The translations under genes and the position numbers were made by a program. A DNA stretch of 63,793 nt, the filler included, from Choristocarpus tenellus KU-1152 (taxonomy: Eukaryota; Protista; Phaeophyceae): assembly GCA_964200185.2 (NCBI GenBank). It is 11 parts of 11 records of this genome, joined end to end, with 100 filler letters (N's around TTAATTAATTAA, not from the genome) between each part and the next. Parts side by side here need not be neighbours in the genome. Positions count along the whole stretch, not along the records: positions 1 to 18,066 come from CAXNAD020000583.1; 10 more parts are not named here. One strand, given 5' to 3'. Shown in pieces: positions 1 through 63,793 of this stretch. How positions within the stretch are numbered: position 1 is the first letter of the stretch; every line of letters starts with the position of its first letter. The notes beneath the pieces are model-generated. The model had not been told where the DNA came from. It did no database searches and saw nothing but the letters and a program-made list of their open reading frames with translations.

Positions 1-1584
1 CTCATAGTCCCGCTCCATCCTCAATTTTGCGAATCCACTGTTATATACAAATTTATAATATTTGCACCTATTTGTTGACATCCTTTAAATGCAACCCTGT
101 CCATCTTGGGTACCTATCGCTTACTTTGAGTCATGGCAGTCCTTGACTTTTTTCTGAGTGGTACTGCTACCACCATAACAAGCTGTTGTTCGAGTAGAAC
201 AAAAAAGACCCCCTCCTAGACTCCTGACTTTTCAGGTACTCTATCAGCCCCATCCACAACTACCAGGCTCCGCCTGTTCCTGATTTTCTACACTTTGACC
301 TTCCATAGCATAGAATAAGGTTATATGACCGGACTATGGGGCTGAACTACCCCAACAACGAACAAGTGCTGAACTGTATGTCCCCGCCTATCCACCTCAG
401 TCTGTGCCTCAGCTGCTCCAACTCTTCCGTTCAACATCTGCACCATAACCATCACACCCCTACCATCTGAATAACATATCTACCAAAGGGCAAATTTCTC
501 TTTTCGCATATTCAATGCCCTTCCACAAAACAGTTCTTTTGTGCACAAAAACAATCTCAAGACCAATGTGCAGCCAATATGTTAGAAGTCACAACCATAT
601 GGTGCTGTTTGGCAGGGGGAGCAGTCCCTGTTCACCCCCACCCAAGCAGCACACCAGCCACCAGCCAGCCTACCCAGTCAGAGAGCCAACCCAACAATAA
701 CAAACCATGAACGCTCAACCCCAAACCTTACAGTATTTGTTTGTAAGATTAACAGTAATAAAAAGTGCAATGTACTCTGTTCTTACACAAAGATAATATC
801 ATAGTACCTGTGTAGTACTCTGGAGACCAAATACTCATGCACAATGCAGACACAGTCCAGAAGCTAAAATGTGGTCCATACACTTTGCGGGCACATAGCA
901 ATATTACCCGTGAATAGTGCATAGTTCCACATATACCACGTCAATTTCTTGCATAGTTGTGTCATAGCACTGATTAAACCAAAAACATAATTTCAAAACT
1001 GCTAATACAGCTTCAACTTGATTAAGAAATGATGCACTCCTAGCATAATATAACAAGGGAGGGAGTGGCTATTCCAGGTACCTGCACAACAAATACAACA
1101 AGAACCTGAACCTACTGGATTCAGAAAGAGAAAGATATTACACAACAGAGAGAGGACATCAACTATCGTTCAGGCTCACAGCCACATCCCACCACACTAA
1201 AGTAATGCAAAAACAGGTATGATATCAGTCCCCTCTATAAGCAACAATAACAAAATACAGGGATAGAAAGCAGAAACTTGTCTCCAGTCAAAGGGAAGAT
1301 GAATATGTTGCCCTTGCATATAGTATTGCAAACACGAGGGGACCTCGTAAGAACATTAGACAACATGTGGCACTTGACAAGTTCAACATGACCAACAAAA
1401 TACTGGCTATATCAAGGAAAGGACAACAACTCAGTCAGTTCTCCCAGCAGTCAAGTGTTGACTGCCTGGACACCGGGCATGAACAGTGATCAAGGCCCCT
1501 TATCTAAAACTCACGTCATCCTCCACCCATCTAAACAACCTCACAGGTCCTTCCCTGCACACTATAATTCTGAAGGACGGCCAT

Positions 1585-4500
1585 CTAGTCCAGCAGCACG
1601 ATGGCCTCCATAGGAACACCGATTTTGAGCAAAATCGATTCAATATAAAACACAAAGCCTGCTGGACCTGACACAGCCACCTGCATCAAGGGAGTAGCCA
1701 CAAGCCGAGGGGGTATGGAGGACAAAATGCATTACAACTCAAGCTAATAATGTATCTAGTTACCCATCCCACACTCAAACCGAGTGACATGAAAGCTGAC
1801 CAGAGTAAACCAGTACACCATTCAGAACAAGGATTGTACTGCAAATATGACCTCTAAAAAAAATCTGAAACCCTATCAACTTGTATGCTGCCCCAGTTCT
1901 CCCACATTTTGATATAAAAATATACACACACTTTGTTTTTCTCTCCCCATAGTAGTGGCTCCAGTGGAAAGATTATGGGAATCGAAAGTTCCCACAAACC
2001 AAACTTTCCACAACGAATCCAAAGGTTACCATCCCATACGCTCCGTCCACATGCAAGGAGATACTTCAATATAGTGTAATGACTGCCTCAGTTCAATACC
2101 CTAAAAAATGCGGTTCAATCTGGGATGCCCAAACCACTAGTTCTGAAGCCTGCTTAAAGACAGTATCACTACAGATAGTAACACCACTTACATTAAATAA
2201 TATCTTAACCTCTAGCCCCAAAATCATTCAAAAACCTTATCAATCACTCTCACAGCTTGTTCATTGTCCCACCAGCAACACTATGGGATCACAGCCAGAC
2301 AAAGCAAATGCATTATCAGTACAAATTGCATCAAAACGACCGGTATTCTTTTAAGTCCATCCCTCTTACCTGAATTCTTCCAGGGCTGTCCTCCTTGCCA
2401 CACAGCTTATCCAATGCTGCAACTGCATCAGCTTGTGCCATCCTAAGCCCAGTGACGCTTTCCAATTTCTGTGCCTCGATTACCTGATGAGCTGCAGAAA
2501 ATATGGAGACTTTTTTCTTATCACCACTTACTGCTTCATCACCAACAGTCTCAACAGGTGCTGCCTTCTCTTCTCTCATCCCCCCCATACCACCTTCAGC
2601 ACCTCGACCCAAGCTTGCCCTTTTCTCGAAGCCACTTTCATCATCATGACCCCCTTCTTCTGGGATGGTAGGAGGAGGCACTGGCAAGAAGGGATGTGGC
2701 ATTGAGGCTGGCACCCTTGACATAGACAGGTATGAGCGTATCTCTTCAAGTACCTCTGGTCCAATGGCCTTCTCCAGCATGGGCTGACTGATCTTGCCCC
2801 TTACCAATCGACTCTCCTTTGTTCAAGAGGTACGGGAGGTTCCGAGAGGAAGTAAGAGGAGTCAGAGAAGAAGGGCCAATATTGTCTAGATGATGAATCT
2901 TAGAATGGAAAGATGAAACCAATGGCATTCTCTCGCCAACATGTTGCTGCTTGGCATCTAACAACAGGGTGCACAAAATATCTCATCAGGACCTCAAAAG
3001 GACCCACATATCAATATCCATCAGTGTGAAGCCTGTCAAATCTAATAGAAGAGTATTCACACTGCATTTCCTCCCTGAATATAGCAGCAGTGTGTTGAAT
3101 AACTAGAGAAAATAAAAAATAAAATCTAACACCATATCATTGTATGACCTTACCTCCATCAAAGCTGAAGTTATCATCTCACTAAAAATCAATCATACCA
3201 GTTAAAAAGCTCGACCTGGTCAGAAGTAGATTTGGCAAATCTCTCAACCCCAACTACCAAGAAGGCACGATTTTGGTTACCAATTAAGACCAGGTAGCTG
3301 CAATCCGGACTGAACAATGCTGTGACATGAAACAAGCTTGGTCATACGCTGCTTTACACACCATACAAGGTCTAAACACAATAACAAACTCCCCCCTCCT
3401 CTCTCTCACCTCTCCCGCATAAGTTGACCCAGATCTGCCTACAACCCAGCTGTTACTGCTGACACTCCCAATGGTGTGTCTCTCGAACTCCACATGTCTT
3501 CCTGATGAAGACCTAGGTGACAATGACCCACCACCCATTGCCTCCTTCCTAAACCAGGTCTTCTTGGGTGTATTCAACTCAACCAATTGGTCAATCGAAC
3601 TTTGCTGTGAACCTGAAGAATTGCCCTTTCTCAGTACCGCACCCATTACTGAGTTCCATATCCCTGACCCTGAACCTGACTCCTTAGAGTGTCCAAGTTC
3701 CGGACCATCTGATGGCACTGCAGCCAGCTCATTAACATATTCCAAGGTCATCTCAGGGGGATGCCCAGGAACAGGAGAGACATTTTGGGATCGGCCAGCC
3801 CGCAACCAGTTCCTTGTCTTTTCAATTGGCAAGGACCTTTCAATTGGGCTACCCCCAAACTTTGCTATCTTCTGCCTAAACGGCGCTGTGCCCTTCTTCT
3901 TTCTTGGCTTGTTTGTGCGGATTGGGTCACCACTGACAAGCGCTGTAAACTCAAACATACCCTTAGATTTGGACTGAATTCGATAGAGGGATGGAGGATA
4001 TGAGACAGGTCAAGGGAGGTAAGAGGTCAATCATTCTTCAATAGATATTACTCGTGGTGTAGATACAAGGGTGGAGCTGACTGGATGAGGGCAAATATCC
4101 TTACAAAGTCCTTACACAAGTACAGAAAGGGGGCGAGTGGGTGTATGGACGAGCGAATGGAATGCTAAACAAAAGCAATGGCAGGGAGAAATATCCAACA
4201 TTTCTTGCCAATATATCGTATTTGTATAGGGAGAGTAAAACATCACCCTAAAAACAGCATGAGAAGCATAACCAAACATGTCCACTCTCACATACAGAGA
4301 GTACTAGCATCATTGTGGTTGATTAGACCATAGGAAAGTCTTGCCAGGGCTGACCTCAATCTCAAATAGCCCCAGCATGTTACACAATACTGTTTACCAA
4401 ATATGACACAACCTTCATTCATACTAGTACTGCTAATAACACAACCTTTCCCTGATCAAGCAAAACTAGAATTAAAAAAAAAGTGCCATGCCATACAAAA

Positions 4501-7379
4501 TAGAAAATGTTCCACACGACTGCTCCCTTCAGAGCCAATGCACCGGCAAACTATTCCCCTATTCCCTTCACATTGCTCGCCACCTGAAGTTCATCCATCT
4601 CAGTCTCGCAGTATATCTCCAGCTCACTACGGTTCTGCCACAGGAGAGATAGCATTGGACGCACCCTGTCTTCCCTTCTCTCACTACTCTCCCCAATCTC
4701 ATTTTCATCGGGCATATCACGGTACCTGGCAAATGTTTTGAAGTCAAGAGTTGACCGATTGTATCACACACACATAAACATACCCATACACCAGATAATG
4801 CATACCATCCAGGATATAGTGTGTCAAGAAGGGGAGAAATGAGAGGTGGTGATATGCTTTGAAATTGTTGTGTCTTGTGGATAACATGTGTAATCTGAAG
4901 GACTCATGACACAGACCAAATGTCTCACGTCTACTAGTACAATACATGTGCAAACCCAGTTGGTTACATGTGACACATACACACACGCTCAAATAATTGG
5001 GTCCTCTGGTAGGTACAGCAAAATATACTTCATCTTAAAAAGTGATCCCAAGTAGATGACCACACCAAAAAGCTGCAAGTGCAATCTTCCACTTGTCAGC
5101 GAAATATATCCTATACTTTTGTACAGTAGGTTACAATTGACACAGGACAAAGAAGCATGAACATTCAGGTTTGTAGAGGGAAAATCCTTGAAAAGGTGTC
5201 ACAATAACTGCTTGCAAACAAACAACACAACCGTGTCACAGTGAGATGGGGAAGACACAATGGTCAAGAGGCCTGGTTGGGATACAATGACTAGCTCTTA
5301 CCTCATAATGTAGTCCCTGATTACCTGCACCACTGTGAGTATATCCCACGGGACCAAGCCACAAAGCGATGGGTGGAAACACAACACAGTAACACAACAG
5401 GTCAGGATGAGACAACAAAGAATTCAAGTGACATAGGATAAAATTGATCTACGTTCGCTTCATTTTGTACTTTGAACCATAGAACATTTCCTCAACTGAA
5501 TCAAAGACCTGGCATAACAAGAACTCCAGACTACTTGGAGGTAGATTGGACCCCACAAGACACACCAAAAAGGGACCACACAAAACAACAATGCAATGGG
5601 TATCTTGGTGTGTGTTGGCAAAGAGATGCACATGTGTGTAGAAGTGCTAGTCTCCAAGAAGGCTCAAATGATGTCCCTCCATGCCACAAACATACTTGGG
5701 TTCACACCAGTCCCAGCTGCAACCATCACCACCCTCGTATGCACTGGAGGAGGGATCAACTTGGAAACCATAAAGGGACCCTGCAGCTGCACCACTGCAT
5801 TATCCGGATCCTGACATTGCAGCAGCACATGTGTACAAGGATATTCCAAGTGCGGTGAGCTGGATGAGATGGGCAGCCATCATACAATATGAAACCAATG
5901 TCAAATCATTTCCATGCCACAACTTCCAATCATCTAACTCCAAATCTACCACGGTAGTAGACACACATTGACAAATATGGACACAATTAAATAAACTAAA
6001 CATATATTTAGACCAACAGAAACTGCCTGTATGTCACACCCATCAAATAGGATGCTTGCAGCCTTTCCCGCCCTGTCAAATCTAGTAATCACTTCTTCAC
6101 ACATATAATACACAAGCCAGACTAATTCCTCCCCCCCCCGTTTTAGTCTCTTACATTGGCCAGCTTCTCAAGGAGATTGCTCATAGACCCATCCGCATAC
6201 AGGCGTATGCGCATCTCTACACACAGCTCTCCTTCCTCTGTTTCAGAGGCATGCGCCACCTTTCCACTCTCTCCACCCCTCCCATGCTGAACCCTAACAG
6301 CAAAGGCATTGTATGACCGTTGAACCACCTGAAACAGGGTATGTACAATCAATCCCGTTGAGAAATCAAAGAAACCAGACAAATAAGAGAGGCAAACTTA
6401 GTCCAAGTTATTGGGCCCTGCTCAGAGTGGACCAAGAATGATAGTAACACCTTCGGCCACAGTACGGTGTTTGGAATACTACAGTAGGAGGACCTCTTGT
6501 ATTTCAAATTCCTTGCCTTCAAACATAACATATCCTGTGCTGTCAATGGAGACAGATCTACACAAGGGTACATGTTGAGAACCTCTTACCTGCCCACTAG
6601 CTCGTGTTATCCTCATGTTGAAGTAGCAAACACCTCTGACAGCCTCCACCTGAACAAGATTAGGTGGGTATGGGGGGGGAGACATGGAGGAATGGTTCAG
6701 CCATACAGCAACAGCAGTCAAGTTATTCATATGAAAGTTCTATCATTTTGTAGCATCCTTTACGGCCTGCAAGGTGTAAGTATCACTCATCATTGAACAA
6801 AAACGTGCCATAACACTATGGTATAAGTAACTACTAATAGAACGGATTTTGAAATATTTGAATACAGAAACAACAGTATCCTGTTCTATTTTCATCTCTC
6901 TGCTCAACACAATTGACTGATGAACACTGGAGTAGGTAATGTACAATGAAACACGCATGGATCGAAGGCCACCACATTTGAAAATATGAAGACTGTGATC
7001 AGTAGTTGTGCACCCTACAATACCATATACCAAACCTAAGCTTTGTCCCACAGATGTGATCCATTCCTATGCATGACAAGTTCTACCAAACCAACTCTCA
7101 TCCATCAGAGCCTTACACACGCAGCACAAAAGAAACAACATTGGTTTCACTTTCAATACGAACACTTACCCCCCCCTCTCCCTTCCCCCCCCAAACCCTC
7201 CATACACTAACCAGAGCTTGGGCTTTCCCTGGACAAGAAAAGATGTAAGAGTAGACTGGTCGGTTGCTTTTGTCCACTCTCACACGCATCAGAAGTGGAC
7301 AGATATGGAAGAGGTTCAAGATTCGTTTATTAGAGGTCTTCCTTGGAAGAGGATCGTGTTCAGCAAGAGCTTCCACATC
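1585..7379 (-). CDS. FAD-binding plus NAD(P)-binding reductase module (cytochrome b5 reductase/FNR family) of the fusion protein
   Basis: RSYNAF (RxY-type FAD motif), IRLYADGSMS (cf. IKxYxxGxMS), LQGPF, MVAAGTGVNPMVQVIR, LSLLWQNRSELEIY, GKISQPMLEK, VAVSGPAGFV...LLKIG. Confidence 0.85.
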
Positions 7380-9153
7380 CTGCAAGGCGGGTTTGTGCAG
7401 ACGTGTAGTGAGCAATAACTGATAAGACAAGTATCTTTTCAGAGTTTGAGAGAGGGTGAAGGTAGGGTTAGGTTTGGCCATCATGGGACTCCATGTTCCT
7501 TAGTAGCTAGGAGGAGAGAGTGGACAAAACAGTGTCAGGATAAGCAACATTGTAGCGACAGAAGAGTGCGAAATTAGAAATGCCATAGACCACGCAAATA
7601 CTTAAAACATACAATTTTCTATGATAATGAAAGACCTTTGTGTCCCATTATTTCTCCCTTTTAGTCATCTCTCCACCTTCACCTGAGAAGCATCCACCTC
7701 ACTGGTATCCATCAGTTTGCTTTCATTTGCTGCATTAGTGCCATCAAAGTTAGTAGAAGTTGGATGTGTTGAGCGCTTCTTGGCCAAGTGGTGGTGGATA
7801 GTGGCCAGGATATTCAATCTCCGTGCAGTTGATGCCTGCAATGTGTTAGCATGCGAAACAGTCAGAACCATAGCACACTATACTTCACGTAAGCACAACC
7901 CAAATATACATATATATATATATATATTGACAAAAAAAAGGTTGTTCCAGGTGATTAAAATTGGTGTGTCTGTGACCAATAAAGGTATACCTTGCGAGTT
8001 GAGCATGATTTTTCTTTACCAGTTACAGCCGTAACACAATACAAGTATGTCATTCCTTAAAAAATAAGCTATAACTTTGAAGTCTAAAATACTGGAATAC
8101 GAAATGTGTCGGCAAAGTGTACACTGACAGCCATGATTTTACCTTAATTACACATAGACAAGACCAGGAAGAGCAAAACAGGCGGTATCATGTTCCGAAA
8201 AATAACAAAAAAAGACCAACAAAGCTTGCATCGTCCTCCTTACTATTTCACCTACCACAAAGCACATGCACACTACTTGACCAGATGGTCCATATTCCTG
8301 CCATGAACACCCCCACCAGGGTCTCATGGACAAGAAGGGCCTCCTCATTTGCACAAACAAGCATCGTCAGGGATCTACATCACTCAAGCAAGGTATCTTC
8401 TTCTATGTCCTCTTCCTTACCCATGAGCATTCCCAGACAAACATCAGAAAATACCAATTCACCCATTTCACATAATCTCAAGTATGTGTTGCACACAACA
8501 TATTAACACCCTGCCCATCTCTCAAGTAGTATAGCTCTTAGCTGACCCAATACAAGTCCAGAGTAGGTTGGGATTTACAAGGAACCAAAAAGTAGAAAGC
8601 AGGAGAGGGTCAAGGGAGAAGTAGTACATAAGGAAAAAAAATCATTAAAAAAACTTCCTTTCTTGCTCAGAGGTCGGAAATAGAGTCTGTACATGAGGAT
8701 GGCAAGCAGGGAATATGAGAGTCGCACCAGGGCAGCAGATCGCATGTCCGAGGGCATCATCATTGGAACTTCAGAGCGATCACTTTCCTCCTTCTCCTCT
8801 TCCTCCAACATGTCGTCCTCGTCCATGTAGCCCACCACCAGAGTCTTGAGGATCTCAATCGCTTCCTGAGAAAAAAAAAAAATCCTTGATGAGTTGGTAA
8901 TTCAGGTTCTACCATACTACTGGTATCAGTCACAAAAATGTATGCAGTTGGGTTGGCCACCGAATAGAATGATTGCTCCTGAGCAAACAATTTCGAATCA
9001 AGATCCTAGAAAATACTTACAACACCGCTGGTCAAGGGTTAGGGGTTAGGCATCAGGCTTCGTTTGCTCGGCTCAGAACATGAACCTCTAAAAAACCTAA
9101 CCCTTAGCTAATTGACAGAAACGTTCTGACACCATTATGATTGTGTCCTTGCT

Positions 9154-9211
<58 letters not shown>

Positions 9212-12200
9212 TGGATACCACCAGAAAAGATCACATCAAACAAGCGAGCACCACTTGGCCGGTTCCAACAGCCACAAAAAGGTGTGCTCCTAGAAACAAA
9301 TGAGAAGGAGGGTCGGCGCTTTGCCTGGAAGGGGGACAGGATGGTTTATCACCCTAGACGGTAGATGCTTTTCAGTGTGGAACATCGACATCGTACAATT
9401 ACCACTTCCTTTTAAAGACAAAAAGAAGCAGCAACATTCAAGTTCAAGTAAACCAACTAAAAAGAACACACCTCAAAAGCTGCGCACTTTTCTCATTTAT
9501 CAGGGAGATGAAAAGATTCACAACATCACCTCTGAGTGCCTATTTGGAGGGAATAACCCCATATTGCCCAGGGAATCCTGCTCCCCCAAGATCTCTGAAG
9601 TTACATCCGTCCCTACCGCATTCAGAATCAGCCTCGCACCCCCTGGATGCCGCTGAGCAAAGCTGGAGACATCAATAACTGCACCATCCACAATTATCCA
9701 CCGGCGACCATTCAACACCTTGCACAGAAACAACAACATCACACGTCCAAAAAAAAGAAATTTACAGAGCAGGGGATTGGGAGGAGAGCGATATCTTGTG
9801 TGCACACATGTACAAAATTGTGTACATGAGATGACCACACATAAAACATCACTTACCAGCAAACAGAGCAACCACGTCAGGTAAATATCCTCTCCCAACT
9901 TGGCGTTTCAGCAACCCACCACAAACAAGGAACCAAACACTATCTCTCAGTCGTCTTCAATTCCCTTCATTCCCAGGATACCTTCTCATTGAACTCTGTA
10001 GTAGTGTAAATTGGGACCTCATCCGTGCGTGGCATGAGGCGATCCATGCCCATGCTATTCTGACTCTCATTGGGGCTATAGTTGGGGTTCATACAGCCAC
10101 ATGAGGTCTTGCCCTTCCTGTGGTACTGAATGGAATCAACAAGGAAATAAAGAGGGGGTGTGTGTGTGTGTGCATATGCATGCAGATATGAATTATGTAT
10201 GTATTTATGTGTATTTAAGAAATAGAAACAGAAACGGCCAGACGACTAGGTAAAGAGGGCTAGTGGTACTTCTACCATCACCACAACCAATACAAAGTGG
10301 TAGAAAGAAGTGAGGTCACTTTCTTTGGTACTCCAGCTAGGAAAAAGAATCAACACAGTGTGTTGGCAAGTAAGTACAAATACAAGTACAAGTACAAGTA
10401 CAAGTACCAGTACGGAGGAACAGCCAGTACCAAATGCAGCAGGAAGGGAACAATGAAAAATATCCTATCTTCCACAAAAACAATTTAAACAAAGATAGTC
10501 GCTACATTCACCCCCCTGCATAAGTCTGTCGGGGTCCTATACACCCTCCCCCATGACCGCTCTCAACAAACAAAATATTAAAATTCTGTTGCCCTTTCCA
10601 TCATTTGGCAACACATACAGGAACACTAAAAGTGGCAGCAACTTCCTTTGTACAAAATTTTAAAAAAATCGACCTACTGTTTAGTGAAGGAAACGCCTTC
10701 AATGCCAAACCAGGCCGCTGCTCCAACCAACTCGAAGTATCACAGCTGCATACCAGATATAACCAATACCAGTATATACACAACCAATACCAGTTCACAC
10801 TGAAAGTACACCAAAACAAAGGGGCCCAAATGCCTCATGGCTCCATCACTCACCTTCTGCATCTGCTTTCTGATTTCAAAAATGAGAAATAAAAAGGCAA
10901 GGAAGCCCATCCAGATGGGAAATATTAATCTTTGGACCAGGCCAAAAGAACCCAGCTACAGGGAGCACAAGAGTGGGCCAGCAGGCAGGGTGCAACGAAC
11001 CGTTATACAATGGCAAAGGGTTAGGGTTAAAAGAGTTGGGAATGGGAGAGGGAGAGAAGGGATCTAAGTATAAATCAATCCAGTCTACTACTACAGAATT
11101 GCATGCCACAGACCAACACAAAAACACAAGACAGTAGTCAACAGCTCAGTAATAATCACAAGGGCATCAAGGCAGCAAAGATGTCTCAATTGAACCACAC
11201 ATGCGGCCATGGATTGAGATGGATGAAATGGATAAGATGAATGAGATGAATAAGATGGATGAGATGAATGAGATGAATAAGATGGATGAGATGAATAAGA
11301 TGAATGAGATGAATAAGATGAATGAGATGAATAAGATGAATGAGATGAATGAGATGAATAAGATGGATGAGATGAATAAGATGAATGAGATGAATAAGAT
11401 GAATAAGATGGATGAGATGAATAAGATGAATGAGATGAATGAGATGAATAAGATGGATGAGATGAATAAGATGGATGAGATGAATAAGATGAATGAGATG
11501 AATAAGATGAATAAGATGGATGAGATGAATGAGATGAATAAGATGGATGAGATGAATAAGATGAATGAGATGAATGAGATGAATAAGATGGATGAGATGA
11601 ATAAGATGAATGAGATGAATAAGATGGATGAGATGAATAAGATGGATGAGATGAATAAGATGAATGAGATGAATAAGATGAATGAGATGAATAAGATGGA
11701 TGAGATGAATAAGATGAATGAGATGAATGAGATGAATAAGATGAATGAGATGAATGAGATGAATGAGATGAATAAGATGGATGAGATGAATAAGATGAAT
11801 GAGATGAATGAGATGGATGAGATGAATAAGATGAATGAGATGAATATGATGAATGACACAAGAAAAACAAAAGAATACTAATAAAAACAACAAACGCTCA
11901 AGGGCTCAACACAAGAGTGAAGTAGGAAGACAAACTAATACATAGGAGATCACACACGACAACATGGGAGGACACACTGAAGTGCCATTCTCACCACAAT
12001 ACACAACCCCAGACCCAATGTGAACCTTCATGACCCTAATACATAAAATGCCGTAAACAAGCGATATCACATTCTGGCCACCCCCGGAAGTCCAAACCCA
12101 ACTAGTTGCTCATTATAAACCAAGGTAGGAAACTTTAGGGGCAGGGGAGGGGTAGGGGGGTGGGTGGGGGGGGGAACGAGATTTGACTCCTTGCTAATTT

Positions 12201-15200
12201 ATCCAGCTATTGTAGTATAGTCGGAGAAAGTTGAAGCATGAGACTGTGCACATTAGTATTGCATTTGAGCACAGGGAGAGTTCAGTTCAGGGGGTACAGA
12301 CAAAGACAGGGATGGGGGAGGGCAATGAACCTCGAATCCAAGGTCCACAGCCTCAAAGATTAGACTGTCCTCCGCTGACACTAGGGAGAGGCCCCGTCCA
12401 CACTGTACAAAGCCAGCCAAGATGGCGGCTCGCCCGCTCCAGATGTGGACATACTTGTTAACCTGCCGACAACAAGCAAAGAGAGCCACCACGGTAAGAA
12501 CATCAATGTGATTGCCAAGAGTCCATCCAGTGCTCAAATGCTTCACCCCACAAAAAAAACTCATGAAAGTAATATATATATATATATAGACGGTGCCAAT
12601 CAAATGCCGTACAAGAAAATACAAAATAGAAGATGAGTCTAGAAAAAAACAGACAAGAGAGAACGAACAAAGGAGTTCCTAAAATTAAGGCTGTTGGAGG
12701 CAGATAACAGACAGCACCTATCTACCGAGAGAAGAAAAAGAGGGGGGAAAGGAAGTGGAAGGCACAAACGGGGCCCAACCATGGACATCATTCGAGCAAA
12801 AAGACTAAGAATCGAAACGAAAAACCTAGCATTAAAAAAGGCATAAGACTAAAACATCTCGCCTCAGATGGCGGGGTTTTTTTTACACACCCCGAACAAA
12901 GGAACCAAAACCCCCCACCTTTCAACTCGAAGGGGATCGGAATGATGACAAACAACTCTTTTTATCAATCCCAACCCGAGACAATAGAGGTGAGAGTTAG
13001 AAACGATTGCAATCGAACGAGGACCCGCAACAGGAATATCAACAGCGGCAACTCTCCCCACCACCCCACCCACCCCACCCCCGATTCCCTTCGCTGCCTC
13101 CTATTTCCCAAGGCATACCCGATGGAAGATTGAAAAGTTGGCATTCTTAGCCTCCAATGCTCGAGTCCGCAACCACCCTGTGAATAACTGTAAAACCACT
13201 GCAGAAATCATGAAGTAGCCTGCAGCCACAAAGCAATGGCAACAGCAGCAAATGCAAAGGATACAATAAAAGGGGGAACATGGGGGGGAGGGCATTTGAT
13301 GGTGCAGTGACAGAAAGCATACCACTACGTTGGGGATGTGTACTTATCCTAGTGATAAGGGACAGGCAATGGTTGAAAAAAGAGTTTCTTCCAGGCAAGT
13401 TTCACAGCTTGGCTTCAAGCACAACAAAAACTGTAAAATCACTTACTCATTCACTTGGTATGGAGGACACAGTAGTCATTGAACAGAGGATGCAAAATCA
13501 AGCTATGGCAGGTAGAAATGGATGGAATGACTAGAACTTGTGGTTTAGCTGGGTCTAATGGGGGTTCAAGAGGCAAGAATCACAGAAAAAATAAAAAAAA
13601 TGGAAACCATTGAACAAAAAGAAAATCGAAAGTGGAAAAACTTGCTGCATCTCGGCTCAGGATGTCTACACTTAGGGTATCCAAGCCTTGTCCTAAAAAG
13701 GATGTATGAACTGGATACAGAGATATACCTTTTACAGCCTCACCTCAACCTTGACCTTTCAAATAGATACATACAATGCACAAATGGTAGAAAATGTAAA
13801 TCAAAACAAGGAAGGTAAGAAGTGGCATGGGATTTACAACAGGCATGACCGAAACCAAGGTAAGGAGTATTCTGCGGGGGCGTCTGTTTCCCTACCAGCA
13901 AAAGGGAGCTAAAAAAAACTTCAGGTAAGCCACTAAAAACAAGTAGGAACTCTGCGTATCAATAGTGTCACAATTCACTCCTCCAGTGATCGCAATGAGT
14001 ATGAGTAAGAAGATGTTGAGCAATTTAATACTAGATACTTGTGTCACTCTGTGAGTGCACTCAAAACCATCCCATACCACTTGAGATCACAGGAAACATC
14101 TCACCCAAATGGGCATGAGGTGAGTTGTGACCTCCCCCACTGGAGGCAGCAATAGCTGTCACACCCAAAGGAATAACAGCTTCAGATGCAATGATCATGG
14201 CCTCTGCGTGTGCCTCATACCAAGGTGTACCCCTTATCTCTGAGCCCTTTCGGTACCTGATGTGAGGGAAGGAGGGAGGGAGGGAAGGCTGGTGGTTGGA
14301 GAGGGGGAGGAGGGGTGTCATTTCATCCGGAAAAATAGTCGAGAAGGGCGACCAATCAGTGGAATGGGGTAGGTCATGTCATGGCGGCAGCCCAAAACAG
14401 TCCATGTATGAAGTAGACCTGCTGACAAAAGAGGTAGATCATAATAGAAATAGACAAGAATGGAGTATAAACGCACTGCTGTAAGGGACGAGATCAAGTC
14501 AGAGCAAAGCATAGGCATCTAAAGTATGAACAGTGACATCATCAGATTCAGGTGGGGGAGGGGGTGATGTGTAGAGCTCGGGGAAATGGGAAGCAGAGCT
14601 ACGGAGACATACGAGGCAAGGCAGATACTGCCATAATAATCACCAACAATGGTGATGCTTCATGTTCAACCCATGAAAGCAGTCAATCCTTACTCCCAAA
14701 TACTTCAACAGGGTACCTGAGCCAGAATCGGCTCCGCTCATTTCACAGGACTGTACTCTTTCTCAACCCTCACTCTCAAACCACTCACCACTTGCTCCCC
14801 TGCCCCCACCCCTAGAAACCCCTCACCTCACAAAGTAGAACCCGAGGGGCACCAGGATAAGCCATGCGATCAGCAGCAGGGCACCATGGAGTGCATAGTA
14901 TTCCGTATCATCATCACAACTTAATCTTGCTTCTCCAGTGGCAAAGTTCAATGAGGCAATCAGGCGTTGAGAGTTTGGATGTTGCCCGATACCTGACCCT
15001 GAACGCCATGCCACAATAATATTGGTGTCAACACCGGCATCAATGTCGGAAAGGAGGTTGTAGTCCTGTTTTGTCGTGTTGAGAAAGAAAGAGTCGTTCA
15101 GAGTAGGTAGAAAAGGTATTAACAAAACTTGCAAGGGAAAGAGTGCAAGGGAAGGCAAGCCAAGAGAGTTTTCAGATGTTGTAGCATAAGCATGTGCACT

Positions 15201-17240
15201 AGGTCAGTGGAAAAATGGGAATGGGTTAGGAGTGAGGCAGAAAATATTGATTGTATCATCACCCTCTCAAACACACCCCTAGCCTATCACTCTTTCACTC
15301 CTTGGCATTCTGTGCAAACTATGGTTGTTCCAGGATCCATTCACCCAGATTGTTTGTTCCATGCATATAATCAAGTAATACATATCATGCACATATACTG
15401 GAACATAACTCTAAGCAGAAACAAGTTGGATATTTGTTTGTTCCATGCATATAATCAAGTAGTACATATCGTACACATACATTGGAACATAACTCTAAAC
15501 AGGAACAAGTTGGATCTTGGGGAGTGGTTTGAAACAACCATACAGACCTCAGTCACATCCCATCAAAATATCACCACTTATCTCAAAGATAGAGAATTTT
15601 GAATTTCGTATCTAAAATCAAGTCATAGATCACATTAACCACCCCTTGGATCTTTCCTTGCCTGTACAAGATTGGTTAGAATGACATATTTTAACCAGAG
15701 TAGGTGAGATATCTACGATAGGATTGAACCACTTCTCAGTATCTACTTCCTGAGATCCCCTTGCTGCTCAAGAGTTACATCTTCCCAATCCTTTGGGGAG
15801 AACACACTGCAGCCACCGCAGACTGGGATGATTGTAACGTAAACTGGGATGGGGTCCAGAGACAGGCTTACCAAAATATGAAGATTGAGATGACTTCTTG
15901 GGGACTACACAGGTACATCAACGGGGGTGATGTTGCACGGAACGAGATGGCCAGTGCACTGGTCTCTGATCTTGCCAAGACATTGACATACTACCACACC
16001 ACCGAGGCAAAAGCCTTCCAAGGAAGGGACCACCGCCACTGCCATATAGTGTATTGATAAATCAATATCTCAGCGACGGAAACAAATGAGGACCTTTTCG
16101 GTGACATTAATAGCCTTGCACCCGCCTCTACATAAAATGCGCCCACTGAAAGGTATTGGAGGGTATGCAAAAAAAGTAGCATGGTCAATTTTCCACCAAA
16201 GATGCACTGTAAACAAACCATGCCACCATATGCCCATCCCATCCTAATCTGTCTCAATACTTCCGACCACATGATGCCTACACACACACACCAAAAGCAA
16301 ATGACCAGACGCCTTCCCCATCTCCACTATCCTAATCCAAAAGCTCGGCAATACTTAAATCTCCACAGGGAGACAGACACTCACCGAGTCATCATCCCCC
16401 TCTGTGCTCCGATCAAAGCTTATCCCTGTCCAGTCTCCCACTATACTAGTGCCGGACACCCTTAGGTACGGATCTCCTTCCAGGTCTATACCAGGTACTT
16501 CACGCCTGTTCATAGTTTAAAAAAACATTGGGTGCTGGTCGAAAATGTGAAGAGTGGAGTGGGAGAGTCCATGCCGTACACGCACATCATCTATAAGCTA
16601 GAAGGGTGCCACAATGTCAGGGATACATAGATTGCCTGCATTGTCATGGTTCAACAGTGAGGAAATAGTACAATGTCAACCAACGCACCTACACAGTCTG
16701 ACGCTCCACACCAATCATGGCAAAACTACCAACCTCACGGGGGAGTGAGGCGTGACAAAGTGGTGGCAGTGATGACCTTGGAGGACAACAACAGCCTTCA
16801 ACACCATCTGGTCCATCAACAAACATCGGCAAAAGCTCTCTAATTCTACATACAAACACAAGTCAACTCATTCGATGTATCCTGAATGCCCAACAAATTC
16901 ATGTATGTGCACATGATAGGTGCAATACCTTATGTCACGAGCATGTGTGTGTGTGAGTGTGTGTGAGTGTGTATTGTGCTCTTACGAGGAAACAGAAGAT
17001 CTGTCTATGCACTCAGAGTCCTCACTGTTCTTGACTTCACATATCACATAGTCTTTGGCTGTCGTCATCAAAGAACCCCCAAAGCCAATGCCCTGGTCAT
17101 TCAAATTCAACACACATGAGCAAACACACACAAGAGTGCACAAGCAAAGGATCGTGTGATCATCAAAGGGCAGACAGGGAGGAGAAAGTCAGTGAGGGCA
17201 AGGGGGGGGCATACCATCCAGGAGGATACATCAAATCTTG
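1585..17240 (-). CDS. Multi-exon DOMON - cytochrome b561 - cytochrome b5 - FAD/NAD(P)H oxidoreductase fusion protein (5' incomplete, ~1,130 aa recovered)
   Basis: Hand-spliced GT-AG exons, all phase-compatible, 5'->3': 17240-17215, 17092-16986, 16505-16385, 15065-14827, 14256-14105, 13219-13119, 12462-12331, 10955-10854, 10125-9982, 9718-9530, 8865-8728, 7835-7683, 7379-7212, 6649-6590, 6328-6155, 5810-5696, 5332-5302, 4725-4584, 3973-3410, 2816-2370, 1680-1585 (TAG stop). Motifs in order: SWMGIGFGGSLM..DYVIC..CIDR, GIGQH (DOMON); LHGALLLIAW, WYEAH, HAHLG, VHIWSGR (b561); DVSSFAQRHPGG..RHSEEA (b5); RSYNAF, IRLYADGSMS, QGPF, VMVAAGTGVNPM, LLWQNRSE, GKISQPML, VSGPAGF (FNR/b5R family). A few linker-exon acceptors are best guesses. 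Confidence 0.9.
8820..10030 (-). CDS. Cytochrome b5-like heme-binding domain exons of the fusion protein
   Basis: PIYTTTEFNEK|VLNGRRWIIVDGAVIDVSSFAQRHPGGARLILNAVGTDVTSEI...RHSE|EAIEILKTLVVG. It has the canonical WI..DG.V.DV..F...HPGG...G.D.T and HS..A..L...G motifs. Confidence 0.9.
9156..9208. repeat. (CA)n microsatellite, intronic
   Basis: Uninterrupted AC run. Confidence 0.95.
10854..14930 (-). CDS. Cytochrome b561 transmembrane domain exons of the fusion protein
   Basis: Hydrophobic helices with four canonical His: YALHGALLLIAWLILVPLG, PWYEAHAEAM, SPHAHLGYFMISAVVLQLFTG, KYVHIWSGR. A fifth helix follows (LIFPIWMGFLAFLFLIFEIRK). Confidence 0.85.
11213..11855. repeat. 9-bp-unit minisatellite (~70 units; GATGAATAA / GATGAATGA / GATGGATGA), intronic
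   Basis: Directly visible. It lies between exons 12462-12331 and 10955-10854. Confidence 0.97.
14930..17240 (-). CDS. DOMON domain exons of the fusion protein (N-terminal part missing)
   Basis: Spliced translation RFDVSSWM|GIGFGGSLMTTAKDYVICEVKNSEDSECIDRSSVS|SREVPGIDLEGDPYLRVSGTSIVGDWTGISFDRSTEGDDDS|DYNLLSDIDAGVDTNIIVAWRSGSGIGQHPNSQRLIASLNF matches the DOMON pattern (W.GIGF...M...D, F.R, IIxA..H). Both the Met and His heme ligands are present. Confidence 0.8.
15350..15514. repeat. Tandem duplication of ~83 bp, intronic
   Basis: TTGTTTGTTCCATGCATATAATCAAGTA...AACAAGTTGGAT occurs twice back to back. Confidence 0.9.
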
Positions 17241-18066
17241 CTTGAGATGTAACATATGTATGGGAAGGAATAAATGTCAAGAGCATCATCATTACTGGGC
17301 ACAAGGTGCAAAAGAGACCACACCCAATTCTTTGGTAACACTACGCATCACAATCAAAATCACTCACAAGTTGGAAAACTCTAGCCCTTGCTGGTGTCCT
17401 GCCAAGCACTACGTCTTGAGTTCACATATTGTTGCATTCAGAGGACAATGTCTCCTAACAATACTTGCAAGGCAATGGGTTTTATCTTTATGCAAAGATG
17501 TTCCTAAGTCTCGCGCTTGCCAAATAGGGCCAACAATACATTTCCACCTACTTCATAGTAGGCGTGCACAGACATCACGCCTAGGCTGCAAAAAAGAGCA
17601 AGAGGATGTGCGTTCAAAACTATGGATAAAGCACTCCACAATAACAAGTCACATTGACTAGAGCCTCTTAACCCCTTCCAAAAAAATACATTACAAATCT
17701 TTGTGTTTTGACTACCTCTATCAAGAGTCACAAACAAAAAACCTACCACAACACAGATAATCTCTTACAGCACAACTCTGCCCATTCTTGCGATGCAAAT
17801 TTGGTTATACTATTGTTATGTACATACCTCTTTCATCCACAAGTGTGTCTTGTTGAAGCCAGTCAAATCACATCAAGGGTAAAAATGAATCCTTCACAAT
17901 TTATTACAAACAGGTAATGCAAACATCGTTACCCCAAAAACCAGGTGGGCAGGAGCAGACTCCTCGGTGTTGAAGAGAGGTAGAGGGGCCTCCCTCTCCC
18001 CCCCCCCTACCTCTCAGCTACAATGTCCTGCCCCCCCTCACTTGCCACAACTTGATCGCCACCCTG

Positions 18067-18166
18067 NNNNNNNNNNNNNNNNNNNNNNNNNNNNNNNNNN
18101 NNNNNNNNNNTTAATTAATTAANNNNNNNNNNNNNNNNNNNNNNNNNNNNNNNNNNNNNNNNNNNN
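18067..18166. other. Artificial contig linker (N44-TTAATTAATTAA-N44); also at 25939-26038, 30902-31001, 33673-33772, 37186-37285, 40787-40886, 45532-45631, 51296-51395, 54687-54786, 58496-58595
   Basis: The same 100-nt spacer, with stops in all six frames, recurs 10 times. Confidence 0.98.
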
Positions 18167-20337
18167 GGCGTCTTGAAGAATGGGCGGTGTGTATTGAGAG
18201 CCGAGTATGCATTTTTGTTGTGGCGGATGTTTATAACTGCCTTCTGCGATGGCAGCGACAACATGTGTTCAGTTTAATACATGATGTTTTCAGAGCCTTC
18301 CAAACAACGGTTTATACACAATAAACGAACAACAGAATAAATAGTTAGTGGGTTATTGCACCTCCCACCATCTCAAAATTCATTAACAGACACAAACAGA
18401 GTGGAGAACGAAGCGCCATACACAGCAAAAAGGGGTACATGCACCTCCTCCCCTCTCAAAGTAGCTGTTTGTACTTGTCCAGAAACAGGTGTCCCATGGT
18501 CTTTGTTTTACACTCCTGCATCAAGTTGGACATTCTGCTTGGGAAAAAATAGGCAAGGTTCGCTGAGGGTCTGTTGGCTGGCCCTGGCAGTGAACCTCTG
18601 ATGGTGTCCAAGAGAAAAGTGAAGATCCCCATGTGGTTAGGATAAAGCTGGTGGTACACAGGGGAAAGAATAGCCTGAATGAGGATTACACAAGGACTTG
18701 ATACTATGTCCCCTTACTGGGGACATTTGCGTTTGAAGGGAAAGAATGAGGGTTAGGATGGACCCTGATTTGTCACAACTTTCTATATTTACGAAATATT
18801 GTGTTGAATTGAATATAGCCACGTAGTATACAACATGTGCCTTGTAGAATTTGAAGGAATTAGTGCAGTAAAGGATCTTGACCCGTCTTAAGTTTTCACA
18901 TTTCTGGAATGCTCCACAATATGGGTTTTGAAAGGAGTGTATCAGTTTATCTTCTCTAAGCGCCCTGAATTGCAGGCAGCCCCTTCACCCAGCAAGCCAT
19001 GAGCACACTTGGAGTCCTTCAAGATGAAGAGCCATTGTAACCTCGAGGAAGGTCGATTTAGGCATTTTTGAGTATGAAGAGGTTATAAATCTTCTGGCGG
19101 ACACCCCCATTCCCATTCCCGAAATGTAGCTAACCCTCACCAGGAGGCTGCAGTTGTAGAAGAGGAGATGAACATCCACACAACCACAAAATCGACCTCC
19201 AGAGTACTGGGACCACATATATCAGAAGGCAGACATATACACGCCCCTTATACCCGAAAGCACCCCCCTCTACAATACAATAACTTGAACATTACCTTGT
19301 GACCTGTGTCAAACTGCCCCCTGTGACATGAGCTCTGTTTTATGTTCCACTCTGTAGCATCCTTCTGGTGAATTGTGAAGGGCACGAACCCTGACCTGGC
19401 ATATCTGAAACCTCCATTGCAAAATGCAAATATTGCCCATCTCTAGCTGCCTCCCCTTCCTCGGCAACTGACCACAATGTGTTTCATACTACTAGTGCTG
19501 CAGATGAACTTGGAGGGCAGTCTCTTTCAAGGGAGAGGACGTGAGTGCCTACCCACGGCCACAAGTTGATGAGGCAACAGGTACACTGCGTGCCAAAGCA
19601 AGATCTCTCGAAGTAGGCCACCATGATATAGGCCTGGTCACCACAATCGTGAGTGATAAGGAGGTCCATGGACTTGATGCATTGAAACATGGGGGCATGT
19701 GGATCATGTAACCTCAATGATGTTCCGCAGTTGACCTCGTTTTCGCGGTATGAGCACTAACACCTACCATCTGAATGGGAGTAAGGAAGAAAGGGACTGA
19801 TGAGGCCTTGTGTCGTACGTTGTCTTTGTCAGTTCACACCTGCAAAAGAAATTCTCTCAGATGAACAAGGCATCATATTGAAACGTAGGCTGCTCTAGTT
19901 GACCAAAAATAGTTACAGTTCAGGATATTCACCTGATTGTGATTGTCTTGGGTCATTATACTGTCCACTCAGAGCGTGACTATGAAGATGCTCCAACCTC
20001 TGTGATATACATACGCATAGAGTATGAACATGTTGATGTATTTATTCCCTTTGGTAGTTTGTTGTTACTATTCATTGAATGGTACGCGTGCATGGCCGAC
20101 ACAAGTTTGATAGCCGACAATCACCAATGAGTTATAGTTGCGCAAGTATGGCAAAGAAGTTTGAAGAGAAAAAGCTGAGTATACGTACTATCTACGAAGG
20201 GTGACAAAGAGAAATCTAGGTGAAATGCACTAACACCCAATACATGGGATAAGGCTTCTATAGGGCTATCACACATCACCTGGTCTTATGGGAAAGGGGA
20301 GGGTAAGAAAGGAAGTTTAGGGTCGCATTAGGTCCCA

Positions 20338-20595
20338 GAGTGAAAGTATATTAGAGGGTACAAATTTTGCCCTGTTTGTACATTTGGGGCTTGACTTCCC
20401 ATGGGGGTTTTTTAAGACATTTTCCTACTCCAAAATGTTTCGGAATAGGTAAAGTGTGTATGTTATGAAAAGGTGTGTCCGGAACAAGGATACTGACGCT
20501 TCCTAACAAACACGATAGCCAAAATTACATCAAAATCGCAACATTGGACTTTGACCCCAAATGGACGTGGCCCTACCCTCTAAGATACTTTGGAT
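20338..20595 (+). mobile_element. MITE family A copy (right tip degenerate)
   Basis: GAGTGAAAGTATATTAGAGGGTA...TACCCTCTAAGATACTTTGG. The body matches the other copies. Confidence 0.85.
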
Positions 20596-20852
20596 GGCCA
20601 TCCAATCCAAACACCACTCATCATATGTGACACAAAGGAAAGAAAGAGGGGACAAGGAAAGATAAACCCCAAAGGAGATGGGCAGCGAGAAAAGAAGCAT
20701 TCAGCAGATAGTTATGAGTGTGCGCGTACCCTGTTCTGCTTGGTTTGCTGGTTCAGCATGATGTGTACATGAGCTATGTTGGATTCCCTGGAATGTCACT
20801 GTTGCATTAAATCAGTCGTTCCATCAACAACACACTCATACCACCTGTGTGG

Positions 20853-21108
20853 GTGTGTCAAAGCATTTAAGAGGGTAGGAGTTTTGCCCTGTTTATCCGT
20901 TTGGGGCTTGGCTTCACATGGGGTTTTTTGTCCTTATTCGGTTTTCTGTGCGAACACGGTTACCTAAAATGTATACGACTATGAAAGGTGTGTCCGAAGC
21001 AAGAATATTGACACTTGTTGACAAACATTATGGTCAATATTCATAAATATCGCAACATTGGATTTATGATCCTGAACAGATGCAGCCCTACCCTCTTAAA
21101 TGTTATGG
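20853..21108 (+). mobile_element. Divergent MITE family A copy
   Basis: Same body (GTTTTGCCCTGTTT..GGGGCTTGGCTTC..GGTGTGTCCG..CGCAACATTGGA). The TIR variant is CATTTAAGAGGGTAGG / CCTACCCTCTTAAATG. Confidence 0.75.
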
Positions 21109-22103
21109 GTTGGTTTGTTGCTCGTGTTCTCCATCCCTCAACCGTGAACCTAAACTTCTCGATGTCTTCTCTCAGGCACATATGCCTGTATATCTTGGAT
21201 GTCAAAGTTCCAAAATCTTACAGCTTTGTCTTCAATGGAGAGTGAGTACATAACCCTTAGAGTGTGGCACAAGAGTTGCTTGTAATCGTTATGAGATTCG
21301 TTCAGTCACAGTTTCCTCAGCATTGCATTGATATTTCTGAGGATAATAATGGAGCACGTAAGCTGGTACTGTATGACACCAGTTCAACTAGGAACATGCA
21401 CATTGATATCCGACACCATTCTTTGAGGGACTTAGCAATGAAGCGTAAGATGCATGTTTTTTGTTGGAAAATGCCTGTGAAAGTTTTCAGACAACATGTG
21501 AGGTTTTTGATGAACGCATTGGAGTATTTCATGTATGTGTGTATTTATTTATTTTTTTAAGATTGTGGTGCTTATGATTTTCAGCAAGGAAGGATGTCAC
21601 AGTAACCAGTGTTCTGCTTATTGAAGGTTCAAAATAAAACTAGAACTTAGCAGTTCAAAATTGCGAGTTACTATATTTCTAGTGAATTTGCCTATACTAT
21701 CGTGTTCTGCTTACGTTTTGTGTATTGGCACAAGAATGAAACATAGCGTAACGGTTTCATGTACGTTGTTTATGGTGTGTTCGATACGACTCATAGTAGT
21801 ACCGTGCATAGTGGTATGGTGAGTCAGATGTGTTGCTATGTCAGCTGATGCCATGCCACAGGGTCATCAACCCCTTAATTAATACATTTTTAGTCCATGT
21901 TCAACCCATATACCCAACAGCAGTTCTTGGCGACAAGTGTTCATACACGACCAAGAGAGCTTTATGATAATCTGTGCAATGGATAAGATTATTATTGGTT
22001 TGCTGAGAGCACTGTATGTCACCAAGCAAGCACAAGGTTTAATTAACATGGTTTCTCGGTATATGTTAGGAGGAGTGTTATTCTGAGTAGTGCAGAGCAG
22101 ATC

Positions 22104-22557
22104 TGTTACAGCACGCTCCAGAAGCTTACCTCCACAGGATGTATAGCTCCAATCCACAAGCCTGTTGCTGATGCCCGTACAAGGCTCCCAGGATACTCCA
22201 ACAGTCAAGGGGGTCCAATCCACAGGATAATGAACGTCAGCTCAGCAGAACAGGGATACTCTTAATGAACCAATAAACATGAATTTGAGAATTGGTATCA
22301 GTTTTGAGTGAGTATTGGGGGTGCTTGAGCCATTTGGGATCTGAGCTGTTTTAGGGTCTCTTATCATTTACCGTTTGTTTCTTTGGTTCACAGACGTTGG
22401 AGTACATCTGAGAATTGTTGCAACCTTCCAAAGCTACAGATTTTATTCTACAACTTTTAGCAAATCAGAGTTCCCCCTTTTGGGGGTTCCACACGCGAGT
22501 ACAGTGCTCACGCTGATTGAAGCGCAGGAAGAAATAGTCACGTATTCGCCTGTAACA
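22104..22557 (-). mobile_element. LTR (3' LTR of a minus-strand Ty3/gypsy-like element) with adjacent polypurine tract at 22558-22568
   Basis: TGTTACAG...CTGTAACA termini. CTGGGGGGGCA abuts the TG on the minus strand. Both ends have homologues in contig 5 (35673+ and 34833-34929). Confidence 0.7.
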
Positions 22558-22691
22558 TGCCCCCCAGCATGACCTAGGTACACATATTTCACGCTTACCA
22601 CAGGCGATTATCATCGGTTAAGACGATAGATATCATCCGTCACCTCAGATCGTGCTGCAGCAGCACGTATTGGCTGCTATTAAATGACAGA

Positions 22692-22805
22692 GGGGCTCCA
22701 GTTCCAGACTTACCAGTTGTTGCCAACACAGGGACTCCAGTTCCAAATTAATCAGTTGTTTCCGACACAGGGGCTCCAGTTCAAAATTAACCAGTTGTTT
22801 CCAAC
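22692..22805. repeat. 39-bp tandem repeat x3
   Basis: GGGCTCCAGTTCCA(G/A)A.TTA.CAGTTGTT.CC.ACACAG units. Confidence 0.85.
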
Positions 22806-24199
22806 AATGATCAACATATCTCCTAGTTTCTTTTGGGAATGAACCCTCAAAAGTCTGAAGACACCATTAGAATCAATAAATGTCTGACCCAATCAGAGTA
22901 TATACTTTAAAAAATATATATACTCCAACTAGGTCCAGAATCGATCAACATATATCCTTGTTTTCCTTGGGATAATTTATCCCGAGACACAGAATACCTT
23001 CAGAGTCAGTTTGCATCTAGCCTAATCTGAGTATATACTTGCTCCTTCTGAAATGCACCTTTAAAAGTTATAAAGCATACATCTCTGAAATGGCTTAGAA
23101 TAATGGGTCCCCAGTTCCGATCTCCCTAATCACAAATGTGAGGATTTATATCGATGTTCCCTCTGAAACTGTCTTTGAGGTCACAGGATACGATCTCATT
23201 TAAATTGTATCTGGCCTAATCCGAGTATGCACTTGTTCCTTCTGAACTGGACCTTCAAAAGTTACAAAATGCATAGTTCTGAATAGGCCTACAATTAATG
23301 GATCCTCCATTCCAATCTTCCCAGTTACAAATGCAAGTGCTATCGAGGAATAGACTTATACTATTCATCACCTACTCGACATCTGATTATTGCCTATCTG
23401 ATACCCCCCAAGCACGAAGCATACTCAATACTGCTAGTGCGTAAAACAGGTAATGAAAATAAAAGAGAAGAAATAATAATGATAATAAAGAGAAATAAGC
23501 AAAGAAAAAAATCGGTGGATAATGAGAGTAACAAAAAATGGGAAAAATGAAGTGAAAAAAATAATTTAAAAATATTAAAAAGATGGTGGGATCAGAAGAA
23601 AATAAATAAATAAATAAAGTGTAAGAAATTATTTAAAAAGAAAATAATTGAAGATTCAGTATCACAAAAAGCAGTTACAAAAAATAGAAAAGAGGGGAAA
23701 ATAAAAAGTATGTTATTGGTTACATTTTTTTTTTGAAGGCTACAGACTATGTAAAAGCCATATATATGTATTACTGTATGATCTGATGTGGGCAGCTTCT
23801 TGGTTCCAACTTCTGCTATCCTACGTTCCTTTCAGTAACTATGACTATCAATGCCTTATTCCCTTGTTCTGGAATGCACCAGCTCACCTTGTCTTTCGGG
23901 TATACAGTTGTTACCTTCTGGAAGGTCTCCCAGAGAAGCCAGTCAAAACCTGGACCTGTGCACCACCTGTCTCTTCCTCCTTCATCCTTCAGCAGCTTTT
24001 TGACACTGGCACCATAGGGAGGAGACGTAACACATCCTCTAGGGGTAAGAGTTTTTCTTAGGCGGGAACATTGGTTGGGTGTGGTCTTGTGTTAGGACTG
24101 TAAAGGTCCTGGAAGGCATAATATATACATCCAACTGTAGTGAGGTAAAGCTGTTGTTATCCAGTCTGAAAACTATCTTATAACTTTCCTCTGTACTAC

Positions 24200-25918
24200 A
24201 ATGCCATCTGTTGAGGTCTGACAAGGGTATACTGCTACTGGAGGATATGGGTGTTGGAACTCTGACAAAAGGTACACACGGTGACTGTGGGGATGGTCAG
24301 AAGCCTTGACCTTCTCTAAGTGACAGTATGCTCTGGTGTTGTGTACAAAATGTTGCTCCTAAAATCATTTCATAAGGCAGCCCCACCACTATTCCAAATG
24401 CCATATTTCGCACTTTATCCTCTGGAAGAAACACTATTTGAAGTTTGCATGACCCCAATACCTGCATTGGTGGAATATTGCACCCTCTGGGTTTTGGTGC
24501 ATGTAGGGTATCTTGCCTGCTATGTTGAGATGTGGTAAGCCATTGCCACCCCCCCAAAGGGCAGTACTGAGCGAAATTATCTTAGAGGGTACGAGTTTCT
24601 CCCTGTTTGTCCATTTGGGACTTGGCTTCCCTCGGGGTTCTTATGACATTTTCCTACTCCAAAATATTTCGGAGAAGGTAAAATGTACACGTTATTAGAA
24701 GGTGTGTCAGGAACAAGGATGTAGACACTTCCTAACAAACACGATAGCCAAAATTATATCGAAATCACAGCAATGGATTTAGGCTTCCACATGGACGCAG
24801 CTCTACCCTCTAAGATACTTTGGCTCTACTGCGCCAAAAAACAGACGAGACGTGATTCCCCCCTCCTCCATCTGTGTCAAGGAGTACCTGGACAGGCGTT
24901 CTCAGGTGGACTTTGCGTGGACGCCCTAGCAGGGCATAACAATACTTGACTAGTACGCTGGGCAGGTGTCATGGCGAATATTATCGAGGTGGGAATGGGA
25001 GTCTTACTGTCTATAGTTGAAATGACAGGGATCCCTGGAGCTTCAGACCCCAGGGCGCACCTTCAAGACAATTCTGATGCTTCTGAATCGGTCCGATCTT
25101 CTCATGAATATTGGAGAATGTTCTGAGTCTTGCATCACTGTGAGGTATTTAAGATGGGTGGTTGTTAAGGCTACCACCGTATATGACTCTTCAGTAGATT
25201 TAGTGCCTTGAGATTCGTGGGAAGGTCTCGAGAGATTTAAGAAGTATCCCTAGGGGACTACAGAGTCGTCATGTGCATACCTGCCTGCACTCACTGATTA
25301 TAGACCTGAAGCAATCTCGACCATAGGCACGATGGAAGCAAACCTGATGTGTTTTTAGCCACGCAACGACTTCATCTTGGGAGGCGGACGATGGAGGTAA
25401 GTCCATACCCGAGTAGTGTCGACTTGTATCGCTCGCCCTGTCTGTGGCTGAGGAAGGCGGGGATCAAACCAAAGGCTGGGGAGTGGGTGTGATGGGTCGA
25501 ACGGGTGCGGATGCATTGCTTTTAGGAACAAATTAGATCCCGTTTTTCTCAGGAACAGAAGCAGGTTGGCTGGTCAAGGCAGCACAGACAGCGGATGAGG
25601 GGTTCTGGGCTAAAACAGGTTAAAGCATTGGTGTGAGGGCTGCCATTACACTGTTGACAACCTCTTCATGTGGCAGCGAAGTTTTGCTTGGTACCTCTTC
25701 TTGCATGGGAGTCCTGTTCTGGTGGGGTAGACCCAGTTTGTGCCTGATGATCGGGGTTTCGGCTGAGGCGGAAAGAGGGCGTGCCATGTTTGCAAACATA
25801 ACGCGTGCATCGGCCATGCTACCTAAAGCAGTGTGAGTCTTATCCTTGTGCAATACAGCTTTTGCAGCATGTGGATTGGTTGGGATAAATTCACACTGGT
25901 CACTTTGGTTGGACAGTT
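24200..25918 (-). pseudogene. Decayed Ty3/gypsy gag-protease region interrupted by a MITE
   Basis: PVQVLLDTDGGGG (degenerate DTG) at ~24850-24900 and FGIVVGLPYEMILGATF (retropepsin ILG motif) at 24297-24470. Frameshifts and stops are present. Confidence 0.6.
24569..24826 (+). mobile_element. MITE family A, full copy, 4-bp TSD TACT
   Basis: tact|GAGCGAAATTATCTTAGAGGGTA...TACCCTCTAAGATACTTTGGCTC|tact. Confidence 0.92.
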
Positions 25919-26038
25919 GGGTCAAAGTATTTGGGGGGNNNNNNNNNNNNNNNNNNNNNNNNNNNNNNNNNNNNNNNNNNNNTTAATTAATTAANNNNNN
26001 NNNNNNNNNNNNNNNNNNNNNNNNNNNNNNNNNNNNNN

Positions 26039-26096
26039 TTTTTTTCTCAAACAAGCGCCGGCCCGGTGTTGTGGGGGGCGGGGGGTCGGCGCGGGT

Positions 26097-26140
<44 letters not shown>

Positions 26141-26154
26141 AGATACTTTGACCC
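26039..26154. mobile_element. MITE family B end (poly-C + AGATACTTTGACCC); a similar tip lies at 25919-25938
   Basis: Terminus is the reverse complement of GGGTCAAAGTATCTGGGGG, seen in other copies. Confidence 0.7.
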
Positions 26155-28746
26155 ACGGAGCCACTGCACAGGAGAATTAAACCAAACCCTGGAACTGTGA
26201 TGATGCTCTTGCCAGCCCGGTTGTGGAGCACCTCCACATGCTGATGACAGAAAAGGTGCAGTGATACGGGGAAGATATAGAACTGGTGAACTGATCAAGG
26301 TGAGAAATGGTTCATTACCTACTGCTCAACGATAACATCGGAGGGCTGGAAGAAGAGGGAGCAATAGATAGGTTTCCTCCTGACCAGTGAGTTGCCCCAC
26401 TGCCATTTCTGGAGAGAAAGGTGGGATTTGGGAGGAGTTGACCTATCAAACCACTACAAGGTAACACCCCTACCTCTAGTATAGCGTGTAGTGTAGTTCA
26501 GGTTAGCGATGTACCTCGGTCATTGCACAACCCTGGGCTATGAAAAATGAAGTATATTGTTGTATGTTTAGTGTCCTTTTATATACACTATATTAAGCAT
26601 TATTCGAACACTATTCAAAACATGTTTCTTGCGAGTAGGTACAATAATCTGTCGGAGACTCTATTCTGCCACTAGATACTCTAAAACACTGCCCTTTTTG
26701 TTAGTGTGACAGATTGTTGCACTCGCTGACAGAATGTAAAAAAAACATGTTTTCAGAATGACTGTAGTGATGTGTGTAATTGCTACAAAATAGTTGGTTG
26801 CATAGACAACGAAGGTAAGAAGCAGTCTTGTAGACATACCGATGTTGATAAGTTATAGCAAGGTGTTTTTGACAATAAGATTTTATCGACTATCATATGG
26901 AAGGCACTTCCGTTTTGATCCACGCTAGAGTTGTGCTTTGTAGGCTGATGACACTGAAATGTCCTTCAGGGGATGGTCTTCACGAGGAATCCAGTCGGGA
27001 CCAGCCTCCACCCTGATTTGTCCTGTGGGAGGATAATATTTTTGGGAGTTTGTGCATCGTTACTATTCTTTTAATGTTGCTTATAGATGCCGTTCCAGAA
27101 GTAGTAAGTATATCCTATTAGTATTCCTCTCCTTCGCCCTTTCCATGACTCATATATAACAAACTGTAGAAGTTTCAAGAGGGATAATAATATTGACTAG
27201 TTTTGTGTAGTGGCCAATGACATGACTTGGGAAGTATATTTTTTATTGTCTGCATATCAGTCTGGGGATTATCCTGGCCTGTGGTCATAGGCACTACACA
27301 ATGCACTACTTCTCATACCAAGTGCTGTTTAACTATGGTGCTTTGATTCGACTAATGAGCCAAACAAACTCAGAGATATGCAGGGTTACATTTTGAGGAT
27401 CTGGAGAAAGGGAAAAAATATGCCAATTGATACAGTTGCAGAAAGAATCTCCCCAAAATTGTGGTGTCACTTTTATATATGTGGGTAGGGGGAATATCAA
27501 TTTTGTGGATACTATTGTCCACATAAAGTATGAAATAAAGTGTATTGCACGGGGAAATAAAGATGACTTAGGATGCAAAATGATCCAAACTTGCCCACCT
27601 CTCAGTTGGTTCAGCCCTTATTGTACTGAAAGGCTCGGTTCCTGCCTTGCTTCTCGCATAATGAATTTCAGTACTCTACCGCAAGTCGCTTCTACTCTCC
27701 CCTTGAATCTTGTGCTGGACCTTTCTCGAAGTTCCCACCCTGAACTTTGTTCGACTTCTTTGTGATACAGACACAGAAAGGATTCTAAGGTGCGCAGGTG
27801 TACAATCCGTTCCGCTTTTGACATGGAATTGCATAATGGATAAGACATTTCCGTGAAAAGAAATCTGTTATGGAAGGGGTTCGAACCAGCGAGATTCATG
27901 CGGGTAGCTTCCACCTTCAAAACTCACTACTACAGAACATTCTGCACACAAGAACAGAACTGGATTGCTTAGACGATCGGTGAAATACACAAGCTTTGAA
28001 TAATAAATATCTTACTTTCGTAAAATACCCCTTTAATAGGAAAGGTATGATAGAGATTCTGATACGGGTAACAGGAAAAAATGATAATATCAACAAAATG
28101 ATGGTGGTTGAATTTGAAAGAGGAATGTACCTTCTATTCTATACATGTGTGTGACAGATAAAGTATCCAACAAAAGTCAGTTGGATTTGGCGATTGATTT
28201 TAATATTAGTCGTAGGTGGTTTGGTGAGATCGTGAAGGGTAGAAAGTCAAGAGGACAAGAAGATGGAGAATCTAATTATGTGGTGTAATTCTGTCTTTTA
28301 TTGTATAGAGGTACTTCAAAGAGAGAGAGAAGTAGTACGGAACGAAGAGATATATATAGGAGTAATTACTTAGAATTATTTTTTTAATTCTTCCCTCTTT
28401 TCAATTGGTACATTATGAAAATGATTGGTGGGTCTGCGATCCATGAGGAAATCTATATTCTGATTTATTAGATACCTCCTCTACTCATTATCGCATTCTG
28501 ATTGGATAGTGGAAGTCTATAAAAAATATGACAGTTGTCAACGAGTCGCTTAGCGGATGTGAGATACAAATGATACAACTACAGTACACAGGAGACAAGA
28601 GGGTTCGGGGGTGATCGACGCTTCTACGTGGCGTTGCAATTCGATAGGCTTGAGCAGTGTCTTCAAAGCTTTGACATTGGCTAGCACCACGTGCGAACTG
28701 GAGCGTGAGGTTGGGCGGAGCTTAGTTGTCAGCTGTAGTTGTGGCC

Positions 28747-30755
28747 ATGCCATGGGCAGCTGTGGCACTATGGCTGGTACTTCTGACCAGAGCAGTGGCG
28801 GAAGTTGTTAAGGAGGCTTACGATGAATTCGGGAATAGTCTCGGTCAGTTCGTGGCCGATTCATCGCCTCAGCCCTGGACGGAGAGTCTGGTTATTAGTG
28901 GGCTATTTTTCCACCCAAATGCCTCCTACTAGTGAGTGAGAGTCATTTGTGGCGAAGGTTTGATGTTTTTTTGATTCCGTGAGTTCGATCCTCAAAGTAC
29001 CATAATTGGCGTGCTTAACACTTCGCAAGGAAACTGTTATAACTTCTCAAGGTCAATACGGGGTAGGATAGCTCTGTACGACTCTTTGTTATCTCTGTGC
29101 TGAGATATACTGGCTTGGTCACACTTTCCCGAAATTTTCCCGATCCTTAGCGTGGTGGGAGAAGGAAGCGTGGAGGTGGAGTTCTGGCACCCATTTGATG
29201 AGGAAGGAGGCGGAAAAGACATGGCAGCAATACATATTGATGTAGCAGCAGATTTCGTGGAAAATGTGAGTCCTTCGTGCGCTTGAGAATCACCTACCAA
29301 CTCTTCTTTCATGAGTACTCTAGAGAACCCGCCGTTGTAGATAGGTGTATTCCACTCTTCTATTGATTCACAGCCAATGATAACCAACTAAGTTGTGTCG
29401 TTATAGAAGTGTCACCCGTGACATCGTAGTGAAGACTGGGGCTGTCCTTAAAGTGGTGAGGAAATCGATCCTGGAACGTGATGAAGCTACCGAGGCTACT
29501 TTCTTGGGATTAGGGAGATACACCTGGTAAACCACGGATGAGGTGAGGTTCTGACGCATCATCGATGGATGCACACACTTATGAAAACCTTGGGATTATA
29601 CGTGCTAAGTCGGGCTTCGGACAATATTCTGCTCGGAGGAAAGGTTTGGATGGATGAGCAAGTTGTGGGGTAGGTCTCTCCTGCAAAGTGATCTTACGGA
29701 CCATTTACCTCTGTGTAGGTCCTTTTACCAGGTTAGTGTTATGAGAAGCGACGTTCTACTTATTTTCTGCCTTGTTTATATGAGTGATGCCTTTCTGGGA
29801 GCTCCTGTGCACATTATGTCATGGCAAGGACAAGATCGCGCAATAGTGGGATGACACCTTATTGTTCCCCTTCATCAACCTTCCCTTGACCCCCCGTGAG
29901 CCTTTGTACACCCAGAATTTCACGACTCTCCAAAAGAGGACAATGTAAGTTCATGGTTCCTTCCACTGGCTTGAATTTGGTGTATTGCTCTCAGAACAGC
30001 AATCACTTCTAGTGCGAGAAAGGGGTGAAAGAAGATTTGAGCAGGACTTGGTGGGGTTCAAGATATGGAAGTTTGAGAGATGCCCCTATGATCAAGGATG
30101 CCAAGGAGGACATAGGAATTGGGGTTTAGCGTTGCATGTGGTGCGGGAATGGCCGGGCCAGTCCCTATTCCTAATGGGGTGGTGACTGGAGAAGCAGCTC
30201 CAGGGTTGACTTAAAGCATGCTCCTGGAGTTGTACTCAGCCCACCTACACTGTCGATGTTTCATATTTTCGAGATTAGTTGAGAGTAGATTTTGATTTTC
30301 TGCCTTACAGATCACAGCTGGGTAGGACATTTTGTCCAGAACACGGTTCTGTTGCGGCAACCTCATCTAGGCACCGTCTCAATATTGCTATTTGTGTGTG
30401 ATGTCCCTGGTGTGGATCCTTTGCCCCTACACCACTTGCATGACCCTAAAACTGAGAGACGCTTGTGGCAGTATTTTGCGTCACATGCTCATATGCACGC
30501 AGTGCATGTGTGCAGTGGCCCTCAAATACTGAATCTCCCTCCGTCCCAATCCCTCGCAACGCTGGTGCCTATACATGCCACCGTTGTACTGTGTGTGTGT
30601 GTGTGTGTGTGTGCCAGTATCAGAACCAAGTGGGTGATGAGTCCAGTACCATCCAGGTCAAGGTCGTGAACAAGGGTTGGACTGGCGTGGTGATGGATGA
30701 CATGTCCTGCGGAGAGGACTCCTGTCCAGCCGTCATCCTTGCCGGCACCACGCAG
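28747..30755 (+). CDS. 5' part of a multi-exon gene for an unknown secreted/membrane protein (3' end beyond contig)
   Basis: Exon 28747-28931 MPWAAVALWLVLLTRAVA-EVVKEAYDEFG...HPNASY (signal-peptide-like) splices TA|gtgagt to exon 29151-29265 (YVVGEGSVEVEFWHPFDEEGGGKDMAAIHIDVAADFVEN|gtgagt). Exon 30618-30755 reads YQNQVGDESSTIQVKVVNKGWTGVVMDDMSCGEDSCPAVILAGTTQ|gt. The middle exons are unresolved. Confidence 0.55.
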
Positions 30756-31001
30756 GTAGAGTTAAATAAAATAAAATAATTTGTCACCGTATTTTTCTCG
30801 GCTGGATGAGAATCGTCTACCACAGAAAAAAAAAATGGGATGAGTAATGCCTTCCAAGGATAACCTGCCCCTGTCCGGTGGCCGCTCCTTTTTGTTTCCT
30901 TNNNNNNNNNNNNNNNNNNNNNNNNNNNNNNNNNNNNNNNNNNNNTTAATTAATTAANNNNNNNNNNNNNNNNNNNNNNNNNNNNNNNNNNNNNNNNNNN
31001 N

Positions 31002-32200
31002 TTTAAGGTCGTTGGATTTGAGTTGTACATCCTGGAAGGTGAGCATTGAGGGGCGCCTGTAACACAACAAGTACAGGCACAGATGCCAACAAGTTGGGGG
31101 GGGTTGGGCCTATTCTCAGTGAAGCATTGCTGGCATGTAGCCTTTGTAGGATCACTGGTGGCCACTCTCCCCACCCTCTTAGCAAGGCAACAAGGGCCTC
31201 ATGGAGAGTCTTTCTCACAAGCCGTCTGTATGAGCTCCATATTTAGGGCCCTGGGATCATTTATCCAGTTCAACTCTTTCCAAACACAATTGACCAACCT
31301 ACCAGACGATGCAGAACAAGGGGGGGAGAGTTCTTCACAAGCCCTGGCCCGTCAGCGAAGCCATTGTGGACAAGGGGCAAATGCATCGGCCTCTACGCAA
31401 CCCCTGGAACCAGCACGCCATATCCCTCTCATAGAGTTTAGACTCACAACCATCAGATCCCTATGGAGAGAGGAGGCCCTATCGAACAGGTGTCCAGTGG
31501 CTTGGTGCAGGAGCCATAATGTGGACACTAGACATGCTCATACCTACCCTAGGACAGGGGGATATACCCGCCAACACTCACTGATGGTGACGCGTATAAG
31601 TTCACTCTGCAAAGAAATGGGCATCTCTTGCACTGTGAAGGACGGTAACCCATTCACCATGGACAGGAATTTCCGCATAGATGTGGTCTTCCATGCTGGG
31701 GCAATTGTGGACGCCGGATCGGCTCCATACCGGGACAAACGCCTCCTCCTAGATGTTACATCTTGCGGAAGTGCAAGCAGCCTCCAATCTACCCCCACTC
31801 ATCCACCAGCAATGGTGTAGCTGCTGCTCCAGCTGAGGCATGAAATGGCACCCACTACGAGGGTTCTTTTGACCCTCGTAGTTTTAACCTCAACACCTTC
31901 ACGGTGGAGTGTTTTGCGCACCTCGGTAAGCAAGCAAAAAAATCTGGATAAGGTGACTACGCACGCGGTAGGGGGGAGAGGGGTGGGAGGCTACAGCAGG
32001 AAAGGAGTTGTCAAACCCCGTTTACGGCAGATAGTATCCGTCACAACACAGGTAGCTCTATCAAGACATATCATTCGTTTTAAGCTGGAGATACTAGGGA
32101 GATGGGCAAGGAGTGGCCTGCCTGTCAGATTCTTGGGGTGCTTCCTTAGCTCCTCACCCTGTGGTGTAGGGCTAAGCTACGCTGGAGGCATAGCAGGGGA
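31002..32200 (+). mobile_element. Decayed 3' part of an RLE-type (CRE/R2-like) non-LTR retrotransposon
   Basis: MPTSWGGLG (post-RT LP..GGLG), CPVAWC..H.H (CCHC remnant), RQH, FRIDVV...LLLDVT, then HYEGSFDPRSFNLNTFTVECFAHLG. This order fits a restriction-like endonuclease C-terminus. Frameshifted. Confidence 0.75.
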
Positions 32201-32295
32201 TTAGTGTAGCATAGCTGGTAGTCAGTCGCGAATAGATTCTAGAGATATATCTTTAATATTTAAGACAACTGATACTTTTACAGGGATTCTCATGA

Positions 32296-32476
32296 GGCTC
32301 AAAGTATCTGGGAGGGGGTGGCGGCTGTCCATTTGGGGTCAAATTTTTCATGTCGCGATTTGTGGATGATTTGGTTGCGTACGTTAGATAGATACTGTAA
32401 ACGCACCTTTCCTGATTTTGATCCAAAATGGACACTCTGGTGTAGACCCCCCCCCCCCTCTCGGATACTTTAGGTC
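32296..32476 (+). mobile_element. MITE family B, near-complete ~180-bp copy
   Basis: GGCTCAAAGTATCTGGGAGGGGG...CCCCCCTCTCGGATACTTT. The body recurs inverted at 45632-45812 and ~51440-51617. Confidence 0.85.
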
Positions 32477-32724
32477 TGATATTGAACTTTTCCCCTCACA
32501 CATTGGCAAAATGTCAAAGGGCATAATTTATATGCTTCATATGCCCCATTGACATTTTTGTACATTTGACAAGGACAACAAAGGTTTATGACAAGGACTG
32601 CTGCAAAAACAACAGTTGTGGTTGATACCTAGATACCTCTCAAGAAGGTATTTAATATAGGTAGACCAACCCCCCCCCTTTAGACCGACTTTTCAAATGA
32701 TAGGCCAGTATGGTTGTAGAAATA

Positions 32725-33065
32725 ACCTTTTTAGCAACCTGTTGAAGTGCGCTCAAACCCATCACCCACGGCTTTGTTGAAGGTATCTTTTGAGCAACCT
32801 TTTGAAGTATGCCCCGAACCTATGGCCTTTGGGTGGGTTTGTTGAAGGTGTCTTTTTGGACGACCTTTCGAAGTGTCCTCCAAACCTATGACCCTTAAGT
32901 AAAAAAAAATTGGGGGGCAATTTTTCAAACTGTAGGTAGGTATAAAAAAAGTATTTTAGCAATCTTTCGAAGCACGTTCCAATCGTATGGTCCTTGGGTT
33001 TCTAAAAAATTGAGCAATGAAACAATCTTTTAAAGTGCGCTCCAAACCTACTATGGGAGTATGAT
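32725..33065. repeat. Degenerate short tandem repeats (GAAGTGCGCTC(C)AAACCTATG-type core)
   Basis: About five imperfect copies of ACC/TTT.GAAGT..CTCCAAACCTATG. Confidence 0.55.
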
Positions 33066-33594
33066 CCTTAGGGTTAGGCGCTCAGAGGTGTTTGACACGA
33101 ATGAAGTATGAACAGGCACCACGATCGAGTGTGTATAGGTTATACACACATTGGTACAACTTCGATGAAAGAAATGTGCAATTTACCTTGGGAGGTAATG
33201 CCATTTGTCAGTAGTGAAGACAAGAAGATGTGAAGCCTCACACGGTTCCCCATTGCTGAACGTGATCACACGGTTGAAATTAGAGGAGTGACCTTTGTGG
33301 GGTGTCTTCTCATTGCTTTTTATTATTATTTGTGTCTCATACATAAGTCAACAGTTAGGTCAAAGTAGTTGAATGCATAGTAAAAACCCAAACATATTCC
33401 GATTTATTACCCGCATGTACTATCTCATTAGTTACATCTCTCGCCCACAAAATAAGGTACATCTCACAATTGTCCTATTTGGCACAACAAGCGCAGGCTC
33501 ACGAAACACATGTTACTGGACATGCAGCTAGACCAAAGAGAGAGTCGATATTGTCTTATTAATAGACTATCTTTGTCTTGCTAGCTTCATTGTA

Positions 33595-33672
33595 GAGCTA
33601 AATTATCTTAGAGGGTAGAGTCGCGTCCATTTGGGGCCCAAAATCCAACGTTGCGATTTTGATGTAATATTG
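33595..33672 (-). mobile_element. MITE family A right end, truncated by contig end
   Basis: GAGCTAAATTATCTTAGAGGGTAGAGTCGCGTCCATTTGGGG is the reverse complement of the family A right end. Confidence 0.85.
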
Positions 33673-33899
33673 NNNNNNNNNNNNNNNNNNNNNNNNNNNN
33701 NNNNNNNNNNNNNNNNTTAATTAATTAANNNNNNNNNNNNNNNNNNNNNNNNNNNNNNNNNNNNNNNNNNNNCAGCAGAAATGAAATGAATGTCACTTCC
33801 AGGTCCTACCATATCAATAGGCAGCGTTGGGGATCCAGCTCACGGCAATTACTCTGCACTTGACTCAACGTTCAGAAGAAAAACTTCTACACCAGAGTC

Positions 33900-34800
33900 T
33901 CATACACACATCAAAAGTAGGGTACTGTCTAAAAAGACTCCACCCCTTCCAAGATAAACAAACACAAATACAGACACAAAACCATATTAGCACTGAACTT
34001 GGGTATTGCCATGGACTCTCCCCTTTCAGAACTAGAACACAGAAACGACAGGACACTAAGACCATGACTCACAGTCACAAAAGAGATTGGCTGCTGTCAT
34101 GGAAAGGCCTACCCTTGCTAGGAACTATGAATATATACCAAAAAATTATAACATCTCACNNNNNNNNNNAGAGAGCATCTCAGCAAGTCTCTCCCTCTTC
34201 ACAACTATCAGCAAAAATAAATATAGACACAAAATTACAATAGCACTCAAATAGGGTACTGCTTAGACTTTCCCCCTACACAACTATAAACTCAAATTAT
34301 TGGATACCAAGATGTCTCAGAGTTACAAACAAAAACAAGGTCCTGCCATATAAAGGCTTGCTCAACCAATAAACAAAGAACATACAAACAAAGGACTCAG
34401 AAAAATAGGGAGTGTCATAGTAAGACTCTCCTCCCTCACAAGTATCAATACAAATGGATATGGATGCAAAATTACAATATCACTGAAATAGGGTGTTGTC
34501 ATAGACTCTCCCCCCTCAGAACTAAACACAAACAACTATAGGACACCCATTAAAATGCCTCACGGTCGCATAGAGGTGGGGTGCTGCCATGGAAAGGCTT
34601 ACCTTCCCTAGGGACTATGAACATCAAACAAACAAGACAAGCGTCTTCCAATATCATTAAAATAGGAAGTGTCATAGCAAGACTCTCCTGCTTCAGAACT
34701 ATCAACACAAACAAGTACAAGACACAAGAATAGTCTTTCGATAAACACAGACAAAATGTCTAGCAATAACATACAAATCTATGTCATAGCAAGACTTTTC
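33900..34800. repeat. Degenerate satellite-like array (~75-80-bp units)
   Basis: Recurrent TAGGG..TGTCATAG..AGACTCTCCCC.TCA.AACTA.AAC motif. Confidence 0.65.
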
Positions 34801-35672
34801 ACACTGGTTAGAGTGCGAAAAGGCAGACATGCTATTCGCCTGTAACATGCCCCCCAGCGTAAACTAGGAATACATGTTTCACGCTTACCACAGGCGATTG
34901 TGACGGATCAAGACAATAGATATCATCCAAATGCAACTGTGTTTCCACTTCTCTGTGCCGACGTACCGTAATCCGATCTTACCCCCGAAATGGCCTTAGT
35001 GAGACAAATATGGGTGGAGTAAAATCTCTGATTCGACAATAATGTCTAGGTGAACGGGAGTGGTCTCTGCGTTCTTCTCTGGTCCTCCTAGTGTTTTGTT
35101 GAGAGTGCCTGTGCCGGCATCTCGACCTGGAGTGGGATTTGCCACGAGTGGAAGACCTAAAACGAACGCGTTCTCTGCACCTGCCTCGGCGTTCGGTGGA
35201 GTGGACACGGTTGTTGCGATAATTTCGTTTTGAGGTGTGGTACTGGTCTGGGATATCTCTGAATCATTGATTTCCAGCAGAACCTGTGAAACAAAAGAAC
35301 AGCGTGACACACAAAAAACAGATCGGGAATGTAAGTATACAAATGGCGAGGAAGAACTACCTAGGCAAAGTCTATACCATGGCGTTCAGAAACCACTCGT
35401 TTAAGACTCTAGATGGATGATGTGGCAGTCAGAGAACACTCGTTGTACAACTGTAGAAGGATGATGGTTCCCTTGGAGTCACAGATGCCATCACACCCAC
35501 AGAGACGATGAGGCCATGAAGAAGAAGACCCTGTAGACGATGAATGAAGACCACACCCCCAACCAGAAAAAATAGAGAATCCAGGCAGACGTAGGGAGCT
35601 ACAAGGAATCCTAAGTGTTGAAGTGGATACTGAGTAATCCCTCCAGTTTGAAGAGAGGCGGTAGGACCTCCA

Positions 35673-35980
35673 TGTTACAGGCGCCCCCAAAAGCTTACCT
35701 CCACGGGATGTATAGCTCCAATCTGCGGGCTTATAGATGATACTGATATACGTACAGGACTCCTGATGCACAAGTCGTAAGGTATGTGGATCTCTCACTT
35801 GAATTATCATCAATATCATCGTATGTATAAGAAAGGAACTGATCAACGATGTCTTATCACAATCGGAGACCATAATGACCAAATATTAAATAAATAAGGA
35901 AGTACAAATATATCAAATCTAGAACTTCGATGTCATAATGGTGTTTATGAAACCGCCATCAAGACACATCGCCTGTAACA
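35673..35980. mobile_element. LTR-like unit related to 22104-22557; a further LTR end plus PPT fragment lies at 34833-34929
   Basis: Perfect 11-bp inverted termini TGTTACAGGCG...CGCCTGTAACA and shared AAGCTTACCTCCAC.GGATGTATAGCTCCAATC. No TSD seen. Confidence 0.6.
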
Positions 35981-36952
35981 ATCTGTCGTGTTTTGAGGTT
36001 TTTGTTCCGTTCGGAATTTCCTCAACTGTTCTGAGATGTTCGTTGTGATTTCCCCCTTCTTCAGATAACTTTATTGCCATGACACTTCGTCGACAAGAAT
36101 AATATTTTTACATAATATGTTTCTCAAACAGGTTTGGTTTTGAATTTTCCTCTATCATCTGGAAACTGTATGAAAAATCGAATATTAAAGAACTAGTCAA
36201 CCTACAAAATTACTCCTAGTACTTGTAATTGTGGAAGTGTCAAAGGTGCCAAATCCCCTGCTCAAGGGGGCAATCACAATCACCGGAGTGAACTCTTCCG
36301 CCTCAGAGGGTGAGACCGAGTATCAAAGGTCTTGGCCCAACATCTCAAAGTCAGTTGAGGAATCCAGCACAGAACAAAAACCTCAAAACACAACAGATTT
36401 TGTTTTGCTCACGAATTCTGGATTATTATTATTTGCTTATTCTTTGTTTGCCTTTCCTCTATTCTCTATCCCCCCTTTGATGACCAACCAGTGCGAATGC
36501 CCTTCGCCCCTAATTTCCAGCCATCCCCCACCTTTCAACCCCACACAAGTTACCACTCCCCTCAACCCCACAGCAGTTCCCACACCACTCAACACCACTC
36601 CACAATCATTCTAGAATACCCCTTCATGATCCACTTCAAACTGTGCCTTTGAGCTAGAAGACATCTACCCCTCCATAGCTTGACCTCCCCTCCCCTTCGG
36701 GATTGATTTCTTTGCAGCTCATCCCCTTACCTCCTGACCCGGTTAGACCCAATCTTTCTTACTCTCTGCCATGCCCTTTGAACCCACACTGGGTCCCTCT
36801 GATTAGCCCTTACGTATGCCATAACTGCCTCCGACTTCTTCCCTCCTTCCTTCTGAATTACCAATACTGCTACCCCCATGGTCGCCAATCTCGTAGCTCC
36901 CCCTATCCTACCCGAATGCCAGGCATACTATTCTGGTCCCAACTTAGGTTCC

Positions 36953-37185
36953 GAGTGAAAGTATCTTAGAGGGTAAGAGTTTTGCCCTGATTGTTCATTT
37001 GGGACTTGGCTTCCAATGGGTTCTCTTACGACATTTTCCTAATCCAAAATATTCTGGAGTGGGTAAAATGTATACCTTATGAAAAGGTGTGTCTGGAACA
37101 AGGATACTGACACTTCCTAACAAACAGGATAGCCAAAATTACATCAGAATCGCCACATTGGATTTTGGCCACCAAATGGACGCGG
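36953..37185 (+). mobile_element. MITE family A, truncated by contig end
   Basis: GAGTGAAAGTATCTTAGAGGGTA plus the family body up to CCAAATGGACGCGG. Confidence 0.9.
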
Positions 37186-37774
37186 NNNNNNNNNNNNNNN
37201 NNNNNNNNNNNNNNNNNNNNNNNNNNNNNTTAATTAATTAANNNNNNNNNNNNNNNNNNNNNNNNNNNNNNNNNNNNNNNNNNNNCCCCCCCACACGCAC
37301 AGAATACAGCACCAGATGATAACGACCAAGCACAAACTCGCGAGTGACAAGATCAACAAACAAAAAAAATGAGAAAATTTTTATTATTCTTTTACACTAC
37401 ATTTTTGAAAACTGCACAAGCAGAACAGTTTCATTTGAAACAAGAAGAAAAAAAAAGGTATTGTTGGATATTCTTACAAAAAATATATATGCAAGATGCT
37501 GCAATACTGTATTATAGTAGTGGTACCAAACACATAAAAAAATAAAAATAAGAATAAAAGGTGTGTATCAATTCCGCATATTGAAGACTCTAATTTTCGA
37601 TCTTGAAGTTTGGTTTGCAAAACTATAGGGGTATTTTACATTTTTTTTTCTACCATACTTTATCCAAGTAGTTTTTTTAACACCACCTATACATTCGGGT
37701 TGAAACTATATTAAAATTATACCATTTTGAAGCACTTAACTCAGACAATAAAATTCAGACAACAAAGCAAGTGT

Positions 37775-37960
37775 GTAACATAACCAAATGTCGATGGCAT
37801 AAAGCCTCTACAACACAACCCAGTGCTGACAATGTAACACTTCCATAACACAACCTAATGTTGGCAAACTAACACTTCCACAACACAATCGAATGTCAAC
37901 TGCAAAACACCTCCTTAACAAAACCTAGTGCCGATAACATAACACTTGCACAACACAACT
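37775..37960. repeat. ~38-bp degenerate tandem repeat
   Basis: AACACTTCCA.AACACAACC.A.TG units x5. Confidence 0.7.
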
Positions 37961-38278
37961 TAAACACTTATTTTATGCGTTATACACGACAAAGCACTGT
38001 CCAGGCGCCTGGAATTATACAACAGACAAAATGGCCCCAAGGGCTATCAAAGAATAATAATGCAGAAGTGGACTGCTTTGCAGAATAATTAGTACATGCA
38101 TATATATATATATGTGTCTATATATAACATATTTAAGCATACACAATAAAAAAAAAAATCTTGAAAAAAGAAACCGTTAAAGAGTTTAATGAACTCAGGC
38201 GTTAGTTATAGTTAGTTCTACGGGGACAACGTATGTTTTAACCTACTAACTGGGCCCTGAAGGCCAAGGTGGTACGAG

Positions 38279-38778
38279 ACATTACAGAGTGTAACAATTC
38301 TAACACTGTTGTGGATAGCAAGAGCTGTATAGGTCAAGTATGGCAGATTGCTCTGAGGTAAAGCATTGATTTAAATAGTTGTATTGATTAGGTGACACAA
38401 ATTGCAATCCTAACCCTATGCCTAACAACAAATTCAGTTGATACTTTTATTCATTAGGTGACACAAATTGCAATCCTAACCCTGTCCCTAATAACAAATT
38501 CAGTTGATACTTTTATTCATTAGGTGACCTGAGTCACATGTAACCCTACCCCTATCTGTAATAACTAAAAAATTCCATCAATAGTTGCATTGATTACATG
38601 CCACAAATCACAACCCCAATCCCAATCCAAATCCCAAACCTGTCATCTAAGTAAAATAATCAATAGCTGTATTGATTGGGTGATACAAAACACAACCCCT
38701 AACCCTATCCCAAACATTACAGAGTGTAACAATTCTAACACTGTTGTGGATAACAAGAGCTGTATAGGTCAAGTATGG
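38279..38778. repeat. 65-bp direct repeats (38279-38343, 38714-38778) enclosing 66-bp tandem units
   Basis: ACATTACAGAGTGTAACAATTCTAAC...GTCAAGTATGG occurs twice with 1 mismatch. TTAGGTGAC units start at 38388, 38454 and 38520. Confidence 0.85.
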
Positions 38779-38914
38779 TAAATCAAATAGTTAATAGCTG
38801 TATTGATTCATCACCTGACAAAAACAAACATTTTTTTCTTCTTTCATGGTTACCTGCAAAAATAAACATTGGGGTGTTACACTCATCCACCTGGTGCACT
38901 CACCTTCTACATTC

Positions 38915-39272
38915 CTGTTCAATATTCCTAATCTACATTATTATATATTGCATTCCTATTCTGTATTCCTAGTCTACATTCCTCTTCTACATTCATGTAT
39001 TGCATTAATATATTACATTCCTATCCTGTAATCCTAGTCTACATTCCTCATCTACATTAATGTATTGCATTCATATATTACTTATTATTACATTCATATA
39101 TTACATTCCTCATCTACATTTATGTATTGCATTCATATATTACATTCCTCATCTACATTAATGTATTGCATTCATATATTACTTATTATTACATTCATAT
39201 ATTACATTCCTCATCTACATTAATGTATTGCATTCATATATTACTTATTATTACATTCATATATTACATTCC
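38915..39272. repeat. AT-rich minisatellite (TACATTCCTCATCTACATTAATGTATTGCATTCATATAT-type)
   Basis: Directly visible tandem units. Confidence 0.85.
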
Positions 39273-39408
39273 AAATCTAAACTCTCGCCACACGACACAA
39301 AGATCAGTCATCATTCAAAAGCATTCAACAATAAAAAAAACACAATAATTCATAAAAACATCTCTCCCCCCCCCCTCCCCTTTGCCTTCCCCTATGAGAA
39401 TGTCTTGC

Positions 39409-40786
39409 CTGCTGGCGTTTGTTAATGCCTTCAAGAAACCCTGCACCTTCTGCAATGCCGACACATTCCGGCTAACGAATCCACCTGCAGTAGCTCCCCC
39501 TTCACTGCCCATACCTTCTGCTGCTTCCCCTGGTCCCTGAACCACAACATCTTTTCCTGGCACCTCAAGACCGGTAAGGTCCATGAAGCCCATCACCTAT
39601 TATTATTATTGTTATTATTATTATTATTATTGTTGTTGTTGTTGTCATTGTTACTGTTGCAAACATTATTATTGCTATCATTATTAGTATTGTTATCATT
39701 TTCATTATCAATACTACTATTAGTAGTAGTAGATTTGTTATCATTATCACTATTGCAAACAATATTATTGCTATCATTATTAGTATTGTTATGATTTTCA
39801 TTATCATTACTACTATTATAATTACTAATAATATTATTGACAAGAGGCTAACTAGCATTAAAAAAAATTCAGCAGTTTCTAAAATAAAATAAGATATTAT
39901 ATACATACGTACTCCAGTGTTCTTTAAAATTAAAATAGTTATCGTATGTAGGCATAAATACATAAATACATACATATGTGTGTATGTGTGTGTATCAAAG
40001 GTTGAAGATCAAAATTTGAACTATAAGTATACCATATATGGAGACAACAAAGTCATCTGTTGTTTACAGATAGAAAAAAATAATAAAGACACTTGACAAA
40101 AAAAATCCCCCAAAAAAGGAGTCAGTATGATAAAAAAAATACATGGGAGGTATGTCATAGTAGATTCCTTTTGGGGTTGGTGGAGAGGGCAAAGGGAGGT
40201 AGGGAATGAGATCGAGCAGATTTTTGTAGATTAGTATGATATTATTGGAGATTAGTATGATCTCTTCTTCAAAGGTACACACAAGCACTATTTTCTCTGG
40301 ATGTATTTGTGGTAGGGCACAGGCTTCTATTTCCCCTTAGATACAGTACAAATCGATGAAGAAATCAAGGTCAACATTACAAGTAAGGCACTGCTATACA
40401 TACCAGAACCAATTGGCACCCCCAACAACATGCCACTGCATAGACTACCAAAACCAATTCACCAACAACAACAATACAAACATCAATGCCAACACCAACA
40501 TAAAAATACCAAAACCAGCCCATCCTCCCCCACTAAAGAAGCAACATTTGGCACAGCTTCACAACTTCACCTTCTTTGCAATGTAACTCCTTTGCATGTA
40601 CCTCTGGACCTTGAACATGTTGATGTTATCTACTCCAGCTCTGAACAGAAAGCTGTTGATGCCCAGCATCTCTGACAATCCCTCTTCCCCACCCTCCTTC
40701 TCCCCTCCCTCCTTCCCCCCCCCCCACCCCCCCCCCCCCCCTTTTTTTTCTCCCCCCCCCCCCCCCCTCCATTTTGTTGATCCCTT
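39409..40786 (-). CDS. DDX11: Two internal exons of a DDX11/ChlR1 (Chl1) Fe-S DNA helicase
   Basis: Exon ~40786-40571 ...EMLGINSFLFRAGVDNINMFKVQRYMQRSYIAKK and exon 39596-39409 VMGF...SALQKVQGFLKALTNAS. These match the DDX11 signature N.FLF...DNIN.FK..RY...S.I..K..GF and S.L.....FL.ALT. Confidence 0.8.
39598..39840. repeat. Compound (TAT/TGT/CAT)n trinucleotide repeat in the DDX11 intron
   Basis: Directly visible. Confidence 0.9.
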
Positions 40787-40886
40787 NNNNNNNNNNNNNN
40801 NNNNNNNNNNNNNNNNNNNNNNNNNNNNNNTTAATTAATTAANNNNNNNNNNNNNNNNNNNNNNNNNNNNNNNNNNNNNNNNNNNN

Positions 40887-40989
40887 GACACTACCTGACA
40901 AAAGCCATAGCCAAAATTATATCATAATCGCAACATCCGACTTTGGTCCCCAAATGGACGTGACTCTACCCTCTAAGATACTTTGGCTC
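40887..40989 (+). mobile_element. MITE family A right end at contig start
   Basis: ...CCAAATGGACGTGACTCTACCCTCTAAGATACTTTGGCTC. Confidence 0.9.
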
Positions 40990-41172
40990 AGTCACATATG
41001 TTGGGAGTAATCAGACGACTGATCCGACATAGAAGCAAGATTCCACAATGCAATTTCACGTACCACAGCATCCATCTGTCCAGGGTGACGTGGTGACACC
41101 TTCGATACGCACGTGTAAGGGCTCCGATACCATTGGAGCCTTTCCGATAAGGTTTGTATCGGAAATGGAAAT

Positions 41173-41570
41173 ACACACCCCCAAACCGTCTTGCTGCGCT
41201 TTGGAACTTGATGGCCTTTACTGTTCGACAGAACACATCAAATTCATTAATTGCTATCTGTATTATGTCAAGCACAAACCTGCGCATGGTTGCCCTCCCG
41301 ATATCTAACCCGGGTCGGCGCATAAATTCCTTTCATCTTCATCTTTCACTTTCGAAATTCGACGTAATGTTTTCCTGCTCAGGATTGCTGTTTCAAATCG
41401 ACACCCCCCCCCCCCAACAGTCTTGCCGTGCTTTGGATATTGATGGCTTTACCGTTTGACAGAACACTTGAAATTCATTCATTACTGTCTGCCCTATGTC
41501 AAGCACAAACCTATGCATGATTGCCCTCTCTACATGTTACCTTGGTCGGCGCATAAATCCTTCCCATCTG
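41173..41570. repeat. Tandem duplication of ~230 bp
   Basis: ACACCCCC..GTCTTGC.G.GCTTTGGA..TGATGGC...GTCAAGCACAAACCT..GGTCGGCGCATAAAT at ~41173 and ~41401. Confidence 0.8.
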
Positions 41571-43149
41571 TGTCCGGTATTGGTGCGTTCTCATATTCAA
41601 TATTCATACCATATCGACCGGGTTTACTGTTCGATATATATTAGTAAATATAGCAGCCTTCAAGGAAAGCGTTACACCATCCTCATGAATGTCCACAGCA
41701 TCGTTACCCTCAACACTGGTGACGAACACACAGGCAAGCAATTACATCATTGTACAACATCGCCATAAGTTAACATCCAAACATGGTTCCCTACACCAAA
41801 CACACAACCTAGACTCTCACAGGTCTTACCGTCATTTGACAGTTTCGCAACGAACATTGTTGCAGGGTTCTCCGGTTTTATATGTTGCGAAGTTGCTCGT
41901 CGAACAGATTGATTAATACTTTCGCTGTGTTGTAATTATCGATAGAACCAGGCAAAAGAAGGGAAATATGTTACAGTTACATGCTAGTCCTATACGCATC
42001 CTCTTCACCCCATGTTACCAGCCCTATTTGTTTTCCTGATTTATGGGCTTGAATAATCCGCTCAAGTTTAACGAACCGCAAGTACTGTAAATCATCAATC
42101 CTTTCCTCAGCCCCTGTCTCCTCCTCTGTATCCTACCTCGCTTACTCCTTCTCACCAACCTCTACCTCATCCCTTGCCTCCTGACGCTAACACCTCCTCC
42201 CGTTGTTTTGACTCCTACTTCACCACGTCCTTTGCCTACTACTCCACGATCATAGAGATAACACGAGTCACAAACATTGAAATCACACCATACTAAAACA
42301 ACATGACCTTGACAATTTCAAGTCCAAAACGAGCGCAACCCACGAGAGAGAAGTCACCCTTTTCCAGAACCGACCAGGAGGCATGGTAATCACATGCACC
42401 ACCCTCGGGAACAAACTTGATCTGGATTGTATCAAACTCCTCATTGACGAACTTTCCACCTTCCACAATTTTGCACTGGTAAAGACACCAGTAGCTGGTG
42501 GCGTATCCACGCCTATACCTTGTGGAAGACCCAACCCACCAGGTGATGATGAAGAGGAACAAGATAACCCATCGCCTAGCCCTGCAGTAGGTACGGGAAG
42601 CAGGACTCTACGAGGGGGGAGGCATACAATCACACCCTCGGAACACGACTCTGAAGGCGATGGGGACCGACCTGTTTGTAACGCTTTGTCAGGTCCAGAG
42701 GAACTTGCACTGGAGGACGTGAGGGGGCGGCTAGGCAGGGACTCAGGTTCCACGCCTGTCAGGAGTGACCCATGTATGTCCCCAAACACCCATTCAGTGG
42801 GCAGCGGCAGCGACGTGTTCAAGGTGCCAGGGAACACCTACCACGATACTGTGGGGCGAAGTGAGAACCACGCCCATGCTCATCCAACCACAACACAAAG
42901 GGACAAGCCTTCCGTGGAAGGTAACGGAAAGAGGAAAAGGACGATGTTTCGGAAGAACAGGTTGAGAGAAGACTCTGAAGGCTATGGGGGCCGACCAGAT
43001 TGTGACGCTTTGTCAGGTCCAGAGGATCTTGTACAGGAGGACGTGGGTGGGCATTCAGGCACGGACTCAGAGTCCACGCCTGTCGGGAGTGACCCCGGGA
43101 TGTCCCCAAACGCCCATTTGGTGGGCAACAGCGGCGACGAGTCACAAGT

Positions 43150-43405
43150 GAGTGAAAGTATCTTAGAGGTTACGAGTGTTGCCGAGTTTGTCCATTTGGG
43201 ACTTGGCTTCCCACAGGTTTTTTCATGAGATTTCCTACTCCAAAACATTTCGGAGGAGGTAAAATGTTTATGTTATGAAAGGTGTGTCCGGAACAAGGAT
43301 ATTGGCACTTCCTAACAACACGATAGCCAAACCTACATCAAAATCGTAACATTAGGTTTCGGCCCCCAAATGGACACGGCCCTACCCTCTAAGATAGTTT
43401 GACTC
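43150..43405 (+). mobile_element. MITE family A, full copy, 4-bp TSD AAGT
   Basis: aagt|GAGTGAAAGTATCTTAGAGG...CCTCTAAGATAGTTTGACTC|aagt. Confidence 0.93.
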
Positions 43406-43497
43406 AAGTGCCAGGGAACACCTACGACCATACTGTGAGGGGAAGTGAGAACCGCTTCCATGCCGATCCTACCCCAACCCCGAGGGACAAGCCTTCC

Positions 43498-43755
43498 AGT
43501 GAAAGTATCTTAGAGTATACGAATTTTTCCCTCTTTGTCCATGTAGGTCTTGGCTTCTCATGGGTTTTTTATTGACATTTTACCTACTCCCAAATGTAAT
43601 GGAGTAGGTAAAATGTATACGTTATGAGAAGGAGTGTCCAGACAAGGATATTGACGTCTCCTAACAAACATGATAGTCGAAATTGCATCAAAATTGCAAC
43701 ATTGGATTTTGGTCCCCAAATAGACACAACTGTACCCTCTAAGATACTTTGGCTC
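43498..43755 (+). mobile_element. MITE family A, full copy (first G missing), 4-bp TSD TTCC
   Basis: ttcc|AGTGAAAGTATCTTAGAG...CCCTCTAAGATACTTTGGCTC|ttcc. Confidence 0.9.
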
Positions 43756-45364
43756 TTCCGAGAAGGGCAAAGGAAAGGGGGAAAGGACAACAATTAGGAA
43801 GAAGAGGGTGAGAGAAGGTGCTGGATGGATGAGACCCTTCAAACAGCCTCGTGGTCCTCATGGCAGCGCTTTAGAACCTGACTTCTTCGCAGATGTCTTC
43901 GCTTCTGCCAAAATGGGCAGATACGCGGTAAATCCGTGTTCATCTACCTTGAGGTACGATGACGACGACGAAAGGTCATCTCATGGTGATGAGGATTACG
44001 TCACACAGGACGCGACCGACTCTGGCAATGCATCCGATGTGGGGGATCACCGAAGCCTTCATGGAGGCATGCGTTACCAAGCTCCTCGATCGACAACAAA
44101 ACCTGTTTCTTCACAGTATCGAGTGCAGACTCAAATCATCACCCAAGTCATATACGACCATGGGTTCAGGATCATCAAGGCCGGAAGGGGCCATTTCTCT
44201 TGTTTTTGGGGATGAATGCTACGTCCACGAGCCCACGCAGGTTAAACTCGGCGACCGTGGAGGGAAGTCAGGCAACACATTGCGTCCCGAGCATGTGGAG
44301 ACACTCCAGGCGAGGAAGTCTATCTTCTTGAGCCTCATGAAGCCCGAACCTTGGACTGCCAGGTACTCCACACGCCTAAATCTATGGCACCTTCTTGTCG
44401 AGGCATACCCTAAGCTCACAGAGTGGTGGGAGAAGGGTGACGAATGCAATTTCGAGTCCGCCCACCAATTGAAATAGAGCTTCAGTTGTTTCAGTTTTTT
44501 GTTGGAGTACGGGTAGAGTTACAGGTACACTGCTTTATGCATCAGAGTACCTTGCCTTGGGTGTCCGGCTATCATGTTCATGCACTTTCCATTCCATGAG
44601 TTATGCATTTAGACAGTGGTATCGGATATGTTGATACCAGTCACAGTCGTCAGCGTATCATATATCATGCTCACGTTGAGGATTAGACCTGTGTTATTAT
44701 TTTTTTTTTAAAGCGTGTCTGCTACAAGGTCTAGACAACTAAAATATAATACATCAATTAAACAACTCTTCTCCATCTTCTCAGCTAACCTTTCCAAGCA
44801 ATTCGCCAGGGCCTGCGATGGATACCCTGTCCTTCTCAAAGCCGCTATTTATTCCTTGAACACTATAACGCACCTCCCCCCTTCTTCTCAATACTCTATG
44901 CACTATCTCATGCTTTGTCCAAGTGTCGACAAACTAGAACCGATCTCGTCCTCCTTCGAATCTTGGAGGATCATATACCGAAGTCCATGCACGATGCTCC
45001 TAAGTACAGCACCAACCCAGGACCTCTGGAAGTGCACCTTGAAATACTTTCAGAGAAATGTACGACAATAGACCTTGACCAATAACCATTCGAATACACC
45101 TCCAGATTCCGTCCACACATTACATGAGAGACATAATACACTAACCCAAGAACAAAACCTGATCCTTTTCCCTTCCTTCATACCAAAAACTTCAACCCTA
45201 ACAACCTCAGCGACAACCACGTCTGTTTACATACTAAATCCGACACATGCACGCAAATAAACGAAGTATTGCCTTTAAACTGTACATGATATATCTTTTG
45301 GTTCCTCGTGCACACACCGGGAGAACAGGCCCGAACTGACAGTCCTTTTTGTGTACATACCAGA

Positions 45365-45531
45365 GGGTCAAAGTATCTGGGGGGGGGTGTCGACGTCCGT
45401 TTTTCACGTTTTTGGTGTGATTTGGTTGCGCGTGTCGGATTTGAAATGTCAGCAAAAAAAAATTGGTTTGACCGAAACAGACACCCCCCAAAAAACCACA
45501 CCCCCCACCAAAACAAAAACGCCACAAACAG
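45365..45531 (+). mobile_element. MITE family B variant, truncated by contig end (sister copy at 54623-54686)
   Basis: GGGTCAAAGTATCTGGGGGGGG..CGTCCGTTTTTCA.GTTTTTGG.GTGATTTGG occurs in both. Confidence 0.75.
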
Positions 45532-45631
45532 NNNNNNNNNNNNNNNNNNNNNNNNNNNNNNNNNNNNNNNNNNNNTTAATTAATTAANNNNNNNNNNNNN
45601 NNNNNNNNNNNNNNNNNNNNNNNNNNNNNNN

Positions 45632-45812
45632 GGCGGGGGTGGGGGGGGGTGGGGGGTGGGGCTCTACAGCAGGGTGTCCATTTGGGGAAAAATCAGGAAA
45701 AGTGCATTTACATTATCCATCCGACATATGCAACCAAATCACCCAAAAAACGCGACATGAAAAAATTGACCCCAAATTGGCAGCTGTCAGCCCCCCTCAG
45801 ATACTTTGAGCC
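45632..45812 (-). mobile_element. MITE family B copy
   Basis: Reverse complement of the 32296-32476 body. It ends CAGATACTTTGAGCC. Confidence 0.85.
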
Positions 45813-46099
45813 TAATCAAAGAACTTTGAGTAGCCACCAGGTGAAGTGCTTCCAGAATGGTGACCTCAGCTTCCAGTCTCCACTTCCTGAACTCTCACCA
45901 ATCCAGACCTCCATCCATAACATTAAACGTCTATATCTCATATTCCCCTTGTCCTCTCGATCAGTCCAGGAGATACCATTCTCAACACCTCCCAGCTCTT
46001 GGACTGAGAGTAGATACGATGTGCCCTCTAGTCCTTGGGAGATGTGAAGGGAAATGCGCAGATAACAACAAATAAATACGCCAGAACTATCTTGTCCTC

Positions 46100-47250
46100 A
46101 TCCTTCAAGCGGAGTACAGAGAGAGAAGATTGAAAGCTACTTTCGGGTCAAATGTGACAGACGCCAAAGTACCACGTACCCACCTATCGTGACCAACATT
46201 GAAATACAAATCAATCTAGCCATACCCTACAATAGGTGGTGATATGACATCAGTCGCGGTCATATTATAGCCTTGTGGGCATGTGGTGAAGTCACATGTA
46301 TGTTGAAGTCTATCGTCACATTATTGGACGCCCCCGAATCAAAACACCATGTTTCGAAAGCATGTAATCTCACCTTGCCATTGTCAGTCACAACGGCTAA
46401 CATGGTCTTGAACTTCCTTGCCTCCCTAGCTGGTTCATCTGGTTCAGCTAGTATTACCGTCAACTTTAACGGTTTTGCCCTCCTCTGAGGGCACACAGCT
46501 CGCAGGTGGCCATTTTTCCTGCAGCTGTAACACGGTCCTCCAGACGCACAGGAACCGAAATACTCGACCAATCCACAATTTGCACATTTCTCTCAGGCCT
46601 TGGTCAGCCCCCTGGTACGGTATCCTGTCGTCCCAGCGTGTGTACGAAGACCAGTCGTACCTTGGTTGCCACCTCGGCCAACCTTTAGCTGGGTCTGGGC
46701 GAACAGAGGACTTCCTGGCTCTCGGCAGTCAGCTACCTCTCGTTGAAGTGAGAAGTAGTACAAACAAGCAACTTGTTGAATCGTAGCCCTCGAACGTTCA
46801 CTTTTATTATGGTGCTGAAGATAGTGCTTGGTGATCTGGTAATCATCGTCCAAACAGTCTAGCATGGCAATTTGGAGAACCTGTTTAAAAATTACATGCC
46901 CAATCATCACCATCTGACCAATCCAGTCCAGCATCGTAGTAAAATTGATTAGGGGGTCAGATGGTGATGCTGCATTGTGCACAATGCACCTGTAGAAGCC
47001 AGTGGTACTTCTTAACAAGACGTCGTATGCCTTCTTGACTTTGGTGACATCTTCTGCATTCACATTCTCCGCCTTGATGAAACGTATGTCACTCACTCTG
47101 ATGGGTTCCTCCCTGTCCGCTAATGCCTCATCTATATACCCTTTGCGCCAAAAAATGGGTTGTGGCGAACCAATTGACAGAGTTGTCCTCCGTTAGCTGA
47201 AGAAGTTTGGAGTGAAACCCATCTGAAGCCATGAGTAATGTAATACCCTC
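46100..47250 (-). pseudogene. Decayed Ty1/copia gag-protease
   Basis: Gag-like ORF 46593-47096, zinc knuckle CYSCRKNGHLRAVC, and copia protease WCFDSGASNNV. Confidence 0.8.
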
Positions 47251-47641
47251 ATACCGATCAAGTTCGACTGCCCCTCCCCTAGCTAGAGTTTGGATTAAAC
47301 GTGCTTAAGCATGTTGAAGAGCTTGGCGCATGTAAGACTCGTCGCCCAAAGCTGGTAGTTGAGTTACATGGTAAAACATACAGTTAATATTAATTATCCA
47401 CTGCCTTTGCCTTGCCATCAGTTATCTCTGATGTATGACCAAAGACTGTTCCTCCGCGATTTATTATTTTTATCGGGATATGGCTCCCGTTACCCGAGGT
47501 TAGGACATTTCTGAAAATAATCCTTCAAACGCTCTTGACGTAAGCTTTCGTTTGATATATATATTGTGGCGTAATTCTTCTGTCGACACGGTGGAAAAAG
47601 CAAGACTACTACAGAGGGTGAAGCTACTGGTACCACATTAT

Positions 47642-50600
47642 TGTGCAATATAGACTGGTAGTCTATATGGTTTATAGTGTAAAAGTGAATGAAGTAACGT
47701 AACTTGAACTTATAAGCGACTGACGTAGTTTAACTTGAACTTATAAGTGACTGACGTAGTGTAACTGTCACAAACATGTTTAAACATATTTCTGACGTGT
47801 TTGATGACGTATACGTTAGATAACAAGAGAGAGCACAATCAATGTACATTCTGTTTAAAATATGATCACTGGTGGCGACAATGCCCCTAATACTTGACTG
47901 GCCAACCTCCCGCTAAGCGCCGCTATAGGGTGCCGAAACCAAGATTTCCCCCACCACCAACCAGGGAAAGGAACAGTGGTGGAATAGGCGGAGACAAAGC
48001 TAATCAACAGGGCTCATCGCTAGCATTCCTGACCATGAGTCTGTAGGGGAGGACGCATATAGCAAAATGGTTGAGGCAGTACATCTATCCTCGACTCAAG
48101 ATATGACCAAGACAGACATCATTAGCGTTCTGTGTGACTCGGGAGCCAATGTACATCTTAACCTAAGTTTGCAGGACCTCACTGCAGCAACAGGGATCAC
48201 TCACACCTACACCTTTGGTAATAAAGGCACACTGGAAGCACAGGCAACAGGCAAGATGGTATTGGAAGCCACTAATGAGATGGGCAAGCCGACCAAGATT
48301 GTGCTTCTGGATGTGCTCTGGGTACCTGGTCTACCATGCAGACTTCTTAGCACAGTTAGCCTGCGGCGCAATGGAGGTGAATTTGTGGACTCTGGGTTTA
48401 GAAGAAGCTATATTCAGCCCAACAAAGGGGCAGCCAAGATCCATTTGGAGGAGATGGCAGTCTTCCTGATGCTGAAGACCCAGTTTCAGGTAGACAATAG
48501 GAAGAAGGGCCAGCCCAAGGTCAATGCCAGCAAACGCCAATAAACAACAGCGTCTCTCCCTCTTCGACTGGCATAAAATAATGGGTCGCCTCAACCCCTT
48601 TGCGATAAAGCACCTTGAAAAACGAGGACTCCTGGATATCACAGATGCTACAGTCGCCTCCGAGCTTCACTGCAAGATGTGCAAGGAGTGCAAGTCCGAG
48701 GAACTCAGTTACGCACAGGGAGGCCGCAGTCCCAAGACAGTTGGGGATGTGGTGCACACAGATATGGAGGGACCTTTTAACCCGGATGTGACAGGAATGA
48801 GATATTTTCAGGTTTTCGAGGACGAGGCTAGCAGGGAAAAGTGTGTGATAGGATTGCGTACCAAGGACACCGCTACAGCAGCCACTGCTGCCCACATAGA
48901 CGAAATGTCTCGAGATGGGGTGGTAGTGAGATGCTTCAGTGGGGATGGAGCTGGAGAATTTGGTAGGAGCATAAAGTTCCAACACATGCTAACAGAGCGA
49001 GGTGTCAAAAGGCGTAAGAGCCCCCCACGCACGCCCCAGAGCAATGGAATTGCTGAGAGGGCAATCAAACAAGTTATGCAAGCGGCACGCAGCCAGTTGA
49101 TTCAGGCTGGACTGGGGGAGGAGTTCTGGTTCTTCGCGGTAGCAGATGCCACATGTAAGACCACTTGCATGCCGCACGAGTACCTAGGAGGCGAGACACC
49201 ATACGAGCACCTGAATAACAAGCCATCCAACTACAATCGACTTCGAGTATTTGGGACAGAGTGTTTTGTACACCAAACCAAGCAGCAGCGGCGCTAACGC
49301 CAAGTTCCACCCATATGCGAAGAGGGGGATCCTTGTAGGACACGACAAGGTGTCACTATACTGGTATGTATGGATTCCACAGGAAGAAAAGCTCGTGACC
49401 TCAGCACAGGTGACTTTCCAGCCTGGAACCAAACTGCTGGAGATAGTGGGGGAGTCAGAGCTAGACATACTTGGAGAGTCAGAATTTGATGAAGACATAA
49501 ATTTGCATATACAAAACGTAGAAGAGGCTTCCACAACAGGGAGCGAGGCAGACATGACTGGGGGTGAGAGCCCAAATATTGGGCATGGGGCTCAAAATAC
49601 AAAGCGCCCAGCTTCCCCCCACGGTCAAGAAATTCCCAGGATGGGACAATGCCAACGCATGGATAGGGCTGCACAAATTTCAACCAAACGCTTGACCCCA
49701 CACTCTGAGAGGCGGAAATCTGCCAGGCTGGAGCAGCGCCGGCAGATGGCCCACACATGTCAAATGTGTGCCCAGGAAGAGCATGAGGATATGGAAATAA
49801 ACCACTTCGTATCAATCCTTAGACAGCAGAACAACGAAGAAGTGTACTGCCTTATGGGTCTTATGGGGGAAGTAACAGCAGGTCCAGAAGAGTCATCCAC
49901 AACCAAGGAGGCCTTGAATGGGCCAGATGCAGATCAATGGCAGGAAGCCATGGAAAAGGAAATGGCAGGAGTTTGGCAGAAGGGGACATTTAGTGACAAA
50001 GCCCTACCCCAAGGAAGGAAGGCAATAAAGACATGATTTGTTTTCAAAATCAAGTACTCTGCAGACGGGACAGTAGAACGATATAAGGCATGACTCGACC
50101 AGACCTGGCTAATAGTGTTCGTGAACTGGGGCGTAAAGCAGCATCTCCATGCATGCGACACTGGCGCGGATTACAGCACGTTCTGCGCTACGTAGCAGGG
50201 ACATTGGATATCTGCATTCACTATGATCGAGGGAACAAAGATATGAACGAGAGAGAAGAAGAACTCCTGGTTGGGTATGGGGATTCTGACTGGGGCACAG
50301 ACCAACAAACATGCAGGAGTATTACAGGGTTCATAATCCTGCTCAACGAATCACAGATCCCCTAGCGCTCTTAGTTTCAAGGTGCTGTCACCCTCTCCAG
50401 CTCGGAGGCAGAATGGACGGCAATGGCATACGGCATGCGTCACTGCATTTTCCTTCAAGGCATTCTGGGGGAGATTGGCATATTAGAGAAACAGATTCCC
50501 TGGTTCTGCGATAATCGTGGTGCTATTCAAGCGAGCAGCATCACAGGATTCAATGGAAGGACCAAGCACGTGGACATAAAGTTAAAGCGTACAAGAGAGT

Positions 50601-50966
50601 ATGTAGATCAAGGAATATTTCATATAGAATATGTTCCAACGTCAACACAATTAGCAGACATTTTGATTAAGTCTTTGCGTGAGAGTCTTACTTTTGATTT
50701 TGTGCATTCTGTACTTTCACGTCTNNNNNNNNNNCTTTGTCAGCAACTTTGCTGCACGATCATGGGGGAGTTTGCAATATAGACTAATACTCTATATGGT
50801 TTATAGTATAAAAGTGAATGAAGTAATGTAACTTGAACTTACAAGCGACTGACGTAGCGTAACTTGAACGTATAAGTGACTGACGTAGTGTAACTGTCAC
50901 AAACATGTTTAAACATATCTCTGACGTGTTTGATGACGAATGAATTAGATAACAAGGGAGAGCACC
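47642..50966 (+). mobile_element. Internally deleted Ty1/copia LTR retrotransposon with both LTRs (47642-47837, 50771-50966)
   Basis: Two similar ~195-bp LTRs and PPT ATGGGGGAG at 50762-50770. Domain order is PR (LCDSGANVHL), GAG-pre-IN (WHKIMGRLN..CKMC), IN (VHTDMEGP, SGDGAGEF, PQSNGIAER), RT ends only, RNaseH (YGDSDWG, SSEAEW, CDNRGAI, RTKHVDIK, QLADILIK). Frameshifts and stops are present. Confidence 0.93.
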
Positions 50967-50969
50967 ACC

Positions 50970-51295
50970 CCCCCACCTTGAGGATAGTGCTCACTCCGCT
51001 AATAAACATATCCATACCACACAAAGCAAAATACTCTACTTGAGTAGCTCTCTTTTGCATAAGTAGTGCATATCGCTCGTCATCGCCGCAGCTGGTGGTA
51101 CTTTCCACAGTAATGTGGGAAGGATTCGCCTCAGTCTTGATCTCTTCCTTCCCAGACTGCACCATAGTCAAGAACATCGAAGTACATGTTGTTGCATCAT
51201 GGGCACGTCCACCGCACTTGGTGCAAATGCGGTTTGGGCAAGCTGTCTTTTCATGTCCATGCTTACCGCATCTCTCACAAGGAATCTTCTCGGAA
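50970..51295 (-). pseudogene. Retroelement gag fragment with two CCHC zinc knuckles
   Basis: CERCGKHGHEKTAC and CTKCGGRAHDATTC on the minus strand. Confidence 0.7.
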
Positions 51296-51439
51296 NNNNN
51301 NNNNNNNNNNNNNNNNNNNNNNNNNNNNNNNNNNNNNNNTTAATTAATTAANNNNNNNNNNNNNNNNNNNNNNNNNNNNNNNNNNNNNNNNNNNNCGACC
51401 CACACAAAAAGAAAAAAACAAAAAAGAAAAGAGGGCCCG

Positions 51440-51617
51440 AGGGGTGGGGGGGGGGGGGGGGGGGATCTTCACCAAAGTGTCCATTTTGGACCAACACCAA
51501 GAAAAGTGCACTTTCATTATCCATCCAACGTATGGACCTAAATCACCCAAAAATCGCGACATGAAAAATTTTGCTCCAAATGGACAGCCACCACCCCCCC
51601 CCCAGGTACTTTGAACC
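51440..51617 (-). mobile_element. MITE family B copy
   Basis: Poly-G, GTGTCCATTTTGG, CGCGACATGAAAAATT, CCAAATGGACAG, poly-C, GGTACTTTGAACC. Confidence 0.85.
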
Positions 51618-54600
51618 AAGTTCACTGTTGTTTTAACTGCTCTCTTAACTAAGTCTGGTTATTTGGCAACCCTAGTCATTAACCTGCATTATGATAACGC
51701 CAGGAATGAAAAATAGATGTTTGAAGGATGAAATAGGGCGTAGCAGCTTTCATGTGTAAGGGCAGGAAGTGCTCAACCGACAATGACTCCTGTTTTTGGA
51801 ATTTGCGTAGAGGGATTATGCCGTAACAATTTTTCTAAGATAGACCTGGTGAAGAACTGAGGGTATAGACCAACACTGTCCTAGCATCCTTTTGGATTGG
51901 ATTATGTTGTTTCTCTATCCTTACTACATTCGGTCATCACAACTCAATGGTAAGCAAACATCCAGTAATACTGAACAGTCCACGGGAAAGCTTGATTTTC
52001 ATGCTTTGAGGGTATATATTTAATGCATGTGATGATGATCACTAGGATATCCTCCAAGGCATTGTTAGGCAGATTTCGTTGTTATAGCGAGAACACTCAC
52101 CAGATCCTCATGGTTGCCTGTGAGAGCCCCGAACTGTGTAGACATGGTACCTCTCCCCTTTCAATTTTATCAAAGATGCGCTAGACTCCGTCCTTTTTGT
52201 CGCAGGTTCAGGGGAGACCCTGCAGAATAAAACGTTTGCTGGTGAGTATGGAGTACTGCGTTGTAGAAAGAAACAGATAAGGTTCTGTGGAATCTCGAGG
52301 GTCATCATGTAGGTTAAATGAACACCTATCGCATCTGGCATCACCCTCTACCATCAACTAATTTGAATGGCACTCGAGGAGAGGAATGCCTGGACCACTG
52401 CGCTGATACGGACAATATCGCAGAGATACTGACTCTATAATTGGGTGGCATAATACTACTTATTCTTTGTGATGAGGAATAGTACCCTCGCGCACATACT
52501 TGTTTGGCTAAGTTTGCCGCGATAAACGATACCGCCAAGAGTCGCTACCATTGAAGGTCCATTGCGAGTCAACCTTCTTCACTTTCAAATTCTACTTACT
52601 CTCAGCCACAGAAGATGCGCCCTCTATTCCTCCGAGTTGATTTTGCTGCGGTACTTCTGTTAGCATTATGTCATGTGCAATTTTAGTGATGGGTTTTCTT
52701 CAACCAAACCGTTACCTCTTATGACCGACGCCACCTGAGCATCCTCTTAACATAAATCGTTAAGACCAAAATGAGATATTTCGAACCCTTTGTCGCCATA
52801 TTATTTCCTGGTTCGTTTCAGGAAATCCAATATCGAAGATCTAAGTCTATGTAGCAACCACTGTGTATTGTACATACCCAGTAATGAATGTGTGTCCCTA
52901 TCAATATGTGAAGAATTCGTCAAGTTAACGAGACTTCATTGTGGAGCAAACCCGAGTCGAGTACTGCACAATAAGATTCGACGGAGGAGGAGCGATGAGT
53001 AATGGGACGGCTGATCCCAACACACAAAAAGCAAGGGATGCACGGGGCAATGTATCTAGTCGTATCAATAGTCCAAACCACAGTTAGGCATTATTAGGTA
53101 ATGACAACTAGTTGCAATGTGCGACCAGATTGACGTCAAGACTCTATAATAGAAACTAACTGTATGAATATTGTGCGTGTGAAACTCTATCACGAATTTT
53201 TTTCATCCAATATTGGCCTGTAGTAAATATCATACGAAAAATATATCATGGCACGCTTCCTCCTCTTCTCCCTTGTCCAACGCCCAACCTCTGACGGGTC
53301 AAGCTTCTACCAGAGGAGCCTGTATATTTTAACTAAACGGAAAAAAGTAATTATAGTAGTACAAGAACGGAAGGCAGGTTCAAGGTAGATATTTTTTCAG
53401 CGTACACCATATCGGGTGCGACCAATAGTGACCGATGGCAAAGTCAAGGAAGGGCATGGGCAGTGTTTGAACTACTCATAGCGTGGGATTTCGTACTTTA
53501 AAGTATTTTTTTTTTACCCGCTTGGCAACAGAGGGCAAGAATGACCACAATTGACTGCCTTGCATGCTATGATTTCCAATTGCTGAGTCATATAGTGGGT
53601 GAAAAGGGGAAGAGCAGCCACCCGCCACCCAAGTTTTTTTTTGCCCCAAAGATATACAGAGAAAAATGACAGTCTGAACCGATATTATGGGAGTGACTTG
53701 AAATTACGATATTGAACTTACGTATACATACAAAACAAATGCGTGGCATGGTAAGGTCTGGAGGAAACGCTTCGAAATCGCCGCCAGCAGCAGTCTATTT
53801 TAGTGTTCCACATGGAACCCACGGTTAAGATGATCGATCGTGTCCCTTAGTGGTAGAAGACAATATATGGCTTGGTGTGAATATATAACATTAGTGTTAC
53901 AATGGGGTTGTCTCACTTTCATTAACTGAAAGTGATAACGGCTTGCAACTGGTGGCACTCATTAGTGTGGGATTTGCAATCGTCAACACTAACTTGCCAT
54001 GAATCACTCACTCACTCGTGTTCAGTATGACAAGCGTATTCAGAACATACCACTAATCACTGGACACCAATGAGTCGATACATCTGGTATATGCATCACT
54101 GGTCATCCATCATATTGTCTACTCCATCATCAGGGGTGCCTATAGTGTAGCAGCAGCTCTATCCATGAACACAATCTCCACCTTCATTAATGGCGCAAGT
54201 ATCAAATAGAGTACAAGTTGGAGGGCTGCCTCCTATAGGAGGAGGATGATTCGCCAAAATCATTCCCCACTGGCGGTTTGACCACTACAACTAATCCCTC
54301 ATCATGCTACCTCGTCCAAAATGCTCGATGCTCTTTGGTTAATCAATCGTGGATACCCTTCAATATCGGTTTGTTCCTAATATTGACCTTTCATATTTCT
54401 ATTTTAACTATTCCACAAAGACTATTTCGCACCAGTCAGCCTCTGTGGGAATGTGTGTGCTTACTCAAGCACCTTCACTCCTCTCACATAACCTCACCCC
54501 ATACTCCAAGGAGGGCAAGTAACTCTGAAGTCAGTTCATTGGCATCTATATTGTTGAGGTTGAAAATCATGATTTTGGCAAAGAAGTCAAGAAAGGGCAT

Positions 54601-55479
54601 GTGTGTATGGGTTTGCACATGAAGGTCAAAGTATCTGGGGGGGGGGGGGTTCGGCGTCCGTTTTTCAGTTTTTTGGGGTGATTTGGNNNNNNNNNNNNNN
54701 NNNNNNNNNNNNNNNNNNNNNNNNNNNNNNTTAATTAATTAANNNNNNNNNNNNNNNNNNNNNNNNNNNNNNNNNNNNNNNNNNNNCCATAAATAATTTA
54801 CCGTAACTGTCCGATAGAGTTGGAAGAGTCTAATCGAACAGAAGCCTCTTGTTCAAATGTGGAGGACTCATCTCAAAAACAATAGCTGTCTCTTCCCCCA
54901 TTGCTCCCCCGTTTCTCTCCATAAAAAAGTAGATCCATAATGAGCAAGGCATCATAGCCCCCATAAGATCACAAAAATGTATTAAGAGAGATTCCACCGC
55001 ATTTCTACGACATTACCTGCATTTACTATTACTACTAAAGTGAATCCTGCGCAAACCTCTCCTTCCAAATATTGAATCACAAAGCTTATTATGTTAAAGA
55101 ATCCCCCGGCTTATGTATGGATGGAAGAGAAAATACAGGAGTATAACCAATTGTTGTAGAGTGAATGTTACCAAGAAGAGGGGACAACCATGCAACCCTA
55201 GAACATCACGCTTAATGGAATGAATTCCAATCTATCCGTTTGAATACAAGAATATATATATCGATAAACAAGCTAATAATTGTTGTACTCTGATTCTGCA
55301 TGTATACTACCACTGATATCCGTTACACTTGGAGGAGCCTAATCGAATACCCTCCTTAGCTCAAACAACACTGAGCGGTCACTAGACGTAACTAGTTACT
55401 GAACTCACTGAGGAAAATCCAAACGAACACGAAGAATTCAAAATCCAACGAAAAACAAACCGCTAAACATAGTCTAAAT

Positions 55480-55850
55480 TCAGCAAATCCCCTGCATGTC
55501 TTCTAAGAGATTCCTTGCTAGAGGCTTGGTCAGCACATCTGCATACTGCTCATCTGAGGTAACATAAATGATCTATAGTAGCTCATGTGCTACCGAGTCT
55601 CTCAGGAAATGGTGTCGCACATCTATGTGTTCAGTCCTACCAGAACTCTGTGTTGTCCTCATACACTACATCACAAGATCCAGAAACATCGGGTCAAACA
55701 AATTCCAACACACCCCTCAAAAGCAACAACTCCTTCACACAGTCCCGCATGGCTATGTACTCAGCCTCTGCAGTGGACGGTGCAATGATACGCTGGGTCT
55801 TAGAAAACCAGGCTACTGCTCCCCCCTGTAGACACAGCATGGAGGGTTTT
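55480..55850 (-). pseudogene. Ty1/copia RNase H remnant
   Basis: GGAVAWFSKTQRIIAPSTAEAEYIAM...RTEHIDVRHHFLRD...EQYADVLTKPL. Confidence 0.88.
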
Positions 55851-56169
55851 CTTAACATAACTGAGGTGTTTGCATTATTTGATGAGTGAGCATACATGAT
55901 CCTTGACTGGATCTATGCTCACTCCTTCAACAAATAACAGAGCTGTAAGTCCCAACGTGGGGTGGAGTCGTTACATGCTATCATAGATCATTTCCTGTGG
56001 TTGAATTGCCTATAATTTCATCGGATTCTCGAAACCTAACCATAGGATTGAGTGTGGCACTGGAATTGGCTGGGGAAGACCAACACGCGATCACGGGAGC
56101 TTGCTGGAGCTTGGAGTGCACACAACCGGGCAGAAATCTGCATAGTTACTTGAGAGACGAAGGGTCCAA

Positions 56170-58495
56170 TATGTCAATGAACGACGGCGATGGACCTGGC
56201 GGAGCCTGGGGGGGGTTGCGAGAGATCGATTGGTCTAAAGTGATGATAGCGCGGCATATTGAACCTCCACGTGTTGAGAGACTTGCTGAGAAGGAGGTGA
56301 GGGAGTTTCTGACAGCCTGACGCAAATATGGGATAAGCATTAGAATGCAATACTCTAAAGGAGGTATTCAAATTGCATTCGTGACGCTGTCCGAGTCCTT
56401 AACCGTTGCTCAGAGACGAGCACTGGTACTGGGCAAACTAAAACATAATTGGGCCGCAGCGACAGAGGAGCAACTCCTTAAAGCCCTTAAGAAGGTGGCG
56501 AGAGTTGATGGCGACTGCAGAACCTTCGACATAGGGCAAATTCAAAGGGATTTGCAGAGGGTGGCCCGGATGGGAAACGAAGGTCAGCCACGGATAGGGT
56601 CACGGGTGTGATCCAGGATATAGAAAGCTATCTGGAAGATAACAATCTGGATGGTGCTTTCCGAAATAATGCTGGACAAGATGGGGAGACTTGGAAGGCA
56701 GGGCCGGGAAAGGTACTCGCAGAGACCTTTATTGCAGGGCTTAAGCCCCCTGCGTTTAAGGCTGAAATTGCTAAGTATGTGGCTTGGGATCCTGAGCTAA
56801 AAAAGGATCCAGACCAGATCTTTGAGCTGGTAAAGGAGGAAGCCGAAAACTGGAGAATCTATGAGAGGGCCCAGGAATTTGAATCGAAACGAACTAAGCA
56901 AGATGAACCTGGTGGTAAACACCAAGAGGGGAAGTCTAAGTTTGGGGAGACGAATGGCAAGCCAGGGGAAGGCACACCTCGTAGTGGACTGAGTGTGAGG
57001 AAGAACAAGTTCCAAGGGACTTGTGATGCATGTGGGAAAGTTGGGCATAAACATGCTCAATGCCGAAGCTTGCTGGTTGGAATCTGGAAGGAGCAGTAGC
57101 ATCAGCAGCAGAGGTACCCACAACATCATGGTAGAGGTACAGACCCTGGGAGGGGATCTGGACCAGGGTCAAGACAACAAACCGGGGGTGCCAGTCAGCA
57201 ACCCTCAAGTGTAGGGGGAGGAACAAGCCGTCTAGGTGCAGCCCAAGGTACAAGGAGCCAGCAGGGGTTAGCTCCACAGTCTGCTACAGAGTTAAGGCAA
57301 GGCACTGGCGGTGGGAGTACGAGTGGCAGGGCAGTGGGTCAATGAGATGGTTCATGACGATGTAGATCATGGCATGCCTCTGCTGCCACCAAGCCCGGAT
57401 CCCAATATTGATCCTTATGCAGGCCATACTGGCCTGCGAAAAACCCAGGGCACTCATGAGGAAGTGTCCCTAGCTACGGAGGGGGTGGATGTAAAAGGTT
57501 CAGCTATCATGGTATAGCAGATGTAACTCCAGTGGGGTCAACATGCATGGGAAGTTGCCTTTCAGTATGAAGGCCCTGATGGACCCAGGGTCAGGGATCG
57601 CAGGCATATCTGAGATACTGGTGAAAAAAATGCAGCAGCATTTTGGTGGAGCAGTGCTAACCAAGCCCTTCCACCAGAGTGAAAGTATCTTAGAGGGTAC
57701 AAGTTTTACCCTGTTTGTCCATTTGGGGCTTGGCTTCCCTCGTTTTTTTTATGACACTTTCCTACTCCAAAATATTTCGGAATATATAAATGTATAGGTA
57801 AAATGCATACATTATGAAAAGGTGTTTCCGAAACAAGGATATTGACACTTTCTAGATTACTATGATAGCTGAAATTACATAAAAATCACCACATCGGAGT
57901 TTGGTCCCCAAATGGACGCGGTTGTACCCTCTAAGATACTTTGACTCACCAGCCTTTCCCCGTCAAGATCGCAAATAGATTATCTGAGTCAATAGGGAAT
58001 GTGACTAGTCCCTTAAATGTGGCACTCCACTCGGGCTATGGACCTGTAGTGGTGAGAAATCTTGTCTTGGCAGTAATACCAGGCAATGATGATGTGTTAA
58101 TTGTGGGCAGCAAGACATTGCGGGACATGTTAGGCTTTGACATGAAGCAATCCTTCGAGGAAGGGGCCCGAAGAAAGACAGAACTGCAAATCGCAGATCT
58201 GGAACAAGATATTACTTCTATGCGGTGTATGAGTGTTAGCGTAGAGGTGATGGAGAAGAGGATGGGGACGGCTCATCTCGATAGAGGCGATGACTCCATC
58301 TCTACACTACTGGAGGAAGGACCTGAGGTCATGATGGATTCTGCAGAAGAGGAAAAAAAACGAGGCTTGGCCTTAGAAACTTCCTTTCAAGTGGCACGAC
58401 GGGCCGGGATACCCTTGGGTGCCTGGGGGCGCCTACAGCAAGTGATAGCAACCCGGACCAATTTGTTGCGGGTATTCTTGGGGGGTGACCCACCT
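56170..58495 (+). pseudogene. Decayed Ty3/gypsy gag-protease(-pol start), interrupted by a MITE and truncated by contig end
   Basis: Gag with CDACGKVGHKHAQC knuckle, protease KALMDPGSG...DVLIVGSKTL, and pre-RT FLGGDPP. In-frame stops are present. Confidence 0.8.
57677..57947 (+). mobile_element. MITE family A, full copy, 4-bp TSD ACCA
   Basis: acca|GAGTGAAAGTATCTTAGAGGGTAC...GTACCCTCTAAGATACTTTGACTC|acca. Removing it plus one TSD restores the frame LTKPFHQPFPVKIAN. Confidence 0.95.
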
Positions 58496-60008
58496 NNNNN
58501 NNNNNNNNNNNNNNNNNNNNNNNNNNNNNNNNNNNNNNNTTAATTAATTAANNNNNNNNNNNNNNNNNNNNNNNNNNNNNNNNNNNNNNNNNNNNAGGTT
58601 ATGATTGGAAAGCGGGTGAACAGGGCAGTGGGGGGCACCTTGCGGTCCCTTGGACTTCCAGACCCGCTTCTTGACTTCACCGTATTTCCCAAGTTCTTCC
58701 CGTAGCCGTTCTGGGCTCGTTGGCCTGCTCTTGGGCCGAACCACGGAGCAACGCCGGGGGAAAAATATTTACAAAAACAAAGCGAACTGGCGTTGTCTGT
58801 TTTGTGACCCCAAAAAAAATATTGATGACCCCTTGACGGCATACAAGAGATCGCACCCTCTCCTGTTGGTCGATTCTCAAGGGTGCGGGGGGGGACAGTT
58901 TTCATTCGTGTAAAACGCCTTCTGTTTTTGGTCTATAAACCCGTCGCCGAAACTTGCTCCGCCAAGAGATACTATTTTTCTTTTTTGGTATTCAGATTTC
59001 TGAGTACCGTGCGCGTCTCGTGAGGTACAGTTTTTGTTTTTTTTAATCGTACATACAGCGACGGGATGGCACGAAAGCGTGTGATTGGATGAACAAATGG
59101 AGAGAATAGACTGGCTCTCGATGATCTTTTTTTTTCGTTCCTTTGTTTCAAACATTGAACAGTGCAGTAAGAGCAATCCCCCCTCCCCCCCTCTCCCCTT
59201 TTTGTGATATTTGTACACCCTGATGGTGTGATGACCTGCTGCTTTTTGCCACCTATTACATTACCTAGGTGTGGTATACGTATTATTAATAGATCTGTAT
59301 TGAAGTATGTTTTGGGGGGTTTCCACACTTGGGTAGCGTATGTGCCTAGAGTAAAAAATGCACCTGTACTACCCCCTCCCATGTCAGAGGTTTTACACAC
59401 TATTTCGAATAGATAAGTGTGTGTGTCCACGTGTGTTTACAGGCACTAGAAAGCAAAGCGCTGAATTTGGCACTAGCCTTACCACTTCCAGGGGCATGGC
59501 AGTGGACTGATGTTTGAGATACGAAAAAGATTGCGGCTTTTTACTGAAGAGTAACAATATTATCTTAATTAAAACATGGTGGAAGGAGATGATGGGGGGG
59601 GGCTTGAATGGGCTTTAGTATCTCTCAGAATACACGATATACATGTTCCACAAGAATCACTGGATGATCCAACAATACCACATGATGTATATTTGATCTG
59701 CACAAATGCTGATTCCTTTCCTTCCATGCCCCCCTATCATGTGTTTTGGGACGCTGAGGTCAACAACGAAATTGCTCTCGTGTCCAAAGCATTTACATAC
59801 ACAACCAGGAGAATGTTGATCATGTGATGATGACAAACCTGACTTCTATGGAGGAAGTAGTCAACCTTGGGTATGTAATACAACCACCAGACATGGTTCA
59901 TAAACACAGTAGGTGTAATAGACTAAAACACAAGAGACAGTACGGAGCAGCTTGAGATACACCTCATGTAAGGAAGGAGGCAAAAAAATGAGCAAAGACG
60001 GGTCTCAA

Positions 60009-61524
60009 TCAGTGGTACCATGCGGTGAGAGCTGCCCTTTCTCTATTGCCAGTAACAGGTCTGACCTCGTGGTCTACAGCCCCACTGAGGAACAACACAG
60101 CCCGTCCTCCAATCGGCATTATGTCCACAAAATCGTCCACACCCACTATCCCAGCTTCGTCCTGTTCTCCTCCTTTTGAACACCTTTCCCTGAGCTCTTC
60201 CTTTACTGGAGGGTATAATCGCAAGGCTCCTCCATCCTCCTCATCCCATTCTCCCTCTCGAGCAAGGTACAAAACGGCAGTTACACGACGGAAACCAGTT
60301 ACCTGGGCTTCCAATTTTCTCTTCTCTACCCCTACTTCTATTGTTTCACTATCTAAGCACATTTCTGTTGCCACGCCCTCTAACGAGATTGCCTTGCCCT
60401 GATCCCCATCTTCACCAAAAATATCATCATCCTGAGTAGTATTCGATTCCCAACCGTCATCCGGAAAGGCATCTCTGTGGCGCTTGTATCTAGCTCCAAC
60501 CCCTGTAGGGTACACTGCCAACTGGATAGTCAACAGGTGTCGACGGAAGGTGGCACAATGAAATGGAAAGGAGGGACAGTGTTGCCGTTACCAGAGGTGG
60601 AAGGGAAGGACAAAAGGCTCCCGAGTGGCTGTATTGCATTGGAACTCAAGGGGGAAGTAGGTAGAGAAAAGCGGTTGGAATGCAAAACAGGAAGTCGACC
60701 TCACACATCGTACCTGGTACTCCACTCCCCCTGTGAGTCTCACCAACCTCCCCAAATCGTCCCCAAGGTTCCTCAGCAGTCCGAGTATGTGATGTATAGC
60801 CAATACCTGAGTGTCTACTCCTATCACCACACCATCCATGTCAGTACCATCCGCAGCCTCCAGAAGGGCTTTTTCCTGTGCTGGGGAGATAAACATCGTC
60901 ACATCGTCTCTAACTGACGGCTCGTACACTACTTTAGTCACTCCGACATCGCCCCCAGGGTGAGCCATAGCCAGCTTTCCCACAGATGCCCTCTTTAAGG
61001 CCTCGTCATGAGCTAACCCCGCCACATGTGGGGTGGCCATCCCGTCCACAATCGTGAAGCCGTGGTCACGCAGCTCAGACCTGTGGTGTTCGGAGAGCAC
61101 CTTCCACACATCAACCACATGATCTTCATTCTCGCGTCTGAAAAGTCTCCGGCAAACCGACAAAGGCGGTTCCATCTGTAAGTAAAAGGCGTATGTGGGG
61201 CAAGGGATCACCGAGATGGAATAAGCAGTACATCAGTTAGTGGGGAAGCACTCCTTCGTGTGTAGACGCATGGAAAAATGTTAGGTAGGGTTGAGAGGAA
61301 GTTGATGTCACTGGCGATACCGAGAAGACCAGACTTCAAGAGAGTAGTACAAATCAAACTACCTTGTCCAACAACTTCAACATTTCCTCCTCATCAATTA
61401 TGATTTCCTCCTCCTCTTCTTCCCCCTCCTCCACCTCGCCACCGTTGTATATAACCCCATCCTCGCTCTCGCCACCTTTACGGTACAGAGAGACCTCTTC
61501 TCGCTCCTGCTCGACTGCCTCCAT
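60009..61524 (-). CDS. EGLN/PHD-like 2-oxoglutarate/Fe(II) dioxygenase (prolyl-4-hydroxylase type), 3 exons
   Basis: Exons 61524-61363, 61175-60714 and 60521-60009, all phase 0. Motifs: LRDHGFTIVDG, VRDD, QLAVYP, RYKRHRD (HxD), RRVTAVLYL, W..EDGGALRLYP, P.GGRAVLF, DHEVRP (distal His), RAALTAWY (2OG Arg). Confidence 0.9.
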
Positions 61525-61878
61525 CAATTGGGAACCACAAAGTTGTATCATATATCAATCTTTGGTTGATCGCTACAATAGTCTCTAGTTGTTTCAGATT
61601 TTTGTTTTCATCGAGGGAGTCTAATTTAACCGATGGTAATATATATAACCCGACCTAAGCTAGATTTTTGTTTCATCGGGGGAATCTAATTTAACCGATG
61701 AGATTATTACATCAACCCGGTCTGAGTTTCTGTGAAGGTCCTTCAACTTTCGTCAACAACAACGAAGCCACCCACACCACCAAGATAGGAGGTAACCTAC
61801 AGGCGAACAACAACTAAATCGCCTCGTGTGTGAATTGCAACAACGAAAAGCCAGAGAACTACTCGTAGTGTCCAGAAG
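61525..61878. promoter_or_regulatory. Putative bidirectional promoter/5'UTRs with a 66-bp tandem duplication (61596-61727)
   Basis: 354 bp between divergent ATGs. AGATTTTTGTTT(T)CATCG.GGGA.TCTAATTTAACCGATG occurs at 61596 and 61662. Confidence 0.6.
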
Positions 61879-63352
<1,474 letters not shown>

Positions 63353-63754
63353 GTAAGAAGAGGTGGCTTTCAAGTATGTGATGTGTGTGACTTTGAGGGG
63401 TTATACAGCGTTGAAATAGGTGAGAGAGTTGGAGCGTAGAATCTGGTTGGACGCTGAGGTGCTTTTCAGGTTAGGGTTAGGGTTTTCGCAGAGGAACCCA
63501 TTGTTGAGGTGCTGTCGTGCATGCCGATGGCCATTTATGTTGCTACAGAGCTGTTGCGTGGAGCCGCAGAGTTCATTGATACCTGGGTATGGCGTGTACT
63601 TGTCTCGTGTACGCCCTTAAAATAAAAAAATATACTCTCCGGGCGTATGCTATCGGGACAAAAATTAAATCAAACAAAATAGTGTTTAATAGAACACTCT
63701 CTTCCTTGCGGCGTACTACCAAGACAGTAGGACCGTGGTCTATGATGTGGTTCA

Positions 63755-63788
<34 letters not shown>

Positions 63789-63793
63789 GGGGG

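What the first reader, a model, noticed from the sequence alone, without database searches (positions are those of the whole stretch)
1585..17240. Self-contained trans-membrane electron chain: DOMON + cytochrome b561 + cytochrome b5 + NAD(P)H/FAD reductase in one polypeptide
Seen: at least 21 exons splice in phase into one ORF, most of them invisible or mis-framed in the ORF track. All putative heme ligands are retained: DOMON Met/His, four b561 His and two b5 His, plus FAD and NAD(P) motifs. Known: CYBDOM/FRRS1-type DOMON-b561 proteins depend on cytosolic ascorbate. The b5 + b5-reductase pair is the diaphorase module of nitrate reductase and NCB5OR. NOX/FRE enzymes use a different di-heme membrane domain. 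Inference: five helices put DOMON outside and b5/reductase in the cytosol, giving NAD(P)H -> FAD -> b5 -> 2x b561 heme -> external DOMON heme. That would be a NOX/FRE-independent plasma-membrane reductase, possibly for ferric or cupric chelates, apoplastic redox or ROS, halogen chemistry, or feeding wall oxidases. I know of no biochemical characterisation, though similar architectures may sit unannotated in databases.
Basis: partly seen in the sequence, partly recalled or inferred. Interest (0 to 1): 0.88.

Follow-up and report, generated by a model that had tools for sequence, protein, structure and literature searches.

The report
Five-domain transmembrane redox enzyme gene
This brown-alga contig carries most of one expressed gene that strings a cytosolic NAD(P)H reductase, a cytochrome b5, a membrane cytochrome b561 and an outward-facing DOMON haem domain into one protein; its relatives also carry an outer peroxidase-like head, so it looks like an unstudied, differently built counterpart of the dual oxidases.

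Summary
The core observation holds. The window is a whole 18,066-bp contig of the brown alga Choristocarpus tenellus. On its minus strand, 20 GT-AG exons (17092 to 1585) join in phase into 1,114 codons. They encode DOMON (first ~30 residues missing), a five-helix cytochrome b561, cytochrome b5 and an FNR/b5-reductase-like FAD/NAD(P) module. All proposed haem ligands are invariant across relatives.

One public run behaves as RNA-seq. Its spliced contigs prove four junctions, including 12331|10955, and their lengths fit one mRNA from DOMON into the NAD domain.

Two corrections:
RNA splices exon 17092 to an upstream exon absent from the contig and the assembly, so the gene is cut at its 5' end.
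- The family is not just DOMON-to-reductase. Full-length relatives in brown algae and Thalassiosirales diatoms start with a signal peptide and an animal-haem-peroxidase-like domain. The "peroxidase-less" database models are truncated or split.

Most likely mechanism (inferred): NAD(P)H -> FAD -> b5 -> two b561 haems -> external DOMON haem -> peroxidase-like head or external acceptor. I found no paper describing this architecture; database entries read "unnamed protein product" or "peroxidase".

The parts
16986..17092 (-). Exon 1 as held in the window: DOMON strand GIGFGGSLM..., including the invariant Met (putative haem ligand). The acceptor AG is at 17094-17093; the true upstream exon is not in the window.
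   Evidence: tblastn to P0033 and P0055; X3 RNA depth and the loose end at 17093; Met invariant in A3; GT-AG and phase.
16385..16505 (-). Exon 2: middle of DOMON (REVPGIDLEG...DDDS).
   Evidence: X3 contig record 19 and the joint 16385|15065; mapping of P0001.
14827..15065 (-). Exon 3: end of DOMON with the invariant His (GQHPN), then b561 helix 1 with His 1 (YYALHG).
   Evidence: X3 record 19; phmmer found 53 relatives with this exon; alignments A1 and A3.
14105..14256 (-). Exon 4: cytosolic loop RYRKGSEIR, helix 2 with His 2 (YEAHAE), and the outer loop with His 3 (PHAHLG).
   Evidence: X3 joint 14105|13219; A1 invariant His.
13119..13219 (-). Exon 5: b561 helix 3 and a basic cytosolic loop.
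   Evidence: X3 records 17 and 19 overlap here; joint 13119|12462.
12331..12462 (-). Exon 6: helix 4 with His 4 (NKYVHIW) and an acidic outer loop.
   Evidence: X3 record 17; its loose end at 12331 equals window 10926-10955; A1.
10854..10955 (-). Exon 7: fifth transmembrane helix (LIFPIWMGFLAFLFLIFEI) followed by RKQMQK.
   Evidence: RNA junction 12331|10955; AlphaFold helix 166-204 of the model; hydropathy.
9982..10125 (-). Exon 8: cytosolic linker and the start of cytochrome b5 (PIYTTTEFNEK).
   Evidence: P0001 mapping and GT-AG; tblastn to P0033.
9530..9718 (-). Exon 9: cytochrome b5 core with HPGG and the second His (NRHSE).
   Evidence: Pfam Cyt-b5, E = 1.5e-11 on the ORF and 1.9e-12 on P0001.
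8728..8865 (-). Exon 10: last b5 helix (EAIEILKTLVVGY) and an acidic linker.
   Evidence: Donor TTG|GTAAGA. P0074 lacks the 48 residues that the NCBI model adds after 8728.
7703..7835 (-). Exon 11: poorly conserved linker.
   Evidence: P0001 mapping and GT-AG; partial match to P0074. No RNA evidence was laid here.
7212..7369 (-). Exon 12: start of the FAD-binding barrel (FHICPLL...RPVYSYIFSCPGKAQAL).
   Evidence: tblastn to P0033, P0055 and P0010; A2. The exact boundaries are predicted.
6590..6649 (-). Exon 13: FAD barrel strand (GVCYFNMR).
   Evidence: P0001 mapping and GT-AG; A2.
6155..6328 (-). Exon 14: FAD motifs RSYN (RxYS/T-type) and GSMS.
   Evidence: Pfam FAD_binding_6 at 15 bits, below cut-off; profile A2 hits NADH-cytochrome b5 reductases in the PDB, E = 6.9e-6.
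5696..5810 (-). Exon 15: LQGPF and GTGVNP, the first strand and glycine loop of the NAD(P) domain.
   Evidence: 59-67% identity to homologs whose NAD_binding_1 hit passes Pfam's cut-off; profile A4 hits FNR at 1e-5 and b5R at 6e-5.
5302..5332 (-). Exon 16: (M)VQVIRDYIM. The true donor is GAG|GTAAGA at 5302; the NCBI model reads through it to a stop.
   Evidence: The X3 record-17 length (1243 nt beyond 12331) matches the sum of exons 7-16 (1244 nt).
4584..4725 (-). Exon 17: NAD(P) domain strand 2 (LSLLWQNRSELEIY).
   Evidence: tblastn to P0033, P0055, P0061, P0070 and P0074; splice sites and phase.
3410..3973 (-). Exon 18: SKSKGMFEFTALVSGD..., then a long low-complexity insertion. The donor at 3410 is predicted.
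   Evidence: tblastn to P0033, P0070 and P0074; best donor GAG|GTGAGA; no Pfam hit.
2370..2816 (-). Exon 19: LVRGKISQPMLEKAIGPEVL, a second insertion, ending ...SPGRIQ.
   Evidence: tblastn to P0033, P0058, P0059 and P0061; donor CAG|GTAAGA.
1585..1680 (-). Exon 20: VAVSGPAGFVFYIESILLKIGVPMEAIVLLD plus the TAG stop. This is the C-terminal strand and helix of the NAD(P) domain (SGP in place of CGP).
   Evidence: 45-67% identity to the C-termini of seven full-length homologs; acceptor and phase.

Best explanation
The window holds the 3' 1,114 codons of one expressed gene for a multi-haem flavocytochrome of a family found in brown algae and Thalassiosirales diatoms. Domain order is (signal peptide and peroxidase-like domain, off the contig) - DOMON - five-helix cytochrome b561 - cytochrome b5 - FNR/b5-reductase-like FAD/NAD(P)H domain.

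Shown: exon structure, one transcript across the modules, domain identities, conservation of every haem ligand, and five predicted helices with a positive-inside pattern that puts DOMON outside and b5/reductase in the cytosol.

Inferred: cytosolic NAD(P)H reduces FAD, FAD reduces the b5 haem, and b5 replaces ascorbate as donor to the cytosolic b561 haem. The electron crosses to the outer b561 haem and the DOMON haem. From there it goes to the protein's own peroxidase-like head (probable for this copy) or to an external acceptor. Which external reaction is served (O2 reduction to ROS, reduction of the head's haem, or metal chelates) is not settled.
For: Gene and transcript:
- 20 exons, all GT-AG, in phase, no internal stop.
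- X3 spliced contigs prove four junctions and overlap in exon 5. Record 19 (541 nt) equals exons 2+3+4 plus 28 nt. Record 17 runs 1243 nt past 12331, and exons 7-16 sum to 1244 nt.
- The NCBI model CAM9198778.1 (P0001) already joins b561, b5 and FAD.

Conservation of the fusion:
- More than 25 brown-algal proteins and diatom genome proteins.
- A diatom protein from a transcriptome-derived set (P0050) carries peroxidase, four-His b561, b5 and FAD in one ORF.
- Paralogs on C171 and C173 show the same order on one strand.

Domains:
- Cyt-b5, Pfam 1.9e-12.
- DOMON passes Pfam's cut-off in P0055 and P0064; Met and His are invariant.
- b561: four invariant His aligned with Pfam-positive b561 proteins. 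The profile hits only b561 structures in the PDB (4o6y at 1e-3, 5zle). The five best Foldseek hits are b561 structures, TM 0.49-0.60.
- Reductase: PDB profile hits to b5R (6.9e-6) and FNR (1e-5). NAD_binding_1 passes the cut-off in homologs.

Topology: five long helices and the K/R distribution.

Peroxidase head in the family.
Against: - No biochemical data exist; electron flow is inferred from domain order and from CYBDOM precedent.
- Pfam PF03188 (b561) does not reach threshold on this protein or its brown-algal relatives. The Foldseek E-values are weak (about 0.02).
- FAD_binding_6 is below cut-off, and the model of the FAD region had low confidence.
- RNA evidence downstream of 10955 rests on one contig's length, not on laid sequence.
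- The 5' exons are missing from the assembly, so a peroxidase head for this copy is inferred, not seen.
- In brown algae the head lacks the canonical distal His, so its chemistry is unclear.
- The b561-b5 docking prediction gave no verdict.
Confidence: 0.7

Rival explanations
1. One reading: a stand-alone DOMON-b561-b5-reductase protein without a peroxidase head. It would act as a NOX/FRE-independent plasma-membrane reductase for ferric or cupric chelates or other apoplastic acceptors.
For: - The window itself shows no peroxidase exon.
- Database models such as P0033, P0058 and P0063 lack a peroxidase domain.
- The characterised CYBDOM HYP1 reduces ferric and cupric substrates (PMC10784544).
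Against: - RNA shows at least 255 nt of further upstream transcript outside the contig.
- P0058 and P0063 start inside the C-terminal GDRF motif of the peroxidase domain and have no signal peptide.
- The gene directly upstream of P0033, on the same strand, is an An_peroxidase fragment.
- This genome has orphan contigs with peroxidase exons. One of them, C24213, matches P0055 as far as the first residues of its DOMON (residue 603; Pfam places the DOMON at 600-723) and stops just before the part held in the window.
- Full-length relatives all carry a signal peptide plus peroxidase domain.
- Metal-chelate reduction by the DOMON haem is still possible alongside a head domain.
Confidence: 0.15
2. 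The modules share a polypeptide but do not form one chain. The b5/reductase cassette would serve a cytosolic or ER acceptor, as b5R-b5 does for desaturases. The b561-DOMON part would still take electrons from ascorbate, like other CYBDOM proteins.
For: - All characterised b561 proteins use ascorbate (PMC10784544).
- The b561-b5 docking prediction gave no support (not evidence either way).
- The linker between helix 5 and b5 is about 40 residues and poorly conserved.
Against: - The fusion order b561-b5-FAD-NAD is kept from brown algae to diatoms, which argues for a functional unit.
- b5 sits directly after the last helix, on the side of the cytosolic b561 haem.
- An ESM Atlas cluster of about 328-residue proteins combines b561 and Cyt-b5 hits in other eukaryotes (a lead only).
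Confidence: 0.1
3. Annotation or assembly artefact: two or more neighbouring genes (a CYBDOM gene and a b5-reductase gene) wrongly read as one.
For:
- The linker exons (8865-7212) are poorly conserved, and the NCBI model differs from mine there.
Against: - The RNA junction 12331|10955 and a contig running 1243 nt further, which matches the spliced length to exon 16.
- There is no stop and no phase break across 20 exons.
- The same fusion occurs in a diatom transcriptome ORF and in many genomes.
Confidence: 0.03

Closest known systems
CYBDOM proteins (DOMON + cytochrome b561; e.g. Arabidopsis HYP1/CRR, soybean CYBDOM, animal FRRS1/SDR2)
   Same: An extracytoplasmic DOMON with a Met/His haem site, then a five-helix b561 core with two His pairs. 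Together they form a three-haem conduit across the membrane (PMC10784544).
   Different: CYBDOMs end after the last helix and take electrons from cytosolic ascorbate. This protein continues into b5 and an FAD/NAD(P)H reductase, and in the family it begins with a peroxidase-like domain. Pfam's b561 model does not reach threshold.
b5 + b5-reductase cassettes (NCB5OR/CYB5R4, the C-terminal half of assimilatory nitrate reductase)
   Same: Cyt-b5 is followed by an FNR-type FAD and NAD(P)H domain in one chain. The nearest solved relatives of the reductase are NADH-cytochrome b5 reductases.
   Different: Those proteins are soluble and deliver electrons to a cytosolic centre (Mo-cofactor, or other acceptors). 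Here the cassette is tethered to a membrane b561. The NAD domain carries two long insertions totalling about 300 residues, and SGP replaces the CGP motif.
Dual oxidases (DUOX) and NOX/FRE flavocytochromes
   Same: Overall logic: cytosolic FAD/NAD(P)H domain, a two-haem membrane domain and, in DUOX, an extracellular peroxidase-homology head that may lack canonical catalytic residues. DUOX1 is among the PDB matches of the family's head domain.
   Different: The membrane module is b561 (5 TM), not the six-helix ferric-reductase domain, and no PF01794 hit appears. Two extra haem domains (b5, DOMON) are inserted in the path. There are no EF-hands. NAD_binding_6 scores below cut-off.
Cellobiose dehydrogenase (flavin domain + DOMON-like cytochrome domain feeding LPMO)
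   Same: A Met/His b-haem in a DOMON-type beta sandwich acts as a mobile relay from a flavoenzyme to an external metallo-enzyme (established knowledge; PDB 4QI3 is cited in PMC10784544).
   Different: CDH is soluble and secreted, and its flavin domain is of the GMC type. Here the flavin is cytosolic and the relay crosses a membrane.

Membership tests
CYBDOM (DOMON + b561) | DOMON domain with conserved Met and His haem ligands | tested here: met
   Met (GGSLM) and His (GQHPN) are invariant in A3, which includes Pfam-positive DOMON proteins. PF03351 passes its cut-off in the homologs P0055 (36.9 bits) and P0064 (38.1 bits). The window holds only about profile positions 30-124, and Pfam does not hit the window's own fragment.
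CYBDOM (DOMON + b561) | b561 core: four His on four consecutive helices, forming two haem sites | tested here: met
   H128, H164, H195 and H238 of P0001 are invariant in A1 alongside Pfam-positive b561 proteins. The PDB profile search returns only b561 proteins. The five best Foldseek hits are b561 structures.
CYBDOM (DOMON + b561) | Pfam PF03188 at or above the gathering score | tested here: not met
   No hit on contig C583 in the six-frame genome scan, nor on P0001, P0010 or P0033. The brown-algal branch is too divergent for the model.
CYBDOM (DOMON + b561) | Five-helix topology with DOMON outside and the C-terminus in the cytosol | tested here: met
   The AlphaFold model has five long helices. 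K/R-rich loops follow TM1, TM3 and TM5, and the TM4-5 loop is acidic. Signal peptides are present in full-length relatives. This is prediction only.
CYBDOM (DOMON + b561) | Cytosolic ascorbate as electron donor | not testable with these tools
   Needs an assay. The fused b5/reductase suggests a different donor.
Cytochrome b5 (PF00173) | Pfam hit above cut-off, with the HPGG His and the second His (H-S-x-x-A) | tested here: met
   47.4 bits against a cut-off of 23.7 on P0001; 44.6 bits on the window ORF. The sequence reads RHPGG ... NRHSEEA, with a 12-13-residue loop insertion.
FNR superfamily, b5-reductase type (FAD_binding_6 + NAD_binding_1) | RxY(S/T) and GxxS FAD motifs, the GTGxxP glycine loop, and the C-terminal CGP strand | tested here: met
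   RSYN, GSMS and GTGVNP are present. The CGP strand reads SGPAGF. Profiles hit b5R (6.9e-6) and FNR (1e-5) in the PDB.
FNR superfamily, b5-reductase type (FAD_binding_6 + NAD_binding_1) | Pfam domains above the gathering score | tested here: inconclusive
   NAD_binding_1 passes in the homologs P0033, P0055, P0058, P0063 and P0059 (24.5-28.4 bits against 22). On P0001 it scores only 13.5 bits because that model is truncated. FAD_binding_6 scores 14-17 bits against 21.1 everywhere. The structure model of this part had low confidence and its fold search gave noise.
NOX/FRE/DUOX | Six-helix ferric-reductase membrane domain (PF01794) with FAD_binding_8 and NAD_binding_6 | tested here: not met
   No PF01794 or PF08022 hit on any family member. 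NAD_binding_6 scores only 13.6-19.2 bits, below its cut-off of 22.2.
Animal haem peroxidase (PF03098) head domain | Domain present N-terminal to DOMON, with the canonical distal His (QxxDHD) | tested here: inconclusive
   The domain is strong in relatives (196-252 bits) and in paralogs on C171 and C173. It is off the contig for this copy. The distal His is replaced by Y, F or L in brown algae (WGQLLTYD) and on Choristocarpus contig C14748 (AWAMLLGFD).

The most novel reading that the evidence does not exclude
Brown algae and Thalassiosirales diatoms may have a functional analogue of dual oxidase built from different parts. A cytosolic NAD(P)H/FAD-b5 cassette would drive electrons through a b561-DOMON haem wire to a covalently attached extracellular peroxidase-fold haem domain that has lost its distal His. 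That head would use the electrons to reduce O2 (a regulated ROS or oxidative-burst source, or reductive O2 activation for wall or halogen chemistry) instead of acting as a classical peroxidase. The window would be the membrane and cytosolic two-thirds of one such enzyme.
Probability: 0.3. Interest if true: 0.85.

Novelty: new variant of a known kind. Interest (0 to 1): 0.68.

Why it matters
Every characterised b561 or CYBDOM electron transporter depends on cytosolic ascorbate. Every known NAD(P)H-driven trans-membrane reductase (NOX, DUOX, FRE/FRO, STEAP) uses a different membrane haem domain. A b561 wire with its own NAD(P)H-FAD-b5 feeder would be a third way to export reducing power.

The conserved fusion to a peroxidase-like ectodomain points to a defined extracellular redox reaction in two ecologically dominant algal groups. 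Oxidative bursts, apoplastic halogen and phenolic chemistry, and iron acquisition all matter there.

The protein is also a natural five- or six-cofactor electron wire in a single chain, which makes it attractive for structural and bio-electrochemical work. The claim is directly testable by expression with NADH/NADPH versus ascorbate.

Tried and rejected
- Pfam on single exons gave only Cyt-b5 and a weak FAD hit. The six-frame scans for b561, DOMON, FAD and NAD did not list this contig.
- No run is on record as RNA. X3 nevertheless turned out to behave as RNA-seq.
- I looked for the upstream exon read from RNA. It is absent from the paralog and orphan contigs held and from the whole assembly, even with two mismatches.
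- I found no end overlap between this contig and the orphan peroxidase contigs.
- A low-stringency tblastn of the DOMON N-termini and linkers of 18 homologs against 16900-18066 found nothing upstream of about 17131.
- A search for a near-identical transcript-derived protein in the 90% clusters found none.
- Complex prediction on b561 (with three haems) plus b5 scored 0.00: no verdict, so not evidence either way.
- The AlphaFold model of the FAD/early-NAD part had pLDDT 62, and its Foldseek matches were noise.
- tRNA and Rfam scans were empty.
- Seven literature searches found no description of the architecture.
- Considered and rejected: that the 17240-17093 frame-0 stretch (FDVSSWM) is the DOMON start, and that a homopolymer frameshift joins it to the next exon. 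The RNA contig splices away at 17093, and the DNA contigs show no indel there.
Exons were sent by reference, and whole-protein searches used database proteins (P0001, P0033, P0050, P0055). The phase check carried only the 0-2 leftover bases between exons.

Full report
**What the window is.** The 18,066 usable bases are the whole of contig C583 of a 164-Mb, 27,310-contig assembly. A phmmer search with one exon found a 738-residue database protein, 100% identical over that exon, recorded on an 18,066-bp contig. It is CAM9198778.1, 'unnamed protein product [Choristocarpus tenellus]', from an early-branching brown alga. All of its segments map exactly to the window. The gene lies on the minus strand.

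**Gene model.**
- I mapped that protein (P0001) back onto the window. This gave 17 exons, every junction with GT-AG.
- The full-length Pylaiella homolog P0033 (1,155 aa) and others align by tblastn exon by exon, from 17092 down to 1588. The NCBI model therefore stops too early: it reads through the donor GAG|GTAAGA at 5302 into a stop.
- It also reads through a strong donor at 8728 and adds a 41-nt mini-exon. The closest relative, Discosporangium P0074, lacks exactly those 48 residues.
- My model has 20 exons: 17092-16986, 16505-16385, 15065-14827, 14256-14105, 13219-13119, 12462-12331, 10955-10854, 10125-9982, 9718-9530, 8865-8728, 7835-7703, 7369-7212, 6649-6590, 6328-6155, 5810-5696, 5332-5302, 4725-4584, 3973-3410, 2816-2370 and 1680-1585.
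- Every exon has AG and GT at its edges, phase is continuous, no split codon is a stop, and there is no internal stop. The total is 3,345 nt, or 1,114 codons plus TAG.
- The boundaries 7703/7369/7212 and 3410/2816 lie in poorly conserved sequence and are predictions.
Exons went to tools by reference. The phase check carried only the leftover 0-2 bases.

**Transcript evidence.**
- No run is on record as RNA. When the three holders were laid on 12100-18066, X1 and X2 covered the stretch evenly, like DNA. X3 had depth 120-444 on exons and 0-8 in introns.
- X3's contigs skip 15064-16384, 13218-14104 and 12460-13117 with CT..AC ends, which is GT..AG on the gene strand.
- The loose end at 12331 equals window 10926-10955. 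The fourth b561 helix exon is therefore spliced to the fifth-helix exon.
- Record 19 (541 nt) equals exons 2+3+4 plus 28 nt of exon 5. Record 17 (1,477 nt) starts at exon 5, covers exon 6 and runs 1,243 nt further. Exons 7-16 of my model sum to 1,244 nt.
It matches one mRNA from DOMON through b561, b5 and FAD into the NAD domain, with contigs breaking at exon edges.

**The 5' end is missing.**
- At 17093 the X3 contig leaves the window for at least 255 nt. Its first 30 letters read, in gene sense and in frame...ALDIGEEGML|GIGFGG. This is the family motif (compare P0064 LGIGDSGMMGIGFGG).
- The 30-mer is absent from the whole assembly. Both this contig and candidate neighbour contigs end in G-rich runs.
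- An X1 DNA contig runs about 894 nt beyond 18066.

**Domains.**
- *b5:* Pfam 1.9e-12, with HPGG and RHSEEA.
- *DOMON:* passes Pfam's cut-off in P0055 and P0064. The Met of GGSLM and the His of GQHPN are the only invariant columns in an alignment that includes Pfam-positive DOMON-b561 proteins. The NCBI model's 'start' Met is in fact this ligand Met.
- *b561:* Pfam's model fails. However, four His are invariant and align with Pfam-positive b561 proteins. The family profile hits only Arabidopsis b561 and human Dcytb in the PDB (1e-3 and 0.012). An AlphaFold model (pLDDT 73.5) has five long helices, and its five best Foldseek matches are b561 structures.
- *Reductase:* RSYN, GSMS, LQGPF and GTGVNP are present, with a C-terminal VSGPAGF strand. 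Profiles hit NADH-b5 reductases (6.9e-6) and FNRs (1e-5) in the PDB. NAD_binding_1 passes its cut-off in homologs. FAD_binding_6 stays below.
- Two low-complexity insertions of about 300 residues in total split the NAD domain in all members.
- NADH versus NADPH is open. An acidic residue sits where I recall b5 reductase has its NADH-specifying Asp (from memory; that alignment was not displayed). The S-x-x-x-R-x-N stretch aligns with the FNR segment that I recall binds the 2'-phosphate.

**Topology.** The loops after helices 1, 3 and 5 are rich in K/R. The loop between helices 4 and 5 has five acidic and no basic residues. His 1 and His 3 lie at the outer ends of their helices, and His 2 and His 4 at the inner ends. 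This is the b561 arrangement. It matches the five-helix, DOMON-out model of Arabidopsis HYP1, which is ascorbate-driven (PMC10784544).

**The family has a head domain.**
- Most brown-algal homologs are 1,450-1,850 residues. They begin with a signal-peptide-like stretch and an animal-haem-peroxidase domain of 196-252 bits. One is the 2010-era entry 'peroxidase [Ectocarpus siliculosus]'.
- The shorter models are artefacts. P0058 and P0063 start inside the peroxidase C-terminal GDRF motif. The gene just upstream of P0033, on the same strand, is an An_peroxidase fragment.
- Centric diatoms have the same order plus a DEP hit. It is found in two genomes and one transcriptome-derived protein set.
- In this genome, C171 carries peroxidase exons followed by DOMON, b561, FAD and NAD exons on one strand; C173 carries peroxidase exons followed by at least b5 and NAD exons.
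- A further paralog, 55-76% identical to the window's gene, is scattered over C18625, C1484 and C6206.
- Orphan contigs C14748, C24213 and C18610 carry peroxidase exons. C24213 ends at the DOMON start (P0055 residue 603), and the window begins at about residue 629. Two orphan heads and two headless bodies fit together.
- I put about 0.8 on this copy having the head.
- In brown algae the head's distal-site motif is WGQLLTYD, not the canonical QFxDHD. On C14748 it reads AWAMLLGFD. It is therefore peroxidase-like, not a proven peroxidase, as in mammalian DUOX.

**Mechanism.**
- *Shown:* the parts, their order, their ligands, one transcript, and the predicted sidedness.
- *Inferred:* NAD(P)H -> FAD -> b5 haem -> inner b561 haem -> outer b561 haem -> DOMON haem -> head-domain haem or external acceptor.
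The terminal step is probably intramolecular.
- A docking prediction for b561 with b5 gave no verdict.

**Novelty.**
- Every module is known. CYBDOM, b5/b5R cassettes and DUOX each share part of the plan.
- I found no paper on the combination in seven searches. The database names are uninformative.
- I rate it a new variant of a known kind, with interest 0.68.

Noticed in passing
window 11215-11856: A 642-bp tandem array (18- and 45-bp units, about 90% matches) lies inside the intron between exons 6 and 7. It produces 226-259-aa ORFs on both strands (three minus frames, one plus frame) with no coding meaning.
   Followed up: partly
window 17068, 8727-8628, 8322-8282, 5301: The NCBI model CAM9198778.1 has several errors. 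It starts at the DOMON ligand Met. It reads through the donors at 8728 and 5302. It adds a 41-nt mini-exon. It ends about 380 codons too early.
   Followed up: yes
G000 contigs C171, C173, C18625, C1484, C6206, C14748, C24213, C18610 (loci L016-L024, L026-L028): The genome holds at least four paralogs of the family. Two span peroxidase through NAD exons on single contigs (C171, C173). One is scattered over three contigs and is 55-76% identical to the window's protein. Three orphan contigs carry peroxidase exons that may hold the missing 5' parts.
   Followed up: partly
P0055 residues 117-125; L023:1605-2024; alignment A5: In brown-algal members the peroxidase-like head has Tyr, Phe or Leu where the distal catalytic His should be (WGQLLTYD against the canonical FGQFLAHD). 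A protist peroxidase-DOMON-b561 protein (P0048) keeps the His. The diatom P0050 has FGHFIVRD.
   Followed up: partly
L025:1-5422 and 10001-43107 (Pylaiella): The 'peroxidase-less' Pylaiella model P0033 has an An_peroxidase gene fragment directly upstream on the same strand. This is probably one gene split by the annotation.
   Followed up: partly
window 12301, 12572, 16507/16931: Some X3 loose ends remain unexplained. Two match nothing held. One joins about 16931 to about 16507, which would retain an in-frame TAA. It may be a minor isoform or an artefact of the (GT)n run at 16935-16976.
   Followed up: no
window 17997 and beyond 18066: The X1 DNA contig has one extra C behind 17997, in a homopolymer. 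It extends about 894 nt past the contig end. This contig and C24213 both stop in G-rich runs, which suggests assembly breaks at homopolymers.
   Followed up: no
ESM Atlas, query P0033:225-560: An ESM Atlas cluster of about 328-residue eukaryotic proteins (104 members, some from Mucoromycota) carries Cyt-b5 and Cytochrom_B561 hits. This hints that b561-b5 fusions recur outside stramenopiles.
   Followed up: no
P0050, P0077, P0078 (diatoms): The diatom members carry a DEP-domain hit inside the region that corresponds to the NAD-domain insertion. It is weak on P0050 and precomputed for the two genome proteins.
   Followed up: no
window 9157-9208 and 15350-15515: An (AC)26 microsatellite and an 84-bp direct duplication. 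Both are intronic.
   Followed up: no
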